In this document: positions 1 to 64,000 of the stretch, piece by piece | How the letters are laid out: each line of letters starts with the position of its first letter | How positions within the stretch are numbered: position 1 is the first letter of the stretch | Program-made: the position numbers and the translations under genes | The notes under the pieces: generated by a model | Databases searched by the model: none | Seen by the model: only the letters and a program-made list of their open reading frames with translations | What the model was told of the DNA's origin: nothing | From: Thermodesulfobacteriota bacterium | GTDB lineage: Bacteria; Desulfobacterota; Desulfobulbia; Desulfobulbales; SURF-16 | Length of the DNA stretch: 64,000 bases | Direction of reading: 5' to 3' | NCBI GenBank assembly: GCA_039714595.1 | Contig: JBDLJA010000009.1 | Coordinates: 189-64,188, forward strand

Positions 1-1338
1 GCCGCTGCCCATGCCGCTGTTGCCGCTGCTGTTTATGGCCAGCCTGCCGTCCGGTCCGGCGATCACCGTCCCCGCACCCTTGAGAACCACGATGACCTGC
101 TGGGAAGTGGCAAGCTCCTGGGCCAGCTGCAGCCGCTTGGCCTGGACCTCGGCCGTACCCACCCCAAGGAGCCGGGCCATCTCGCCGGGATGGGGGGTGA
201 GGATGGTGCTGCTCCTAGCGGCCCGCGTCTTCAGGGCGGAGAGATCGAGATTGTTGAGACCGTCGGCGTCCAGGACTAAAGGCAGGTCGCTGTTGCCAAT
301 AGTGGTGTTGACCAGCTCCGCCGTTTCCGGGGCCAGGCCCAGACCGGGCCCCAGGACAAGAGCGTCTTTTCCCTGAAGATTAACTTCTATCTCCGGCCAG
401 TCGCCGGCGCCCAGGGCCTGACCGCTGAGGCCGGAGAGCCCGTGGGTCAGCGCCTCGGGGCAGGAGGCGGCCATGATGGTCTGCAACCGCTGGGGGACCA
501 GGAGGCTCACCAGACCGGCCCCGCCATGCAGGGCGCCGCGGCCGGTCAGGGTGGCGGCGCCGCTCATGCCGACGCTGCCGGCGACAATGGCCAGATGACC
601 GTGGCTCCCCTTGTGGCCGGTGGCCGAGCGCTGGGGCAGCAGGACCTTGGCCGATTCATGGTTCATGAGCTGGTTTTTTATATCCGCTTCAGCCACCAGC
701 TGGGGTGGGATGCCGATATCAAGCACCTGAAGCTGGCCCACTAACTCCCGGCCCGGGTACTGCACCTGGCCCACCTTGGCCAAGCCATAGGTGCAGGTGA
801 GATCCGCCTGGACCCCGCAGCCCCAGATCTGGCCCGTGTCGGAATCAACCCCCGAGGGGATGTCCACCGCCACCACCTGTGCCGCGCTTTCGTTCATCAG
901 GCTAATGGCCCGGGCGAAGTCGCCGCCTATCTCCCGCCCCAGGCCGGTGCCGAACAGGGCGTCCACCAGGATCTGGTACTCATTGATGTCCGGCCCCAGG
1001 GCCCCAAGGCCGGCGGAGAAGGGGATGGGCAGCTTGCGGCAGAAGGAGAGGTTTATGGCCGCGTCCCCCTGCATAGCATCGTCTGCCACCAGGAGACAGA
1101 CCGTCACCTGGGCCCCCAGCTGATGGAGGTGGCGGGCCATGACCAGCCCGTCACCGCCGTTGTTGCCCGGCCCCGCAAGGATCAATATTTTCTTGGCGGC
1201 CAGCTCCCCATAACGCTCTGCCATTGCCGCCACCGTGGCCCGGCCGGCGTTCTCCATGAGGACCACGCCGGGCAGACCAAGGGTGTTGATCGTCTCGGAA
1301 TCCAGGTCGCGCATCTGTTGGGCGGTGCAGAGCAGCAT
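1..1338 (-). CDS. nnr: Bifunctional NAD(P)H-hydrate epimerase/dehydratase (YjeF), 3' end truncated by window edge
   Basis: Not in ORF track (no stop inside window). Manual translation from ATG at 1338 gives MLLCTAQQMRDLD..., the YjeF_N motif ILAGPGNNGGDG, and the YjeF_C motifs ILTPHPGEMARL and INSSGNSGMGSG; 1338 and the position-1 codon are in the same frame. Confidence 0.93.
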   Translation of the reverse strand, partial: MLLCTAQQMRDLDSETINTLGLPGVVLMENAGRATVAAMAERYGELAAKKILILAGPGNNGGDGLVMARHLHQLGAQVTVCLLVADDAMQGDAAINLSFCRKLPIPFSAGLGALGPDINEYQILVDALFGTGLGREIGGDFARAISLMNESAAQVVAVDIPSGVDSDTGQIWGCGVQADLTCTYGLAKVGQVQYPGRELVGQLQVLDIGIPPQLVAEADIKNQLMNHESAKVLLPQRSATGHKGSHGHLAIVAGSVGMSGAATLTGRGALHGGAGLVSLLVPQRLQTIMAASCPEALTHGLSGLSGQALGAGDWPEIEVNLQGKDALVLGPGLGLAPETAELVNTTIGNSDLPLVLDADGLNNLDLSALKTRAARSSTILTPHPGEMARLLGVGTAEVQAKRLQLAQELATSQQVIVVLKGAGTVIAGPDGRLAINSSGNSGMGSG

Positions 1339-1419
1339 TTTTTTATTCGAATGTAGAAAACCACGTCCTTTGGGCGTGATCAGAGTTCAGTGGCTCTGCC
1401 AGTTGTTGGCAATGTTCAT

Positions 1420-1476
1420 TTTCTTTGCTTGCCTTTATGCCCTTTAGGGTGTTTATGCCCGCAGGGTGCAAAGAAA
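1420..1476. repeat. Palindromic element with nested tandem mini-hairpins
   Basis: TTTCTTTGC (1420-1428) and GCAAAGAAA (1468-1476) enclose two copies of TTTATGCCC-n2/3-AGGGTG. Confidence 0.6.
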
Positions 1477-1538
1477 GCGAACCAGCAGCAAAGCGGCGAA
1501 AGAAAGGGCACCCCAGCCATCTGGTCTTGGCAGACTTC

Positions 1539-1651
1539 CTTTGCCCTCCGCAAAAGATGGTGGGATTTTGAGAACTCGCAGAGTTTATACCCCCTTGAGG
1601 GGTGCTCAGACAGCTCAAAATCCTTTTCACCATCTTCCGCTACGGGCAAAG
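1539..1651. repeat. Long imperfect inverted repeat (~113 nt hairpin)
   Basis: Nested arm pairs CTTTGCCC/GGGCAAAG, AAGATGGTG/CACCATCTT and GGATTTTGAG/CTCAAAATCC, with an inner ACCCC/GGGGT stem. Confidence 0.7.
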
Positions 1652-1790
1652 CAGGTGGCAAGGGGGAAGACAAGCCCCTTTCAGGGGCTATCAAGGCCGG
1701 GTTCCCTGGGCCCAGATTTTTACTCTTCAGTTCATTATAGCCAAAAGGGTGGCAGGGGAAGGGAAAAGTTGTTTTTAGCAGGGCCTTTTC

Positions 1791-4460
<2,670 letters not shown>

Positions 4461-4567
4461 TATTTTTTTGCTAAATTTATAAGTTGAATTGTGCTTACCA
4501 AGCAACTTCAGCCAGTTTACTTGAGAGTGGTGGATTATCAGGTTAACGAGAACCACTTTGCTAAGGA

Positions 4568-4641
4568 TTTGCCACGGACCCCCCAGAAGACACGAAAATT
4601 AAATGAAAACATTCAGTGAATTCTGGGGGTTCCGTGGCAAA
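4568..4641. repeat. REP-like palindrome, TTTGCCACGGA family, copy 1
   Basis: 21-nt arms TTTGCCACGGACCCCCCAGAA and TTCTGGGGGTTCCGTGGCAAA (1 mismatch) around a 32-nt spacer; related copy at 19321. Confidence 0.85.
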
Positions 4642-4706
4642 ATTAAAGGACGCATCTCATTGGCTCCAATTTCATTGGTAATCACAAGTTGAACTGCGGC
4701 AATGGC

Positions 4707-5765
4707 CTAAACCACACTCCACGGCTTAGGAAAGAAGATGTTGGTGTAGAGGTCCAGGGCGTAGCGGTCGGTCATGCCGGCGATGAAGTCGCATACCCGG
4801 CGGGCCCGGGACGGCTCATCATTATAGGTCATGCCGGAGCCCCACACCTCACCGGAGGGGAGTTTGATGTCCTCTTCAATAAAGTATTCGTACAATTCCC
4901 GCAAGATTTTCATCGCCTTGAGGAAGTCGTCATGGATGAGGCGGGCCTGGTAGACGTGTTTATACAGGTAGCTACGCAGGCTGTTAATGGCGGCCAGGAT
5001 ATCGTCCCCCATGGCCAGCCGCGCCCCGCCTTCGGCCATGGTGTGGTGGATCAGGTCATTGACCATGGTGGAGATGCGCTGGGAGTTGCTGGGGCCGAGG
5101 ATGGCAATGATGTCGGAGAGTTCGTGATCTAATTCGATGATCCCGGCCCGGATGGCGTCGTCCAGGTCATGGTTGACGTAGGCCAGGATGTCGGCCAGCC
5201 GAACCACCTGGCCCTCCAGGGTGGTTGGCAACCCTTCAAGGTCGTCCGGCAGGATAGCCTTTAAGCCCTTGGAGTGGCGGACGATACCGTCGCGCACCTC
5301 AAAGGTGAGGTTCAAGCCCTGGCCCTTTTTCTCCAGCAGATCAACCACCCGCAGGCTCTGCTCATAGTGGCGGAAGCCCCCGGGGTACAGTTCGTCCAGT
5401 ACCGATTCACCGGCATGGCCGAAGGGGGTGTGGCCCAGGTCATGGCCCAGGGCAATGGCCTCGATGAGGTGTTCGTTGAGGCGCAGGGCGACGCCGATGG
5501 TGCGGCCGATCTGGGCCACCTCCAGGGCGTGGGTGAGGCGGGTGCGGTAGTGATCGCCGGTGGGGGCGAGGAACACCTGGGTCTTGTGGGTGAGGCGGCG
5601 GAAGGTCTTGCAGTGGATGATCCGGTCCCGGTCCCGCTGAAAGGGGAGGCGCAGGGGGCATTCTTCTTCTTGCCGCTGGCGGCCTTTACTGTTCTGGTTG
5701 AGGCAGGCGTGGGGGGAGAGGGCGGCCGCCTCCCGCCGGGCCAGGTCGATGCGCAGGTTTTCCAT
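4707..5765 (-). CDS. dgt: Deoxyguanosinetriphosphate triphosphohydrolase (HD family)
   Basis: FQRDRDRIIH, RRLTHKTQVF, RTRLTH, HDLGHTPFGHAGE and DFIAGMTDRYA motifs. Confidence 0.95.
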   Translation of the reverse strand: MENLRIDLARREAAALSPHACLNQNSKGRQRQEEECPLRLPFQRDRDRIIHCKTFRRLTHKTQVFLAPTGDHYRTRLTHALEVAQIGRTIGVALRLNEHLIEAIALGHDLGHTPFGHAGESVLDELYPGGFRHYEQSLRVVDLLEKKGQGLNLTFEVRDGIVRHSKGLKAILPDDLEGLPTTLEGQVVRLADILAYVNHDLDDAIRAGIIELDHELSDIIAILGPSNSQRISTMVNDLIHHTMAEGGARLAMGDDILAAINSLRSYLYKHVYQARLIHDDFLKAMKILRELYEYFIEEDIKLPSGEVWGSGMTYNDEPSRARRVCDFIAGMTDRYALDLYTNIFFPKPWSVV

Positions 5766-5990
5766 TTTTTTTGTGGCCTACCCGGGGCGCGGGCGTATTC
5801 ACTTAAAAGGGTGGGGGTTAAAGAACTAACAGAAGACAAAACCGCAATCGGCCCGGAAATGCAACTTTTTTCATGGCTGCCAAGGCGGAGCAGGAGCAGA
5901 TAAGAAAGAGGGTGAGCTGGGAAAACCTGGCTCTTGAACGGGTGGCGGAGGGGAAATGGCGGGCTGAGACCACCTTTGTTTAGTGGCACC

Positions 5991-6018
5991 GAGACCGCGG
6001 CTTTGCCACCGCGGTCTC
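5991..6018. terminator. Hairpin downstream of the carbonic anhydrase gene
   Basis: Perfect 10-bp stem GAGACCGCGG/CCGCGGTCTC; no clear U-tract. Confidence 0.45.
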
Positions 6019-6040
6019 ATTCTAGGACAAGTGAAAAAAA

Positions 6041-6817
6041 TTAATTTACCCGGGAGCCCACGTGGGTAACTATGTCGCCCCGGTTGAGCTGGCCCAGGAC
6101 CGGGTGATCCTGGATCTTGCCGGGCTTATTCTCGCCGTTAACGTTGACCACCACAACGGCGCCGCGCCCCTTGCCCCAGAGATTGTTGAAGTCGTAAACC
6201 GCGCCAACCACGGCCAGCTCTCCCGCCTCCACCTTGTCACCGTAGAGTTCCAGGGCCTTGGCCACCTGGTAGTCCACGTTGCGCTCCACGTTGTCGGCCC
6301 AGCGGCCGTCAAAGGAGCCGGTCTTGGGGTCCGCCTCAAGCATGGGCTGGAGCGGCTCGAGCTCAGCCTTGATGCCGCTGCTCTCGCCGGAGTAGTCGCC
6401 CATGGCCGCCTTCACCGCGCCGCAGCTGGAGTGGCCTAAGATCAGCAGCACCTTGGTGGGCAGGTGATGGACGCCATAGTCCACCGATCCTTCCGAGTTT
6501 ACGATCTGGTTGCCGATGTTGCGGATGGCGAAGATGTTGTTGTCCGGCTCAAAACCGAAGAGCTGGGTCTGGACCCGGGAGTCGGAACAGGTGATGATGG
6601 TGAGGTTGGGCACCTGGCCGCTCTGGAAGGCGTCGAAGTGGGTGGTGGCATGGTGGTGGATGAAGGAGTTGTTGCCCTCAATAACCCTTTTCATGGTGGA
6701 GGCGGGAGTGGCCTTGGCTGTGGGAGCATGGCCGCCGGAGGCCATGGCCAGAAGAGGGGTGAAGGCCAGGAGGCTGACGGCGCTCAGGGTGGCAAGGGAT
6801 TTCGCGATTATTTTCAT
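6041..6817 (-). CDS. Beta-class carbonic anhydrase with predicted signal peptide
   Basis: CSDSR and HSSCG zinc-ligand motifs, RNIGN; hydrophobic N-terminus MKIIAKSLATLSAVSLLAFTPLLAMA. Confidence 0.9.
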   Translation of the reverse strand: MKIIAKSLATLSAVSLLAFTPLLAMASGGHAPTAKATPASTMKRVIEGNNSFIHHHATTHFDAFQSGQVPNLTIITCSDSRVQTQLFGFEPDNNIFAIRNIGNQIVNSEGSVDYGVHHLPTKVLLILGHSSCGAVKAAMGDYSGESSGIKAELEPLQPMLEADPKTGSFDGRWADNVERNVDYQVAKALELYGDKVEAGELAVVGAVYDFNNLWGKGRGAVVVVNVNGENKPGKIQDHPVLGQLNRGDIVTHVGSRVN

Positions 6818-6968
6818 TTCTATCTCCTTGATGTTTGCAACAGGGCGGGGGCGTGGTTGGCCGTTATTGGCGTGGCTCTGAATTTACTAACTATGGCTGG
6901 CCGTGGGGAGGTGCTCCCTTTAGCGGCTAAAAAGATCAGCTGGCAATTTACCCAAATCTGCCACAAGT

Positions 6969-8933
6969 TCAAGAATTATTAAGCCTTTCCATCTCCTCCT
7001 GGGCCTCTTCCCACGCCTTGTAGGCCCGCTCCAGCTGCCGTTCCATCTTGCCATACTCATTGCTCTTGGCGGTGAAGGCGTCCTGGTCCTGGTAGAGGTC
7101 AGGGTCGGCCATCGCCTGTTCCAGGGTCTCCTTTTGTCTCTCCAGGGTCTCGATCTCCTTTTCCCGCGCCTTGATCTCCCTTTTTAAGGGAGTGGTGCGG
7201 CGGCTCAGCTCCTGGCGGGTCCGGGCCTCCTGCTGCCGTTGCTGTTTTGATTTTTTCTTGGCCTCTTGGGGCGCAGGGTCCGGTTTGCTTTGCGGTCCGG
7301 GACTAGCCTTGCCCCCCTCCTTGTCCTTCTTGGCCAGGTAATAGCTGATGTTGCCATCATAGACCACCCCCCGGCCCTCCTTGATCTCCAGGGTCTTGTT
7401 GGTGAAGTTGTCGAGGAAGTAACGGTTATGGGAGACGACGATGATGGTGCCGTCAAACTGGTTTAAGGCCGCCATGAGGATCTCCTGGCTGGAGATGTCC
7501 AGGTGGTTGGTGGGCTCATCCATAATGAGGAAATTGGCCGGGGTGGCGATCATCTTGGCCAGGGCCAAGCGCGATTTCTCGCCGCCGGAGAGGACCGCCA
7601 CCTTTTTGTCCACCTCTTCACCCCGGAAGAGGAAGGCGCCCAAGAGCGAGCGCACCTGGGTCATGTCCTTGTCCACGTCGATCATGTTCATCGTCTCCAG
7701 CACCGTGTAGTTTGGCAGCAGCTCCTGGGCCTGGTGCTGACCGAAGTAGGAGGTGATGACGTTGTGGCCAAATTTTATCTCTCCTCTGTCGGGCTGGTGG
7801 AGGCCGGCCAGCATCTTGACCAGGGTGGACTTGCCGGCCCCGTTTACCCCCACCACGGCTAACTTGTCGCCCCGGTTAAGCTCCAGGTTGAGCTCCTTAT
7901 AGACGGTGAGATCGGCAAATGACTTGCTAACCCCGGCAAGCTCCACGGCCAGCCGGCCACTGGCAGGGGCAGGGGGGAAACGGAAATGGACCTGGGACTC
8001 GCTATCTTCAAGCTCAATGAGGTCCATCTTCTCCAGCTGCTTTAAGCGGGACTGGGCCTGCTTGGCCTTGGTGGATTTGGCCCGGAACCTCTCCACAAAG
8101 CGCATGGTCTGGTCGATCTTGGCCTGCTGATTGTCATAGGCCGCCTTGAGGATTGTGAGCCTCTCCTCCTTGTCATGGACGTAGTGCGAGTAATTGCCCT
8201 TATATATTGTCAGCCGCCCCAGGCTCAGCTCCCAGGTGGAACTGGTGAGGTTGTCGAGGAAGGCGCGGTCATGGGAGATGATCACTAAGGCCCCATGATA
8301 CTCCTTTAAAAACTCCTCCAGCCAGGTGAGGGTCTCCATGTCCAGGTGGTTGGTGGGTTCGTCCAGGAGCAGATAGGGCGGGGCGACGAGCAGCTGCTTG
8401 GCCAGCATCAGACGCATGAGCCAGCCGCCGGAGAACTCCTGGCAATCCTTGTCCATGTCATCGGCCGTAAAGCCCAAGCCCATGAGGACCTTCTCTATCT
8501 GGGCGTCCATGGTAAAGATCTGGCCCTGGTCCAGGGCCTGTTGCAACTCCCCCTGGCGCTCCAGGAGGCTGTTTACCTCTTCTGAGTTGGGGGCAAGCTC
8601 GCTCATCTTCTGGTAGATCTCATCCAGCTCCTGCTGTTTTGCCAGGAGATGGCGGAAGGCCTGGCGCGCCTCGTCCACCAGGCTGCGGCCCGGCTTCACC
8701 GGGGCGATCTCCTGGGGCAGGTAGCCGATGATGGTCTCCCGGTCCCCCTTGGGGATGGTGATGACGCCGGGGTCTGTTTCGCTCTCCCCGGCCAGGATTT
8801 TGAGTAAGGTGGACTTGCCGGTGCCGTTGACCCCCACCAGGCCGATGTGGTCCTGGCCGTGGATGCGGGCGGAGATCTTTTTGAAAATATGTTTTTCCCC
8901 ATATTGAAGGGAGAGGTCGTTAATGGTAATCAT
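6969..8933 (-). CDS. ABC-F family ATP-binding protein
   Basis: Two ABC cassettes (GVNGTGKS, FSGGW, LLLDEPTNHLD; GVNGAGKS, LSGGE), no transmembrane segments, C-terminal coiled coil. Confidence 0.95.
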   Translation of the reverse strand: MITINDLSLQYGEKHIFKKISARIHGQDHIGLVGVNGTGKSTLLKILAGESETDPGVITIPKGDRETIIGYLPQEIAPVKPGRSLVDEARQAFRHLLAKQQELDEIYQKMSELAPNSEEVNSLLERQGELQQALDQGQIFTMDAQIEKVLMGLGFTADDMDKDCQEFSGGWLMRLMLAKQLLVAPPYLLLDEPTNHLDMETLTWLEEFLKEYHGALVIISHDRAFLDNLTSSTWELSLGRLTIYKGNYSHYVHDKEERLTILKAAYDNQQAKIDQTMRFVERFRAKSTKAKQAQSRLKQLEKMDLIELEDSESQVHFRFPPAPASGRLAVELAGVSKSFADLTVYKELNLELNRGDKLAVVGVNGAGKSTLVKMLAGLHQPDRGEIKFGHNVITSYFGQHQAQELLPNYTVLETMNMIDVDKDMTQVRSLLGAFLFRGEEVDKKVAVLSGGEKSRLALAKMIATPANFLIMDEPTNHLDISSQEILMAALNQFDGTIIVVSHNRYFLDNFTNKTLEIKEGRGVVYDGNISYYLAKKDKEGGKASPGPQSKPDPAPQEAKKKSKQQRQQEARTRQELSRRTTPLKREIKAREKEIETLERQKETLEQAMADPDLYQDQDAFTAKSNEYGKMERQLERAYKAWEEAQEEMERLNNS

Positions 8934-9138
8934 ATTTTTTGCGATGGGGGCTTTGTTGTTGAGGCGCGTCGGTGGGGCAGGTTGCTGCTGCCACTGCTGC
9001 TGCTGCTGCTCTCTGGTAGCATAAATGTCTTAAAAAGGCTTGGCTATTTTTGCCTTGGGCCCCTCAGGCTTTTTTGCTATCGGCAGGGCTGATATTCGCG
9101 GTTTTTTTTTAATAGGTTGCCGGTAAAGGGAAAAAAAT

Positions 9139-9948
9139 ATGGAATCAGTGGTTTACACCCGGGAATTTGCCTCATGGTCCGCTTCGGTCGCCCCTTTAGT
9201 CCGGGGCTGCGGCCTGCTGCCCCGCCTCGCCGACCAGCAGCGGCTCCTGATAAAACCTAACCTGGTGGAGGTGCTGGCCCCTCCCATCACCACCCCGGTA
9301 GCCCTGGTGGCGGAGATTATCCGGGAGGTGCGCCGCAGCTATCCCGACCTGGAGATCATGGTGGGGGAGGGATGCGGGTCTAAAGATTATGACACCTTCC
9401 ACGTCTTTGACCAGTTGGGTTACAGTGAGATGGGTCGTGAACTGGCGGTGGAACTCATTGATCTCAATGAGGAGGAGTGGCGGGAGAGGGAGGTGCCCCA
9501 GGCCCGGCGCTGGCCGCTGATCCATCTGCCCCGCCTGGTGGATGAGGTGTTCCTTCTCTCCGTGCCGGTCCTTAAGGCCCACAGCCTGGCCGGCGTTACC
9601 CTGACTTTGAAGAATATGATGGGCCTCTTGCCCCCGGCCCGTTACCAGCAGGGGGGCAACTGGCGCAAGGCCGCCTTCCACGAAGATATTCATGGCTCGC
9701 TTATTGATCTTAACCGGGCCCGTTGCCCCGATTTCACCATAATAGATGGTACCATCGGTATGCAGCAGGCCCATCTCTGGGGCCCCCACTGTGAGCCGGC
9801 CAAGAATACATTGGCCGCCAGCCCAGACCCGGTGGCCATCGATGCCTGGGGCGCTGATCTCCTGGGCTTCGGCTGGCAGGCAATCGAGCATATCAGGGCC
9901 CTGGACGGGGTGCTGGGCCAGGCCGCCTATGAACTGGTGGCCCTGTAG
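9139..9948 (+). CDS. DUF362 family protein
   Basis: LIKPNLV, VPVLKAH, GVTLTLKNMMG and DPVAID motifs typical of DUF362. Confidence 0.85.
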   Translation: MESVVYTREFASWSASVAPLVRGCGLLPRLADQQRLLIKPNLVEVLAPPITTPVALVAEIIREVRRSYPDLEIMVGEGCGSKDYDTFHVFDQLGYSEMGRELAVELIDLNEEEWREREVPQARRWPLIHLPRLVDEVFLLSVPVLKAHSLAGVTLTLKNMMGLLPPARYQQGGNWRKAAFHEDIHGSLIDLNRARCPDFTIIDGTIGMQQAHLWGPHCEPAKNTLAASPDPVAIDAWGADLLGFGWQAIEHIRALDGVLGQAAYELVAL

Positions 9949-9978
9949 GCAAATAATAAAGAGGGGAGGGTAAAACAA

Positions 9979-10788
9979 ATGTGGTCATCCAAAGACGTCT
10001 ATTACATCTCTGACTCCACCGGTATCCTGGCTGAGACCATGGGCCAGGCCCTGCTCTGCCATTTCCCGGCCGTGGCCTTTTACGAGGAAACCTTTCCCTT
10101 TATCGGTTCCGTGGCCGAGGCGAAGAAGGTCCTGGAGAAGATCATGGCCCAGTCCAGCGGTCTCAGGCCTCTGGTCTTTTCCTCCATTATGGACCCCAAG
10201 GTCCAGGCGGTCTTTGACGTGGCCCAGGTGGAGATGTTTGATGTCCTCTCAAGCCACCTGGATCGTCTGGAACTTGTCCTTGAGGCCCGGGCCCTGCGGG
10301 CCCCCGGTTTTTCCCACAACCCCAGCGACGAGGCGATGGATAAGAGGGTGGAGGCCATTCACTTCAGCCTCAATCATGACGATGGCACCAACCCTCGCGA
10401 GTATGATGAGGCGGATGTGATTATCCTCGGGGTGTCCCGGGCCGGTAAGACGCCGGTCTCGGTCTACCTGGCCACCCACATGGGCCTGAAGGCGGCCAAT
10501 CTGCCGCTGACCGAGGAGTATCTGGCCCGGGCTGAACTGCCCGACTATATTACAAGCAACAGGAGCCGGGCCATTGGTATCACCACCAATCCGGAACAGC
10601 TCCACGCCATCCGCGAAAAACGGATGCCCGATTCCACCTATGCCGCCCTGGCCACCTGCCGCCACGAGCTGGGCCAGGCCCTGCAGCTTTACCTCCAGCA
10701 TGATATTCCCTACATCTCTTCCTCCGGCAAGTCCATTGAAGAGCTGGCGGCCCAGATCTGCAAGGAGCTGGGGGTGGGGCGCAAGTAA
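9979..10788 (+). CDS. ppsR: PEP synthase / pyruvate phosphate dikinase regulatory protein (DUF299 kinase/phosphorylase)
   Basis: ISDSTG, HDDG, GVSRAGKTP, KAANLPL and SIEELA motifs. Confidence 0.92.
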   Translation: MWSSKDVYYISDSTGILAETMGQALLCHFPAVAFYEETFPFIGSVAEAKKVLEKIMAQSSGLRPLVFSSIMDPKVQAVFDVAQVEMFDVLSSHLDRLELVLEARALRAPGFSHNPSDEAMDKRVEAIHFSLNHDDGTNPREYDEADVIILGVSRAGKTPVSVYLATHMGLKAANLPLTEEYLARAELPDYITSNRSRAIGITTNPEQLHAIREKRMPDSTYAALATCRHELGQALQLYLQHDIPYISSSGKSIEELAAQICKELGVGRK

Positions 10789-11029
10789 GCGCTGACCTCC
10801 TGCCGCTATTTTTGCGGGAGTGTAAAACAAAGAATGAATTTTTGTGGTGAGGGGAGGGAGGGGAAGGGACGGTGGCCATTATTTAAGATAAATTGGCTGC
10901 CGGTAAAAAATCATAAATCCTTAATAGAACTTGCTTTCCCTTAAGGGCAGGCTTCGAAGACGCAACGTTATAATTCGTTAAATCCGTGAGTTAGCTTAGC
11001 GTCTTTGCTGTCCACATGACAGTAGAACC

Positions 11030-11058
11030 GCTCTTGAAAAATGTAATTTTTCAAGAGC
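11030..11058. terminator. Bidirectional terminator-like hairpin between convergent ppsR and glgP
   Basis: Perfect 12-bp stem GCTCTTGAAAAA/TTTTTCAAGAGC with a 5-nt loop. Confidence 0.65.
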
Positions 11059-11076
11059 CTTAGAAAAATCCTGGGG

Positions 11077-13287
11077 CTAAAAATCATCGCTGCTGTACGC
11101 CTCCCGCAGCCGCTCCTGGTGCCTCTCGGTACCCTTTGGCAGTTGTTTCAGCCCATACCGGGCGGCATACTCCGCCCCCATGCGATGAGTGTTGAAGATG
11201 GGGATGTTGAGGGCGATATTGTTGATACAGCGGTCCAGGTACTGCTCAAAACCCTCCTCCTTGTCGTAGAACATGTTGAGGATCTCCGGCAGCAGCTTAT
11301 AAAAGGCGTCAGCATCCTCCTGATAGAAGAGCTGGCCCTTATCTTCACTGAGGCAGGCCTGCTTGACATCGGTCTCTATGCCAAACTTCCAACCGGTCTT
11401 TCCGCCATGGTAGCCCTCCACCCACCAGCCATCCATGGTTGAGATGTTGGGGACACCGTTGATGGCCGCCTTCATGCCGCTGGTGCCACTGGCCTCCAAG
11501 GGGCGCTTGGGGCTGTTGAGCCAGGCATGCACCCCGGCCACCATCATCTTGGCAATTGCCATGTCATAGCCGGTGATGAATACCAGCTTGGCCAGGCCAT
11601 CCGTCTTGCGGTACAGCTCCTCCTGGATGCTGAGGATGTCACGGATCACCTCCTGGCCCGGTTCGTCGGCGGGATGGGCCTTGCCGGCGAAGATGAAGTT
11701 GATCGGCTTGTCCGCCTCATTAATGATGCCGCTGAGCCTCTCCAGGTCGTCGAAGATCAGGTTGGCCCGTTTGTAGGTGGAAAAGCGGCGGGCGAAGCCG
11801 ATATTTAAGACATCCGTGGCCAGGGTGCGATCCTCAAAGTCACAGAGGGAGAGGAAGTTAGGGGGGTCGATCCACGTCTCGTGCATCATGGTGCGGTGCC
11901 GGTTGAGCATGACGTTGATGTAATTTATGAGGACCTTGGTGTCTTGCTGCCACGCCTTGGTGAAGTAGGAGCGGAACTTCTTCTGGTCTATCAGCTCGCT
12001 GGCCCGGGCAAAGACTAAGGGGTCGTTCTGCCAGTTTTTTAGTTCCGGGAAACGGTCATAGAGCTTGGCCCGGTTGTCGGAGATCCAGGTGAGATGATGG
12101 ACGCCGTTGGTGACCGCGGTGATCTTATCGGCGAACTGGGGGAACTGCATCTGGGTCACCTCCTTGTGCAGCCGGCTGACACTGTTCGTGGCCCGGTTGA
12201 CCCGCATGGCAAAGGAGGTGAAGTTGAACATGGTGTGCGACTCGTCATCCTGGGCCAGGAGATGGAGGACGCGGTGACAGAAGTTGTGGCCAAACTCGCT
12301 GAACAGGGTCTTCTCGAAACGATCGTGGCCGGCCTTTACCGGGGTGTGGATGGTGTAGACCACCTGCTGGGCCACCTGGTCGGCCGCCGCTATGATGTCT
12401 TCGTCTTCGACGAGCTGTTGATACTCTTCGCCAAATTTTTCTTCCAGCACCTCGGCAATGAGATGGAGAACCACCACCACCCCATGCTGTTCATTGAGGT
12501 GGATCAGCTTTGAGGTGAATCCCAGGGCGCGCAGGGCCGGAATCACCCCGGCCCCGAGGAGGCGGCGCTGGATGATCTTATCATCGTTGCTGCGGCTCTC
12601 GTAGAGATGGCGGGCGGCCCGTTGCACCCATTTCGGGGAAGAGGGGATGGAGTAGTCCAGGAGGATCTCCGGGACAAAGTAGTCAAGGTTATGACCTATC
12701 TCCAGCTTCAACCAGACCTGGGCGTAGGTGTAGGAGACATTGTTTTTGTTGTCAAAAAAGGGGACTTCAATCTCTAAAGGGATGTCAGGGTTCTCCGGGT
12801 CGCGGATGAGGTAAAGGGTGGAGGTGGACTCCGGGGTCCAGTCCGTGGCCGTGGATATCTGGCCAATAGAGGCGTCAACTTGTTGGGAGAAGTAGCCCTT
12901 CCGGTAGAGCAGAGAGACCGCCACCACCGGCATCTTCATCTCGGCCAGGCTCTTTAAGGTGTCGCCGGCCAGGATCCCTAAGCCCCCACCATAGTTGGGG
13001 ATCTTTTCCGGGCCATGGAGGAAGCGCTTGGTGAAATGGTCAAAGACCTGATTCTTGCTGCCGGTTATCTGCAGCTCCTGCAGGTGTTTTTTCACCGGGT
13101 TATAGACGTCGATGTCAGCGCCTATCTCCATGGTGATATAGGCCACAGACTGACCGTCTGGCCCACTGAGGGCGTTCCACACCCGGTCCAGGGTCTGCTG
13201 GGAGATACCAAAAAAGGTGCCCCATTTGTTTTTGGCCACCATATCGGCAACCGCACTTTCCTGGTCAATTATAGTATACTTGCTCAT
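11077..13287 (-). CDS. glgP: Alpha-glucan (glycogen/maltodextrin) phosphorylase
   Basis: YGGGLGILAGD, HLNEQH, YTIHTP, FARRFSTYKRA, FAGKAHPAD and the PLP-lysine motif EASGTSGMKAAING. Confidence 0.92.
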   Translation of the reverse strand: MSKYTIIDQESAVADMVAKNKWGTFFGISQQTLDRVWNALSGPDGQSVAYITMEIGADIDVYNPVKKHLQELQITGSKNQVFDHFTKRFLHGPEKIPNYGGGLGILAGDTLKSLAEMKMPVVAVSLLYRKGYFSQQVDASIGQISTATDWTPESTSTLYLIRDPENPDIPLEIEVPFFDNKNNVSYTYAQVWLKLEIGHNLDYFVPEILLDYSIPSSPKWVQRAARHLYESRSNDDKIIQRRLLGAGVIPALRALGFTSKLIHLNEQHGVVVVLHLIAEVLEEKFGEEYQQLVEDEDIIAAADQVAQQVVYTIHTPVKAGHDRFEKTLFSEFGHNFCHRVLHLLAQDDESHTMFNFTSFAMRVNRATNSVSRLHKEVTQMQFPQFADKITAVTNGVHHLTWISDNRAKLYDRFPELKNWQNDPLVFARASELIDQKKFRSYFTKAWQQDTKVLINYINVMLNRHRTMMHETWIDPPNFLSLCDFEDRTLATDVLNIGFARRFSTYKRANLIFDDLERLSGIINEADKPINFIFAGKAHPADEPGQEVIRDILSIQEELYRKTDGLAKLVFITGYDMAIAKMMVAGVHAWLNSPKRPLEASGTSGMKAAINGVPNISTMDGWWVEGYHGGKTGWKFGIETDVKQACLSEDKGQLFYQEDADAFYKLLPEILNMFYDKEEGFEQYLDRCINNIALNIPIFNTHRMGAEYAARYGLKQLPKGTERHQERLREAYSSDDF

Positions 13288-13664
13288 TTACTGGCCTCGG
13301 ACGCCCCGGGGACGCCTTGATGGTTGGTTGCTTGGGCTGAATAAATCATCATCTTCGCTTATCAGGCAATATGGCCCTGAAAAGGAATTTAATTATAGTC
13401 GGGCGGGTTGATTTTTGGCAAAAAAATATTCGTTCAGAATGTTAAGAATTTCAGGATGATGATTTGTTTTTTTGAAATTATAGGTTATTATAGCAATTTG
13501 AAATTTTATGGATATAATTTTTCAACTGTTGTATAAAGCAGCAATTTTAACCTGAGAGCCTGTCCCATATTGCGGGGGTGATGGGGGCCAAGTTGGTACA
13601 GCCTCTTCAATACATGTCAGGGCTTTTAATAAAGAAAGCCCGACGCTAACAAGGAGAAATTCTT

Positions 13665-14249
13665 ATGAATGGTAAGATGATTAAGATGTTGTGTGTTGCT
13701 GGTCTGATGGCCTCCCTGCCGCTACTTTCCACCGGCTGTGCCAAAAAAACAGTGGCTCCTGAAGAGGATGCGAACCAGGCGATTATCGAGCCTGCCGCCA
13801 CCGATGATGGAGTTGAAGTAGCCGATACTGGGGATAGTGCAGGTGACCTTGAATCAGTCGCCGGTGAAGCGGGTGATGTTGCGGGCACGGCCTACGCCAT
13901 TGTTGAGGGCCGGACCCACGAGGGTCTGCTGCCGGTTTATTTTGATTTTGATCAATCCGTCATCCGGGCTGATCAGCAGGATCGCCTCTCCGGCAATGTT
14001 GCCTTTCTCCAGGCCAACCCCACCCTTAATCTGACCATTGAAGGCAACAGTGATGAGCGTGGTACCAATGAGTACAACGTCGCCCTGGGCGAGAAAAGGG
14101 CTCAGAGTGCCAAAAAGTATTTGATCGACCTTGGTGTTGATGGCAGCCGCCTGAGCACCGTGAGCTATGGCGAAGAGAAGCCTCTGCTCTTTGGCCATGA
14201 TGAGTATTCCTGGTCCCAGAATCGTCGTGACGATTTTGTTATCAACTAG
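13665..14249 (+). CDS. pal: Peptidoglycan-associated lipoprotein
   Basis: Lipobox LSTGC and OmpA-like domain (VYFDFD, EGNSDERGTNEYNVALGEKRA, SYGEEKP, NRRDDF). Confidence 0.95.
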   Translation: MNGKMIKMLCVAGLMASLPLLSTGCAKKTVAPEEDANQAIIEPAATDDGVEVADTGDSAGDLESVAGEAGDVAGTAYAIVEGRTHEGLLPVYFDFDQSVIRADQQDRLSGNVAFLQANPTLNLTIEGNSDERGTNEYNVALGEKRAQSAKKYLIDLGVDGSRLSTVSYGEEKPLLFGHDEYSWSQNRRDDFVIN

Positions 14250-14274
14250 AGATTAGGCCAGTAGTTGTAATAAG

Positions 14275-14305
14275 AAAGCCAGGGTTAACCACCCTGGCTT
14301 TTTTT
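14275..14305 (+). terminator. Rho-independent terminator after pal
   Basis: AAAGCCAGGG/CCCTGGCTTT stem followed by a T7 tract. Confidence 0.85.
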
Positions 14306-14396
14306 GTTGGCCGCTGTTAAGCTGACCTGAGGTTAGCGGTTAGGGGTATTTCCATCTCTTAAACTAAATACATTTCATGACTTAGGGAGTTTTTTT

Positions 14397-14942
14397 ATGA
14401 ATTTTGTCCGTAAGCTTAATGTTCTGACTCTTGTTTTTGTCGTTGCCCTTGCCTGGCTTGCTCCGGGCGCGGTTATGGCGGCTGAGACCAAGATTGGTTT
14501 TGTCTCCATTCAGAAGGTTCTCTTTGGCAGCAAGGGTGGTGCCGCTGCCCGGGAAAAACTGCAGGCCAAAGAGAAGAAACTGATGGCCAGCCTGGAGAGT
14601 GATCTGGCGGCAGGCAAGAAACTGCAAGAGGAGATTGCCAAAAAACAGTCTGTCTGGTCGGCGGAGAAGCTGGCGGAAAAGCGGCGGGAACTTGCCAAAC
14701 TGGGCCGTGATGTTGAGCTGAAAAAGGAAGACGCCCAGTATGAGGTGGTTGAACTACGGAAAAAACTTCTTAATCCCATTTTGGAGAAGCTCGATCCCCT
14801 CCTCAAGGAGTATGGGACTAAAGGCGGTTACGACATAATCATGGACGCGGATGTCGCCTCACGCAGCGGCCTCATCGTCTACGGCAAGCCGTCCCTGGAT
14901 ATAACCAAGGATCTGGTGAAGAAGCTCAATGAGAAGTTGTAG
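14397..14942 (+). CDS. skp: OmpH/Skp outer membrane chaperone
   Basis: Signal peptide, KIGFVSIQKVL, long helical coiled coil, LDITKDLVKKLN. Confidence 0.9.
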   Translation: MNFVRKLNVLTLVFVVALAWLAPGAVMAAETKIGFVSIQKVLFGSKGGAAAREKLQAKEKKLMASLESDLAAGKKLQEEIAKKQSVWSAEKLAEKRRELAKLGRDVELKKEDAQYEVVELRKKLLNPILEKLDPLLKEYGTKGGYDIIMDADVASRSGLIVYGKPSLDITKDLVKKLNEKL

Positions 14943-14960
14943 CTTGTAAGATTTAGCTGT

Positions 14961-15021
14961 GTCAGACAAAAAGAAAGGCCGTTTCTCCTCACGGGGGAAA
15001 CGGCCTTTCTTTTTGTCTGAC
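14961..15021. terminator. Very long bidirectional terminator hairpin between skp and dxs
   Basis: 28-bp stem GTCAGACAAAAAGAAAGGCCGTTTCTCC with its complement (one G.U) and a 5-nt loop. Confidence 0.8.
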
Positions 15022-15027
15022 GAAGTC

Positions 15028-16914
15028 TCAGCCCTGCTGGACCATGGCCATGGCCGAATTAATAATGGCGGGGGTGTCAACCCGGCCCAGGTGCCACAGG
15101 GTTTCCTGACTGCCATGTTCCATGAATTTATCCGGCAGGCCCAGGAGTTTTACGGGGATATGCAGCTGGCGGTGGGCCAGAAGCTCCAGGACGGCTGAAC
15201 CAAAGCCGCCCTTTTTAACATTGTCCTCAATGGTGAGAACCCGGCCGGTGCGGCTGGCCCAGCTGCTGATCAGGTCGCCATCCAAGGGGTTGACGAAGCG
15301 GGGGTTGATAACCGCGGCGTCTATGCCCACCTTGGCCAGCCCCTCCGCCGCCTCCAGGGCGGGGTAGACCCGGTTGCCCACCGGCAGGAGGAGGATATCG
15401 TCACCTTCCCGCAGCAGCTCCCCTTTGCCGTAGGGGATCTTGGTGAATTCCTTGGCCATTTCCACCCCTTCCCCTCTGCCCCGGCAGTAGCGGACCACGG
15501 CGGGCCCTGGCATGAAGATCGCGGTGTAAAGCATCTGCTGGAGCTCCTCTTCGTCCTTGGGGACCATAATCACCATATTGGGAATGAAGCGGAAGAAGGA
15601 GAGGTCAAAAACGCCGTGATGGGTGGGGCCGTCGTCACCCACTATGCCGCCGCGATCCACGGCAAAGGTCACCGGCAGGTTGGGCAGGCAGACGTCATGG
15701 ATTACCTGGTCCAGGGCCCGCTGGAAAAAGGTGGAGTAGATGGCCACCACCGGCAGGATGCCCTCGGTGGCCAGGCCGGCGGCAAAGGTAACGGCGTGTT
15801 GTTCGGCAATGCCCACGTCAAAAAAACGGTCAGCAAAACTGTCGGCGAACTTGGTCAGCCCGGTGCCGGCCGGCATGGCGGCGGTGATGGCGGCAACGCG
15901 CGGGTCTTCCTCGGCCAACTGGATCATGGTGTCGCCGAACACCTCGGTATAGGAGGGGGCGCCAGGGGTGCTGGGCAGCGATTTGCCGGTGACCTTGTCA
16001 AAGGGGCCCACCCCGTGATAGGAGCCGGGATTCTTCTCGGCCGGTTCATAACCCTTGCCCTTGGTGGTGCAGACATGGATCAGCACCGGGCCGCTGGAGA
16101 GGTCGCGGACATTGGTCAGGGTGTCAATGAGGGTCTCGATATTGTGGCCGCGGATGGGGCCGATATACTCAAATTTGAGGGCCTCAAAGAGCATGCCCGG
16201 GGTGAAAAAACCCTTGAGGCTCTCCTCGCTCTTCTTGAGGACCTGGAGGATGTTCTCGCCAACGCCGTGAAATCCTTTGAGAAAATGTTCCATGTCCCGC
16301 TTGAAACGGACCATGGTCTTACCGGTGAGCTTGCGGCTTAAGAAGCTGGACATGGCGCCCACATTGGGCGAGATGGACATCTCGTTGTCGTTTAGGATAA
16401 CGATCAGGTCCTTGCCCAGATGGCCGGCCTGGTTCAGGGCCTCAAAGGCCATGCCGCCGGTCATGGAGCCGTCACCGATCACGGCGATGGTCTTGGCCGT
16501 ATCGCCCTTTAGGTATTTGGCCAGGGAGATGCCCAGGCTGGCGGAGATGGAGGTGGAGCTGTGGCCGGTGTCAAAGGCGTCATAGGGGCTCTCGTCCCGC
16601 TTGGGAAAACCGCTGATTCCTTTATACTGGCGCAGGGTGTGGAACTGGTCGCGGCGGCCGGTGATCAGTTTGTGGGCGTAGACCTGATGGCCCACATCCC
16701 AGACCAGTTTGTCCTCCGGGGTGTTGAAGACGTAATGGAGCGCCAGGGTAAGCTCCACCACCCCCAGGCCCGGGGCCAGGTGGCCGCCGGTCTCGGCAAC
16801 GGTGTCAATGATGCGCTGCCTGATCTCTTCGGCCAGCTGCGGCAGGTGGCTGGGGGCAATCTTGCGCAGATCAACGGGTGAATCGATATTGTCCAGTAGC
16901 GGGGTAGTGGTCAT
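15028..16914 (-). CDS. dxs: 1-deoxy-D-xylulose-5-phosphate synthase
   Basis: [37 protein letters not shown] motif, [17 protein letters not shown]. Confidence 0.98.
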
Positions 16915-16920
16915 CGTCTC

Positions 16921-17811
16921 TTAGCGTTTCCGGTAATATATATAGTTGGCCAACTCCCTTAGGGGGTCGGACTTGGCGTCAAAGGAGGAGAGGGCGGCCA
17001 CGGCGCTGGCCACGGCCTCTTTGGCCTTTTTATGGGTCTCTTCCAGGCCGAAATAGCTGGGGTAGGTGGCCTTGTCCAGTTCCGCGTCAGAGCCAGCCTT
17101 CTTGCCCAGCTGCTCGGTGGTTGACTCCACGTTAAGGATGTCATCCACTATCTGAAAGGCGAGACCGATCTGCTTGCCGTAGCTGGTGAGCGCCTCATAC
17201 TGTCCTTGATCGGCCTGGCCCAGGATACCCCCCATCTGGACGGCCGCGGTGATAAGGGCGCCGGTCTTGCAGCTGTGGAGGAGGCGCAGGGTGGCAAAGG
17301 GGATATCCTTGCCCTCTGAATCGATGTCCAGGGCCTGGCCGCCAACCATGCCTAAGGAACCGGCCGAGCGGGCCAGGACATTGATAATCCGTAGTTGCCT
17401 GTCGCTGTCAAGCTGCTTGGCCAGTTCGGGGGAGGAGAGCAGGTCAAAGGCGAAGGTGAGGAGGCCGTCACCGGCCAGGATGGCCTGGGCCTCGCCATGG
17501 ACCACATGGTTGGTCGGTTTTCCCCGGCGCAGCTCATCATTATCCATGGCCGGCAGGTCGTCGTGGATCAGGGAGTAGGTGTGAATGCACTCCAGGCTGA
17601 TGGCCACCTCCATAAATGGCCTGGGGTCATGGCCCAGGGCCTCACAGGCGGCCAGGCAGAGGATGGGGCGCACCCTCTTGCCGCCGGCAAACAGCGAGTA
17701 GCGCATGGCCTCCATGTGGGGGGCCAGCTCACCTTGGGCCGGGAGCATGAGGCGGTCCATGGCCGTCTCGACGATCTCCCGCTTGTCCTGAAGGTAGGCC
17801 TTAAGATCCAT
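16921..17811 (-). CDS. ispA: Polyprenyl (farnesyl) diphosphate synthase
   Basis: [31 protein letters not shown] and FQIVDD motifs. Start trimmed to MDLKAY at 17811. Confidence 0.95.
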
Positions 17812-18037
17812 TGTCATCGCTGGTGGCAAAGGGGGTCTCGTCCATTTCCCCATCCTTTTCAAGGAGCATGTTGACCTTCTGCTGGGACTCTTCCAGCCTT
17901 TTATTGCAGAAATCAGCCAGCTTAATGCCTTCGTCAAACTTCTTCAGGCTGGCCTCCAGGCTCAACTCGCCATTCTCCAGTTCCTGGGTGATCGCTTCCA
18001 GCTTCTGCATGGCGTCTTCAAATGTTTTTCTGGCCAT
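17801..18037 (-). CDS. xseB: Exodeoxyribonuclease VII small subunit
   Basis: [33 protein letters not shown]; the usual xseB-ispA-dxs order. Confidence 0.95.
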
Positions 18038-18273
18038 GGTGCCTCGTTCCCATAGGCTAAGGGAGGGTGATTTTAAAAAAAAATCATCTTAAAGGAAAGC
18101 ATATTAATGGGCAATGGCTTTCCAAAAAAACATGGTCAGAGACGGCTTCCTGCGGTAGATATTCTTTTAAATTCGCTGTTTAGGTTGGCGGCACTGATTC
18201 CGCTTGACCCAGAGTGGGCAGCTTCTGGGGCGCGGTGAAAAAAGATGGCCGGCAGGAAAGGGGAGAAAGAGAA

Positions 18274-19179
18274 ATGGCGCGCGGCTTGGATTATCTCAAT
18301 GACTTCAAGGATTGGCTCCAGGTGGAGAAGGGTTACTCCCCCCACACCGTGGTGAGTTACGGCCGTGATGTCACTGAGTTTTTTTTGTTTGCTGGTGAGG
18401 ATGTAGAGTTAGGCCAGCTGACGGCGGCTCAGGTGCGGGCCTGGGTCTATGAGCTCAATGGCCGCAACAAGGCCAACTCGGTGGCCCGCAAGATCTCGGC
18501 CCTGCGCACCTTTTTCTTCTTTCTGGTCCGCCGTGGTTTGCTGGCCGCGGATCCCACCGCCTCTGTCACCATGCCGAAGCAGGGCCGGCACATGCCTGTT
18601 TTCCTCTCGGTGGATGAGGTGTTCCTCCTCCTTGACGAGCCGGGGCCGACGGATCGTTTCCAGGCCCGGGACCGGGCGATCCTGGAGATGCTTTACTCCA
18701 CCGGCATGCGGGTGGCGGAAATCAGTGATCTTGACCTGGTCAGCCTTGATTTCGATACAGAAATGGTTACGGTAGTTGGCAAAGGTAGCAAGGAGAGGCT
18801 GGTGCCCATGGGCAGCCAGGCCCAGGCCGCCCTGCACGGCTATATGAATCAGCGCCAGCAGATTTTGAGCAAACGGCTGGCCGCTGATAAACCGGTGACC
18901 CCCAACGCCCTCTTTGTCAATAATCGGGGGGGGCGCCTCTCCGTGCGTTCCATCGAGAGGATGGTCAAGGGCTACGGCGAGCGGGCGGGACTCTCTCTGC
19001 CGGTTACCCCCCACGCCCTGCGCCACTCCTTTGCCACCCATCTCCTGGAGATGGGGGCGGATCTCCGGGTTGTCCAGGAGCTCCTGGGCCATGCCAGCCT
19101 CTCCACCACCCAGAGATATACCCACCTGGCCATTGATCATCTCATGGCGGTCTATGACAAGGCCCACCCCAAGGCGTGA
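18274..19179 (+). CDS. xerC: Tyrosine recombinase XerC
   Basis: R..H..R/H..Y residues (TGMRVAE, TPHALRHSFATHLL, LLGHASLSTTQRYTH); xerC-hslV-hslU context. Confidence 0.92.
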   Translation: MARGLDYLNDFKDWLQVEKGYSPHTVVSYGRDVTEFFLFAGEDVELGQLTAAQVRAWVYELNGRNKANSVARKISALRTFFFFLVRRGLLAADPTASVTMPKQGRHMPVFLSVDEVFLLLDEPGPTDRFQARDRAILEMLYSTGMRVAEISDLDLVSLDFDTEMVTVVGKGSKERLVPMGSQAQAALHGYMNQRQQILSKRLAADKPVTPNALFVNNRGGRLSVRSIERMVKGYGERAGLSLPVTPHALRHSFATHLLEMGADLRVVQELLGHASLSTTQRYTHLAIDHLMAVYDKAHPKA

Positions 19180-19320
19180 GTTGGTCCGCAGTGGTGGGGA
19201 GGATGGTCTGGGGCCTGGAAAGCAAAAAAATGGCTGAGCCGCCCTTTGCAAAGGTGTTTTGAATTTAAAATAAAATCTGCTTATCAATGAGATTTAGCCA
19301 ATGATATGCGCTCCTTTAAA

Positions 19321-19385
19321 TTTGCCACGGAATCCCCGGAATGTTTTTCCTCAATTTCCATGTCTTCCGTGGATTCTGTGGCAAA
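19321..19385. repeat. REP-like palindrome, TTTGCCACGGA family, copy 2
   Basis: Arms TTTGCCACGGAATCCCCGGAA and TTCCGTGGATTCTGTGGCAAA around a 23-nt spacer. Confidence 0.85.
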
Positions 19386-19467
19386 TCGCTTCTCGTTAAC
19401 CTGAAAATCGGTCAGCCAAGAGAATTTTGCTTTTGTCGCTTGGTGATCACAAAATAGTAAGAAAAAA

Positions 19468-19998
19468 ATGAAAATACGATCCACAACCATAGTCTGTGTC
19501 CGCCATAAGGGCGAGGTGGTGATGGCCGGTGACGGCCAGGTCTCTTTAGGCAATACGGTGATGAAGCATGAGGCGCGCAAGGTGCGGCGCCTCTTTAATG
19601 ACAAGGTGGTCACCGGTTTTGCCGGGGCCACGGCCGACGCCTTTACCCTCTTTGATAAGCTGGAGCAGAAGCTGGAGCAGTTCAACGGCAACCTGATGCG
19701 CGCCTCGGTGGAGCTGGCCAAGGATTGGCGGACCGACAAGATGCTCAGGCGCCTGGAGGCGATGCTCATTGCCGCTGATCAGGACTACTCCCTGCTCCTC
19801 ACCGGCAACGGCGATGTGATAGAGTCTGATGACGGTATCCTGGCCATCGGTTCCGGTGGCCCTTACGCCCAGGCCGCGGCCAAGGCCCTGGTCCAGCACA
19901 GTGAGCTGAGTGCGGCCCAGGTCTGTCAGTCCGCCATGGAGATTGCCGCCTCCATCTGCGTCTACACCAACTCCAATATTGTGGTTGAAAAGATATGA
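19468..19998 (+). CDS. hslV: ATP-dependent protease subunit HslV
   Basis: [30 protein letters not shown] and ICVYTN motifs. Confidence 0.97.
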
Positions 19999-21356
19999 AA
20001 GATAACACGCCCTTAACCCCAAGGGAGATCGTTGAGCGCCTTGACAGCTACATCATTGGCCAGCACTCGGCCAAGCGTCTGGTGGCCGTTGCCCTGCGTA
20101 ACCGCTGGCGCCGCCAGCAGGTGCCGCTGCCCCTGCGCGATGAGATCGCCCCCAAGAACATCATCATGATCGGTCCCACCGGCGTCGGCAAGACCGAGAT
20201 TGCCCGGCGGCTGGCCCATCTGGACCGTTCCCCCTTCCTCAAGGTGGAGGCCACCAAGTTCACCGAGGTGGGTTATGTGGGCCGCGACGTGGAGTCGATG
20301 ATCCGTGATCTTATGGAGCTTGCCATTGGCCTGGTCAAGGAGGAGGAGGCCTCTGCCATGGCCGATAAGGCTAAGGGTGCGGCCCGGGAGCGGATCCTCG
20401 ATCTCCTTGTTCCCCCCTCGCCCCAGGCCACGCCGGGCCCAGAGGAGGGCGGTCAGCAGCAGGTGGAGTCATCCACCCGGGAAAAATTTAAACAGATGCT
20501 GGAGAGTGGCAAGCTCGACGAGCGTAAGGTGGAGGTCCAGGTGGAACAGGCCCAGGCCATGCCCATGGTGGAGGTCCTCTCCTCTGGCGGTATGGATGAC
20601 ATGGGTAGTTCCATGAAGGATATGTTCTCCAAGATATTTCCCAAGAAGAGTAACCGCCAGACCATGAAGGTGAAGGACGCTTTAGTCTACCTGGAGAAGG
20701 AGGAGGCGGAAAAGTTGGTGGACATGGAGAAGGTTACCAGGCTTGCCACCCGGCGGGTGGAGGAGACCGGAATCATCTTCCTCGATGAGATCGATAAAAT
20801 CGCCTCCCGCGGCGCCGGCGGTCAGTCCAGCGGCGAGGTGTCCCGGGAGGGGGTGCAGCGCGATCTGCTGCCCATTGTCGAGGGCTCCACCGTCACCACC
20901 AAGTATGGCATGGTGAAGACCGATCACATACTTTTCATCGCCAGCGGCGCCTTCCACGTCAGCAAGCCCTCTGACCTGGTGCCGGAGCTGCAGGGCCGTT
21001 TTCCGGTCCGGGTGGAGCTTGACGCCCTGGGCGAGGATGAGTTCTACCGTATCCTCACCGAGCCGCAGAACGCCCTGGTGCGCCAGTACATCGCCCTGCT
21101 GGCCACCGAGGGGATGGATCTCACCTTCACCGATGAGGCGATTCGGGCCATGGCGAGGATGGCGGCCGAGGTGAATATGAAGACGGAGAATATCGGGGCC
21201 CGGCGCCTCCATACCATCCTGGAGCGTCTCCTTGAGGAGCTCTCCTTTGACGCCGCCGAGCGTGAGGAATCGGCCTTTACCGTTACCGATGATTATGTCG
21301 CAGACCAGCTCACCGACATCTCCGCCGATGAGGACCTGAGTCGCTATATCTTGTAA
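19995..21356 (+). CDS. hslU: ATP-dependent protease ATPase subunit HslU
   Basis: [40 protein letters not shown] and NIGARRL; ATGA overlap with hslV. Confidence 0.98.
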
Positions 21357-21435
21357 CCCGTTGTCGGGCCGCGAACCCTGGCACAAAGGGCCTGCTATCG
21401 ACAATTAATTAAAGAAAAGTAAAAAAAATAAAAAA

Positions 21436-21957
21436 ATGTATGACGACGACTTGAAGTACTGTCCCCAGTGTCATGATGAGTATCGAGCCGAGATAGAGAG
21501 CTGCGCCGCCTGTGGCCTTCTTCTCTTGCCCGGGGCCGAGATGGCCGCCCTGGGGCGGCAGGAGCAGGCCCAGGTGCAGGCCCGTAAGGGTGAGTTGCGG
21601 GATGACGATGAGATAATCACCATCCATAAAGGCGGCCTGGCCGAACTGCGTCACCTTGAGAAGGTCTTTAAGGCCGAGAATATCGGCGTGATCATCATGG
21701 GGGATCAGCCGGCCGGCTGCCAGCAGGGCTGCTGCCCCACCGACTACTATCTCCAGGTGCGCAAGGAGGACGGGATGGCCGCCGTTGCCCTTATCCGGGC
21801 GGAGTTTCACAAGGCCACGGCCCTGGACTCCCATGATCTGGACCATGTGGATCAGGTCTTTAACAGTGATGCCAGCCATGCCACCTGCCCGGCCTGCGGC
21901 TTTGAGTTTGAGACCTCCACCACGATCTGCCCCGACTGCGGCCTCTGCTTCGGGTAA
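21436..21957 (+). CDS. Conserved hypothetical protein with N- and C-terminal zinc ribbons
   Basis: CPQC..CAAC at the N-terminus, CPAC..CPDC at the C-terminus, central GCQQGCC. Confidence 0.8.
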   Translation: MYDDDLKYCPQCHDEYRAEIESCAACGLLLLPGAEMAALGRQEQAQVQARKGELRDDDEIITIHKGGLAELRHLEKVFKAENIGVIIMGDQPAGCQQGCCPTDYYLQVRKEDGMAAVALIRAEFHKATALDSHDLDHVDQVFNSDASHATCPACGFEFETSTTICPDCGLCFG

Positions 21958-21978
21958 AAAGGGCGGCAGCGGCCCATC

Positions 21979-22038
21979 TTCGCCCCCCTGCCGCCGCTTA
22001 CATACCTGCAGTATGCTGCGCGGCGGCAGGGGGGCGAA
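21979..22038. repeat. GC-rich palindrome / terminator between convergent genes
   Basis: Perfect 19-bp stem TTCGCCCCCCTGCCGCCGC/GCGGCGGCAGGGGGGCGAA with an inner CATAC/GTATG stem. Confidence 0.75.
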
Positions 22039-22126
22039 TCTGCACCACTGACACCCTTTTTACATCCGCAGGCGTACTGTTATAGAGCTTGCTGGCGTGG
22101 GGGGGCGGCGGTAATCCAGGAGGGGG

Positions 22127-22882
22127 CTACTGGCTGAGATAATCTAAGACGGCCTGGGCCGCGGCGGCGGCCTGCGGGTCGGCGGCAAGGTCCACCGGCT
22201 GGCCCCGCCGTTCGCTTTTGCGGATGGCGGCGGAGTTGGGAAAGCTTGCCACCGGGGCCTGGCCCAGTCCTTTAGTTAAGAAGGCGAGATCATCCTCATC
22301 CTCCACCAGATTGGCGACAAAGGAGATATCCTTAATGCCCGCTTGCCTTGCCAGTTTCTCCACCTTCTGAGCGGTTCTGATGCTGGAGCGGGAGGGAATG
22401 ACCACGATGAACAGCTCGTCCACCCCGGCGATGGTGCCGCGGCCCAGGTGCTCCACCCCCGCCTCCATGTCCAGGAGGATGGCCTGATTGTCACTTAAAA
22501 GCAGTTTGGTGAGCAGCCTTTTGAGCACGGTGTTTTCGGGGCAGGCGCAGCCCCCCTCCGCCGTCTGGATGGCGCCTAAGACCATGAGCTTCAGGCCGTT
22601 TTCCTCCACCATGAAGTCGGCCAAGAGATCGTTGATCTCCGGGTTGATATTGTAGAAGGGTGAGCCCTCCACCTTGCCGGCCCTCTCAGCCAGCAGCTTG
22701 CCCATCTCGGCGATGGGGGTTATCTGCTCCACCTGGCCAAAGCCTAAGGTCTGGGCCATGTGGGGGGAGGGGTCGGCATCGATTACCAGCACCTCCCGGC
22801 CCGCCTCCTGCAGTTTTTTGGCGATGAGGGCCATTATGGTGGTCTTGCCCACCCCGCCCTTACCGGCGACAGCTATTTTCAT
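22127..22882 (-). CDS. cooC: CooC-type nickel-insertion ATPase (CO dehydrogenase maturation family)
   Basis: Deviant Walker A GKGGVGKTT, DADP, GCAC metal-binding CxC, DMEAGVEHLGRG. Confidence 0.88.
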   Translation of the reverse strand: MKIAVAGKGGVGKTTIMALIAKKLQEAGREVLVIDADPSPHMAQTLGFGQVEQITPIAEMGKLLAERAGKVEGSPFYNINPEINDLLADFMVEENGLKLMVLGAIQTAEGGCACPENTVLKRLLTKLLLSDNQAILLDMEAGVEHLGRGTIAGVDELFIVVIPSRSSIRTAQKVEKLARQAGIKDISFVANLVEDEDDLAFLTKGLGQAPVASFPNSAAIRKSERRGQPVDLAADPQAAAAAQAVLDYLSQ

Positions 22883-23184
22883 GGGATAATCTCCATTTTT
22901 TTTACTATGTTTACCTGATAAATTTTATCTGCTAATTGTGGTTTCTTGGCCTCCCGGACCCAGAAGAGCCTTTGTTCCCGGGACAGGGTTATAAAAAAAG
23001 TGGCTGAATCCATAACGGTAATTATATTTTTGCGAAAGTATAGCTAAATAACTAAACCGGAATCACTAAAGCGTAAACCAGGAAAAACTTACCGGCCCCG
23101 GACGGCTTACGCCAAAGCCTGCTTTCAGGCTGGAACCATAGCTCGTATGCCGAAGTTTTTCCAGATAAAGGATAGTGAAAGCAC

Positions 23185-24354
23185 ATGGTAACCTTAGGGA
23201 TAGAACATCTTGTCAATGAGCCGCCCGCCTCCTTGGCCGGTAAGCGCCTGGGCCTTCTTGTTAATCAGGCCTCCACCGATAGCAGTTTCCGGCCCAGCCA
23301 TGAACTCATCGCCCGCTCTTTTCCCGGCCAGCTCAGCTGTCTCTTTTCGCCCCAGCACGGTTTTATGGCGGAGAAGCAGGATAATATGGTGGAGTCGTCC
23401 CACGCCACAATGGCAGGGCTGCCCCTGTTCAGCCTCTACGGCCTGGAGCGGAAACCTACCGCCGAGATGATGGCTGAGCTGGACGTCCTGCTCATCGACC
23501 TGGTGGATGTGGGGACCAGGGTCTACACCTTCATGTATACGGTGGCCTACTGTCTTGAGGCCGCGGCGGAGCAGGGCAAGGAGGTGGTCATCCTTGATCG
23601 GCCCAACCCCATTGGCGGCGCTTTGGTGGAGGGCAATATCCTGCGTGATCACCTCCACTCCTTTGTCGGCCTCTATCCCATCCCCATGCGCCATGGCCTC
23701 ACCCTGGGCGAGCTGGCCCTCTTTTTTAACCGCTACTCTGCTATCGGCGCCGATCTCTCCGTGATCAAGATGAGCGGCTGGCAGCGGGGGACACTCTTTC
23801 CGCAGACCGGTCTGCCGTGGCTCTTCCCCTCCCCCAATATGCCGGCGTTTAATACTGCCCTGGTCTACCCGGGCCAGGTGATCTGGGAGGGGACCAATAT
23901 CTCCGAGGGCAGGGGCACCTCGCTGCCCTTTGAGCTCTGTGGCGCCCCCTTTGTGGAGCCTGACGCGGTGCTGGCCTTTCTTGCCGCCGCCAGGACGCCC
24001 CTGCCCGGCTGCCTGCTGCGCCCCCTCTTCTTTGAACCCACCTTTCATAAGTGGGCCGGTGAGACCTGCGGCGGTTTCCAGATTCATGTCACCGACCCTG
24101 ATGCCTTCCGGCCCTACCGCACCTCCCTGGCCCTGCTCCAGGCCATAAGTCGTTTATATCCAGACGAATTTGCCTATAAGGAGCCGCCCTACGAGTATGA
24201 GTTTGACAAGCTGCCCCTGGACCTGATCCTGGGTGACAGCGACTTGCGCCAGGCTCTTGCCGCGGGTGGCGATATCATGGAGCTTGAGGCGGCCTGGATG
24301 CCGGAGTTAAATGACTTTCTGGACAAGAGGCGCCAGGTACTCCTCTATGACTAA
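23185..24354 (+). CDS. DUF1343 family protein (NamZ-like exo-beta-N-acetylmuramidase)
   Basis: LFSPQHG, FSLYG, DVGTRVYTF, VILDRPNP, PMRHGLTLGE, PSPNMP and SEGRGT motifs. Confidence 0.9.
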   Translation: MVTLGIEHLVNEPPASLAGKRLGLLVNQASTDSSFRPSHELIARSFPGQLSCLFSPQHGFMAEKQDNMVESSHATMAGLPLFSLYGLERKPTAEMMAELDVLLIDLVDVGTRVYTFMYTVAYCLEAAAEQGKEVVILDRPNPIGGALVEGNILRDHLHSFVGLYPIPMRHGLTLGELALFFNRYSAIGADLSVIKMSGWQRGTLFPQTGLPWLFPSPNMPAFNTALVYPGQVIWEGTNISEGRGTSLPFELCGAPFVEPDAVLAFLAAARTPLPGCLLRPLFFEPTFHKWAGETCGGFQIHVTDPDAFRPYRTSLALLQAISRLYPDEFAYKEPPYEYEFDKLPLDLILGDSDLRQALAAGGDIMELEAAWMPELNDFLDKRRQVLLYD

Positions 24355-25078
24355 CGATCTGGCCTGTGAGCAGTCGCTCCTGGAGCCGTTTCTTCCCTAT
24401 TTTTATGATGTCCCCAGCCCCTGCCCCTACGATGTTGGTGGTTGCGCCCTCTATCGCCAGGCCCAGTTTGGCCATCTCGGTGATGAGCAGATGGCGGCCT
24501 TTCTCGCCCACGGGATGCGACGCAACGGTAACACCCTCTACATCATGGCCTGCCCCGACTGTTCCAGTTGCACCCCCATTCGTCTGCCCGTGGCTGATTT
24601 TGCCCCTAACCGCAACCAGCGCCGGGTGTTGCGGGCCAATGAGGACGTGGATATAAGCCTGGCGCCCCTGACCATGACGGAGGAGAAGTTTTCCCTTCTG
24701 GCCCGTTTCTTTGCCCACCGCTACCCCCTGGCCCATAATGAGCCGGAGAGCTATTACGGGACATTTTTTAGCAACTCAATCACCGCCACCATGGAGGTGG
24801 AGTACCGGTTGGCCGGAGAGCTGTTTGGCGTGGCGGTGGTGGATGTGGGGACAAGCTTTCTCAACGCGGTCTACTTCTACTTTGAGCAGGAGTTGGCCCG
24901 GCGCAGTCCCGGTACCTTCAATATCCTCACCCTCATTGATCTCTGCGGCCGCCAGGGGATTTCCCATCTCTACCTTGGTTACCTGATTAAGGAGCTGAGC
25001 GCCATGCGTTATAAGGGTAATTTCTGGCCCCATGAACTGATGGTTAATGGCCGCTGGCAGAGGAGGGATAGGGGGTGA
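24347..25078 (+). CDS. ATE/Bpt-like aminoacyl-tRNA--protein transferase
   Basis: SPCPY, GMRRNG..YIMACPDCSSCTPIR, LNAVYFY, SPGTFNIL and YLGYLI..MRYK motifs; start overlaps the upstream stop. Confidence 0.85.
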   Translation: MTNDLACEQSLLEPFLPYFYDVPSPCPYDVGGCALYRQAQFGHLGDEQMAAFLAHGMRRNGNTLYIMACPDCSSCTPIRLPVADFAPNRNQRRVLRANEDVDISLAPLTMTEEKFSLLARFFAHRYPLAHNEPESYYGTFFSNSITATMEVEYRLAGELFGVAVVDVGTSFLNAVYFYFEQELARRSPGTFNILTLIDLCGRQGISHLYLGYLIKELSAMRYKGNFWPHELMVNGRWQRRDRG

Positions 25079-25243
25079 AAGGCGGCGCTGTCGTTGCAAA
25101 ATTACCCCTTTCAGATTAGTATCGATTTTTTTTATTAATGATAGCCTGGATAATCCTCTGGTCCCTGGGCCAGATAGATATTTGGGGATCGATTTATTTG
25201 CCAATTCACCGATTTAACCTTGTTTTACAACGTAGTGTCTTAG

Positions 25244-27043
25244 ATGAAAGTAATACTCGCCAAAAAGGCCGGTTTTTGTATGGGGGTGCGCCGGGCCGTG
25301 GAGACCACCCTGAAGACGGTGCAGCATTCCGACGGGCGCATCGCCACCTATGGTCCCCTCATCCATAATCCCCAAGTCCTGCAGCTCCTGGATGAACGGG
25401 GGGTGGATGTCCTCTCCGAGATCCCGGCCCAGCATAACGGCACGGTGATTATCCGGGCCCACGGTGTTCCGCCCCAGGACAAGGAGAGGCTTGAGTCGGC
25501 CGGGGCGCGGGTCCAGGACGCCACCTGTCCCCGGGTGATGAAGGTGCAGGCCATCATCAAGAAACATAAGAAAGAGGGGCGGGCCACGGTGATTATCGGC
25601 GATAAGAACCATGCCGAGGTGATAGGTCTCATGGGCTATGCCGCCCCGGCCGTCCATGTGGTCTCTTCCCTGGCCGACGCGGACGAACTGCAGCTCGTTG
25701 GTCCCTATATAATCGTCAGCCAGACCACCCAGGATGAGCAATCATTCCAGGAGTACAGCGCCAGGATCATGGCCCGTTTCCCCCAGGGCAAGGTGTTTGA
25801 TACCATCTGCGATTCCACCCATAAGCGCCAGCATGAGGTGCGTGTTCTCTGTCAGCAGGTGGAGGCCATTGTCGTGGTGGGGGGCAAAAGCAGCGCCAAT
25901 ACCCAGCGCTTGGGCGAGATTGCCACAGGTATGGGCCGGCCGGTCTTCATGTGCGAGAACGAGGCGGATCTTGACCTGGCCGCCCTGGGCCAGTTTGACG
26001 TGGTGGGTGTTACGGCCGGCGCCTCAACCCCCACCTGGATGATTAACCGGGTCATCCGCCAGATCGAGGCGGTCCCTGGCCGCCAGGAGGGTCCCTTCTC
26101 CCGCCTTATTCGCCGGCTGGTCTGGTTCCTTTTAATGACCAATATCTATGTCTCAGGGGGGGGAGGGCTGCTGGCCATGGCCATCGCCGCAATCTGTGGC
26201 GGTGTCCCGCCTCTGGCCGCCTTTACCATTGCCTTTGGCTATCTGCTGGCCATGCACAATATAAACCGTTTTGTCGGCCTGAATTTCCAGGGGGCCTCAG
26301 GGAGGCCGGCCCGGCCAAAGGCGGGCAAGAGAGGCTACGCCCTGGAGATGCACCCCGGCAAGATAAACGATCCGGTCCAGGAACGGTTCTGCCGCCACTT
26401 CTGCCGGCCCATTCTTGTCTTGAGCGGCATGACCCTGGTCTTCTCCGGCGCCCTGGTCTGGCAGCTGGGGAGCCTGCCCTTTGTCATCTTTATTGCCATG
26501 AGCTTTTTTGGCAGCCTCTACGGCTCCCATATCTTTCCCCATTCCCTCCAGTCACTGTTCAAGGTCAAGGGGTTGAAGGAGATCCCCGGTTCCAAGACCT
26601 TTCTGGTGGCCCTGGCCTGGTCCCTGGTGGTGGTAATCCTGCCCTGCTGGCCCGTTCTCAGCGAACGGGGCGGGGTGTTGCTGGTTCTGGGCCTCCTCAT
26701 GCTGGGGGTCATCTATGTGCGTAACGCCCTCTTTGATGTCTTTGATGTCCAGGGTGATAAGATGGTGGGCAAGGAGACCCTGCCTGTCTGCATCGGTGAG
26801 AGGCGGACCCTGCAGCTGTTGACCAGAATCCTCCTTCTCCTGGCCGGGCTTACTGTTGCCGGTATTGCCACCCCGCTGCCAATGGCGGGTCTATTATTTC
26901 TGCCCGGTATCTTTCTCCTCTGGATCTTTGTCAGCATGTACCGGAAGGAGCGGATCTTCCCTGGTCTGGCCTCCACCTTTATGCTGGAAACTACCCTCTA
27001 TATCCTGGCCCTGAGCCTGGGCCAGGGGCGCTTATTTTTTTGA
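25244..27043 (+). CDS. ispH: 4-hydroxy-3-methylbut-2-enyl diphosphate reductase fused to a C-terminal UbiA-like membrane domain
   Basis: N-terminal ~285 aa with GFCMGVRRA, IHNP, DATCPRV, SQTT, TICDST and GVTAGASTP; C-terminal ~310 aa multi-TM with DVFDVQGDKMVGKETLP. Confidence 0.9.
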   Translation: MKVILAKKAGFCMGVRRAVETTLKTVQHSDGRIATYGPLIHNPQVLQLLDERGVDVLSEIPAQHNGTVIIRAHGVPPQDKERLESAGARVQDATCPRVMKVQAIIKKHKKEGRATVIIGDKNHAEVIGLMGYAAPAVHVVSSLADADELQLVGPYIIVSQTTQDEQSFQEYSARIMARFPQGKVFDTICDSTHKRQHEVRVLCQQVEAIVVVGGKSSANTQRLGEIATGMGRPVFMCENEADLDLAALGQFDVVGVTAGASTPTWMINRVIRQIEAVPGRQEGPFSRLIRRLVWFLLMTNIYVSGGGGLLAMAIAAICGGVPPLAAFTIAFGYLLAMHNINRFVGLNFQGASGRPARPKAGKRGYALEMHPGKINDPVQERFCRHFCRPILVLSGMTLVFSGALVWQLGSLPFVIFIAMSFFGSLYGSHIFPHSLQSLFKVKGLKEIPGSKTFLVALAWSLVVVILPCWPVLSERGGVLLVLGLLMLGVIYVRNALFDVFDVQGDKMVGKETLPVCIGERRTLQLLTRILLLLAGLTVAGIATPLPMAGLLFLPGIFLLWIFVSMYRKERIFPGLASTFMLETTLYILALSLGQGRLFF

Positions 27044-27051
27044 GGTAACGT

Positions 27052-28158
27052 ATGTTAGGTTGGTTTAAAAAACAGATGGGCTTGGCGCCGGAAACTCCGC
27101 CGGATGAGCCAGAGGAAGAGGCGGCCGGCGCCACTACCCCGGAGAGTCCCCCTGCCGCGTCAGAACAGGAGGCGGAAGCCCCTGTTTCCCCGCCGGAAGA
27201 AGAGGTTAAATCCATTCTCCACGAGGATGTGGGGGTGTTGTTTAAGCGTCTCACCAAGGGGCTGGGCAAGACCCGTTCGTCCCTGGTGGACCGGATGGAC
27301 GAGCTTTTCTTGGGCCGCAAGGAGATCGACCCGGAGCTTCTCGATGAGCTTGAGGAGATTTTAATCACCGCGGACCTGGGGGTGGAAACCTCCATGGCCC
27401 TGATGGATGAGGCCCGGCAGAAGGTGGACCGGCATGAACTTGCCGATCCCCTGGCCTTAAAAGAGGTGTTGAAGGAGCGGATCACCCAGTTTCTCATCAG
27501 CTCTGACCGCCCGGCGGAACTGGTTATGCCCGAGTCCGGTCCCTTCGTCATCATGGTTGTCGGGGTAAACGGGGTGGGCAAGACCACCACCATCGGTAAG
27601 ATTGCCGCCAAGTTCAAGGCCAGCGGCCAGTCGGTGCTGCTCATCGCCGCTGACACCTTCCGGGCCGCGGCCGTGGAGCAGCTCAAGGTGTGGGGCCAGC
27701 GGGTGGGGGCGCCGGTGGTGGCCCAGAAGACCGGGGCCGACCCATCCGCCGTGGTCTTTGATGGCCTGGCCCACGCGGGCCAGGATAAATTTGACGTGAT
27801 CATCGTCGATACGGCCGGCCGCCTCCACACCAAGGTGAACCTGATGGAGGAGCTGAAGAAGATCCGGCGCACCATGGACCGCAAGATGCCTGGCGCCCCC
27901 CACGAGGTGATGCTGGTCATCGACGCCACCACGGGCCAGAACGGCATCTCCCAGGCCCGGGAGTTTGCCAAGGCGGTGGATATCAGCGGCATTACCCTGA
28001 CCAAGCTTGACGGCACGGCCAAGGGCGGCATTGTGGTTAATATCTGCCGGGAGTTTGATATCCCCATCCGCTTCATCGGTGTTGGCGAGCAGATGGCTGA
28101 CCTGCGCGACTTTGATCCCAATGAGTTCGCCGAGGCGCTCTTTGCCGGCAAATCTTAA
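27052..28158 (+). CDS. ftsY: Signal recognition particle receptor FtsY
   Basis: Acidic N-terminus, GVNGVGKTTTIGK, DTFRAAA, DTAGRL and TKLDGTAKGG. Confidence 0.98.
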   Translation: MLGWFKKQMGLAPETPPDEPEEEAAGATTPESPPAASEQEAEAPVSPPEEEVKSILHEDVGVLFKRLTKGLGKTRSSLVDRMDELFLGRKEIDPELLDELEEILITADLGVETSMALMDEARQKVDRHELADPLALKEVLKERITQFLISSDRPAELVMPESGPFVIMVVGVNGVGKTTTIGKIAAKFKASGQSVLLIAADTFRAAAVEQLKVWGQRVGAPVVAQKTGADPSAVVFDGLAHAGQDKFDVIIVDTAGRLHTKVNLMEELKKIRRTMDRKMPGAPHEVMLVIDATTGQNGISQAREFAKAVDISGITLTKLDGTAKGGIVVNICREFDIPIRFIGVGEQMADLRDFDPNEFAEALFAGKS

Positions 28159-28170
28159 TTTTTGTTCTTT

Positions 28171-28391
28171 CTGATTACCACTGACTTTCAGCCCGCTTGG
28201 CAGGAGAGTGAAAGGGTATCAGTTTAATTGTATTTTGGGGCTTGAAAAATTAGCAAAACTGCTTTTTATCCGCAGATAAGCGCAGACTTTGAAGGCGCAG
28301 GTAAGCGATTAAAGGGAGACTCTGAAGGTAATTACTTGTTTTTATATGAAAAAAACTTTGTGTCCTTTGCGGTGAATTTAGGGCTGATTAC
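28171..28391. repeat. ~220 bp dispersed intergenic repeat, copy 1
   Basis: 56 of the first 60 nt are identical to 34891-34950, and similarity continues to the end. CTGATTAC occurs at both ends. Confidence 0.9.
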
Positions 28392-28519
28392 AGACAACGT
28401 AAGCCATTAACTTTACGCCAGAATCGATGATGCCTCACCTGGGTCTCGCAATACTGGCTGATCCCCCCGCGCCCTGCGCTTCATAGGGCCTGGGGGTAAA
28501 AAAATTTAAGTAAAAAAAG

Positions 28520-29347
28520 ATGTCACCATATCAACGTCATACATCACCCGGTTGCGGCTCCTTTCTGGTGGTGGTCGCCATGCTCCTCCTCCTGGTGGGC
28601 GGGGCGCCGCTGCTCTTTAATGTACTCGGCTTTGTCATTGTGGCCATATTTGGCTTTGTGGCCTTTGTTGTTCTCGCCTTTGTGGGGCTGAGCTACTATG
28701 TGCGCTACCGGGTGAGCCAGTATGAGGCGCAGCAGCCGGAGGAGCGCAACCTCTTTGTCTCCCTTTTAATCCATATTCTGGTCCGGGTGGCCCAGCGTGA
28801 TGGCCAGATCAGCAAGGCGGAACGGGCCACCATCGTTAATTTTTTCCGCAGCCATTTCCGCTATAGCCAGGAGCAGATCTTCTGGGTGAAGGAGTTGATC
28901 AAGGACGCGGCCCATGACGGGCGCTCCCTGGATACCCTGCTGGCCGAGTTCAAGGCCAGCTTCACCTATCAGTATCGGGTTCTCTTGCTGGAGATGGTCT
29001 TTCAGGTCCTCTACGCCGACCATCTCTTGAGTCAGGCCGAGCAGGATCTCACCGCCCATATCGCCAGCTCCCTGGAGATCAACGCCTATGATTTTGCCTC
29101 CATCCGCAACCGTTACTTCTTCCACCAGCAACAGCAGCAGGCCCAGGCTGCCACGGACACGGCCCGTTACTATGAGGTGCTGGGCTTAAGTCCTGGGGCC
29201 AGTCAGGAGGAGATCAAAAGGGCTTATCGCGCCCTGAGCAAGGAGTATCACCCGGACAAGGTGGCCCACTTAGGTGATGAGTTTAGGCAGGTGGCGGAGG
29301 AGAAGATGAAGGAGATCAACGTGGCCTACCAGAAGCTGCAGGAGTAG
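28520..29347 (+). CDS. DjlA-like co-chaperone (TM anchor, TerB-like domain, C-terminal J domain)
   Basis: N-terminal TM helices, [14 protein letters not shown]-terminal YYEVLGL..YHPDKV J domain with HPD. Confidence 0.88.
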
Positions 29348-29566
29348 CTTTTTTACTGGCAGTTAATTATTTTGTTTAAAAAACGAATATCGAATATCGA
29401 ACAAGAAATGGCGAATAGTGAAGGGCGGATGTTAGCTTGATAAAGAAACGACCTTCTCGCTAATTTCTTAATCTCACAACTTTCCCCCCAGCAAAGCTGA
29501 GGGCAGGGCCAATGAATTGGATAGTTTTTCAACGTAATTCTAATAATAAAAAGTAGGTGATATTTT

Positions 29567-30757
29567 ATGGGTATTTCAACCAAGATGACGGAGTTTGCCG
29601 CTCGGGCCTCCTGGATCAGAAAGATGTTTGAAGAAGGGGCCAAGCTTAAAGCCCAGTACGGGGCCGACAACGTCTTTGACTTCAGCCTGGGCAACCCGGA
29701 CCTGCCGCCCCCGCCCCAGTTTGCCGCCACCTTGCAGGAGCTGGTGGCAGGCGAGGGGCCTGGCTCCCACTCCTACATGCCCAACGGCGGTTATCCTGGG
29801 GTCAAAGAGGCGGTGGCCGGCCAGATCTCCAAGGAGCAGGGGGTGGAACTGAGCGGCGATGACATCCTCATGACCTGCGGCGCGGCCGGCGCCCTCAACG
29901 TCACCCTCAAGGCGATCCTCAACCCAGGCGAAGAGGTGCTTGTCCTGGCCCCCTTCTTTGTGGAGTACCACTTCTACATCGACAACCAGGGCGGCGTGGC
30001 CAAGGTGGTGAACACCACGGCTGATTTCAACCTGGACCTTGGCGCCATCGAGGCGGCGATCAGCGCCAATACCAAGGCGATTATCATCAACTCCCCCAAC
30101 AACCCCAGTGGCCAGATCTATCCGGCCGCTGACCTGGCCGCCCTGGGCGAGCTCCTGGGCCGCTGCCAGGAGAAATTTTCTTCCACCATCTTTCTCTTAA
30201 GCGATGAGCCGTACCGGAAGATCGTCTTTGATGAGTGCGAGGTGCCCTCGATCTTCAAGGCGTACGACAACTCGGTGGTGGTCTCTTCCTACTCCAAGGA
30301 TCTCTCCCTGCCCGGTGAGCGGATCGGCTATATCGCCATTAACCCCCGTATAGCCGAACGGGAACCCATGCTGGGCGCCATGACCCTGGCCAACCGCATC
30401 CTCGGCTTTGTCAACGCCCCGGCCCTGATGCAGCGGGTGGTGGCCAAGCTCCAGGGCCAGACGGTGGAGACGGATATCTACACCAAGCGGCGGGAGACCT
30501 TCTCTAAGGTCTTAAGTGACGCCGGTCTGGAGTTCAACCCGCCCAAGGGCGCCTTCTACGTCTTCCCCAAGTCGCCCATCGCCGATGATGCCAAGTTCTG
30601 CAACCATCTCCAGAATTATAAGATCCTGGCGGTGCCGGGCCGCGGCTTTGGCATGCCCGGTTACTTCCGCCTCGCCTTCTGCGTGGAGGACTCGGTGATC
30701 AGCGGCTCGGCCAAAGCATTCAAGGAGGCCATGGCCAACTTGCCGGCCGACGACTGA
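29567..30757 (+). CDS. PLP-dependent class I/II aminotransferase (aspartate aminotransferase-like)
   Basis: FSLGNP, NSPNNPSG, SDEPY and SYSKDLSLPGERIG motifs. Confidence 0.93.
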   Translation: MGISTKMTEFAARASWIRKMFEEGAKLKAQYGADNVFDFSLGNPDLPPPPQFAATLQELVAGEGPGSHSYMPNGGYPGVKEAVAGQISKEQGVELSGDDILMTCGAAGALNVTLKAILNPGEEVLVLAPFFVEYHFYIDNQGGVAKVVNTTADFNLDLGAIEAAISANTKAIIINSPNNPSGQIYPAADLAALGELLGRCQEKFSSTIFLLSDEPYRKIVFDECEVPSIFKAYDNSVVVSSYSKDLSLPGERIGYIAINPRIAEREPMLGAMTLANRILGFVNAPALMQRVVAKLQGQTVETDIYTKRRETFSKVLSDAGLEFNPPKGAFYVFPKSPIADDAKFCNHLQNYKILAVPGRGFGMPGYFRLAFCVEDSVISGSAKAFKEAMANLPADD

Positions 30758-30759
30758 TT

Positions 30760-32286
30760 TTAGTGAATCAGCTGGCTGTCGCGCTGAAAGTTGAAGTCGT
30801 CGTCATGCTCCGCGCTGTGGCACTGAAGACAGCGGCTTTCTTTTACCGTGCCAGCCATCTTCACCTTGTCCGGGGCGAGGCCATGGCTCCGGCCCGGGCC
30901 GTGGCACGCCTCGCAGCCCACCTGGCGCAGGTCGGCCGGCAGGCTTTGGGCCAGCTGGGCCGTCTCCGCCTCAAGGCCGGTGACGTGGCAGTGGACGCAC
31001 TTCATATTCTTCTCCTGCCCCTTGCGGGTCAGGCTGGCCATGGCCCGGGCATGGGCGGTCTCCTGCCAGGCCGTGAAGATTTCGCTGTGGCAGGGCTTAC
31101 AGCCCCGGCTGCCCAGGTACTTTTTTAGTCCCTGGCCCTGCTGCTGGTTCTTCTGGCCCCGGGCTGGTTTGATCTGGCCTGCCAGTCTCTTATGTCTCTC
31201 CAGCAGCTGGCGGATCTCAGGCTCGTCGCGGAGGCTGCTGCTGATGGCCATCTGCCGGGCCGTGTAGGTGGCGGGGGGATTTTTTTTCTGCTTTTTCTTG
31301 CTGCTCAAGCGGGTAATCTCCCCCTTGAGCTCCGCCACCTGGCCTTTTAGCCTTTTGTAGTGGGAATAAGTCTGGGGCGCGTCTTTGTACACCTGGGCCG
31401 GATCACCGCGCCGTTCCAGTCTCTTGATCTGCCAGTTAAGGCGGTCCATCTCCTGGCGCTTTGCCAGCAGCGACTCCCCCTTCTTCTGCCACCTGCCGCT
31501 ATCACTCCACCTTATCTTCAGCTCACCAATATACTTTCCCTCCTTGCCGCTCTGGCTAAGCAGGGAATTATTCACCAGCCGGGGCGCCATCTTGCCGCTG
31601 CCCTGGCCCGACTGGATGATGAGGTGGATCTCTTGGTGCTGACGGGCAATCTCTTGGTTTATGGTCGGCTTCAGGTTGGAGAGGAGGATCAGGATATCGC
31701 TCTTTCGCTTGAGCTTTGCCACCAGGGGCGGCAGGGACTCCTGCCACTTATTTATCTGATAGCCGGGGCGCGGCGGGGCGGAAGGACTGGTCAGAGCCAT
31801 GATAGCTACTTTAAGTCCCGCCCTGTTGATTATGGTGGAGGCCGGAAAGATGGTTTTCCCCCCACGGTCAACCAGATTGGCGCTAAGAAAGGGGAACTTT
31901 GCCGCCTTCGCCAGCTCGTTGAGAAAGGGCAGGCCGCCGGTGAGATCCCGCCGGCCAACGGCTACGGCCTCATAGCCTAAGATGTTATAGGCGGAGATTA
32001 TGGCCTGGGCCGTGATCTTCTCCTGGGCCAGGCGGGTGGGGTTGCTCACCTTCTCAGCCGTAAATAGGAGATCGCCGCCATCGATTAAGAGACGATTTTC
32101 CCCAGGATTTTCCTGAAGCAGGGTGGCTCGTTTGGGCAGACCGCCCAACTGGCTGGACTTTCAGCCGCACGGTTCGGTCTCGCCCCGCCCGTCATTGGTG
32201 TAGAGAAGGGTCAAGGGGGGGGCTGCCCCCTGGCAGAGGTTCGGCAGTGAAAGGAGGACCAGAATAAAAAGGTAAGAAAATTTCAT
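30760..32286 (-). CDS. Predicted selenoprotein: signal peptide, UshA-like domain with C-G-Sec, and tetraheme cytochrome c domain (508 aa)
   Basis: ATG at 32286 gives MKFSYLFILVLLSLPNLCQGAAPPLTLLYTNDGRGETEPCG-UGA(32161-32163)-KSSQLGGLPKR, in frame with ORF 30760..32148. Four CxxCH motifs (CKPCH, CVHCH, CEACH, CLQCH). Confidence 0.88.
32132..32163 (-). promoter_or_regulatory. Bacterial SECIS element following in-frame UGA
   Basis: UGA + 12 nt + UUGGGC-GGUCU-GCCCAA perfect 6-bp stem; the loop begins with G at +19. Confidence 0.8.
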
Positions 32287-32288
32287 AG

Positions 32289-33626
32289 TTATGTTTGTCT
32301 GTTGCGCCGCTGGGCCAGGATCTGTCGCCACTTGTGGAGGCGGTCCCTGATTACCGCCTCATGGCCACGGTTAGTGGGTTCATAGTAGATGTTGCCCCGC
32401 AGCTTCTCCGGTAGATGGTCTTGGTCGACAATGGCTGCCGGGTCGTCATGGGCGTACTTATAGCCCTTGCCATAGCCCAGGTCCTTCATAAGGGAGGTGG
32501 GGGCGTTCCGGATGGCTAAGGGGACGGGCAGGCTGCCGCTCTTTCTGATCTCGGCCATTACCCCTTTGTAGGCCTGGTAAACGGCGTTTGATTTTGGCGC
32601 GGTGGCTAGATAGGTGGCGCACTGGGCCAGGGCCAGCTCCCCTTCGGGGGAGCCGAGCATCTGGAAGCTGTCCCGGGCCGCCATGGCCAGGGTAAGGGCC
32701 CCGGCGTCGGCGTTGCCGATATCCTCGGAGGCGAAGCGGATCATCCGCCGGGCTACGTAGAGGGGGTCTTCGCCGGCGGCCAGCATCCGGCATAACCAGT
32801 AAAGGGCGCCGTCCGGGTCGGAGTCGCGCAGGCTCTTATGGAGGGCGGAGATCAGGTTGTAATGTTCCTCCCCGTCCCGGTCATAGCGCAGACTGCCGCG
32901 GTCAAAGGCATTCTCCACCATGTTAAGTTCCACCTGGCGGACGCCTGACCCATCCTCTTCGGCCAGGGAGGCGGCGATCTCCATGGAGTTAAGGAGCCGC
33001 CGGGCGTCACCGTCGGCCTGGGCCACCAGAAAGGCGATGGCCTCGTCGCTGATCTGGATATTGTCCCGCTGCAGGCCGTGAACCGGGTGGCTGATGGCCC
33101 GTCTGGCTATCTCCTCTAACTCTTCTTCCCCCAGCTCGTTTAAGGTGACCACTCGGCAGCGGGAGAGGAGGGGCGCCACCACCTGGAAGGATGGGTTCTC
33201 CGTGGTGGCGCCGATGAGGGTGATAAGACCGCTCTCCACATGGGGCAGGAAACCGTCCTGCTGGCCCTTGTTGAAGCGATGGATCTCATCGACAAAGAGG
33301 ATGGTCTTTTCCCCCTGGCGCTGGTAGCTCTCCGCCTCCTTTATAATGGCCCGGATCTCCTTGACGCCGGTGAGAACGGCGGAGAAAAAGATGAAGTTGG
33401 CCCCCGACTTGCTGGCCAGCAGCCGGGCCAGGGTGGTCTTGCCGGTGCCGGGCGGTCCCCAGAGGATAAGGGAGGGCAGCTTTTTGGCCGAAAGGAGGCG
33501 CTGGAGAAAGGAGCCGGGGCCGACAATCTTGGCCTGCCCCACAAAGTCACTGAGGCTTTGGGGCCGCAGCCGCTCGGCCAAGGGGCGGGCGTCACCGAAC
33601 AGGGAGGGCTGGGATTGGCTGGACAT
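32289..33626 (-). CDS. rarA: Replication-associated recombination protein A (AAA+ ATPase)
   Basis: PLAERLRP, WGPPGTGKTT, FVDEIHRFNK, ATTENPSF, ISALHKSLRDSD, ASEDIGNAD and APKSNA. Confidence 0.96.
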   Translation of the reverse strand: MSSQSQPSLFGDARPLAERLRPQSLSDFVGQAKIVGPGSFLQRLLSAKKLPSLILWGPPGTGKTTLARLLASKSGANFIFFSAVLTGVKEIRAIIKEAESYQRQGEKTILFVDEIHRFNKGQQDGFLPHVESGLITLIGATTENPSFQVVAPLLSRCRVVTLNELGEEELEEIARRAISHPVHGLQRDNIQISDEAIAFLVAQADGDARRLLNSMEIAASLAEEDGSGVRQVELNMVENAFDRGSLRYDRDGEEHYNLISALHKSLRDSDPDGALYWLCRMLAAGEDPLYVARRMIRFASEDIGNADAGALTLAMAARDSFQMLGSPEGELALAQCATYLATAPKSNAVYQAYKGVMAEIRKSGSLPVPLAIRNAPTSLMKDLGYGKGYKYAHDDPAAIVDQDHLPEKLRGNIYYEPTNRGHEAVIRDRLHKWRQILAQRRNRQT

Positions 33627-33633
33627 GGGCTGG

Positions 33634-34434
33634 TCACTCTCCCTGGTCGGTTATGATCTCGGCCATCCGTTCAGCGGTGAAGACCAGGGATTCGATATCC
33701 AGGTAGGTGAGGACATTGGCGGCAAAGAGAACCTTGACCTTGGCCGGGAAACCGTCCTCCGGCTCTTCGTCCCAGAAGATGATCTGTTGGGGGATGCGGG
33801 GCAGGACCGGGACAACGCAGGCCGCGGTGGCGCTGCTGCCGGTGAGCTCGCGGCCACCGACCTTGGCGCATAGGGCGAGAACCTGGGCCCGGCCCTTGGC
33901 GCTGAAGGCCTGGGCCAGCTTATCTTCACAGTAGGTGGCCAGGGTGCGCACCTTGGAGATGGAGTTGGGCAGGCTCTCCAGGCCGGTCCAGGTGGGATCA
34001 GGGGCGGGGCCGCCGCCAAAGTGGAGATAGTTGTAGAGAAGTATCTGGTCCCGCGGGTCGTCGGGCTCCGCCCCGTTGATCAATACCCCGCTGCCGCTGA
34101 TTCTGGTCTGCTGGCCCAGGTAGGTGAACTCCAGGCTGTCACCTATGAAGTTTGCCGCCAGAGGGGCGGCCAGGCTGGCCAGGTCAAGGCCTGCGACCTT
34201 GCCCTTCAGGTGGGCGATAAGGGCCATGTCCCGTTTTTTGGCCTCCTCCTCCAGGGGGGTGGCGCCGCCCTGGTCCAGGTTGAGGCTGCTACTGTCAAGA
34301 TAGGGGCATTTATGCGGGTCTTCGCCGCCCTTGGCAACATTGGCGGCAAAGGCCAGGCAGGCGGGATAACCGCACTCACCGCAGTTTGTCCGCGGGGTGA
34401 GTTTCAAGATCTGGTGGGGGGTGGGCTGTTCCAT
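33634..34434 (-). CDS. Putative Fe-S cluster domain plus DUF3786-like protein
   Basis: N-terminal PRTNCGECGYPACLAFA..CPY Fe-S motif; C-terminal VPVLPRIP..FWDEE..FPAKVKVLF. Confidence 0.8.
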   Translation of the reverse strand: MEQPTPHQILKLTPRTNCGECGYPACLAFAANVAKGGEDPHKCPYLDSSSLNLDQGGATPLEEEAKKRDMALIAHLKGKVAGLDLASLAAPLAANFIGDSLEFTYLGQQTRISGSGVLINGAEPDDPRDQILLYNYLHFGGGPAPDPTWTGLESLPNSISKVRTLATYCEDKLAQAFSAKGRAQVLALCAKVGGRELTGSSATAACVVPVLPRIPQQIIFWDEEPEDGFPAKVKVLFAANVLTYLDIESLVFTAERMAEIITDQGE

Positions 34435-34700
34435 CAGATAACCATGCGGATGGCGGGTTGCTGGCAGAGGGCGGCAAAGATATTGTTGCGCATCTCTTCT
34501 GACTCCACCACCAGCTCCAGGTTAAGGGAGATGTATTTGCCCTTGGAGCTTTTCTTTGACGGCCGGAGGATATGGGCCTGGGGGGCCACGACCCCGGCCA
34601 CGGCCAGCTCAAGGGCTCTCTTGTCGCTGCCAATAACCACAAACTGCCAGGGACAGGGATAGTTGATCTCAGGTCTTTTATCTTGCAGGCAGTTGGCCAT
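34434..34700 (-). CDS. DUF493 / YbeD family protein
   Basis: INYPCPWQFVVIG..SKKSSKGKYISLNL; 1-nt overlap with the next gene. Confidence 0.85.
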   Translation of the reverse strand: MANCLQDKRPEINYPCPWQFVVIGSDKRALELAVAGVVAPQAHILRPSKKSSKGKYISLNLELVVESEEMRNNIFAALCQQPAIRMVI

Positions 34701-34890
34701 GGCGAACGGTGTTGGCTGAATTTGTTTGAGGTAAGTGAAGGGGAGGATCTGTAAAAATAATCCACCACGAGCAAATTGACAATCGCCATGATTATATTTT
34801 TATCAATTCTAAGATGTTAAGGTGGCAGGGTCTCAGGAGATGGTCATCTGTCACCTCTAACTTGGCCATGGCCTGGTTGCAAACGGAAAT

Positions 34891-35130
34891 CTGATTACCA
34901 CTGACTTTTAGCCGGCTTGGCAGGAGACTGAAAGGTTATCAGTTTAATTGCAATAATTTTGGGGCTTGAAAAATCAGCAATACTTCTTTTTCAGCGCAGA
35001 CATCGAAGACGCAGGTAAGAGACCAAAGGGAGATTCCGAAGATAACTACTTGTCTTTATAAGAAAAAAACTTTGCGTCCTTTGCGCCTTCGAAGTCTGCG
35101 CTTATCTGCGGTGAATTTATACGGGCTGAT
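34891..35130. repeat. ~240 bp dispersed intergenic repeat, copy 2
   Basis: Same orientation as 28171. Carries TGCGCCTTCGAAGTCTGCGCTTATCTGCGG near its 3' end, a near reverse complement of the internal motif of copy 1. Confidence 0.9.
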
Positions 35131-35229
35131 ACTTAGTGATAATCAGAAACTGAAATGACATCTGGCCTAGATAGGGGCAGACTTCGAGGGGAACAGCTGG
35201 CCTGAGCTTCGCTGCAAAAGCGGGGTTGC

Positions 35230-35568
35230 TCAGGGGGCAGGGGGTGGGGTAAAGGAGATTAGCTCAATCAGGCTATGGTGGAGTTGTTCAAGGCGGTCAG
35301 TAATGGCGGCGTCATCACCTGTCTTGCAGGCGGTTCGCAGTGATTCTGTCAGATGGGCCGTTTTTTCGGCGGTGATGGTGCCGGCGGCGCCGCTGATCTT
35401 ATGGCAGATCTGCCGGATCTTTTCCCGGTCATAGGGCTGGGCGCTGGCCTCCTCAAGCTCTTCCTGCCATTCGGGGATGCGTTTGTTCAGGGCGGCAAGT
35501 AAGGAGTCCACCTTTGCCCGGTCGCCAGCGAACATGGTTACTAATTTATTATAGTCGATGATATGCAT
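35230..35568 (-). CDS. Hpt (histidine phosphotransfer) domain protein
   Basis: All-helical; ICHKISGAAGTI matches the Hpt HxLKGxxG motif. Confidence 0.8.
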   Translation of the reverse strand: MHIIDYNKLVTMFAGDRAKVDSLLAALNKRIPEWQEELEEASAQPYDREKIRQICHKISGAAGTITAEKTAHLTESLRTACKTGDDAAITDRLEQLHHSLIELISFTPPPAP

Positions 35569-35750
35569 GGCAAGACTTTTGGCCTGCTCTGGGTTTGTCG
35601 GTTCGGAACTTTTTTATTATTTGGCCTGGCCCTCTGTTATTATGGGCAGCACTTCTCAGTTAGTTTAACGGAGGTGTCTCCCCGGGGACAAGAAATTTAT
35701 TAATTGTATAAATTCTTTTAAAATTAAATGGTTATTGTGGAGTTTTTGGC

Positions 35751-37517
35751 ATGACGGTTTCTGAGTTTCTGCCAACCAGCGCGGCTGAGATGGCCAGGCG
35801 CGGCTGGCAACAGGTTGATATTATTCTGGTCAGCGGCGACGCCTATGTGGATCACCCATCCTTTGGCGTGGCCCTCATCGGCCGATTGCTGGAAAGTAAG
35901 GGCTTTAAGGTGGCCATGCTCTGTCAGCCGCGCCATGATCGGCCCGATGATTTTCGTACCTTTGGCCGGCCCCGCCTCTTCTTTGGTATCAGCGCTGGCA
36001 ACCTTGACTCCATCGTCAGTAACTACAGCGGCAACGGCAAGGTGCGGGATCAGGATAACTACTCGCCCGATGGTAATCCCTATTTCCCCGGCCCCCGGGA
36101 GAAGCATAATCGCCGCCGGCCGGACCGGGCCACCATCCGTTACGCCAACCTGGCCCGTCAGGCCTACGACGAGGCAACCATTGTCCTGGGGGGGATCGAG
36201 GCCTCCCTGCGCCGTTTTGGCCATTACGATTATCAGCAGCAGAAGCTGCGCGGCTCGGTGCTCACCGATGCCAAGGCCGATCTTCTTCTCTACGGCATGG
36301 CGGAGCGGGCAGTGGTGGAGGTGGCCGAAAGGCTGGCGCGGGGCGAGGGCTTAACCGCTATTGCTGGTTCCTGCCAGCGCTTGAGTCCCAAGGAGATGGC
36401 CGCTCGCGTCGATCTGGCCGAGGCAGAGATATTGCCGTCGCTAACCGCCATCAAGGACGATCCCGCCCTCTTCCTCGTGGCGGAGCAGGCCATAGACCGC
36501 GCCGCCCGGGCCAACTCGGCCAAGGTCCTGGTCCAGGAGCAACAGGGCCAGCTGGTGGTTCAATATCCCGCCGCGGACCAGTTGAGCGGCCAGGAACTGG
36601 ACAGTCTCTATGAGTTACCCTACACCCGGCGGGCTCACCCCGCCTTTGGCCGGGTGCCGGCCTGGGAGATGATCAGACATTCGCTGACCATTGTCAGGGG
36701 TTGTTCCGGCAACTGTTCCTTCTGCGCCATAACCCGCCACCAGGGGAGCGAGATCGTCAGCCGCTCCAAGGGTTCCATCAAAGGGGAGATAGCAGAGCTG
36801 GTTAAGCTGGATTCTTTCAAGGGGACCATCTCTGACTTAGGCGGCCCCACGGCCAACCTCTACGGCACCAGCTGCGCCAAGGGGGGCTGCCCGCGCCGGG
36901 ACTGCCTCTTTCCCCGTCCCTGCCCCCATCTGCGTCAGGATGAAGAGGGGTTGCTGGCCCTGCTGCGGGAGTGTAAGGGGATGGCCGGGGTGACAAAACT
37001 CTTTGTCTCCTCCGGCCTGCGGATGGAGCTGTTATTGCAAACGCCCCGGCTGCTCAGGCAGCTGATCCGCCACCACGTTCCCGGCGCCATGAAGATTGCC
37101 CCGGAGCATTGTCAACCTCAGGTTCTCCACCTCATGCATAAGGAGGGCTCCCAGGTCCTGGTGGATTTTCTCGCCCGCTGCCGGCAGATTGGCCGGGAAG
37201 AGGGTAAGGCGATTCGCTTTACCCCTTATTTTATCTCGGCCCACCCGGGCTGCCGGCCGGCTGATATGGCGGAGTTGGCCGGGACGGCCAGGCGGCTGGG
37301 GCTGGATCTCACCCATGTCCAGGATTTTACCCCCAGCCCGGGAACCCTGGCCACGGCCATGTATGTCAGTGGCCGCGGCCCTGATGGCCGGCCAATTTTT
37401 GTGGCCCGGGGCTTTAAACAGAGGATGGCCCAGCGGGCCGTCTTGCAGGGTAAGGGGAAAAGGCCGCCTTCCCGCCGGCGCAAGGGCGGCAAGGGGGGCA
37501 GGGGGGGGAAATCATGA
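35751..37517 (+). CDS. YgiQ family radical SAM protein
   Basis: GDAYVDHPSFG, GNLDSIV, GGIEASLRR, RGCSGNCSFC, DLGGPTAN, MKIAPEH and PYFISAHPGC. Confidence 0.92.
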   Translation: MTVSEFLPTSAAEMARRGWQQVDIILVSGDAYVDHPSFGVALIGRLLESKGFKVAMLCQPRHDRPDDFRTFGRPRLFFGISAGNLDSIVSNYSGNGKVRDQDNYSPDGNPYFPGPREKHNRRRPDRATIRYANLARQAYDEATIVLGGIEASLRRFGHYDYQQQKLRGSVLTDAKADLLLYGMAERAVVEVAERLARGEGLTAIAGSCQRLSPKEMAARVDLAEAEILPSLTAIKDDPALFLVAEQAIDRAARANSAKVLVQEQQGQLVVQYPAADQLSGQELDSLYELPYTRRAHPAFGRVPAWEMIRHSLTIVRGCSGNCSFCAITRHQGSEIVSRSKGSIKGEIAELVKLDSFKGTISDLGGPTANLYGTSCAKGGCPRRDCLFPRPCPHLRQDEEGLLALLRECKGMAGVTKLFVSSGLRMELLLQTPRLLRQLIRHHVPGAMKIAPEHCQPQVLHLMHKEGSQVLVDFLARCRQIGREEGKAIRFTPYFISAHPGCRPADMAELAGTARRLGLDLTHVQDFTPSPGTLATAMYVSGRGPDGRPIFVARGFKQRMAQRAVLQGKGKRPPSRRRKGGKGGRGGKS

Positions 37518-37567
37518 CAACCGTCAGGCTATCTTGAATAATTATCTGGGCATTAATATTAAAGTTG

Positions 37568-37655
37568 ACCGCAAAGGCGCAAGGTTCGCAAAGGTAACTG
37601 CTTGTAAAAAGGGGAAAAATGAATTGCGAACTGTGTGGTTATCCGCGCCCTGGCG
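37568..37655. repeat. Degenerate CGCAAAG-type palindrome
   Basis: ACCGCAAAGGCGCAAGGTTCGCAAAG; the partial complements TTGCGAAC and GCGCCCTGGCG lie downstream but in an order that does not nest into one hairpin. Confidence 0.45.
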
Positions 37656-37755
37656 CTAAGAGAAACAGCTTTTCGAATTTTTCAAGAATGACTTTAGGCT
37701 GTAAACGCCAATAACTGTCAGGCCTCAGCTCTGGCAGTTATTGGCAGTAGAAGAG

Positions 37756-38283
37756 CTATTTTCTGGGGTGATTAAGGTCAAGGGCCTTATCCCACTCAGC
37801 AACCCTATCCTCCATCTTGCTGAGCACCGCCTCGGCGTCACCGCTCAGGGTGATGGCGTTGATCAGGTCGCCCTGGACAATCTCGTTGACCACCTGCTGG
37901 TCGTCCTCAGAGACCACCTCGCCAAAGACCGCGTGTTTGCCGTCCAGCCAGGGGCAGGGGACATGGGTGATAAAGAACTGGCTGCCGTTGGTGCCGGGAC
38001 CGGCGTTGGCCATGGAGAGCTTGCCCGGGGCGTCATGGTTAAGTCCCGGGGCGAACTCGTCTTCAAAACGGTAGCCAGGCTCGCCGGTGCCGGTGCCCAG
38101 GGGACAACCGCCCTGGACCATGAAATCGTTGATTACCCGGTGGAAGTTGAGGCCGTTATAGAAGCCCCGTTGGACCAGATTGACAAAGTTGGCCACGGTC
38201 AGCGGCGCCTCCTGGGCAAAGAGTTTGATGTTGATCTTGCCCTTGCTGGTGTCAAAGGTGGCGATAAGGTTGTCGTCTGCCAT
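37756..38283 (-). CDS. Peptidyl-prolyl cis-trans isomerase (cyclophilin type)
   Basis: [36 protein letters not shown] and [10 protein letters not shown]. Confidence 0.96.
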
Positions 38284-38499
38284 GATTTTCCTCATTTATT
38301 GTTTGTCTGCCACTTACTTACAGCTAATCGATAAGTGGATTTTAAGTTAAAAAAAGCGTTTACAGGTACAATCTACAAAAGTTGCCCTAATCTGCCAATA
38401 TGATTGTTGCGTTTCAGCAGTCACTTCTGCCTGGTCACCATTAGTCACCCTGGAGTGGGGTAAATTACCCCCTTCCGGCCCGCATGGTCTTAAAAAAAA

Positions 38500-39300
38500 T
38501 CATCCCCTGACCTTGAGGCGATCAAGGCGTAATCTATGCCGCTCATCAAAGAGGTGGCGGGCGCTGAGGCGCACCACGGCAAGAACGCCAAAGCCGGTGC
38601 CGGTGGTTATGAGAAACATGATGAGAATTTGATATTTTACGGCCTCTATGGGTGGGGTGCCAGAGAGGATCTGGCCGGTCATCATGCCTGGCAGGGAGAC
38701 GATGCCGGTGGTGGCCATGGCGTTTAAGATCGGCGTCATGCCGGTGCGCACCGCGCCCTTGATCAACTGGTTCATCGCCTGGGGCCAGGTCTTTCCCAGC
38801 ATGAGCTGTTGCTCGATTATCCCCCGTTGCTGCCACACCGTGCTGGTGAGGGTGTCCATGCTCAGGGCCACGCCGTTCATGGTGTTGCCCAGGAGCATAC
38901 CAAGGAGGGGAATGGCGTACTGCGGTTTGTACCAGGGGGTAATGTCAATTATCACGGTGAGGGCCACCATGGTGACGGAAAAGGAGGAGATCGCCATGGC
39001 CGCCAGGCTGATGAAAAATGGCCATCTGCCCTTAAAGGGCCGCTCCTGCCGGCTGGCGGTGGCCTGGCCGGCGGTGAGGAGCATGATGGCGGCCATGAGG
39101 AGAACGGCGGCCAGGGAGCCCCTGCTGAAAAGAACCTGGAGGATGAGGCCCATGAGCAGCAGCTGCAGGGTGCAGCGCAGGGCGGCCACGTATAGTTGTC
39201 TGCTGAACTGGAGCTGTTGGCCAATGCTCACCAGGCCGAGGATGAAGATCAGCAGGGCGGCGATGCTGAGATCGGCAGGTGTGAGGGAGATGACGGCCAT
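38500..39300 (-). CDS. FetB/YbbM (UPF0014) ABC transporter permease
   Basis: QLLLMG, PQYAIPLLGMLLGN and GIVSLPGMMTGQILSG..AVKYQI motifs. Confidence 0.9.
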   Translation of the reverse strand: MAVISLTPADLSIAALLIFILGLVSIGQQLQFSRQLYVAALRCTLQLLLMGLILQVLFSRGSLAAVLLMAAIMLLTAGQATASRQERPFKGRWPFFISLAAMAISSFSVTMVALTVIIDITPWYKPQYAIPLLGMLLGNTMNGVALSMDTLTSTVWQQRGIIEQQLMLGKTWPQAMNQLIKGAVRTGMTPILNAMATTGIVSLPGMMTGQILSGTPPIEAVKYQILIMFLITTGTGFGVLAVVRLSARHLFDERHRLRLDRLKVRG

Positions 39301-39381
39301 GAAGATATGATGCCCTGGGGAAGACCCAGCCTCTGGGCGCGATAGGCTGTTGCTCTAGTTTCTTTTGTCTAGATAAAGAAA

Positions 39382-39406
39382 ACGCCATGACTGGTCGTCA
39401 TGGCGT
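39382..39406. repeat. Perfect hairpin between response regulator and fetB
   Basis: ACGCCATGAC-TGGTC-GTCATGGCGT. Confidence 0.55.
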
Positions 39407-39475
39407 ATGTCAGGTGACTCCCTCCTGGGAAGCGAAGCCTAGGGGCGAACGATGCTGCGGCAGAGATTGCTTTTC

Positions 39476-39901
39476 TCAGGGCCCATTGCTCGTCTTTGCC
39501 TGGGGTTCGATGAGTTCCAGCTCTTCCAGCTGGCTGATTATCTCTTTGGTGGTTACCGGTTTGGTCAGGTAGGCGTGACAGCCGCCATCGATGAAGGCGG
39601 TGGTAATGTTCTCCTTATCAATGAGGCCGGTGAGCATGATTACCTTGACGATTTCCGCGCTGGCGATATCGCGGTCTGTCTCAATCTCACGGATCTCTTT
39701 CAGGGTCTTTTGCCCGTCCAGGTCAGGCATCATGATATCAAGACAGACGAGATTAAAGGGGCTCCCCTGGTTATGGGCCTCGGTGAAGAGATCAAGGGCG
39801 GCAAAACCGTTTGCCGCCTCATGGACCGGGCCATACTGGCTAAGAAATTCCACCAGCATCTGGCGGTTGGTGGCATCATCCTCAACAATAAGTGTTTTCA
39901 T
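39476..39901 (-). CDS. Single-domain response regulator (CheY-like)
   Basis: LIVEDD, CLDIMMP (phospho-Asp), MLT and YLTKP. Confidence 0.93.
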   Translation of the reverse strand: MKTLIVEDDATNRQMLVEFLSQYGPVHEAANGFAALDLFTEAHNQGSPFNLVCLDIMMPDLDGQKTLKEIREIETDRDIASAEIVKVIMLTGLIDKENITTAFIDGGCHAYLTKPVTTKEIISQLEELELIEPQAKTSNGP

Positions 39902-39906
39902 GGTGT

Positions 39907-40521
39907 TCACTGTAACTCGTTGCTTTCCAAAAAATGTTGTGACTGAAAGCGGTAGTGGCGTTTGGCCAGCCTCTGCTGCTGGGCCGGATCATGGCTGATC
40001 CAGATAATCGCGCACCGCTGTTCCAGTTGATAATCGGTGATTAGCTTTTCCATCCGTCTGGTGTTGCTGTCATCAAGGTTGGCAGTGGGCTCGTCTAGAA
40101 GAAGCAGGCTGGGGGTCATCTGCAAGAGACGGATCAGGGCCAGTCGTTGCCGTTCACCCGAAGAGAGATGGATAATACTCTTTTCTAAAATTGCCGGTGA
40201 TAAGTCAAGATTTTTTAGCCGCTTATGCAGCAGTTGCTCTTTCTGCTCAAAGTTGTCGCCCACCCGGTCGTGCCACCAGAAGTTCTCCGCCGGCAACAAG
40301 CCCACCTGGCGGCGCCAGAGCCAGGGGGCGATATCCTCCTGCCTCTTCTCATTGAGGAGAATTGTCCCGTCATGGGGGTCGAGATCCGCTATGGCGCGCA
40401 GGAGCCGGGACTTGCCGCAGCCGGACGGGCCGCTGACCATAATGGTTTCCCCACCAGTAAGCTTCAGGGCTAAGGGCTCATTGTCACCGATGGTCAGATT
40501 TTTGATGGCCAGTAATACCAT
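39907..40521 (-). CDS. FetA/YbbL-like ABC transporter ATP-binding protein
   Basis: GPSGCGKS, LSSGERQR and LLLDEPTANLD; short ~205 aa ABC domain near fetB. Confidence 0.88.
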   Translation of the reverse strand: MVLLAIKNLTIGDNEPLALKLTGGETIMVSGPSGCGKSRLLRAIADLDPHDGTILLNEKRQEDIAPWLWRRQVGLLPAENFWWHDRVGDNFEQKEQLLHKRLKNLDLSPAILEKSIIHLSSGERQRLALIRLLQMTPSLLLLDEPTANLDDSNTRRMEKLITDYQLEQRCAIIWISHDPAQQQRLAKRHYRFQSQHFLESNELQ

Positions 40522-40533
40522 TGTCCCCAAGAC

Positions 40534-40569
40534 AAAAAGGCATTACCACGAATATGGTAATGCCTTTTT
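40534..40569 (-). terminator. Rho-independent (bidirectional) terminator after the cold-shock gene
   Basis: Perfect 15-bp stem AAAAAGGCATTACCA/TGGTAATGCCTTTTT. Confidence 0.8.
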
Positions 40570-40628
40570 GCTGATTTTCATGGTGGCCAAGGGGGTGAAG
40601 CGGATATATGGCCCCCTTGGGCCAAAAC

Positions 40629-40844
40629 TTATGAAGATGCCAGGGCGACATCCTCTGCCTGCAGCCCCTTGGGACTCTCAACAATATCAAATTCCACGGC
40701 CTGGCCCTCGTAAAGGGTACGATGTCCCTCTCCACGGATGGAGCGATAGTGGACAAATACATCGTCGCCGCTTTCAGGGATGATGAAACCAAAACCTTTT
40801 CTGTCGTTAAACCATTTAACTGTTCCTGTCTGCCTTTCTTCCAT
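40629..40844 (-). CDS. Cold-shock protein (CspA family)
   Basis: [15 protein letters not shown] (RNP1), DVFVHY (RNP2); AAGGAGG SD upstream of ATG at 40844. Confidence 0.97.
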
Positions 40845-40894
40845 AATTCCCTCCTTAAGTTTAATAAAATTTTGAGGCAGGTAACTTGACACTC

Positions 40895-42409
40895 TTAACT
40901 GTGGTTTCTCTTTCTCGCAGGCCGCCGCCCTCCCCGGGCCGGCCGTCTGCTTTTGGAACTTCGCTTGTCGCTCTGTTTGACTACCTTCACCTTGGGTGGG
41001 GCGGCCAGTAACTCTTCATCTGGGTAGGTGCAGTCCAGTTTTTCACCTAAAAACTCTTCTATGTCGGGAAGATAGAAGGAATCCTCCTCGCAGGCAAAAC
41101 TCACCGAGGTGCCAGAGGAACCGGCCCGGCCGGTGCGGCCGATACGGTGGACATAATCTTCCGGGTCAAAGGGCAGGTTGAAGTTGACCACATGGCTGAT
41201 GCCGTCAATATGGATACCGCGGCCAGCCACATCGGTGGCCACCAGGACCTGGATCTTGCCGCTCTTGAAGTTCTCCAGGGTGGTGATCCGTTTGCGTTGC
41301 TCAACATCTCCGGAGAGCAGGGCGCATTTGATCTTATGGGCCTTGAGCATATCGGTGAGGCGGCGGGTATCCACCTTGCGGTTGCAGAAGACGATGACCT
41401 TCTCCAGGTTCTGGGTGGTGATCAGGTTGTAGAGCAGGACATACTTTTCCTCACTGGTCACCATGTAAACCTTCTGATCCACCGTCTCGGTGGCCACCTG
41501 ATCCGGCTCAATCTCCACCTCTGCCGGCTTCTTGGTCCACTGGCTGGCCAGGTGGGTAACCTCGGGGGTCAGGGTGGCGCTGAAAAAGAGGGTCTGGCGC
41601 TTATCCTTGTTGGGCAGGGAGTAGACAATCTGCCGGACATCGGGGATGAATCCCATGTCAAGCATGCGGTCCGCCTCATCAATAACAAAGATCTCCACCT
41701 CTTTTAGGCTCACCACCTGTTTCCGCATGAAGTCCAGGAGGCGGCCGGGGGTGGCCACGACAATATCCACCTCATGCTGCAGCTGATCCTGTTGCAGCTG
41801 ATAATCCATGCCGCCATAGACACCGACGATGTTAATGGCGGTGTAGGCCGCAAGCTCTCTGGCGTCAGAGCAGATCTGCATGACCAGTTCCCGGGTGGGG
41901 GCGATTATCAGGCTGCGGGGGGCGGAGGACTTGGCCTCCGGTCGCGGGTTGTTCAGGAGATTGTTCAGGATGGTGATCAGAAAGGCGGCGGACTTGCCGG
42001 TTCCGGTCTGGGCCCGACCCGTGGCATCTGTGCCGGCCAGGGTGTGCTCAAGGATGCCGGCCTGGATGGGGGTGCAGTAACGGAATCCCAGGTCAGCGAT
42101 GGCGTGCATTACCCGGTCAGGGAGGTTGAAATCATGGAAGCGGGATTGCTCCTTGCTTGCCTCCACCTCAAACTGGTCAATCTGCCAGTCGCCATGTTGG
42201 CGAACAGGCTTGTCAGGGGTGGGGGCTGGGACCGGTCTGGACTTCTGACGGGGAGGTCTCTTCTTCTTCTCGACCTTGCGGGCAGGACGAGCAGGGCGGG
42301 AGGAAGAGACTTCCTTCATGACCACATCAAGACCGAATACGGGGCCAATCTTTATGTGGGATTTATTCTGGGAGGAAACAGGGGTAGCCTGTACAGCGTT
42401 ATCTTTCAT
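40895..42409 (-). CDS. DEAD-box ATP-dependent RNA helicase (RhlB/RhlE-like)
   Basis: Q motif [37 protein letters not shown] and HRIGRTGR. Exact start uncertain. Confidence 0.95.
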
Positions 42410-42549
42410 ACCACTAAAACTTTACGGGAAAATATTAACGAACTCTTGAGGAAGAAAAAACTGCTGGTCAAGGATGGGGAATCAACGTGGGAGGAAACCA
42501 AACCAAACTTAGACGGGAAAGTTTTTTGCTGCCACATCTTAACTAAGGG

Positions 42550-42628
42550 GTACCTTGTAACTCGGCTATCTAAACGAGAGACCCGTGGCTTTCCGTCCCT
42601 GCCTCGCAGCAGGTTTGGTTTTAAGTAC
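42550..42628 (-). ncRNA. GEMM-I (c-di-GMP-I class) riboswitch aptamer; A20 variant predicted to bind 3',3'-cGAMP
   Basis: RNA reads GUACUUAAAACCAAACCUGCU-GCGA-GGCAGGGACGGAAAGCCACGGGUCUCUCGUUUAGAUAGCCGAGUUACAAGGUAC. It has P1 GUACUU/AGGUAC, P2 with a GNRA loop, the GGACGGAAAGCC junction, and P3 closed by AGCCG. Confidence 0.9.
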
Positions 42629-42633
42629 GAGAT

Positions 42634-42662
42634 ACCTTACTGATTTGCGCAGGCGATGTCAA
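42634..42662 (-). promoter_or_regulatory. Sigma70 promoter driving the riboswitch leader
   Basis: TTGACA (42662-42657), 17-nt spacer, TAAGGT (42639-42634); the predicted start falls at the first nucleotides of P1. Confidence 0.75.
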
Positions 42663-42790
42663 AAAAAAGTTAATTCGGGGGGTAACAATTTGAAATTACA
42701 GGATAAACAGGTGCTTTGGTCTGTCAGGTGGGCAGGGGTGTTGTCAGGTTGCCACCGGACAACTGTGCTGGGGCAGAGGGCCGCCCTGGT

Positions 42791-42982
42791 CTAGCCGTTT
42801 TTTAAGGTGTCCAGCAGGAGCTGCAAGGTGGCCTCGTCCAGTTCAAATACCTGTTTCTTTATATAGTCAGGGCCGCTGCGGGAGAGGTGGAGACGGCGTT
42901 TGCCATCATCAGAGGTGACAACGGCAACGTCAAAGAGGGAGGTGTTAATGGGCTCAATGGTGGCTGTTTCCTGTTTGCTCAT
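42791..42982 (-). CDS. Small hypothetical protein (63 aa)
   Basis: ATG start, coding-like codon usage, fills the gap between rluA and the riboswitch promoter. Confidence 0.6.
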   Translation of the reverse strand: MSKQETATIEPINTSLFDVAVVTSDDGKRRLHLSRSGPDYIKKQVFELDEATLQLLLDTLKNG

Positions 42983-43166
42983 GGCGGCAATGTTACCTGG
43001 GGGGAGAGGTCATGGTTGGCTGACTAAGAAGAAAATATATTACTTAACTGGAAGTAAATTAACAACATTTCAATTGGTTGGGCAGGGCAAATGTTGCTTT
43101 GGGGGGATGTTTTTTTGACCAGCAGGGGCGCTGGGCTGTTTCCGTTTCCCGCCCATGATTCCTTCT

Positions 43167-43811
43167 TTAGAAGGGGGGAGGGGAGTGGAGCTTAAGTCGC
43201 CTGCCGCTTAGGGGGTGGTGGAAGCTTAGCTCTGTGCTGTGGAGCATCAGCCTCTCTCCCTCCTTGCCCTTGCCATATAAAGGGTCGCCGATTATGGGGC
43301 AGGCCAGCCCCAGCTGATGAGCGGCGTGGAGCCTGAGCTGATGGGTCCGGCCGGTAAAGGGGGTAAACTCGATCCGGCTGCCGCTATCTCCCCCAGCCAC
43401 CAGCCGCCAATGGCTGATGGCCATTTTGCCATGCCTGGGGTCAAAAATCTGGTGGGGGCGGTTGGCGGGGTCCAGGCGAAAGGCGAGGCAGATGGTGCCC
43501 GCCCTGGCCTCTGGGATGCCGTCCACCAGGGCGATATACTTTTTTTCTACCTGGCGGCTGGCAAATTGCCCGCTCAACTCCCGGTGGCTCTCTTTATTCA
43601 GGCCCAGCACCATGAGGCCGGAGGTCGCCATATCCAGCCGGTGGACGGCCGGTTGTTCGATAAGCCCTGGTATCATCTCTTTGAGACGGTTAACCACGCA
43701 CTCCTGTTTGTCCGGGCCGCGGCCCGGCACCGAGAGCAGGCCGCCGGGTTTGTTGATCACCGCCACATCCGTGTCCTGGTAGATAATTTCTAAAGGTGGT
43801 GGGGGGCTCAT
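43167..43811 (-). CDS. RluA family pseudouridine synthase
   Basis: INKPGGLLSVPG, catalytic VHRLDMATSG, GRTHQLR, IIGDPLY and MLHS. Confidence 0.93.
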   Translation of the reverse strand: MSPPPPLEIIYQDTDVAVINKPGGLLSVPGRGPDKQECVVNRLKEMIPGLIEQPAVHRLDMATSGLMVLGLNKESHRELSGQFASRQVEKKYIALVDGIPEARAGTICLAFRLDPANRPHQIFDPRHGKMAISHWRLVAGGDSGSRIEFTPFTGRTHQLRLHAAHQLGLACPIIGDPLYGKGKEGERLMLHSTELSFHHPLSGRRLKLHSPPPF

Positions 43812-44557
43812 AACCCCTCCAGGCCGCAGAGCATGTAGCCCAGGATGGGCCGGCATTTGGCCGCGCAGCTCTGGTAGTAGAGACCGTGCCTGCGGCTCTC
43901 TGAGCGGTTTGTCTGGCCCAGGTAAAACTCACTGATGCCTAAAGGGCGCAGGCCGTGGCGGGCCGCGTGGTTGAGCAGCTTGGGGCCGCAGCAGTCACCG
44001 GTGCCGGTGGGGATGCCCCCGTTTCCCAGGAAGATCTGGGGCAGGGCGCGCTTTTGCTGGCGGAAGTTGTGGACCTGGTAGAGCTGCTGGATGTCGAGCA
44101 TCAGCTGGCGCGAGAGGGCCTGGCGCTTGCGGCGCGCCTTGGCGTGGGCAGGCTCACCGGCGGGAAGGCTGGTAAGTTCCACTGTTAAGGCCTTGATCCG
44201 CGCCTCCACTGGCAAGGTCAACTCCTGGAAATCTTCTACGGCAAAGAGGGGCTCCGCCCAGCCCGCCACCTGCCAGCGGCCGTTGTACTGGCCGGAGAAG
44301 GCCCGGGCCGTCCCCCTTCTGCCGGCGCGATCTTCATAGACCATGACGCCAAACATCTGGCCCCGGGCCGGGCCGCGCAGGTAGGCCAGGGAGAGATCTG
44401 TCTTACGGCTGGCCGGGGGATTGTCCAGGTCAATGGAGTCCGCCATGATGAGCCGCTCTTTCAGCTCCTCCGCTGCTGGCAGGGAGGGACCGCGGTTCAA
44501 ACTGTGGGGTAGGTCACAACGGGGGCAGTGCCCCCAGCATTGGGCCATGTCTGGCAT
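43808..44557 (-). CDS. Cys-rich hypothetical protein (possible zinc/deaminase-like fold) coupled to RluA
   Basis: CWGHCPRCDLPH, GQMFGV, AFSGQ, GTGDCCGPKLL and SCAAKC; ATGA overlap with the RluA start. Confidence 0.75.
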   Translation of the reverse strand: MPDMAQCWGHCPRCDLPHSLNRGPSLPAAEELKERLIMADSIDLDNPPASRKTDLSLAYLRGPARGQMFGVMVYEDRAGRRGTARAFSGQYNGRWQVAGWAEPLFAVEDFQELTLPVEARIKALTVELTSLPAGEPAHAKARRKRQALSRQLMLDIQQLYQVHNFRQQKRALPQIFLGNGGIPTGTGDCCGPKLLNHAARHGLRPLGISEFYLGQTNRSESRRHGLYYQSCAAKCRPILGYMLCGLEGL

Positions 44558-44565
44558 GGGAGCCC

Positions 44566-45027
44566 TTAGCTTGCGCTGCTGATATTGGGCATCAGGGCCC
44601 AGTTGATCTGCCAGAGCCCTTCGTCTCCCTGCTCAAGGCAGACAATGCCGCCGTTCTGGAACTTGAAGGGGGCAAGCTGGGGGGAACCGGCGGTGAGCAG
44701 GCCGGTTAACCGGGCCATGAAGGGCAGGTGGCCAACATAGAGGGTATTGCTCTTCAGCTGCTGGGCAAATCCTTCCACATCGTCCAAAGGGGCAAGGCCG
44801 CTGATCTCCCGGCAGCCATTGCCGGGCTCCAGGGCCTCTGCAAAGATTTCAGCCGTCTGCCGGGCCCTTTTCTTCTGGCTGTGACAGATCAGCGTGGGCC
44901 TTATCTTGTAGCCCCTGGCCACTGCGGCGATGCGTTCCACCTCCGCCTCTCCCCGTGCAGATAGTCCCTGCTCTGGATCGATCTCCCTGGCCTGGGCCAG
45001 GCCGTGTTGGGCTAAAAAAATTGCCAT
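44566..45027 (-). CDS. sixA: Phosphohistidine phosphatase SixA
   Basis: IFLAQHG, LSARG, HSQKKRARQTA and YVGHLP histidine-phosphatase motifs. Confidence 0.85.
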   Translation of the reverse strand: MAIFLAQHGLAQAREIDPEQGLSARGEAEVERIAAVARGYKIRPTLICHSQKKRARQTAEIFAEALEPGNGCREISGLAPLDDVEGFAQQLKSNTLYVGHLPFMARLTGLLTAGSPQLAPFKFQNGGIVCLEQGDEGLWQINWALMPNISSAS

Positions 45028-45181
45028 CTCTTCTCCCCTCCTCTTTTTGCCTTGCCTTTAATCTTTCATCTGTTGCCCCCGCCTGGGGCAGGGGGCGCAG
45101 TTGCTATTTAGCAGACCGGTGCTGGCTTGCCAAGGGGCTTTCGTTCTAGCTTGCCAGGGGAGGGCTTTGTCTCTGAAAAGC

Positions 45182-45796
45182 TTAGTATAGGCCCGCTCTC
45201 GCCAGGATGGGCTGGAGCGGGAAAAGGGTTGTCACTGGTTGCAACCACCCTGGGCCCCAGGCCCTGCTGGGATCTTTCTGGCCCTGAAACCAGAGCCGGC
45301 AGGAGCGTATTTCTGGGGCCGCCAGCAGCCCTTCCTGCCATACCATGGTTGCCGCCTCAGGGCTGGTCATGGCCTGGTTGAAAAAGGAGAAGATATCCTG
45401 GACTTTTGTCAGGATTGCTTTGATTGCCGAGATGAGCAGCTCTTGGCCCCGGGCCAGCTGGGGGGGGACCTGCAACCGTTTGGCCGCGTACCTTAGGTTC
45501 AACAGTTTTTTTATCCTCTGCTCAAGGTCGATGATGGCCCATTGGACCTGGGCCGGGTTCACCCCTGCCTTTGAAGAAGAGATAAGTATTGTCGCCGAGA
45601 AGCGGTGCAGGTGGCGGCGCAGATCCCGGCCTGTGCTCCGGAGATCTTCCTGCCAGCGGCGCATGGTCGGTAAAGGGGCAATGCTCTGGCTGTCCGGGCT
45701 GATATCCTGGGCCAGGGCGCTCTTTATCTCAGTTTCTAGTCGTTGGAAATGGCGCAGTACCAGTTGGTAATGGGCTGGGGGCTCGGCTGATGGCAT
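45182..45796 (-). CDS. Hypothetical helical protein
   Basis: AAGGAG SD before ATG at 45796; 204-aa ORF with amphipathic helices. Confidence 0.6.
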   Translation of the reverse strand: MPSAEPPAHYQLVLRHFQRLETEIKSALAQDISPDSQSIAPLPTMRRWQEDLRSTGRDLRRHLHRFSATILISSSKAGVNPAQVQWAIIDLEQRIKKLLNLRYAAKRLQVPPQLARGQELLISAIKAILTKVQDIFSFFNQAMTSPEAATMVWQEGLLAAPEIRSCRLWFQGQKDPSRAWGPGWLQPVTTLFPLQPILARAGLY

Positions 45797-45940
45797 GACT
45801 TGCTCCTTATGGCAGGGGGGATCTTGGTGTTGTCCTGCGGTCAGGATAGAGTCAATGGTGGGACAGATAGTGTCCCAGGTGAATTTTTTTCTTTCTTTTA
45901 GCAAAAATCACCTGGGAAGGAGCCAGGGGGTAAGGGGAGG

Positions 45941-47035
45941 TCAGATCAGGAGATTGAAGAGATAACCCACCAGCAGGATGCCGCTGCCCACCACCCCGAC
46001 AAAGATGGCAATCAGTTGCGGTTTTAGCACCTTGCGCAGGATCATCATCTCCGGCAGGGAGAGGGCGATAACCGACATCATAAAGGCCAGGGCCGTACCC
46101 AGGGCGGCGCCCTTGCCCATGAGGGCATGGACCACCGGCACAATGCCGGCCGCGTTGGCATACATGGGGATGCCCATGATTACCGCGGCCGGAACCGACC
46201 ACCAGGCCCCCTTGCCCATGACAGCGGCCATGGTGCCCTGGGGGACATAACCGTGGATCAGGGCGCCCACACCAATTCCCGCCACCATGTAGAGCCAGAC
46301 CTTGCCGACGATCTCCCTCACTGCTGCCAGGCCCAGGTCAATACGTTGGTTCCAGTCTGGTTTTATGGTCAGGGGGGTGGCGCTACTGCCACTGGTGGTG
46401 ACCCACTCCTCGACCAGATGCTCTAATTGCAGACGGCCCATGATCCAGCCCGCCACCAGGGCCACAGTGAGGCCGGTGGCCACATAGAGCAGGGCAACCT
46501 TCCAGCCAAACATGCCCCAGAGCAGGATCAGCGCCACCTCATTGATCATGGGGGCGGCGATGAGATAGGAAAAGGTGATGCCCAGGGGGACGCCGGCGTT
46601 CATGAAGCCGATGAACAGGGGCACGGCGGAGCAGGAGCAGAAGGGGGTGACAATGCCGATTACGGCCCCCAGGCCGTGCCCCACCAGGGGGTGGCGCTGG
46701 GCCAGGATCTTGCGGGAGCGCTCAGGGGTAAAGAAGCTGCGCAGGATGCCCACCGCGAAGACCACCAGGGTCAAGAGGAGCAGGATCTTCGGTGTGTCGT
46801 AGAGGAAGAACTGGATGGCCGCACCCTGCCTGCTCCCTTGGCCAATACCCAGGAGATCATAGGTAATGAAGTGGGAGAGGGGTAAGAGTTTACTGTACAC
46901 CGCAAACCAGGCGCCAAGGAAGAGGATGCCCAGGGTCAGTTTTACTGGCAGGGAGAGGGGGGGGAGGGAGCCTTTTTTCTTCTTCTTGTTCTGGCATCCG
47001 CAGCCGGACTGGTTAGCCATCTGTATTGTATCCAT
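45941..47035 (-). CDS. DUF318 / ArsP-like permease
   Basis: YDTPKILLLL, TPFCSCSAVPLF, APMINE, GIPMYANAAG, MSVIALSLPEM; N-terminal CGC. Start chosen at MDTIQ. Confidence 0.88.
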   Translation of the reverse strand: MDTIQMANQSGCGCQNKKKKKGSLPPLSLPVKLTLGILFLGAWFAVYSKLLPLSHFITYDLLGIGQGSRQGAAIQFFLYDTPKILLLLTLVVFAVGILRSFFTPERSRKILAQRHPLVGHGLGAVIGIVTPFCSCSAVPLFIGFMNAGVPLGITFSYLIAAPMINEVALILLWGMFGWKVALLYVATGLTVALVAGWIMGRLQLEHLVEEWVTTSGSSATPLTIKPDWNQRIDLGLAAVREIVGKVWLYMVAGIGVGALIHGYVPQGTMAAVMGKGAWWSVPAAVIMGIPMYANAAGIVPVVHALMGKGAALGTALAFMMSVIALSLPEMMILRKVLKPQLIAIFVGVVGSGILLVGYLFNLLI

Positions 47036-47061
47036 ATTTATAGCACCGGGTGTAGGTTTCG

Positions 47062-47109
47062 TCATATCGCCATGTGACGATATGATAATCCGCAGGTTTC
47101 TATTGTCAA
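47062..47109 (-). promoter_or_regulatory. Sigma70 promoter overlapped by a palindromic operator (ArsR/SmtB-like)
   Basis: TTGACA (47109-47104), 16 nt, TATCAT (47087-47082); perfect TCATATCG-N8-CGATATGA palindrome at 47062-47085. Confidence 0.7.
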
Positions 47110-47641
47110 GGTGGGACGGGGCTGATTTGTCGCTTTCAGCCAGTTTTACCCTGCCATGCGCGGGTGTGAAAGGTGGGCTGGGAAGGGTGCAGGCTTGGCC
47201 CTTGGCCCTGCCACTTGGCCATAAAGCCAACTTCCTGCAACTGCTGCTGTCAGGTTTTGGCCACGGTTCCGGCTCCCTCTGGCAGGGCGGTTGGGCGGCT
47301 GTGCAATCGCTTTGTGAGGCGGTGATGGGAGGCTTAATTTGCGCCGTTTTGGCGAGGCAGCGTAGTTATCTATCTGATATCTCTTGTTTGTTTGGTGATT
47401 GCCCCTGGCGATTTCGGCGGCGATTTTCGGGCTGAGCTGCGAGTGTGGTCTGGGCGAAGGACGTATGTTGCCCCTTGGGGAAATTGGCTAAGGGCTTGGG
47501 TTGCGCCCATTGCCGTCGAACTATTTAAGCAGTTGCGGGATAGGGTTTTATGGAAATAAAGATTTGTAACAATGATTAACAACGATTTTTTAGAGGTTTA
47601 CTCCGGGAGGCCACTGCTGGTGGGGCCTTGGCATGGTTTGT

Positions 47642-47657
47642 TGGCATGCCAGTTGCT
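47642..47657 (+). promoter_or_regulatory. Sigma54 (-24/-12) promoter
   Basis: TGGCATG-CCAG-TTGCT fits TGGCACG-N4-TTGC; near-palindrome TTGTAACAATGATTAACAA about 60-80 bp upstream. Confidence 0.65.
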
Positions 47658-47767
47658 TTAGATAGGGGGAAATGAGAAAGCGCCAGGTGCCGGAGTTGGC
47701 ATCATAGGCTGCCTCGTTAAGTGATGCCACCCTGGCGGGGGTGGAGGCCATATATAGGAGTCTGATT

Positions 47768-48001
47768 ATGAGTGCAATTATGTACCTGCTCACGCAGAAA
47801 CAAGGGAATCAGGGAATGGTGGCGCGTTTCTCGGCAAGGCTGGCGGGCCTGAGTGAGGCGTTCTGGTTTTGCGCCTCGTTGCTTCTCTTCCTGCTCTTGG
47901 GGCCTTTTTCCGCGGTGATTGTTGTTATTGCCCTGTTTTCTCTGGCCGGTCAGAGCAGTTGCAAGGAGATGGCGGGGCCCAAACCCCACTCCTCTGAGTA
48001 A
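47768..48001 (+). CDS. Small membrane protein (77 aa)
   Basis: AGGAG SD; two hydrophobic helices (FWFCASLLLFLLLGPFSAVIVVIALFSL). Confidence 0.7.
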   Translation: MSAIMYLLTQKQGNQGMVARFSARLAGLSEAFWFCASLLLFLLLGPFSAVIVVIALFSLAGQSSCKEMAGPKPHSSE

Positions 48002-48152
48002 CCATTTGCCGCTCTGAAAATGTTTATGCGGCTCTTTTGTTTTCAGGTTTCACCAGAAGAAGAAGATGATGATGTTAATGGGGCCAGCACCTTGCTGCTG
48101 GGGTCCCCGGGGTCAGTCAGATGCCCCAGAGCTTTATATAGGAGATGTGATA

Positions 48153-48533
48153 ATGTTAGCAGAAGATAAAACGGTTTTCACCATAGGTACTGCCGCCAAG
48201 ATGCTGGAGGTTCACCCCCGGACCTTACGGATATATGAAGATGAGGGTCTGATCAGTCCCGAGCGTAAGGGGAAGTGGCGTTACTACTCCATGGATGATA
48301 TTCACTGGGTGGAGTGTCTGCGCTCCATGATCCATGAGCATGGGATCTCCATCGCCGCCATAAAAAAGCTGCTTAACTACACCCCCTGTTGGAATATCTC
48401 CGATTGTCCCTTTGCCAAGCGGAAACAGTGCACCGCCTTTATGGCCAACGGCATGGTGCCCAAACGTATCCAGCGTGATCCCCGGCCCGTGCGGAAGATT
48501 GCCCATATGGCCGATCACCATGTGGCGGCCTGA
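48153..48533 (+). CDS. MerR family transcriptional regulator with Cys-rich C-terminus
   Basis: FTIGTAAKMLEVHPRTLRIYEDEGLISP..RYYS HTH; C-terminal PCWNISDC..C. Confidence 0.9.
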   Translation: MLAEDKTVFTIGTAAKMLEVHPRTLRIYEDEGLISPERKGKWRYYSMDDIHWVECLRSMIHEHGISIAAIKKLLNYTPCWNISDCPFAKRKQCTAFMANGMVPKRIQRDPRPVRKIAHMADHHVAA

Positions 48534-48570
48534 GTGAGAGGGTTAGCGCTGGGATATTAAGTGAAAATTA

Positions 48571-49089
48571 TTAAACGAGGATCCCTTTCTGGCGCAAGAT
48601 CTCCAGGAGTAGCTGTTCCAATCGGTACTGCTGCTGGAGTAAGCGGCCGCTGGCCCGCAGGTAGGGGGCCAGTGCTGCCGGGGTATTGGCCTTGATGATC
48701 TGCTGGCAGTTGTAGTTAAGGCAAAAAAATGGCTTAAGGGGGAATATGCACCCCTCTGGCCCCAGGTAGCGACATTCATGATCATCCCGCTGGACCACTA
48801 CCTTCACCCCCAGGAGCATGTTCATCAGGAGCTGCAGCCCGTCGGTTTCCTGGGCCATATAACTGCTGCAGCAGCCGCCGTCCTCCCGCGCCCCACATTG
48901 AGCGCAGAGGGTAAAGAGGTCGGTCATGCTCTGCTGGAGGATATCTCCTTCATCACTTAAGCGCGCCAGCTGGGCCCTTACTTCGCGGTCGCTGGCCAGC
49001 TCCTGGCCCATCTCCTGATAAATGGCCTCGGCCGTAGCCAGTTTCTGGGCCACCGGCGCAGAATATAGGTCGTCTAGGCTTAATTTCAT
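48571..49089 (-). CDS. Cys-rich hypothetical protein (YkgJ-like zinc/iron-chelating motif)
   Basis: CAQC..GGCC..CRYLGPEGC..PFFCLNYNC pattern. Confidence 0.7.
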   Translation of the reverse strand: MKLSLDDLYSAPVAQKLATAEAIYQEMGQELASDREVRAQLARLSDEGDILQQSMTDLFTLCAQCGAREDGGCCSSYMAQETDGLQLLMNMLLGVKVVVQRDDHECRYLGPEGCIFPLKPFFCLNYNCQQIIKANTPAALAPYLRASGRLLQQQYRLEQLLLEILRQKGILV

Positions 49090-49098
49090 AATTTGTTT

Positions 49099-49941
49099 CT
49101 AGCTGTAATCCCCCATGAACTTGCTGTTGTTGGGGGCCACTACCCACAGGCACCAGTTTTCCGTCCGGGTCCGTTCCAGAAATTTCACCTTCTGGGCCGG
49201 CAGGGCCGCCAGCAGCTCCGCCTCCATGGAGCGGATGAAGCCGGACAGGATATAGAGGTTTGCCTGCCAGAAATCAGGGGAGGCAAACATCTCCTCCAGC
49301 AGGCCGCGGTACAGGTTGGCCACCACCAGATCGAAACCCGCCGTGGTTGGCGGGTTGAGGCGGAGATCCGCCTGTTCCACTCTGATCTGCCCCGCCACCT
49401 TGTTGCGCCGGGCATTGCTCTCAGCTACCTGGCAGGCCAGGGGGTTGTTGTCCACCGCCACCACCTGGCCCACGCCATGTTTTGCCGCGGCGATACTCAA
49501 GAGCCCCGTGCCAGTGCCTAAGTCAAGCATGGAGTTGATGGCAAGCTCCGGGGTCTTCACATATTTGTCCACTAGAGAGAGGCAGGTTCGGGTGGTGGGG
49601 TGAAAGCCGCTGCCGAATATGACGCTGGGGTCAAGGACGATGTCCGCCTCACCTGACTCCCAGACCGGGGCCACCGTGAATGAGCCCACCGAAAAGGTGG
49701 TGATCTGCTGACCCGCCTCCCACTCCTCATAGCTCAGGTCTGCCTGATAGATAATGGCGCAACTATGCTCCTGGCAAATTCGCGCCACCAATTCTTCCTG
49801 GGCTTGGTGAAAGAAGAGAACAGTGGTGTCATCCTCTATCCAGACGCCGATAAGCTCCGGGCTGTCTGGTTCTGGCAGATCAATCTTGTCCAGGTGGTAG
49901 ACGTACAGGTGGTCGTAGCGTTTATAGGGGGGGTGGAGCAT
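49099..49941 (-). CDS. PrmA-like (ribosomal protein L11) SAM-dependent methyltransferase
   Basis: VAPVWE, IFGSGFHPTT, LDLGTGTGLLSI and DLVVANL. Confidence 0.82.
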   Translation of the reverse strand: MLHPPYKRYDHLYVYHLDKIDLPEPDSPELIGVWIEDDTTVLFFHQAQEELVARICQEHSCAIIYQADLSYEEWEAGQQITTFSVGSFTVAPVWESGEADIVLDPSVIFGSGFHPTTRTCLSLVDKYVKTPELAINSMLDLGTGTGLLSIAAAKHGVGQVVAVDNNPLACQVAESNARRNKVAGQIRVEQADLRLNPPTTAGFDLVVANLYRGLLEEMFASPDFWQANLYILSGFIRSMEAELLAALPAQKVKFLERTRTENWCLWVVAPNNSKFMGDYS

Positions 49942-49945
49942 TGTT

Positions 49946-52900
49946 TTAGGGTCCGGCTGATGGTGAAAGGTGGCTCAGGGAAAAATCCACCCGCGTGCCG
50001 CTGCGGCCGGAATTTTTCTGGGCAATTATAGTCTGATGGCTGGCAACGGCCAGCTGTTCTTCGCCGACCCCATGGAGCTCGATGAGAATGGCCTTCGTGG
50101 TCAGGCAGCGCTGTTGGGCCAGGGCCAGGAGTTCGTTTTTTTTCACCATGGTCAGTTCGGCCGGGACAGGGGGGGGCAGGCGGGCAATTTCTTCCTGGCT
50201 GTGGGTCTGTGCGGCCTGCGGGGCCCCCTGTTGTTGCTGCTGCTGCTCCTGGAGGCGCTGCTTTTTAATCTGGCCCAGGGCCGCCCGGTCGGAGTCGCCA
50301 TCGGCAAAGCCGTGCAGGGTCAGGAGCAACAGGGGCCGCTCTTTCAAGGTGGCGGCCAGCTCTTTTAAGGTCGTCTCATCAGCTGTAATGGCGTCTGAAC
50401 CGGGGGCGAAGATGAGGTGGTCGGCCGGCGGGTCATTGGCCTCGTGGCCGGAGCTTAACAGGCTGAAGGGGGCAATCTTGGCCTTGAGAAGTTTCTTGCG
50501 TAACTCCTTGGCCAGGGCGCCCCTGTAGCTATAAGAGGGTTCAGCGAGGGCGCCGTTGAGGTTGAACTCGAGGTTGATGAGCCCCTCTTGGTCGCTGGTT
50601 AGGGCGATAGCTGTGGCCAGCTCCCCCTTCGGCTCTGTCTGGTCAATGGTTATGCCGGACAGCTGCATCAGGTTCTTGGCCTTGACCCTGTTCTCCTCTT
50701 GTTGGTAGTCGATCTGGCTGGTAATGGTGCCGCCTAAGATCTCCTGCTGGAGAATGGGCAACAGGTAGCCTGAGATGGGCGCCAGGGGGAAATCACTGAT
50801 CTCTATCTTAAGACTGGCCGGCAACGGTTTGGCAAAGGGGCTCAGGCTGCCCGTAACCTTGGTTGTCCCCTGACTGTTCAGCCGTCCCTGCAGGTCAATG
50901 GCCATCTGCTGGTTTGAATCGGTCGTAAGTCCGGTGAGGGTGGCCTGGAGTTCACTGACCTTAATGGCCAGGGGCGGGGCCAGGCCCTGGTCGATTATCT
51001 CCCCCTGGCCATCGCTAACCTCTACCTCTGCAACCTTAATGGCGGCCCCCCCCTGGGCGGACTCCGTCTTCTCGGCCTTACTGGGGTCGGCCTGGGGCTG
51101 CAGCTGGAGACGGAAGTTGGGGCTATCTAAACGTGTCTGCCCCAGGGCTATGGTCAGGGGGCTCAGGCTGATCTGGCTCTCTTTACTCTCCAGCCTGGGG
51201 ATGGAAAACGTGAGACGGTCTGTTTTGCCCTGGACAGCTGAGAGGGCGATGGCGCCCTGGAAGGACTTGGCGCTCAAGTCAACTGTGCCTTTGCCATGCA
51301 ACCGGGCCTTGTTGATGGTGGCCGTGGGAAAGAGGGCCTGGCTGGGGCCCTGCAGGAGTTGGCTGGCGGGATAGTTGTTCATGGCCAGATCAATGGTGCC
51401 GTCCCAGGGGGCGGTTGTGACCTGGCCGGTGGCGCTGAGATCGGCGTGGTCTGGCAGGCTGATCTGGGCCTGCAGATCATAAACCTTATTGTTCTGTTTA
51501 GCCTCGCCCTTGACAATGGTGAGGGTATATCTGTCGCGGGGTTGCACTGGAAAGTTGTCCAGTCTGATATTGGTGTTCTGCAACTGCAGCTGCTGGAAGT
51601 TTGTCCACCTGGGCGCCGGCTGGCCGGCTGTTGACTTGAAGATGACGGCCATGGTGGCAGGCGAGAGGTTAAGCTCAGCCCCGCTGAGGGTAATGTCTCC
51701 TAAGTGCGGAGGCTGGCCCGACTCAAAGGAGCCATTCGCGCATTTTAGCATGGCTATCTGGATTAATTTATGGCCATCCTGGTTAAGGCGCAGATTGCTG
51801 ATCTCGCCATGGATCTTTTCTGCCCTGGCGCGGATTGACCGGTCTGGCTTGACAGAGATATGGGCCTGGCCCTCTATCTTTTTAATGATACCGGCGGTGC
51901 AGTCAATATGCTGCTCGTTTTGGAAATAACTGTTCAGGGCGGCTAAGGGAAGGTTGTTGATTACCACCAGGCCGTCCATGCTCAGGCGGGGGTGGACGCG
52001 CAGGGTGCCCTGGCTGGCGATGTGGGTGCCGCGGCTGGTGATACAGTTAAAGGCGTAGGCCCTCTCTTTCTTGTTGTCGCTTTTGTCTACCGTGAGATTG
52101 AGCCGGGAAAAGGTGGCCGCGAAACCGCCCTTAACCTTCTGGTCTATAACCGATAATTTGCCATTATTAACCATGAGGCTCTCAACCTCAATCTTGGTCG
52201 CCTTGGGGCTGGCGGTGAGGGCCGGCAGGTACCAGCCCTCCTCCTGCGTATGGCGGAGCTGTAACTCCGGCTGTTGCAGGGAGAGTTGGTCAAAGATAAG
52301 GGTTGCCTGGGCCGGCTCATAGCGGAATTTGAAGGTGGCGGAGGATACCTTGTTTTCCTTGCTCTCTTTGCCGCTGAGCCAGAGATCACGGGCCACCCCC
52401 GAACCGCTGATGGTCAGCGGGCTACCGCTGTCCTCCAGTGAGATGGCGACCTTTAGATCAATATCAGCCCGGCCATTGGCCAGGTTGGCCAGGGGGTTGC
52501 CAGGGATGTAGGCCAGGTATTGGGGTAGGCTGATATCGCGGAAGGCCAGATGGAGGCCCCTGCCTGGCTGGCCCTGGCCTGTGGAGCCGCCCAGTTCCAT
52601 GGGGCTGCCATTGACCATGGCTGAGAAGCGGGGGGCAATGGCTCTGCCAGCGCCTCTCCGGTAACCATTGTAAAGCAGGTTTACCTCTTCCAGTTCATGG
52701 GTGGTGGCGGTTAGCTGGTCGCTGAAGGTGAGACGGCTGTTGCTGATGGCGACATCGGTGCTCAGCAGGCTGGTTATCAGGGCCTGGCCCGGGGGGGAGG
52801 CTGCCTTGGAGCCAGACCATTGTTTATAGCTCTCCAGGATGTTTATCTCCCCTGAGGTGGGGCGATTGACGTGGAGAAAGATGGTGTTGCCGCTGAGGTT

Positions 52901-53329
52901 TCTGATGATTGATCTGCTGCTCAGGAGGCCGAGGGGTTGCAGGCGCAGGTCAAGGCGGCCGATGGCAAGCAGGGGGTCAACCGGGTCGTCTGCCAGCTTT
53001 GTATCGGCCCCGATAATGCCATTTTTTATGGTGAGATGCAGGCTGAAGGGGTTGAAACGGGCCGAACCGATGGTGGCAGGTCTGCCCAGCCGCGCCTCCA
53101 GCTGGGTGGTTAAGGTGTTTTTGATCAGCAGGGGGATGAGGACAAAGCCCGCCAAGGTGTAGCAGAAAAAGAAGAGGGTGGTGAACAGGATTAGCTTGCT
53201 GGTGCCGCTCATGGGTTTGGCCGGGAGTTTCCGCTGGCCGGGGTCACGCTCCCTCTTGTCATTCTGGCCATGGCGGCTATGCATCCCCTGCATCTGACTG
53301 GGGCTGGGGCCATCTTGCTCGTGGTTCAT
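49946..53329 (-). CDS. DUF748 (AsmA-like) protein with C-terminal OmpA-like domain
   Basis: N-terminal TM, RFNPFSL, beta-rich repeats, LIFAPGS..LHGFADGDSD C-terminal domain. Confidence 0.8.
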   Translation of the reverse strand: MNHEQDGPSPSQMQGMHSRHGQNDKRERDPGQRKLPAKPMSGTSKLILFTTLFFFCYTLAGFVLIPLLIKNTLTTQLEARLGRPATIGSARFNPFSLHLTIKNGIIGADTKLADDPVDPLLAIGRLDLRLQPLGLLSSRSIIRNLSGNTIFLHVNRPTSGEINILESYKQWSGSKAASPPGQALITSLLSTDVAISNSRLTFSDQLTATTHELEEVNLLYNGYRRGAGRAIAPRFSAMVNGSPMELGGSTGQGQPGRGLHLAFRDISLPQYLAYIPGNPLANLANGRADIDLKVAISLEDSGSPLTISGSGVARDLWLSGKESKENKVSSATFKFRYEPAQATLIFDQLSLQQPELQLRHTQEEGWYLPALTASPKATKIEVESLMVNNGKLSVIDQKVKGGFAATFSRLNLTVDKSDNKKERAYAFNCITSRGTHIASQGTLRVHPRLSMDGLVVINNLPLAALNSYFQNEQHIDCTAGIIKKIEGQAHISVKPDRSIRARAEKIHGEISNLRLNQDGHKLIQIAMLKCANGSFESGQPPHLGDITLSGAELNLSPATMAVIFKSTAGQPAPRWTNFQQLQLQNTNIRLDNFPVQPRDRYTLTIVKGEAKQNNKVYDLQAQISLPDHADLSATGQVTTAPWDGTIDLAMNNYPASQLLQGPSQALFPTATINKARLHGKGTVDLSAKSFQGAIALSAVQGKTDRLTFSIPRLESKESQISLSPLTIALGQTRLDSPNFRLQLQPQADPSKAEKTESAQGGAAIKVAEVEVSDGQGEIIDQGLAPPLAIKVSELQATLTGLTTDSNQQMAIDLQGRLNSQGTTKVTGSLSPFAKPLPASLKIEISDFPLAPISGYLLPILQQEILGGTITSQIDYQQEENRVKAKNLMQLSGITIDQTEPKGELATAIALTSDQEGLINLEFNLNGALAEPSYSYRGALAKELRKKLLKAKIAPFSLLSSGHEANDPPADHLIFAPGSDAITADETTLKELAATLKERPLLLLTLHGFADGDSDRAALGQIKKQRLQEQQQQQQGAPQAAQTHSQEEIARLPPPVPAELTMVKKNELLALAQQRCLTTKAILIELHGVGEEQLAVASHQTIIAQKNSGRSGTRVDFSLSHLSPSAGP

Positions 53330-53694
53330 GTATAAGGACGGTTGTTGGCAGTTTCTTCTGCTGTTGTGATCAGTGACGTTGCCACGGTTGCTCCACCGGC
53401 AACCTGTCTTGGACCAAGGGGATGGTCAGCGTCTCGAGATACCCTATCTGCTGGCTATTTGCCAGGGCAAATATGACCGGGGCCCCCAGGCGGGCCATGG
53501 AGCTTTGCCTGGGGTTGCCCGGCGGCTTCCTCCACAATAGCCCATCCAATTTAATTGGGAAAGGGATTGGGGGCCCTGGATTTCTCCTGCCGGTCGGGGT
53601 GAGGGGGAGGGGGAGGGGGGGCATCGCTCTCTCTTCTGGCCGGCAGGGGGAGACTGCTGTTGAAATCAGCTGGCCTCCCTGCTAATATGCGGCA

Positions 53695-53892
53695 ATGAAA
53701 TTATTGATATCCCTTGTGGGGATGGTTCTGATCCTGGAATCACTGCCCTATCTTGCCTTTCCTGACAGTATGAAAGAGTGGTTGCGCCAGCTTTCCGAGA
53801 TGGACAGCGGTCTCTTGCGGGCCATGGGTCTGGTTGCCCTGGTCGCTGGCCTCATTCTCTGTTATCTCGCCCAGCGTTCTGGCCTCTTTTAG
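53695..53892 (+). CDS. DUF2065 family small membrane protein
   Basis: LVGMVLILESLPYLAFP..LRAMGLVALVAG pattern. Confidence 0.85.
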   Translation: MKLLISLVGMVLILESLPYLAFPDSMKEWLRQLSEMDSGLLRAMGLVALVAGLILCYLAQRSGLF

Positions 53893-53921
53893 ACTGGCCT
53901 CTGCCTCCGTAACTAAGTTAA

Positions 53922-55052
53922 GTGTCTGCAATGCCTCAAGATATTAAAGGTGACTCCGCTTTTTCCCTGGCCAGTTATGACTTTGAGCTGCCGCCGGAGT
54001 TGATTGCCCAGCAGCCGGTTGCCACCCGCCATGAGTCCAGGTTGTTGGCCTATGATACCCGCTCTTCTGCCATAAGCGATCTCGTTTTCCGCGATGTTGC
54101 GGAGTTGTTTGCCCCCGGGGATCTGCTGGTGGTTAATGACACCAAGGTCTTTCCCGCCCGTCTGCAGGGCAGGAAAGAGAGCGGCGGCAAGGTGGAGCTC
54201 CTGCTCCTTGAGTATCCTGCCCTGCCGCCCCGGGCCCTTGCCGGGCGGCCTGGCTGGCAACAGGTTCCGGCCCTGGCCCTGCTCAAGAGTTCCCGGCGGC
54301 CCAAGCTGGGATCCCTCCTCATGTTCAATGAGCAGTTGCAGGCCAGGGTGGGGGAGGTTCTTGCTGCGGGTAAGGTTGCCCTGACCCTTTATTTTAAGGG
54401 CGGACACCTGGCAGAGATCCTTGAGCGTTACGGGCAATTGCCGTTGCCACCCTATATTGATCGCCAGCAGGGGGAAGAGCCTGGTGATCGCCAGCGTTAT
54501 CAGACCGTCTATGCCAGTAAGACCGGGGCCGTTGCCGCTCCCACGGCCGGGCTCCATTTCAGTGAGGAGTTGCTGGCCAGGCTACGGGCCAAGGGGGTGC
54601 AGCAGACGGCCGTAACCCTGCACGTGGGTTACGGTACCTTCGCCCCGGTGCGGGTGGCGGATATCCGTGATCATCAGATCCATTCCGAGTATTTAACGGT
54701 GTCTGAGTCCACGGCGGCCCTGGTCAATGAGACCAGGGAGGCTGGCCGCAGGGTGTGGGCCGTGGGTACCACCACGGTGCGGGCCCTGGAGTTTGCCGCC
54801 GACAGCCAGGGGAAGGTCGTGGCCCGGCAGGGGGATTGTGCTCTTTACATCTATCCCGGCTACCGTTTCAAGGTGGTGGATAATCTGATAACCAATTTCC
54901 ATCTACCCCGGACATCCCTGCTCTTTCTGGTCAGCGCCCTGGCTGGCGAGGAGGGGATCAAACGCTGTTACGAACACGCGGTGGCCCACCGTTATCGTTT
55001 CTTCAGTTATGGCGATGCCATGGCCATTATTGGCGGCCGCCGGCGGGGTTAA
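53922..55052 (+). CDS. queA: S-adenosylmethionine:tRNA ribosyltransferase-isomerase
   Basis: YDFELPPELIAQ, NDTKVFPAR, PLPPYI, YQTVYA, AAPTAGLHF, LHVGYGTF, TNFHLP and FFSYGDA. Confidence 0.97.
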   Translation: MSAMPQDIKGDSAFSLASYDFELPPELIAQQPVATRHESRLLAYDTRSSAISDLVFRDVAELFAPGDLLVVNDTKVFPARLQGRKESGGKVELLLLEYPALPPRALAGRPGWQQVPALALLKSSRRPKLGSLLMFNEQLQARVGEVLAAGKVALTLYFKGGHLAEILERYGQLPLPPYIDRQQGEEPGDRQRYQTVYASKTGAVAAPTAGLHFSEELLARLRAKGVQQTAVTLHVGYGTFAPVRVADIRDHQIHSEYLTVSESTAALVNETREAGRRVWAVGTTTVRALEFAADSQGKVVARQGDCALYIYPGYRFKVVDNLITNFHLPRTSLLFLVSALAGEEGIKRCYEHAVAHRYRFFSYGDAMAIIGGRRRG

Positions 55053-55060
55053 AAGGGGTG

Positions 55061-55345
55061 TTAAGAGGCGCAGGGGCAGTTGGCCGCCTTGGGGCAACTA
55101 GCCTTTTTCTCCGCCTTGGCCTTTGATTTTGCCGGGGTGCTGTCTTTGCTGGCCCCAGAAGATTTGCTGTTGCCGTAGCCATCGGCGTACCAGCCTCCTC
55201 CCTTTAGATGAAAGGAGCTCTGGGAGATCAGTTTCTGCACCGGGCCATCACAGTCAGGGCATTTCTCCAAGGGGCCATCTGACATGCTCTGCCATAGTTC
55301 AGTTATGCTCTGGCATTCCTGACACTCATATTCGTAGATGGGCAT
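55061..55345 (-). CDS. FmdB family zinc-ribbon regulatory protein
   Basis: MPIYEYECQEC..CPDC..KLIS..FHLKGGGWY. Confidence 0.92.
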   Translation of the reverse strand: MPIYEYECQECQSITELWQSMSDGPLEKCPDCDGPVQKLISQSSFHLKGGGWYADGYGNSKSSGASKDSTPAKSKAKAEKKASCPKAANCPCAS

Positions 55346-56132
55346 GATTTCTACCTCTTAAGACTATTGTTGTAAGTTCACTGAAATGGTCATTTTTAAT
55401 GGCGCTTTTGCTCACTGTCAATGATGATTTGCAAAAAGCTTTTTGGCAGAGATGGGTCTTAACTGCTGATTTGTAGTTTTTTCAAGGTATTTGCCATGGG
55501 CCAATGCCTTGAAGGAGCTTAGGGCGCTTATCTTTTTTGTTGTTGGGTAACCGTTTGCCACGTCGTCTCTGGCTCTTGCTTGGCCTGGGCATATGTCCCG
55601 GCTTGGGACAATAATTATTGCCAGGGAATAAATTCTCCCCCTCCCCTTTTTTAGCTGAAAAAAAATCTTGTAGTTGCCTAAGTTGTTTCTCCGCGTCCCT
55701 TTGCTGGAAAGGTATTGAGTGTTAAGGGGGCTGGTCAGGAGATTTGCCCTGTTTAACTGGAACAACTTCCCTGCCTGCCATTGCTGCCCCTGTCGCCTTG
55801 CACCATTCAGGCTCTATCCTGTGCCGGAGCAAATATATTATACCCCTTTACTGATCAACCAGGCGGACCCTGGGTTGCGCCAGGTATCGTCTCCTTGGTT
55901 ATATATTGGCAAAGATGATCATCAACAGGGGGGTAATTGCCTGCCCACTGGTCATGCTAGATAGCACCCGGCTTAGGCCCATGAATCAACCATTCTGCTG
56001 GTTAATGGTAAGTAGCTATTGAAAAGTTTTTATATGAAGATATATATTTGCGTGTAGTTTAAATTGTTGCTATGGTTAAGAATAATTTTTCATCAATTGT
56101 TAAGATTACTCTATCCGCTTAAAGGAGAAAAA

Positions 56133-56609
56133 ATGTCAAAGTCATTACTAGAGATGGCAGCTGATATTGTCAAGTCACAGGCCCAAGCAACTGTTATGTC
56201 AACTGAGGAGGTAACCCAGGCCCTGCAGTCCACCTTTACCTCTCTCCAGTCATTGCAGTCCATGGAGGCCAATGCTGAAATGGGTGCCGCCTCTGACAAG
56301 GAGGCCCCTGCTGTCGATATCAAGCCTGAGCGCTCCATCCTGAAAAACAAGATAATCTGTCTGGAGTGTGGCGAGTCTTTTAAGATGTTGTCGCCCAAGC
56401 ATCTGCGTTCCCATGGCCTTGATGGCCGCTCCTACCGGAAAAAATATGGCTTGCCCCTGCGCCAGGCCCTGTGTGCCAAGTCCCTCTCTGATCGTCGCAA
56501 GAAGGCGGGGAAAGAGCGCGGCCTGCCTGATAACCTGCGTAAGTCCATTGAGGCGCGCAGTAAGGCTGGTGCCAAGAAAAAGACCACCAGGGCCAAGAAA
56601 AAGAAATAA
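56133..56609 (+). CDS. Ros/MucR family transcriptional regulator / nucleoid protein
   Basis: IICLECGESFKMLSPKHLRSHGL..YRKKYGLP; AAGGAG SD; Lys-rich tail. Confidence 0.92.
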   Translation: MSKSLLEMAADIVKSQAQATVMSTEEVTQALQSTFTSLQSLQSMEANAEMGAASDKEAPAVDIKPERSILKNKIICLECGESFKMLSPKHLRSHGLDGRSYRKKYGLPLRQALCAKSLSDRRKKAGKERGLPDNLRKSIEARSKAGAKKKTTRAKKKK

Positions 56610-56633
56610 CAGTTTCGCTTAAAATCAGTTATG

Positions 56634-56674
56634 AAACAGGGAGAGCGGGGGATTACCCCACTCTCCCTGTTTTT
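56634..56674 (+). terminator. Rho-independent terminator after mucR
   Basis: AAACAGGGAGAG/CTCTCCCTGTTT stem with inner GGGG/CCCC, followed by a T tract. Confidence 0.8.
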
Positions 56675-56754
56675 GTTTAAGGGGTAGCCTTTCCCCTTGC
56701 TGGTATTGCCGGCATCTTTTGGGGCTGGCGGAGAATAGACAGAGGTTTTTTTTA

Positions 56755-57546
56755 ATGATCGGTATCTTTGATTCAGGTGTGGGCGGCATGACCGTGGCCC
56801 GGGCCGTGGAGCAGGTCCTGCCGGGGCAGGATATTGTCTATCTAGGTGACGTGGCCCGGGCCCCATATGGTTCCAAGAGCCCGCAGACCCTGCAACGTTA
56901 CGCCTGTCAAAATACGGAATTTCTCCTGGACAAAGGCGCCCAGTTGATAATTGTCGCCTGTAACTCCGCCGCCAGTGTGGCAGCTGACCTGCTTAAGGAG
57001 CGCTACCAGGTTCCCATCATAGAGGTGATAAGCCCGGCCGTGGCAAGCGCCGTGCAGAAGTCAGCCCAGGGGCGCATTGGCGTCATGGGGACCAGGGCCA
57101 CCATTAACAGCGGTATCTATGAGAAAAAGATTGCCGCCCTGCGCCCTGCTGCTACAGTGTTATCCCAGGCCTGCCCCTTACTGGTCCCCCTGGTGGAGGA
57201 GGGGTGGCTCCATAAAAGGGAGACCAAGATGATCATTCGCCGCTATCTCCAGCCCCTGAAAGCCAGGGGGCTTGATACCCTGATCCTGGGCTGTACCCAC
57301 TATCCCCTGCTGCGTGACCTCATTGCGGCCCGCATAGGCGCCCGGGTGCAGGTGATCGATTCCTCCCATGCCGTGGCCCGGACCGTGGCCTCCTTTTTAA
57401 AGGAGCGGCCGGGGCAGGCGGCAGATCCAGCCTCCTCCCCCAGCCGCAACTACTATGTCAGCGATGAGACAGAGGCGGTGAAAAGTATTGCCCGCCTTAT
57501 CTTTGCCCGGCAGGTGGAGCTGCACCAGGTAGCCGTGGGTGGCTGA
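56755..57546 (+). CDS. murI: Glutamate racemase
   Basis: IGIFDSGVGG, PYGSKS, ACNSAA and LGCTHYP catalytic cysteines. Confidence 0.96.
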   Translation: MIGIFDSGVGGMTVARAVEQVLPGQDIVYLGDVARAPYGSKSPQTLQRYACQNTEFLLDKGAQLIIVACNSAASVAADLLKERYQVPIIEVISPAVASAVQKSAQGRIGVMGTRATINSGIYEKKIAALRPAATVLSQACPLLVPLVEEGWLHKRETKMIIRRYLQPLKARGLDTLILGCTHYPLLRDLIAARIGARVQVIDSSHAVARTVASFLKERPGQAADPASSPSRNYYVSDETEAVKSIARLIFARQVELHQVAVGG

Positions 57547-57605
57547 TTTTTTTACTTTACTCGCAACTTTTCCCCTCAAGATTCTTAGCCTTTACTTAAA
57601 ATTCC

Positions 57606-58256
57606 ATGAAACAACATAGCCCCTTACTGATCTTTCTACTTCTTCTCCTGGCCCCATTCCCGGCCTTCGCCCTTGAGCCCCTTGAGATCGCCGCCGCCAT
57701 CCAGGGTAAGTATGAAGGGACCGCGGCTCTCACCGCTCACTTTGAGCAGGAGAGCGCCATTGCCGGCCTGGGTGGCCGTAAACAGCTGGGGCAGGGCACC
57801 CTGGCCGTTAAAAAACCAGGAAAGCTGCGCTGGGACTATAAGCTGCCCGCCCCCCAGGTTCTTATCTGTGACGGCGAGGAGGTGAGCCTTTACCTGGCCC
57901 AGGATAAGCAGATGATAGTCTCCCGGGCCGAGGAGTATCTGAACGAGGATCTCACTTACGCCTTCTTTGTTGGTAAGGGTAATATCAGCAAGGACTTTAA
58001 GGTGGAGGGTATGCCGCCGGAGCTGGCCGAGCCAGGCCATCACGGCTTGCGGCTCACCCCCAACCGCCACCATGGTCAGGTGCAGTATCTTCTCCTCTGG
58101 GTGGATGAGGCGATGCAGATCACCCATATCCGCATTGTGGATCATCTGCAGTCCACCACCGATATCCGCCTCAGTCAGATCCGCTTAAACGGCGAGTTAT
58201 CCGATTCTCTCTTTGATTTTGCTCCCCCCAAAGGAACCGAGATAATCCTCCAGTAG
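57606..58256 (+). CDS. lolA: Outer membrane lipoprotein carrier protein
   Basis: Signal peptide, AHFEQ, KKPGKLRWDY..PQVLICDG, C-terminal LFDFAPPKGTEII. Confidence 0.9.
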   Translation: MKQHSPLLIFLLLLLAPFPAFALEPLEIAAAIQGKYEGTAALTAHFEQESAIAGLGGRKQLGQGTLAVKKPGKLRWDYKLPAPQVLICDGEEVSLYLAQDKQMIVSRAEEYLNEDLTYAFFVGKGNISKDFKVEGMPPELAEPGHHGLRLTPNRHHGQVQYLLLWVDEAMQITHIRIVDHLQSTTDIRLSQIRLNGELSDSLFDFAPPKGTEIILQ

Positions 58257-58336
58257 GATTTTTTGCTTATCTGCTGTCTGCCGCTCATTCCGGCAAACCG
58301 ATTGCTTACTGGCCAGCCCCCTGAATTAAAGAACAG

Positions 58337-60160
58337 ATGCCCACGACTCCATCTTTTTCCATGGCCCAGGTGGCCATGCCCTGGCCCGCCTTTAATCGGC
58401 CCTCCATCCAGTTGGGGGCCTTGAAGGCCTTTCTTGCCACAAAAGATGTTGGGGTGCGCAATTTCCATCCCTACCTGGAGGTGGCCACTCTTTTGGGCGA
58501 GGAGTTGTATCAGTGGCTGGCCACTGAGGTGTGGGTCTGCGAGGCCCTTTACAGCGCCATTCTCTTCCCTGAGCAGCGCCAAAGCGCCATTGCCCTGGTG
58601 GAAGAGGGGGCGCGGGCGGCGGGCAAGGCGGATCTTCTCGATGCCGCAGAGGTAATTACCATCCTCAGCGATCATCTGGAGCGTTTTGTCAGCCAGATTG
58701 AGTGGCAGGGCTTTCAGCTGGTGGGTTTTTCCATCTGCCTTAACCAGCTTCTGGCCAGTCTCGCCGCCATTGTCCAGCTGCGCCGCCATCATCCTTCTCT
58801 ACCGGTGGTGGTGGGGGGCTCCAGCTGTATCCCCTCGGCCGCCGCCGCCCTATGTGATATTTTCGCTATTGATTATGTGGTCTGGGGGGAGGGTGAGCTG
58901 CCATTGCTCAACCTCTGCCGCCACCTGAGCGGCAAAGAGGAACCATTAAGCGCCTCGATCTACAGCCGCAGCCAGGGAGGGTGGGGGACAGGCGATGAGG
59001 TGGGCCAGCTGCCTAAGCTTTCAGCCCTGCCCGTGCCTGACTACGATGACTATTTTCAGGAGATGGGCCGTCACTTTCCGGCCGGTTTCCCCCCGGTGTT
59101 GCCCCTGGAGTTTTCCCGGGGCTGCTGGTGGGGCAAGTGCAGCTTCTGCAACCTCAATGTCCAGTGGCACGGCTACCGCTATAAGAAGGCGGAGCAGATG
59201 TATGGCGAACTAACCACCCTGCGCCGCCGCTACCGCTGCCTCGACTTTACCTTTACGGATAACGCCCTGCCGGTGCGCGACTCCCTGACCCTGCTGGATA
59301 GGTGCGCGGCAGAGCCGCCTGATTACCGTTTCTTTGCCGAGATCAGGGCCAGCCAGTCCGGCCCCGAGTTAGCCCGGCTGCGCCGGGGGGGCTTGGCCCG
59401 GGTCCAGGTGGGGATTGAGGGTTTCTCCACATCCTTATTAAAGCGCTTCAATAAAGGGATGCGGGTTATTGACAACCTGGCCATCATGCGAGACGCGGTG
59501 GCCTGCGGGGTGGAGCTTGCCGGCAATCTTATTGTTAACTTTCCGGGCAGCAGCGCGGCAGAGGTGGCTGAGAGCCTGGAAAATATTGACTTTGCCTTCC
59601 CCTTTCAGCCCCTGACCAGCGCCTCATTCTTCCTCGGGGCCGGTTCCCCGGTGGACTGCCAGCCGGCTGACTATGGCATCCTGGCTAAGACCGCCCACCC
59701 GGCCAATAAAAGGCTCTTTCCGCCAGCGGTTCTGGCCCGCTTTCCGCAGATTATCAAGGGGTACCGCGGCGACCGCGGCCAGCAGGAGAAGCAGTGGCGC
59801 CCGGTTGTCGCCAAGGTGAAATCCTGGCAGCGTTACCATGCTAAGCGTGAGCGGGATATCTACCGTTATCCGCTCCTCACCTGCCGTGAGGGGGGTGACT
59901 TTCTCGATATCCGCCAGGAGCTCCCGGACGGCAGGGTCTTGCGCCACCGGTTGGCGGCCACCTCTAGGCTGATCTACCTTGAGTGTATGACGATCATTTC
60001 CCTTGCCCGGCTGCAGCAGCGATTTGCTAAGATAAGTGCCGAGGCCCTGGCCCGTTTTCTGGCCGAGATGGTGGCTAAGAGGTTGCTCTTTGCTGAAGAT
60101 GATTACTTTCTGGCCCTGGCCGTCTATCAAGGCGGGGAGGGCATAGGTGAAAGCGAATAA
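58337..60160 (+). CDS. B12-binding radical SAM enzyme, RiPP-maturation C-methyltransferase-like
   Basis: AMPW..RPSIQLGALKA N-terminus, B12-binding region (GFSICLNQ..VVGG), RGCWWGKCSFC CxxxCxxC, FAEIRA, QVGIE. Confidence 0.85.
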   Translation: MPTTPSFSMAQVAMPWPAFNRPSIQLGALKAFLATKDVGVRNFHPYLEVATLLGEELYQWLATEVWVCEALYSAILFPEQRQSAIALVEEGARAAGKADLLDAAEVITILSDHLERFVSQIEWQGFQLVGFSICLNQLLASLAAIVQLRRHHPSLPVVVGGSSCIPSAAAALCDIFAIDYVVWGEGELPLLNLCRHLSGKEEPLSASIYSRSQGGWGTGDEVGQLPKLSALPVPDYDDYFQEMGRHFPAGFPPVLPLEFSRGCWWGKCSFCNLNVQWHGYRYKKAEQMYGELTTLRRRYRCLDFTFTDNALPVRDSLTLLDRCAAEPPDYRFFAEIRASQSGPELARLRRGGLARVQVGIEGFSTSLLKRFNKGMRVIDNLAIMRDAVACGVELAGNLIVNFPGSSAAEVAESLENIDFAFPFQPLTSASFFLGAGSPVDCQPADYGILAKTAHPANKRLFPPAVLARFPQIIKGYRGDRGQQEKQWRPVVAKVKSWQRYHAKRERDIYRYPLLTCREGGDFLDIRQELPDGRVLRHRLAATSRLIYLECMTIISLARLQQRFAKISAEALARFLAEMVAKRLLFAEDDYFLALAVYQGGEGIGESE

Positions 60161-60181
60161 CAAGGGGGGAGGGTTAGAGCC

Positions 60182-60712
60182 ATGGCTAAGACAACGAGAT
60201 TCTATGTGGGAGGCTGCCGGAGCGGCAAGAGCCGTCTGGCCGAGGGTTGGGTGGCCAGTTCTGCCAGCTCCCCCACCTACATCGCCACCCTGCAGGCCGG
60301 TGGTGACGCGGAGATGGAGGAGCGCATCAGGATGCACCGCCAGAGCCGGGGTCAGGGCTGGCATCTGGTGGAGGAGCCGCTGGAGGTGGCCGAGGTTCTC
60401 ACGGCCAACCCCCATGCCAGTGATCTGATTCTCATTGACTGCCTCACCCTCTGGCTCACCAACCTCCTTATGGCCCGGCGGACCAACGAGGAGGTGGAGG
60501 CGCAGGTGGCCAAGCTATGTCTGGCCATAAGGCAATCAGAGGTGTCGCTGGTCCTGGTGGCCAACGAGGTGGGCTTGGGCATTGTCCCGGAGAGTGGCCT
60601 GGCCCGCCGTTTTCGTGATCTGGCCGGCTGGACCAATCAACAGGTGGCAATGGTCTGCGATGAGGTGTTTTTCGTGGCCGCCGGTCTCCCTCTGACCCTT
60701 AAAAGGCCATGA
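60182..60712 (+). CDS. cobU: Bifunctional adenosylcobinamide kinase / cobinamide-phosphate guanylyltransferase
   Basis: GGCRSGKS, YIAT, RIRMHRQSR, IDCLTLWLTN, VANEVGLG and VAAGLP. Confidence 0.95.
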   Translation: MAKTTRFYVGGCRSGKSRLAEGWVASSASSPTYIATLQAGGDAEMEERIRMHRQSRGQGWHLVEEPLEVAEVLTANPHASDLILIDCLTLWLTNLLMARRTNEEVEAQVAKLCLAIRQSEVSLVLVANEVGLGIVPESGLARRFRDLAGWTNQQVAMVCDEVFFVAAGLPLTLKRP

Positions 60713-61812
60713 GTAGCCCCGTGCCCCCGCCCAAGGGTCTGGCCCGCCACGGCGGCACCATTATCTCCACCGCCCGTGAGCTGGGCCTGGCGCCGGCGGA
60801 GCTGATGGATATGAGTTCCAACCTCTCCCCCCTAGGGATGGCGCCAGGCTTGCGGGAGCACCTGGCCGCCGCCCTGGATCAGCTGGGCCACCTGCCGGAG
60901 ATAGATAATAAGGGGCTCATAGAGGCCTTCGCCCGCCACGCCGGTTGTAAGTCCGGTGAGGTGGCGGCGGGTAATGGCACCACCGACTTTATCTTTGCCC
61001 TGCCCCAGCTGCTGCGGGGGGTCCAGCGCGCCCTGCTGGTCCAGCCGACCTACAGTGATTACGAGGTGGCCTGTGAGCAGCAGGGGCTTGCCGTCCATCA
61101 TTTTCACACCCGGCCCCAGGACGATTTTGCCCTTGATCTTGACCAGTTAGAGGCCCAGGTCAAGGATGGTGACCTGGTCTTCATCTGCAACCCCAACAAC
61201 CCCACCGGCCGCCTGCTGGCAAGCCATAAGCTCCACGCCCTTGCCGCGGCCCACCCCGGGGCCAGCTTTGTGGTGGATGAGTCCTACCTGCCCTTTACCA
61301 GGGAGGTAAGTCTGGTGGCCTTCCCTAAGCTGGCAAACCTCTATATTCTCTGTTCATCTTCAAAGATCTATGGTATTCCGGGCTTGCGCCTCGGTTTTCT
61401 GGTGGCCCATGAGAGCGTGCTGCCCCCCTTTGCCGAGCAGCTCAGGCCGTGGGCCATCAACCGTCTGGCCCAGCTGGCCGGCGAGTACCTCTTTAGCCAG
61501 GCCGATGACCATGTGGCGGCGGTGGTGGACTTTGTCCTCAAAGAGCGCCCTAAGTTTGTGGCCCGGCTTACGGCAGGGGGAGTGGTCCAGGCGGTGCCGG
61601 GGGTTACCAACTTTATCCTCTGCCGCTTCTTAGGCCGTAATATGACCGCGGGCTGGCTGCAGGCAGAGATGTTACAGGAGCGCATAATGGTACGCAACTG
61701 CGCCAACTTCCAAGGCCTCGATGACTCCTACTTTCGCCTCTCCCTCCAGGGGCGGGCGGATAATGATTTTTTCTTAGACAGGTTTGCCGAGCTGATGGAC
61801 CTTAAAGGGTAA
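60709..61812 (+). CDS. cobD: Threonine-phosphate decarboxylase
   Basis: HGG, DMSSNLSP, GNG, CNPNNPTG, VDESY and SKIYGIPGLRLG; ATGA overlap with cobU. Confidence 0.88.
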   Translation: MSSPVPPPKGLARHGGTIISTARELGLAPAELMDMSSNLSPLGMAPGLREHLAAALDQLGHLPEIDNKGLIEAFARHAGCKSGEVAAGNGTTDFIFALPQLLRGVQRALLVQPTYSDYEVACEQQGLAVHHFHTRPQDDFALDLDQLEAQVKDGDLVFICNPNNPTGRLLASHKLHALAAAHPGASFVVDESYLPFTREVSLVAFPKLANLYILCSSSKIYGIPGLRLGFLVAHESVLPPFAEQLRPWAINRLAQLAGEYLFSQADDHVAAVVDFVLKERPKFVARLTAGGVVQAVPGVTNFILCRFLGRNMTAGWLQAEMLQERIMVRNCANFQGLDDSYFRLSLQGRADNDFFLDRFAELMDLKG

Positions 61813-61836
61813 GTCGCCGCAACGGGAAGCAAAAAA

Positions 61837-62379
61837 ATGCGCATCGCCATCCTTTCAGACACCCATGACCATATCCCCAATCTGCGGGCGGCCATAACCT
61901 ATTGCAACGCCTACGGGGTGGGCCTGCTCCTCCACTGCGGGGATCTCATCTCGCCCTTTATGCTGGAGGAGCTGGCCCGTTTCAACGGCCCGGTTCACCT
62001 GGTATATGGCAATAACGTGGGGGATAAGCATCTTATCTCCCAGGGCTGCGGGACAAAGTATCCCACCATCACTCACCATGGCGAGCTGGGCGCTCTGGAG
62101 GCGGGGGGGCTGCGCATAGCCATGAATCACTTCCCCATCCTGGCCCGGGCCATCGCCCGGCAGGGCGGTTTTGATCTTGTCTGCTGCGGCCACAATCACC
62201 GCTTTGGCATTGAGGAGATTGGCGACTGTCTGCTGATTAACCCGGGGGAGCTCCATGGCGGCAACGAGCAGCCCGGCTTTGTCATCTTTGATACAAACAG
62301 CGGCCGCCCAGAGCGGGTGGATATTGGTGAGCCCTTTTCCACCTGCGAGAGCCCGGAGCTGCAAAACCCCATTGACTGA
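61837..62379 (+). CDS. YfcE-type metallophosphoesterase
   Basis: ILSDTHD, HCGD, VYGNN, CGHNH and INPG motifs. Confidence 0.9.
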   Translation: MRIAILSDTHDHIPNLRAAITYCNAYGVGLLLHCGDLISPFMLEELARFNGPVHLVYGNNVGDKHLISQGCGTKYPTITHHGELGALEAGGLRIAMNHFPILARAIARQGGFDLVCCGHNHRFGIEEIGDCLLINPGELHGGNEQPGFVIFDTNSGRPERVDIGEPFSTCESPELQNPID

Positions 62380-62574
62380 AGGCAATCTTGAAAAATCTTA
62401 CTCAGGGGATATCCCCGCTATTTTGTTAACCGCAAAGGAAAGCTGGTTCTTGGTCCGGGGTTTTAAATATTCGAGATGGCCTGAGTTTTTTTCAGGTTGT
62501 CAGGTGGCCCGGTGTAATGGACCCCGGGTCCTGAGAGCCATTGATCAATAGAAAAAAAGAAAAAGTAAAAAAAT

Positions 62575-63807
62575 ATGGAAGATATGAAAGAAGGGGCTGA
62601 GGGAAGTTTCGCCGATATGTTTGCCCAGACCAGCGATGATTCCGTTGAGCTGGAGCCGGGACAGCAGGTGGAGGCCGAGGTGGTGCGGGTGGATAAGGAT
62701 TGGCTCTTTATCGATCTGGGCGGCAAGAGTGAGGGGGTTATCGCCACCTCAGAGCTTGTTGGTGATGATGGTCTGGTCACGGTTAAGGCGGGTGAGAGGC
62801 TGTCGGCCTATTTTCTCGCCCCGCAGCAGGGCCAGATGCTTTTTACCACCCGGATGAGCGGGGCGGCGGCCAAGGCCCATCTGCGCCAGGCCTTTGAGGC
62901 CGGGGTGCCCCTGGCGGGCAACGTCAGTCGCGAGGTCAAGGGTGGTTTTGAGGTGATGATTGCTGGCAACACCCGGGCCTTCTGCCCCTACTCGCAGATG
63001 GCCCTGCGGCGGGTGAATGACACCAGCGTCTTTGTCGATCAGGAGTTTGATTTCCAGATCATTGAGTATAAGGAGGAGGGGCGCAACATCATCATCTCCC
63101 GGCGTACCCTGCTGGAAGAGGAGCGAGCGGCCCAGGCCGAAAAGCTTAAAGAAACTCTCCAGGTGGGGGATCTGGTCAGCGGCACCATCACCTCTCTCCG
63201 CGATTTTGGCGCCTTTGTCGATGTGGGGGGGATTGAGGGGTTGATTCCGGTCTCAGAGATCAGCTGGGGCCGGGTGGCCGATATCCGGGCCACCCTGGAG
63301 GAGGGGCAGCAGGTGGAGGTGGCGGTCTTGAAGCTTGACTGGCAGGCCAAGCGCTTCTCCTTCAGTCTTAAAGATACCCAGCCCGACCCGTGGCTGGCCG
63401 TGGGCGATCTGCTCAAGGAGGGTGAATGTTACCTGGGCCGGGTGGAGCGGATTACCGATTTTGGCGCCTTTGTTAACCTTAAGCCGGGGATTGATGGCCT
63501 TCTGCACATCTCTGCCCTGGGGGCAGGACGGCGGATTAACCATCCCCGGGAGGTGGTGGCCGATGGTGAGGAGCTGGAGGTTCGGGTGGACAGTGTTGAT
63601 GCGGACAACCACCGCATCTCCCTGACCCTGCCCCGGGTGGAAAAGGTGCGGGCCGAAAAGGCGGCCAAGCGCCAGGCGGAAAAGAAGAAGGACCCTGACC
63701 GGCGGGCCGACTATCAAGACTACAAGGGGAGCCAGCAGGCCAGTAAAGGGGCTCCGGGCTCCATGGGCACCCTGGGTGATCTCCTCAAGGCGAAACTGGA
63801 CAAGTAG
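62575..63807 (+). CDS. rpsA: 30S ribosomal protein S1 (short form, about four S1 domains)
   Basis: Repeated S1 domains (IDLGGKSEG, AFCPYSQ, FGAFVDVGGIEGL, FGAFVNLKPGIDGLLH) and C-terminal MGTLGDLL. Confidence 0.88.
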   Translation: MEDMKEGAEGSFADMFAQTSDDSVELEPGQQVEAEVVRVDKDWLFIDLGGKSEGVIATSELVGDDGLVTVKAGERLSAYFLAPQQGQMLFTTRMSGAAAKAHLRQAFEAGVPLAGNVSREVKGGFEVMIAGNTRAFCPYSQMALRRVNDTSVFVDQEFDFQIIEYKEEGRNIIISRRTLLEEERAAQAEKLKETLQVGDLVSGTITSLRDFGAFVDVGGIEGLIPVSEISWGRVADIRATLEEGQQVEVAVLKLDWQAKRFSFSLKDTQPDPWLAVGDLLKEGECYLGRVERITDFGAFVNLKPGIDGLLHISALGAGRRINHPREVVADGEELEVRVDSVDADNHRISLTLPRVEKVRAEKAAKRQAEKKKDPDRRADYQDYKGSQQASKGAPGSMGTLGDLLKAKLDK

Positions 63808-63835
63808 GCCGTGGCCAAGGCCCAGCTGCTGACCC

Positions 63836-64000
63836 CTAACTGCGGGGGCGGCAGATGGGCCGGCTCTCCCGCCCTCTGATGAACTCGATCATGGCCATGA
63901 CCATCTCATCATCGCCATAGGTGGCGGCCACCTCCTCCATCAGCTCGGCCAGGGTGCCGTCGTCGCTGAAGAGCTGGCGGTACGCCTTCATCAGGTGCTG
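63836..64000 (-). CDS. lpxA: C-terminal fragment, probably UDP-N-acetylglucosamine O-acyltransferase
   Basis: Manual translation QHLMKAYRQLFSDDGTLAELMEEVAATYGDDEMVMAMIEFIRGRESRPICRPRS* resembles the LpxA C-terminal helical domain; 5' part lies outside the window. Confidence 0.65.
   Translation of the reverse strand, partial: QHLMKAYRQLFSDDGTLAELMEEVAATYGDDEMVMAMIEFIRGRESRPICRPRS

Follow-up and report, generated by a model that had tools for sequence, protein, structure and literature searches.

The interval 30760..32286 on the minus strand of the window (a 64,000-nucleotide stretch of contig JBDLJA010000009.1 from a Thermodesulfobacteriota genome) is almost certainly one gene, rather than a short open reading frame (ORF) followed by a TTG-started ORF, and judging from its sequence its product is an exported selenoprotein of 508 residues and about 54 kDa, belonging to the NCBIfam family NF041198 (UshA_like_PCGU). 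The complete coding sequence comprises 508 codons and a TAA stop at 30762-30760, and begins with an ATG at 32286 that is separated from the TAA stop of rarA (32291-32289) by the two letters 'ct'. Translation of 32286-30760 with TGA read as selenocysteine (Sec, U) yields 508 residues with a sole in-frame TGA, codon 42 (32163-32161), and an N-terminus in which MKFSYLFILVLLSLPNLCQG is followed by AAPPLTLL, YTNDGRGETE, PCGUK, SSQLGGL and PKRAT. The automatic ORF listing gives 30760..32148 on the minus strand from a TTG start, which is in fact the first codon of the SECIS stem described below, and the public annotation of this genome likewise begins the gene at the TTG (P0002, 462 aa), thereby losing the Sec codon along with the first 41 residues, which are conserved and include the signal peptide. 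An initial annotation of this DNA had described the TTG start of the ORF track at 32148, the ATG located 2 nt after the rarA stop, and a UGA at 32161-32163 through which reading would continue into a longer frame equipped with a signal peptide, and each of these points is borne out by the ORF listing, the translation or inspection of the N-terminus. For this genome, the result is thus a correction of the gene model and not a new kind of protein.

The predicted Sec-type signal peptide occupies residues 1-20 (32227..32286, minus strand), with the cleavage site placed between CQG and AA, and was recognized by eye from K2, the hydrophobic core and the CQG|AA junction. The AF2 model assigns these residues low confidence (pLDDT 51-54), and homologues carry equivalent hydrophobic N-termini. 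Only the ATG-started read-through product has this putative signal, the TTG-started product being devoid of one, so that the attachment of c-type hemes, which needs export, fits with read-through.

The 508-residue product matches NF041198 with 541.1 bits against a cut-off of 275, residues 8-501 aligning to positions 7-519 of the 519-position model, and a six-frame profile search of the genome gave 532.9 bits for this family with one TGA (G000:C9). The features of the family are all found here: the P-C-G-U motif shortly past the first beta-strand, the C-terminal tetraheme module and a match over the full length of the model, at 35-49% identity to the database members. The example listed for the family is WP_013162925.1 of Desulfobulbus propionicus, a cultured relative with the gene. 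The UGA (32161..32163, minus strand) falls in the motif P39-C40-G41-U42, and its reading as Sec is based on codon comparison with homologues. The codon here is TGA in 19 homologous loci, which comprise 16 distinct sequences, and TGC or TGT in 30 loci, a Cys codon thus occupying the site in every one of the 30 Cys-form genomic loci. The C-G-C/U motif is invariant in the 45 aligned family members, and the full-length database homologues read PCGC in all but one case of 29, the exception (P0051) having Ser at that position. The homologue alignment runs straight across the UGA with conserved sequence on both sides, and a profile search of related genomes placed the UshA-like gene above the cut-off in 35 of 41, nearly all with exactly one TGA. 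On this comparative evidence we take the in-frame TGA to be, very probably, a true codon for selenocysteine.

Downstream of the codon lies a bacterial SECIS hairpin (32132..32148, minus strand), supported by folding and comparison, in which UUGGGC (32148-32143) and GCCCAA (32137-32132) form a 6-bp stem closed by the loop GGUCU (32142-32138). It begins 12-13 nt past the UGA, is present in both the minimum free energy and the centroid folds, and doubles as the codons of the invariant L47-G48-G49-L50. Taken by itself, the 76-nt stretch folds with an unremarkable z-score (-0.88), and we dropped single-sequence folding as a criterion in favor of comparative support. In an alignment of 16 distinct Sec-form homologues, 97.9% of the cells are paired, compensatory changes are seen at two pairs and the GGUCU loop never varies, whereas none of 500 shuffles matched the observed pairing or covariation. 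By contrast, 29 of the 30 Cys forms use other Gly/Leu codons and do not have the hairpin sequence, and the closest Cys form (L092) retains GGC GGU CUG but has a stem broken by a G-G mismatch, as in a decayed copy. Comparison of 28000-35300 with Rfam at E<=1 returned no SECIS family match, only two sub-threshold chance hits, and a genome-wide regular-expression search for TGA followed by a stem and GGTC yielded three spurious ORF contexts and missed the UshA-like locus itself, making it uninformative. The genome carries selA (618 bits), selB (371 bits) and selD (365 bits), the last carrying an in-frame TGA of its own, together with a tRNA-SeC(tca) at C1:111493-111567. The hairpin with a G-first loop 13 nt after the UGA, proposed in the initial annotation, is therefore upheld and proves to be conserved only in Sec forms, and two of the checks that it had named, Sec machinery in the genome and homologues with Cys at the UGA position, both came out positive.

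Within its family, which has been catalogued since 2008, the protein is unexceptional: a 'COG0737, UshA-like, CxU' selenoprotein family appears in the selenoproteome surveys of Zhang and Gladyshev from 2008, 2022 and 2026 (PMC2398784, PMC9312934, PMC13188914), in agreement with the earlier remark that UshA-like selenoproteins had already been reported. No experiment on a family member was found in these three surveys. The fusion of a UshA-like domain to a tetraheme cytochrome, described in the initial annotation, is indeed present; since the NF041198 equivalog covers the whole architecture, tail included, it is the normal form of the family and not a novelty. Assignment to NF049981, UshA-like selenoprotein family 2 with a CxxU motif, is not indicated for this CxU protein (54 bits against a cut-off of 140), and a search of the genome for a second paralogue or an NF049981 member found none, the sole match being the same locus below the cut-off.

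The N-terminal domain (residues 25-262; 31501..32214, minus strand) adopts the 5'-nucleotidase/UshA metallophosphatase fold according to a PDB profile search (2z1a, 9e-19; UshA, 7e-17) and Foldseek, which aligned about 280 columns to CD73, UshA and 2z1a at E ~1e-17. As initially annotated, and confirmed by the translation and the PDB profile comparison, the motifs TND, QLGGL..RAT and DGGD are retained and VGRRD replaces the GNHE of 5'-nucleotidases. The metal-ligand motifs DxH, GD, GNH(E/D), H and GH of these enzymes read DGR, GGD, GRRD, SNL and QSG here, and across 14 Sec and 31 Cys forms the His/Asn ligand positions are unconserved and occupied by R, D, S, Q or G. Judged from this alignment, the N-domain has lost the dimetal ligands that are canonical for the phosphoesterase fold. 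Within this domain, invariance across all 45 members, which span several phyla, is confined to C40, G41, C/U42, G48 and G49, with G35, P39, G71 and D197 kept in 41-44 of the 45. An acidic cluster survives, position 114 being D/E in 45 of 45 members, D197 being present in 41 of 45 and D69 in all 14 Sec forms, and it could mark a metal or cation site that is still important. The Sec loop (residues 31-50) is modelled with low confidence (pLDDT 54-60, and below 50 for residues 43-45). A Pfam search detected no C-terminal 5'-nucleotidase substrate-binding domain, residues 273-508 consisting of linker and cytochrome. The SoxB model (TIGR04486) aligned with an E-value of 2.9e-14 and only 52.3 bits against a cut-off of 550, so the protein is not classed as SoxB, and PDB 4uwq matched at 4.5e-7; this kinship of fold suggests a hint of sulfur chemistry.

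The helical linker (residues 273-385; 31132..31470, minus strand), defined by AF2 secondary structure with pLDDT mostly >85, consists of long helices at 273-291 and 304-333, a strand at 339-347 and a helix at 356-370. It leads into the C-terminal tetraheme c-type cytochrome domain (residues 386-508; 30763..31131, minus strand), identified by Pfam (Cytochrome_C554, 3.6e-15, 57 bits; Cytochrome_C7, 6.9e-8), by PDB profile matches to cytochrome c554 1bvb and to 6i5b (E-values 3.4e-14 and 3.6e-28) and by conservation. The four CxxCH motifs already noted in the first reading are confirmed by the translation as CKPCH 396-400 (31101-31087), CVHCH 430-434 (30999-30985), CEACH 458-462 (30915-30901) and CLQCH 486-490 (30831-30817). 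All four occur in every one of the 45 members but L032, which has three because its translation ends early. Further histidines are H412 and H468, both invariant, and the widely kept C-terminal H508, whereas H494 is replaced by E, Q, N, F or R in distant members, leaving only three widely conserved distal His candidates for four hemes.

Directly upstream on the same strand lies rarA/mgsA (32289..33626; Pfam MgsA_C, 1.1e-66), and because the gap is only 2 nt, rarA and the UshA-like gene are probably co-transcribed and translationally coupled. The order DUF493 - FeS/DUF3786 - rarA - UshA-like, four tightly spaced genes preceded on the minus strand by a single promoter-like site, TTAACA-18-TATAAT (34791..34820, an 11/12 match to consensus only), suggests an operon. 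The adjacency of rarA and the UshA-like gene recurs in 8 Desulfobulbia loci; we read this run as inherited synteny, with no functional link, and rejected gene context as a clue to function, DUF493, FeS/DUF3786 and rarA being housekeeping neighbors. A Cys-form relative (P0004) has other neighbors, an MCP and a sigma-54 activator, and in Planctomycetota and Verrucomicrobiota, 8 loci encode a thioredoxin-fold protein that begins about 28 nt beyond the Cys form.

Taken as a whole, gene identity together with a proposed mechanism provides what we consider very probably the best explanation of the locus, and to the mechanism itself, a heme-linked Cys/Sec oxidoreductase with a metal-free N-domain and tetraheme electron transfer, we give slightly less than even credence. 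Translation would start at the ATG at 32286, probably coupled to the end of rarA, and SelB with Sec-tRNA(Sec) would bind the GGUCU-loop hairpin such that UGA-42 is read as selenocysteine. Once taken through the inner membrane by its signal peptide, the protein would receive four hemes at the four CxxCH motifs. The N-domain would be a 5'-nucleotidase fold stripped of its dimetal site and of phosphoester hydrolysis, in which C40-G41-U42 may cycle between a selenolate/thiolate pair and a selenenylsulfide, the tetraheme tail passing electrons between this site and the periplasmic cytochrome pool. The substrate would be small and periplasmic, with a disulfide or an inorganic form of sulfur or selenium as the most plausible candidates. 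The initial annotation had likewise proposed that Sec redox chemistry might be coupled to electron transfer by the hemes, and we find this proposal reasonable. In support of such a mechanism we count the invariant C-G-U/C motif, the near-invariant four CxxCH motifs, the lost His/Asn ligands, the missing substrate domain and the thioredoxin-fold neighbors; against it stand the low-pLDDT Sec loop, the surviving acidic cluster, the three conserved distal His for four hemes and a gene context (DUF493, FeS/DUF3786, rarA) that offers no functional clue.

Among the alternatives, the one that survives best, though we think it improbable, holds that the Cys/Sec pair acts at the heme that has no conserved distal His, with C40 or U42 serving as its sixth ligand or sitting just above it, in a catalytic heme of the His/Cys(Sec) type like those of SoxAX or TsdA that would act on thiosulfate-type sulfur compounds. 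The distribution of histidines in the tail speaks for this idea, four CxxCH motifs being accompanied by extra His widely kept only at H412, H468 and H508 with H494 replaced, but the missing ligand may just be a non-aligned His, Met or Lys. The tail is moreover homologous to cytochrome c554. One heme of cytochrome c554 is five-coordinate, and a heme in this protein may be so too, with the N-domain uninvolved. Likewise, the weak SoxB match of the N-domain (2.9e-14 in NCBIfam, 4.5e-7 for PDB 4uwq) and the flexibility with which the Sec loop is modelled are compatible with catalysis at a heme, yet the SoxB score is far under the cut-off (52 versus 550 bits) and the AF2 model, which contains no hemes, gives no structural backing. 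The wider claim of a new active site, in which a Sec/Cys pair on a metal-free phosphoesterase scaffold ligates or overlies the heme lacking a distal His and carries out periplasmic sulfur or selenium chemistry, appears to us more doubtful still; if a His/Sec-type heme were real, the protein would be a core, unrecognized redox enzyme of Desulfobulbales because the gene, found in 35 of 41 genomes, is near-universal in the order. Weaker still is the proposal that the N-domain remains a hydrolase, D69, D114, D197 and N137 binding one metal and Sec42 attacking an S-S, Se-S or ester bond as the nucleophile of a SoxB-like cleavage, with the hemes reserved for a separate redox step. We regard it as quite unlikely: D69, D114, N137 and D197 are invariant in all 14 Sec forms, position 114 is D/E in 45 of 45 members and the domain shares its fold with dimetal hydrolases such as SoxB, but no metal-ligand His position is conserved, D32 and D69 vary in Cys forms, and the invariance across phyla of a covalently attached tetraheme module points to a central role of electron transfer in the reaction. 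Finally, that the UGA is a true stop, so that a leader ORF of 41 codons would precede an independent protein started at the TTG, or the locus would be a pseudogene, is highly improbable even though gene callers produce that split (P0002 with 462 aa, L093 with ORFs of 43 aa and 463 aa, and many public records), considering that the TTG-started product would have four CxxCH motifs yet no signal peptide, that conservation across the UGA, a covarying SECIS and complete Sec machinery all speak for read-through, and that the same single TGA in about 35 related genomes is unexpected for a pseudogene.

The preferred reading, a Sec-containing oxidoreductase of the NF041198 family, makes the locus one more instance of a widespread, conserved periplasmic selenoprotein in which a Cys/Sec motif is joined to four hemes, encoded by a gene near-universal in its order that has retained a costly Sec codon; knowing its substrate would close a gap in what is understood of periplasmic redox processes in sulfur-cycling Thermodesulfobacteriota. 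The locus itself shows nothing beyond what the family already does. The window protein shares with NF041198, which includes Sec and Cys forms, the P-C-G-U motif, the signal peptide, the degenerate phosphoesterase domain, the helical linker and the four-CxxCH tail, and differs from it in no essential respect. With E. coli UshA, PDB 1ush, 2z1a and human CD73 it has in common the N-terminal metallophosphatase fold (22-25% identity over about 280 columns) and, as in E. coli UshA and the 5'-nucleotidases, a periplasmic or extracytoplasmic location, but its metal motifs are lost, an extra C-G-U motif follows motif I, and a linker and tetraheme cytochrome replace the nucleotide-binding C-domain. The thiosulfohydrolase SoxB (TIGR04486; PDB 4uwq, 2wdc) is likewise periplasmic and of the same superfamily fold, but, unlike the UshA-like protein, it contains a dimanganese site and lacks both Sec and hemes. 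Nitrosomonas cytochrome c554 (1bvb) and the multiheme OcwA-type 6i5b display the same tetraheme packing motif, whereas the cytochrome here is the C-terminal module of a larger, enzyme-like protein. In E. coli fdhF the SECIS hairpin follows the UGA closely, at a fixed spacing, and its G-rich apical loop includes GGUC; the hairpin described here appears to resemble it in post-UGA spacing and in the GGUC of its apical loop, but has a short, 6-bp stem that also codes for the invariant LGGL motif.

Inspection of the minus strand between 30600 and 32500 placed the rarA stop codon (TAA, 32291-32289) two bases ahead of an ATG at 32286, from which, with TGA translated as selenocysteine (U), a frame of 508 codons runs to a TAA stop at 30762-30760. 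Its single in-frame TGA is codon 42 (nt 32163-32161), at which mechanical ORF listing splits the gene in two: a 56-codon ORF in the same frame that starts at an upstream GTG and ends on the TGA (32331-32161, minus strand), and a 462-codon ORF called from a TTG at 32148, the first codon of a hairpin stem. The read-through product begins with MKFSYLFILVLLSLPNLCQG|AAPP, in which MKFSYLFILVLLSLPNLCQG, judged by eye, resembles a Sec-type signal peptide, and carries four CxxCH motifs at residues 396-400, 430-434, 458-462 and 486-490. The initial annotation is thus borne out in its ATG 2 nt past rarA, its single UGA and the signal peptide gained by reading through it, its TTG start in the ORF track and its four C-terminal heme motifs.

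The gene is identified by NCBIfam NF041198 ("UshA_like_PCGU, UshA-like (seleno)protein"; 541 bits, cut-off 275). The match runs from model position 7 to the last, 519, and the cytochrome tail is therefore part of the model. Pfam recognized the tail only (Cytochrome_C554, 3.6e-15; Cytochrome_C7, 6.9e-8). When a family profile was compared with PDB sequences, 5'-nucleotidases (2z1a, 9e-19; UshA, 7e-17) aligned through their N-terminal metallophosphatase domain with residues 23-285, and the tail matched 6i5b and cytochrome c554 1bvb. An AlphaFold2 model from 120 homologues (pLDDT 89.2, pTM 0.86), confident outside the signal peptide and the C-G-U loop (residues 31-50, pLDDT 54-60), had CD73, UshA and 2z1a as Foldseek neighbours (E about 1e-17, ~280 columns, 22-25% identity). 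The selenoprotein is of an already known kind, as the initial annotation stated: a 2008 GOS survey table of selenoprotein families contains "COG0737, UshA-like, CxU" (76 Sec sequences, 92 Cys sequences; PMC2398784), and reviews from 2022 (PMC9312934; example WP_013162925.1) and 2026 (PMC13188914; under NF041198) include the family; the survey table and review entries give no function for it.

Codon 42 almost certainly encodes selenocysteine. Checked for selA, selB, selC and selD, the host genome (2.76 Mb, 76 contigs, 97.6% complete) proved to contain all of them, the complete machinery comprising selB (371 bits), selA (618 bits), selD (365 bits; G000:C15:46100-47020, locus L010) and a single tRNA-SeC (anticodon tca). 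By length, database homologues form two classes, ~516 aa covering the whole query and ~463 aa starting just past the UGA position, and a search for Cys at that position found PCGC opposite PCG-UGA in all but one of 29 fetched full-length proteins (P0051 has Ser). At the DNA level, in species-representative genomes and metagenome contigs, codon 42 is TGA in 19 loci (16 distinct; Sec forms) and TGC or TGT in 30 (Cys forms). Attachment of c-type hemes requires export, for which the read-through product alone carries a signal peptide; this further supports UGA as selenocysteine.

The perfect, G-first-loop hairpin reported closely 3' of the UGA was recovered in the sequence as UUGGGC-GGUCU-GCCCAA (32148-32132, minus strand, 12 nt past the UGA) and in both the MFE and centroid folds. 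In every Sec form the UGA is followed, after a 12-nt spacer, by a 6-bp stem that closes an invariant GGUCU loop. In an alignment of 16 distinct Sec-form sequences, 97.9% of cells were paired, two pairs had exchanged both bases (U-A to C-G, U-A to G-C), none of 500 shuffles came up to the observed score for pairing or for covariation, and sliding the partner lowered pairing to 27-63%. Amino acid conservation is a confounder here, because the stem codes for an invariant LGGL; 29 of 30 Cys forms nonetheless lack the hairpin sequence, using other codons for these residues (GGC/GGA/GGG; CTC/ATC/TTG). The closest Cys form (locus L092, protein P0004, 41% identical) keeps the GGC GGU CUG codons in CUGGGCGGUCUGGCCAA after its TGC (8136-8180), a SECIS remnant whose stem is broken by a G-G mismatch, which fits recent Sec-to-Cys replacement. 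Elsewhere in the host genome, selD is itself a selenoprotein gene, with an in-frame TGA in KAAG-U-AAKISPGD and a CCAGG-GGA-CCUGG hairpin (GGA loop) 3' of it.

A six-frame search with NF041198 across 41 genomes (the host's own, its genus, family and order) found the gene above cut-off in 35, nearly all with exactly one in-frame TGA, making it a near-core selenoprotein gene of the order. Judged by its top matches (Candidatus Desulfobia, Desulfurivibrionaceae, Desulfobulbaceae MAGs), this order is Desulfobulbales or one closely related. Other phyla contain more distant members (23-28% identity) as Sec forms (Myxococcota, Oligoflexia, gammaproteobacterial MAGs) and Cys forms (Myxococcales, Verrucomicrobiota, Planctomycetota including Scalindua, Acidobacteriota, Fimbriimonadales).

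In the window, the gene (32286-30760) closes a tightly spaced run of four minus-strand genes, after DUF493 (34700-34434), FeS/DUF3786 (34434-33634) and rarA (33626-32289), and the sole promoter-like site for the run on that strand is found upstream of DUF493. Metagenome locus L093 (5445-9392) repeats this gene order, with a 4-nt overlap between the rarA stop and the selenoprotein N-terminal piece, which is annotated there as a 43-aa ORF, and the synteny also involves L096 (6482-9446); in 8 Desulfobulbia loci the gene follows rarA. We read this adjacency as conserved synteny with probable translational coupling. The partners are an odd match, one a replication-associated ATPase of the cytoplasm and the other a periplasmic heme selenoprotein, and the pairing offers no hint on function.

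Planctomycetota and Verrucomicrobiota Cys forms lie in a different conserved same-strand run (L025, L028, L033, L034, L036, L037, L041, L047, L053, L055, L057): a weak VWA protein (~690 aa), a ~960-aa protein lacking a Pfam match, DUF4159 and the UshA-like tetraheme protein. In 8 loci a ~1150-aa thioredoxin-fold and HEAT-repeat protein follows ~28 nt 3', a neighbour weakly consistent with thiol redox chemistry. Four Sec forms from Myxococcota and gammaproteobacterial MAGs (L019, L020, L022, L023) lie ~6 nt 3' of a DUF4340 protein, three with an ABC-transporter ATPase a few kb upstream. A direct repeat of ~200 nt in the window (28170-28371 and 34890-35085; three collinear segments, 86-93% identity, 6714-6724 nt apart) brackets the TerB/DnaJ - aminotransferase - UshA-like - rarA - FeS/DUF3786 - DUF493 block; a 30-nt arm (28270-28299) is 97% complementary to 35082-35111, and the repeat had no Rfam match at E<=1.

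Metallophosphatase motifs were compared through alignment with 2z1a and per-position counts over 14 Sec and 31 Cys forms. DxH reads D32-G-R, its His position never being His in the family; GD reads G-G-D69 (D in 14/14 Sec and 19/31 Cys forms); GNH(E/D) reads G-R-R-D114, confirming the GRRD of the initial annotation, with variable Asn and His positions and D/E at 114 in 45/45; H and GH read S-N-L and Q-S-G, without conservation. Judged from these alignments, the canonical dimetal site is lost. Within the N-domain, invariance across all 45 members is confined to C40-G41-C/U42 and G48-G49, with G35, P39, G71 and D197 nearly invariant. All four CxxCH motifs are retained in 44/45, L032 having three owing to an early end of its translation; all 45 keep H412 and H468, and a C-terminal His is widely retained.

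From this confined N-domain invariance, the retention of CxxCH and the loss of the dimetal site we infer, tentatively and at a little under even chances, a heme-linked Cys/Sec oxidoreductase, in which C-G-U would be the catalytic centre and the tail hemes its electron wire. Three conserved distal His against four hemes would instead suit a Cys or Sec that works on the fourth heme or serves as its ligand, a reading we consider unlikely. The surviving acidic cluster (D69, D114, D197, N137), invariant in 14/14 Sec forms, would suit a one-metal hydrolytic role for the N-domain, which we consider quite improbable; these 14 have no conserved His at metal-ligand positions (nearby position 221 is His in 7). 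Whereas 5'-nucleotidases carry a C-terminal substrate domain, the UshA-like protein has a helical linker and a cytochrome in its place.

Follow-up and report, generated by a model that had tools for sequence, protein, structure and literature searches.

What is a cyclic-dinucleotide riboswitch doing in front of an RNA helicase gene, and which ligand does it read? The question arises from one locus in the 64,000-nt stretch of DNA analysed here (the window). GEMM-I riboswitches are known for the control of surface, motility, pilus, cytochrome and signalling genes, whereas here a helicase gene and a cold-shock gene lie downstream. The initial annotation took the element for a cGAMP-type riboswitch controlling both genes. 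We consider it probable that the element is a derived c-di-GMP-I riboswitch ahead of an operon for an RhlB-like helicase and a CspA/CspE-like protein, that it descends from an ON switch with a G at position 20, and that its ligand is still c-di-GMP. The features on which we draw are collected in Table 1.

Table 1. Features of the riboswitch-helicase-csp locus, in window coordinates
Feature	Position	Strand	Evidence or remark
T-rich upstream tract and -35 TTGACA (42662-42657)	42657-42670	-	read directly, ortholog conservation
-10 hexamer TAAGGT, 17 nt past the -35	42634-42639	-	read directly, ortholog positions
GEMM-I (c-di-GMP-I) aptamer	42550-42629	-	Rfam RF01051, fold, pair conservation
Aptamer P1, GUACUU with AAGGUAC	42628-42623 with 42556-42550	-	extends span to 42628-42550
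A, equivalent of Vc2 G20, reads ligand alpha base	42619	-	model position 11 alignment
Aptamer P1a hairpin, GCGA tetraloop	42613-42598	-	
Aptamer core GACGGAAAG	42597-42589	-	intact
Aptamer P2	42592-42559	-	
C, equivalent of Vc2 C92, pairs with beta guanine	42557	-	first C after GUUA
C-rich, G-poor spacer	42430-42530	-	composition, C/G 1.5-2.4 per 60 nt
Candidate anti-aptamer	42495-42521	-	complementarity, folding, shuffles
RhlB-like DEAD-box RNA helicase, 504 aa	40895-42409	-	PF00270 4e-47, PF00271 2e-33
CspA/CspE-like cold-shock protein, 71 aa	40629-40844	-	PF00313 3e-27, 94.6 bits
Intrinsic terminator closing the unit, 16-bp hairpin and U-run	40533-40570		terminator prediction

The window element is a genuine c-di-GMP-I (GEMM-I) riboswitch. 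A cmscan with the Rfam c-di-GMP-I model, proposed as a check alongside the initial annotation, aligned RF01051 over its full length (model 1-87 of 87) to 42553-42629 of the minus strand at 51.6 bits, above the gathering score of 35 bits (E 3.5e-7, or 3.6e-9 against the whole window genome), and no other Rfam match was found in the 64,000 nt. The complete aptamer claimed for 42628-42550 is thus borne out. Its structure is the minimum-energy fold of the 86-nt transcript (-20.4 kcal/mol); across five orthologs the pairing is retained in 95% of cells, compared with 32-46% when the partners are slid, and two P1a pairs are compensatory, with both sides changed. As in the Vc2 aptamer of Vibrio cholerae (RF01051), P1, P1a and P2, the GNRA-type GCGA tetraloop, the conserved GACGNAAAG core with its intercalating A (A47) and the C92 equivalent (C42557) are all present, the last being placed by our own count of the Vc2 sequence, which reproduces G20 and A47 and is off by one at C92. 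Unlike Vc2, and as the initial annotation had read, the window aptamer has A42619 in place of G20, the partner of the alpha guanine of c-di-GMP; such A20 variants are still counted within RF01051.

For comparison we assembled 14 orthologous leaders, drawn from ten genomes of two genera (g1, comprising the window genome G000 and its relative G001, and the sister genus g4) and from four metagenome contigs. Direct reading confirmed the TTGACA-17-TAAGGT promoter said to lead into the aptamer, and transcription would start at about 42630, 1-4 nt ahead of P1. A simple consensus-based promoter scanner did not list this pair because TAAGGT matches TATAAT at only three of six positions. The T-run and TTGACA nevertheless recur in 11 of the 14 leaders, always equally far from the aptamer, with -35 variants TTGACT in two and TTATCA in G022 and G042; the equivalent -10 site reads TAAGGT, TAAGAT, TAATGT, TAAAGT or TACTGT, and in most of the 13 other leaders the -35/-10 pair is spaced from the aptamer as it is in the window.

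Helicase, csp and closing terminator were all found on the minus strand where the initial annotation had put them; the predictor lists the terminator on the plus strand, and its palindrome reads ...GGUAAUGCCUUUUUGUC on the minus strand. The helicase is extended at its N-terminus by about 85 aa of basic character and reaches 550.7 bits with NCBIfam RhlB (NF002340), just under the cut-off of 564 and the best score among all helicase models; homologs carry the name RhlB in their sources. Conservation of the N-terminal 30 aa in G001 and g4 supports the ATG at 42409 as its start. The 71-aa csp product has one cold-shock domain, in keeping with the CspA-family pattern of a lone domain of some 70 aa, and its best NCBIfam match is CspE (NF049933; 101 bits, below the cut-off of 120). 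The csp gene has GGAGG as its ribosome-binding site, starts 50 nt beyond the stop codon of the helicase and is probably co-transcribed with it.

The link between the riboswitch and the helicase-csp unit is conserved and specific. In the survey of relatives that the initial annotation had called for, the promoter-aptamer-helicase-csp module was present in all ten g1 and g4 genomes, which are Desulfurivibrionaceae/Desulfobulbaceae-type MAGs, and in the four metagenome contigs. By genus, the helicase leader occurs in 2/2 g1 and 8/8 g4 genomes and in 0/30 genomes of nine other genera. A model built from the orthologs scores helicase leaders at 93-142 bits and other GEMM-I copies at 71 bits or less; the G014 helicase leader, at 64 bits, falls low because of an insertion. 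One of the 14 leaders bears a 200-nt insertion. Wherever a riboswitch locus could be checked, csp comes after the helicase; among about 35 relatives without the riboswitch, none has csp directly 3' of the helicase in the same orientation. A tree of the helicases places g1 and g4 in one clade (support 100/98). The whole module (UP-like T-run, promoter, aptamer, helicase, csp) was probably assembled once in the ancestor of these two Desulfurivibrionaceae-type genera and kept thereafter. A literature search returned no paper linking a c-di-GMP riboswitch to a DEAD-box helicase, in keeping with the remark in the initial annotation that the regulon was not recognisable as described; the operon is a new regulon member of a riboswitch class that is itself known.

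How the ancestral module would have worked can be read from the sister genus, which shares with Vc2-type riboswitches a classical terminator-based expression platform. Folding of 10 of the 12 g4-type leaders gave terminators with stems at -11 to -15 kcal/mol, followed by U7-U8, that share the 3' strand of the aptamer, and the two contigs outside the folded set (L190 and L191) carry an equivalent stem with U5 by sequence. Since the terminator overlaps the aptamer in this way, the arrangement is an ON switch: the 5' arm CCGAGUUACC doubles as the aptamer 3' strand, so ligand binding would block the terminator and RNA polymerase would read into the helicase. The ancestral form has G20 and would therefore have been a c-di-GMP sensor and, by this logic, a transcriptional ON switch. 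A terminator overlapping the aptamer in this manner is found in all g4-type leaders, is weak in G001 (-5.1 kcal/mol, U5) and is absent from the window leader.

The window copy would thus be a derived one, in which G20 became A and the terminator was lost. Its leader is unusually long, at about 220 nt. Terminator prediction and folding gave no intrinsic terminator in it, nor, again unlike Vc2, is there a recognisable SD-sequestering hairpin. Several other platforms were tried and rejected. The whole-leader fold suggests long-range pairings, for instance between the AUG region and the 5' strand of P1, and G001 does not share them. A 'long-range terminator' pairing CUGCUGCGAGG with CCUUGACCAGCAG ahead of U6 is not conserved and could form only at the expense of the stable P1a hairpin. 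Nor does an A-run/U-run helix (AAAAAACU with AGUUUUUU) qualify as a terminator, because its U-run lies inside the stem. A translational switch fares no better, modelled start-site accessibility in the window genome being 0.38 with the aptamer enforced and 0.36 with the leader free. Since the window leader lacks the terminator that defines the switch of the sister genus, the earlier statement that the riboswitch controls the operon stands as regards an aptamer with its own promoter in the helicase-csp leader; that regulation exists in the window genome, and in which direction, we infer.

These observations would also suit a decaying relic, in which the aptamer still folds, the helicase and csp have become constitutive from the conserved promoter because the terminator is lost, and G20A is neutral or slightly deleterious drift. 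The terminator does fade from g4 through G001 to the window, the whole leader is no more stable than its shuffles (z = +0.56), the start site is equally accessible in both aptamer states, and GEMM-I copies are dwindling more widely, with 2-3 in the window genome against up to 24 in relatives and all copies lost in the related genus g5. We nevertheless regard a relic as unlikely, for the aptamer is intact at 51.6 bits in P1, GNRA loop, core and C92 equivalent, and two further features lie downstream of it. The segment CUUUCCCGUC (42521-42512) is complementary to the GACGGAAAG core, and GGUUUGGUUU (42504-42495) to AAACCAAACC (42621-42612), which contains A20. Together they form a candidate anti-aptamer whose pairing becomes the minimum-energy fold (-36.5 kcal/mol) once the transcript reaches 145 nt. 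The duplex beats 985-990 of 1000 dinucleotide shuffles (p about 0.01-0.015), which lends the window anti-aptamer only moderate statistical support; G001 has a counterpart (GCUUUCGUCC...GGUUUG), for which the joint test is weak, at 102 of 1000 (p about 0.1). Both g1 leaders also keep a spacer of about 100 nt with C in excess of G, a possible Rho-loading region by its composition. A search of 5.8 billion proteins found no further g1 member closer than 71% identity, so the g1 expression platform is described from two sequences.

On the reading that we prefer, a derived riboswitch, it is this long-range anti-aptamer (42521-42495) and the C-rich, G-poor spacer that would be left downstream in the window copy. 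Any regulation there would run through competition between aptamer and anti-aptamer on the leader, for instance by way of Rho access or mRNA stability. The leaders of deaD/csdA and cspA in E. coli are likewise long, structured and placed before an RNA helicase or cold-shock gene. To our knowledge, no small-molecule aptamer occurs in them. The deaD gene is reported to control its own expression by way of mRNA stability and of Rho-dependent termination within the leader (bioRxiv 10.1101/2020.04.19.049098); the window spacer is compatible with Rho loading of this kind, as a compositional hint only.

We turn now to the ligand. G20 is found in 11 of the 14 orthologous leaders, including that of the same-genus G001, and A20 in three, those of the window genome and of the sister pair G022/G042. 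The sequences indicate that A20 is derived and arose twice independently from a G20 ancestor. It is A20 that allows cGAMP to bind. In the Geobacter GEMM-Ib aptamers, the partner of the cGAMP adenine is A14 (PMC6140456), and the regulon covers cytochrome, pilus and polysaccharide genes (PMC6456294). The Vc2 aptamer with G20A alone is bispecific, however, binding c-di-GMP with a Kd of 53 nM and cGAMP with one of 120 nM, as are natural A20 variants outside Geobacter (PMC6140456). Close parallels to the window aptamer are Vc2 G20A and natural variants such as Clostridium beijerinckii Cbe 1-2, which were characterised in vitro (PMC6140456) and have, on a c-di-GMP-type aptamer, the one G-to-A change at position 20 that also separates the window copy from its G20 orthologs. 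On this published evidence, G20A would have relaxed specificity and lowered affinity for c-di-GMP in the window copy, and would not have made it a cGAMP-only sensor.

The genome's own synthases point the same way. The window genome has 12 GGDEF-domain hits, eight with an intact GG[DE]EF or GSDEF motif. A search for a Hypr GGDEF enzyme, likewise suggested with the initial annotation, turned up none: at the Hypr-defining column (Ser/Thr at GacA position 348) no Ser or Thr occurs in the GGDEF domains read, which comprise 12/12 of the window genome, about 28 of 34 of G001 and all 20 checked in G022, two of the latter being C-terminal fragments. The window genome has Asp in this column, the exceptions being a GGDDF paralog with Asn and a single degenerate domain; in G001 and G022 the residue is likewise Asp, apart from an Asn in a single degenerate paralog of each genome. 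No SMODS-type synthase matched in the window genome, and neither did a DncV model, which came without a positive control. The genomes studied are MAGs, 93-98% complete (97.6% for the window genome), so a cGAMP synthase could be missed. With 12 GGDEF hits and no recognisable cGAMP synthase, the physiological ligand, and the ligand that the window RNA would bind, is most plausibly still c-di-GMP.

The initial annotation had instead a cGAMP-selective GEMM-Ib riboswitch in mind, through which 3',3'-cGAMP from a Hypr GGDEF enzyme would set helicase and Csp levels. The window aptamer does resemble Gs1761 and Gm0970 of Geobacter in its fold, in the A at the G20 equivalent (PMC6140456) and in its Desulfobacterota (deltaproteobacterial) host. 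In Geobacter, however, A20 recurs across many riboswitches and species alongside the Hypr GGDEF enzyme GacA (Ser348), whereas here it is sporadic (3/14) and neither a Hypr residue nor a CD-NTase was found. The two other GEMM-I matches of the window genome, upstream of a PEP-CTERM protein and of a secreted repeat protein, both have G20. The double origin of A20, together with a U at the C92 equivalent of G001, could reflect selection for an A-containing ligand, and one HAMP-GGDDF protein, which is GSU1937-like and lies at C1:95653-95922 of the window genome, has Asn, not Asp, at the base-reading position. Set against a change that by itself yields bispecificity, G20 in most orthologs and a lack of Hypr and SMODS signatures among the proteins searched, these points leave the 'cGAMP-type' label quite improbable, and cGAMP specificity of the window aptamer is not supported.

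The same points can be put differently: position 20 and the C92 equivalent may have been retuned repeatedly (G20A twice, C to U in G001) because a second purine cyclic dinucleotide is made, such as cGAMP from the GSU1937-like HAMP-GGDDF enzyme with its Asn, so that different species couple the operon to different dinucleotides. We regard this as a long shot; if true, cGAMP could be made by a non-Hypr enzyme, and second messengers would be linked directly to global RNA remodelling. A promoter inside the leader as the main source of helicase transcripts, with the aptamer transcript then a separate short RNA or attenuated by-product, is very improbable. The long leader does contain a weak promoter-like site (TTGACC at 42471-42466, 18 nt, AAGAGT; 8/12). 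Its -10 is poor, however, with the first T missing, and neither G001 nor g4 has kept the site, whereas most of the 14 leaders have the upstream promoter at the equivalent position. The g4 terminator, only 60-70 nt ahead of the helicase ATG, leaves no room for a conserved internal promoter.

A derived c-di-GMP-I riboswitch at this place would have consequences beyond the locus. In a conserved arrangement shared by two genera of sulfur bacteria, a GEMM-I riboswitch and its promoter stand before the genes of two RNA-remodelling proteins, an RhlB-like helicase and a Csp chaperone, and tie them to a biofilm second messenger. Through this linkage c-di-GMP would adjust the capacity for RNA unwinding and chaperoning in these sulfur-cycling Desulfobacterota, with possible knock-on effects on mRNA decay and on translation in the cold or in stationary phase. 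In E. coli, c-di-GMP is coupled to the degradosome at the protein level, through PNPase; the present module would reach a degradosome-type helicase at the level of RNA. The 14 orthologs differ in the base at position 20 (G or A) and in whether they have a terminator, and one has an insertion of 200 nt; they also amount to a natural experiment and offer a compact system for the drift of specificity, affinity and expression platforms. A pattern scan of metagenomes yielded one additional helicase leader and two unrelated GEMM-I copies.

Reading the reverse strand from 42670 to 40530 bore out the layout proposed in the initial annotation, in which a promoter leads into an aptamer followed by a helicase gene, a cold-shock gene and a terminator. 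An Rfam search of the 64-kb window gave a single match, to the c-di-GMP-I model (RF01051; 42629-42553, reverse strand; 51.6 bits, gathering score 35, E 3.5e-7), and as this match covers the model end to end, the GEMM-I aptamer is indeed complete. For the 5'-most 86 nt of the predicted RNA, the minimum-energy fold is exactly the aptamer structure. Its core GACGGAAAG and the C92 equivalent (C42557) are intact, and the A reported at the equivalent of G20 in the Vibrio Vc2 aptamer was confirmed. Across orthologs 95% of cells in the aptamer helices are paired versus 32-46% in slid controls, with two compensatory pairs. TTGACA-17-TAAGGT was not picked up by a consensus promoter scanner; however, the distance from the hexamers to P1 is fixed in most orthologous leaders, and the promoter is therefore better supported than the scanner suggests. 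A 63-aa ORF upstream of this promoter (42982-42791, reverse strand) is conserved in the second genome of the genus (…RRLHLSRSGPDYIKKQVFELDEATL…) and has no Pfam or NCBIfam match.

Features of the riboswitch-helicase-csp locus in the window
Feature	Position	Strand	Remarks
-35 TTGACA	42662-42657	-	T-run just 5' of the hexamer
-10 TAAGGT	42639-42634	-	17-nt spacer to -35; aptamer starts a few bases later
Aptamer including P1 stem	42628-42550	-	
A20 (Vc2 G20 equivalent)	42619	-	A; model position 11, covariance-model alignment
DEAD-box helicase	42409-40895	-	504 aa
Cold-shock domain protein	40844-40629	-	71 aa
Strong hairpin and U-run	40570-40533	-	

The top NCBIfam model for the helicase is RhlB, just below its cut-off (550.7 versus 564 bits), and the top-scoring model for the cold-shock protein is CspE; the genome encodes two further paralogs of each. 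The public gene call starts the helicase at an internal Met (42319, 474 aa) rather than at ATG 42409, but the congener and the sister genus conserve the 30 N-terminal residues encoded from ATG 42409 onwards (…G[PT][IV]FGL…), which makes the longer form likelier. From the 50-nt, terminator-free gap between helicase and csp in the window we infer that csp is co-transcribed; the corresponding gaps in relatives are about 90-370 nt. Downstream of csp (40530-38500, reverse strand) lie two more genes, encoding a 207-aa ABC ATPase and a membrane protein of the UPF0014 family, and the same four-gene order occurs in metagenome loci L190 and L193.

All genomes compared are MAGs, that of the window (2.76 Mb, 97.6% complete) belonging to a family that falls, by the public names of homologous proteins, among Desulfurivibrionaceae/Desulfobulbaceae MAGs. 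A helicase and GEMM-I search of 40 relatives placed the riboswitch directly upstream of the helicase only in the window's genus (g1) and its sister genus (g4); metagenome contigs added four distinct helicase leaders. Promoter plus aptamer from five orthologs served to build a covariance model, which was scanned against 40 genomes of the family. It scored the helicase leaders at 93-142 bits and all other GEMM-I copies at no more than 71 bits, and it located helicase leaders in 2/2 g1 and 8/8 g4 genomes but in 0/30 genomes representing nine further genera; the g4 leader of G014 scored 64 bits because of an insertion. The latter (L066/L140) is ~200 nt long and lies in the P2 loop between GGGTCTTATGAAGATAAGG and CATCAGATAGCCGAG; core, P1 and terminator are kept despite it, and the Rfam score drops to 38.5 bits. 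In all checkable riboswitch-bearing loci csp directly follows the helicase on the same strand, an arrangement found in none of ~35 riboswitch-free helicase loci. The helicases of g1, g4 and the related genus g5 form one clade (support 100/98), and GEMM-I is absent from all three g5 genomes searched (G005, G015, G023), which looks like a loss of every c-di-GMP-I riboswitch. The simplest history would be that promoter, aptamer, helicase and csp were assembled once and the arrangement was later lost in g5.

In full-text searches of one collection of papers, none connected a riboswitch for c-di-GMP with an operon of a DEAD-box helicase or csp, in agreement with the initial view of the regulon as undescribed. 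The novelty is the gene association, within a known riboswitch class. Its relevance is moderate, for specialists in second messengers and RNA metabolism, and the orthologs form a natural series useful for studies of riboswitch evolution.

An intrinsic terminator is present in 12/12 g4-type leaders. Its 5' arm CCGAGUUACC takes up the P2 3' strand and the C92 region and reaches into the first part of the 3' strand of P1; a U-run comes after its 3' arm GGUA(G/A)CCCGG. Folding of ten leaders gave stems of -11 to -15 kcal/mol with U7-U8; the G044 stem is compensated differently, and the L190/L191 contigs, read by sequence outside these ten, have U5. Since the two structures cannot form at once, the sequence logic predicts that the g4 riboswitch is an ON switch, in which the ligand-bound aptamer would block the terminator and permit read-through.

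Terminator scanning and folding found no terminator hairpin in the window leader, and the congener G001 has only a residual one (-5.1 kcal/mol, U5). Instead, 42521-42495 (reverse strand) could base-pair with each half of the ligand-binding junction, CUUUCCCGUC pairing with the core GACGGAAAG and GGUUUGGUUU with AAACCAAACC, A20 included. At 145 nt transcribed this three-way alternative is the minimum-energy fold (-36.5 versus -20.4 kcal/mol for the aptamer alone), and the complementarity exceeds that of 985-990 of 1000 dinucleotide shuffles, being weaker in G001. The next ~100 nt of both g1 leaders have a C/G of 1.5-2.4, compatible with Rho loading; E. coli deaD is described in a preprint as regulated through a Rho-dependent route (bioRxiv 10.1101/2020.04.19.049098). 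Modelled start-site accessibility in the window leader did not depend on ligand. Any control of the operon by the riboswitch in the window is therefore putative: the intact aptamer and its alternative fold favour it, the missing terminator and unchanged accessibility speak against it, and the element is best called a candidate switch. We consider it unlikely that the window copy is a relic. Leader and coding start contain direct repeats: CUUUCCCGUCUAAGUUUGG (42521-42503) resembles UUUUCCCGUAAAGUUUUAG (42437-42419), and the exact 11-mer GTTTCCTCCCA occurs at 42498-42488 and 42379-42369 (all reverse strand); both copies of UUUCCCGU can pair with the aptamer core.

The label of a cGAMP-type riboswitch is not supported. 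Position 20 is G in 11/14 orthologous leaders, G001 included, and A20 is confined to the window genome and the sister pair G022/G042 nested inside g4, so that on this distribution G20 is ancestral and A20 arose twice. The two other GEMM-I matches in the window genome have G20; the genes behind them, for a PEP-CTERM protein and a secreted repeat protein, are typical c-di-GMP targets. The Hypr-defining column corresponds to PleD D344 and GacA Ser348 (PMC8835794, PMC6456294). Among the 12/12 GGDEF-domain matches of the window genome aligned, every intact GG[DE]EF/GSDEF domain has Asp there, one HAMP-GGDDF paralog has Asn, and the expected Ser was not found; domains read in G001 and G022 give the same picture. 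A search of the window genome for SMODS domains found none, nor did a DncV-type model, which lacked a positive control, match. Vc2 G20A is bispecific (Kd 53 nM for c-di-GMP, 120 nM for cGAMP), as are natural A20 variants outside Geobacter, whereas wild-type Vc2 binds c-di-GMP with picomolar and cGAMP with 10 µM Kd (PMC6140456). The most economical reading of these data is that A20 relaxes specificity and lowers the c-di-GMP affinity of the window aptamer, c-di-GMP being the only evident cyclic dinucleotide of this cell. The RNA is thus an RF01051 member with the A20 variant residue, but differs from GEMM-Ib, the cGAMP subclass, in two of three features examined (A20 conservation, cognate synthase). 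Papers on the cGAMP regulon name genes for cytochromes, pili and polysaccharide (PMC6456294) and for transpeptidase, with no mention of a helicase or cold-shock gene.

That a second purine cyclic dinucleotide, e.g. cGAMP, serves as the signal is a low-probability case, fed by a U at the C92 equivalent in G001 and by the uncharacterised Asn-bearing GGDDF enzyme. In the G001 ortholog (L062/L127; 3' side GAGUUAUGAAG) G20 is kept, and both g1 species have altered a ligand-reading base, each a different one. The TM-HAMP-GGDDF protein (490-aa frame; contig C1:95653-95922, outside the window; G001 ortholog L187) matches published accounts of Geobacter GSU1937 in its architecture, with Asn (GYSRGN) at the site of the canonical-cyclase Asp and the Hypr Ser.
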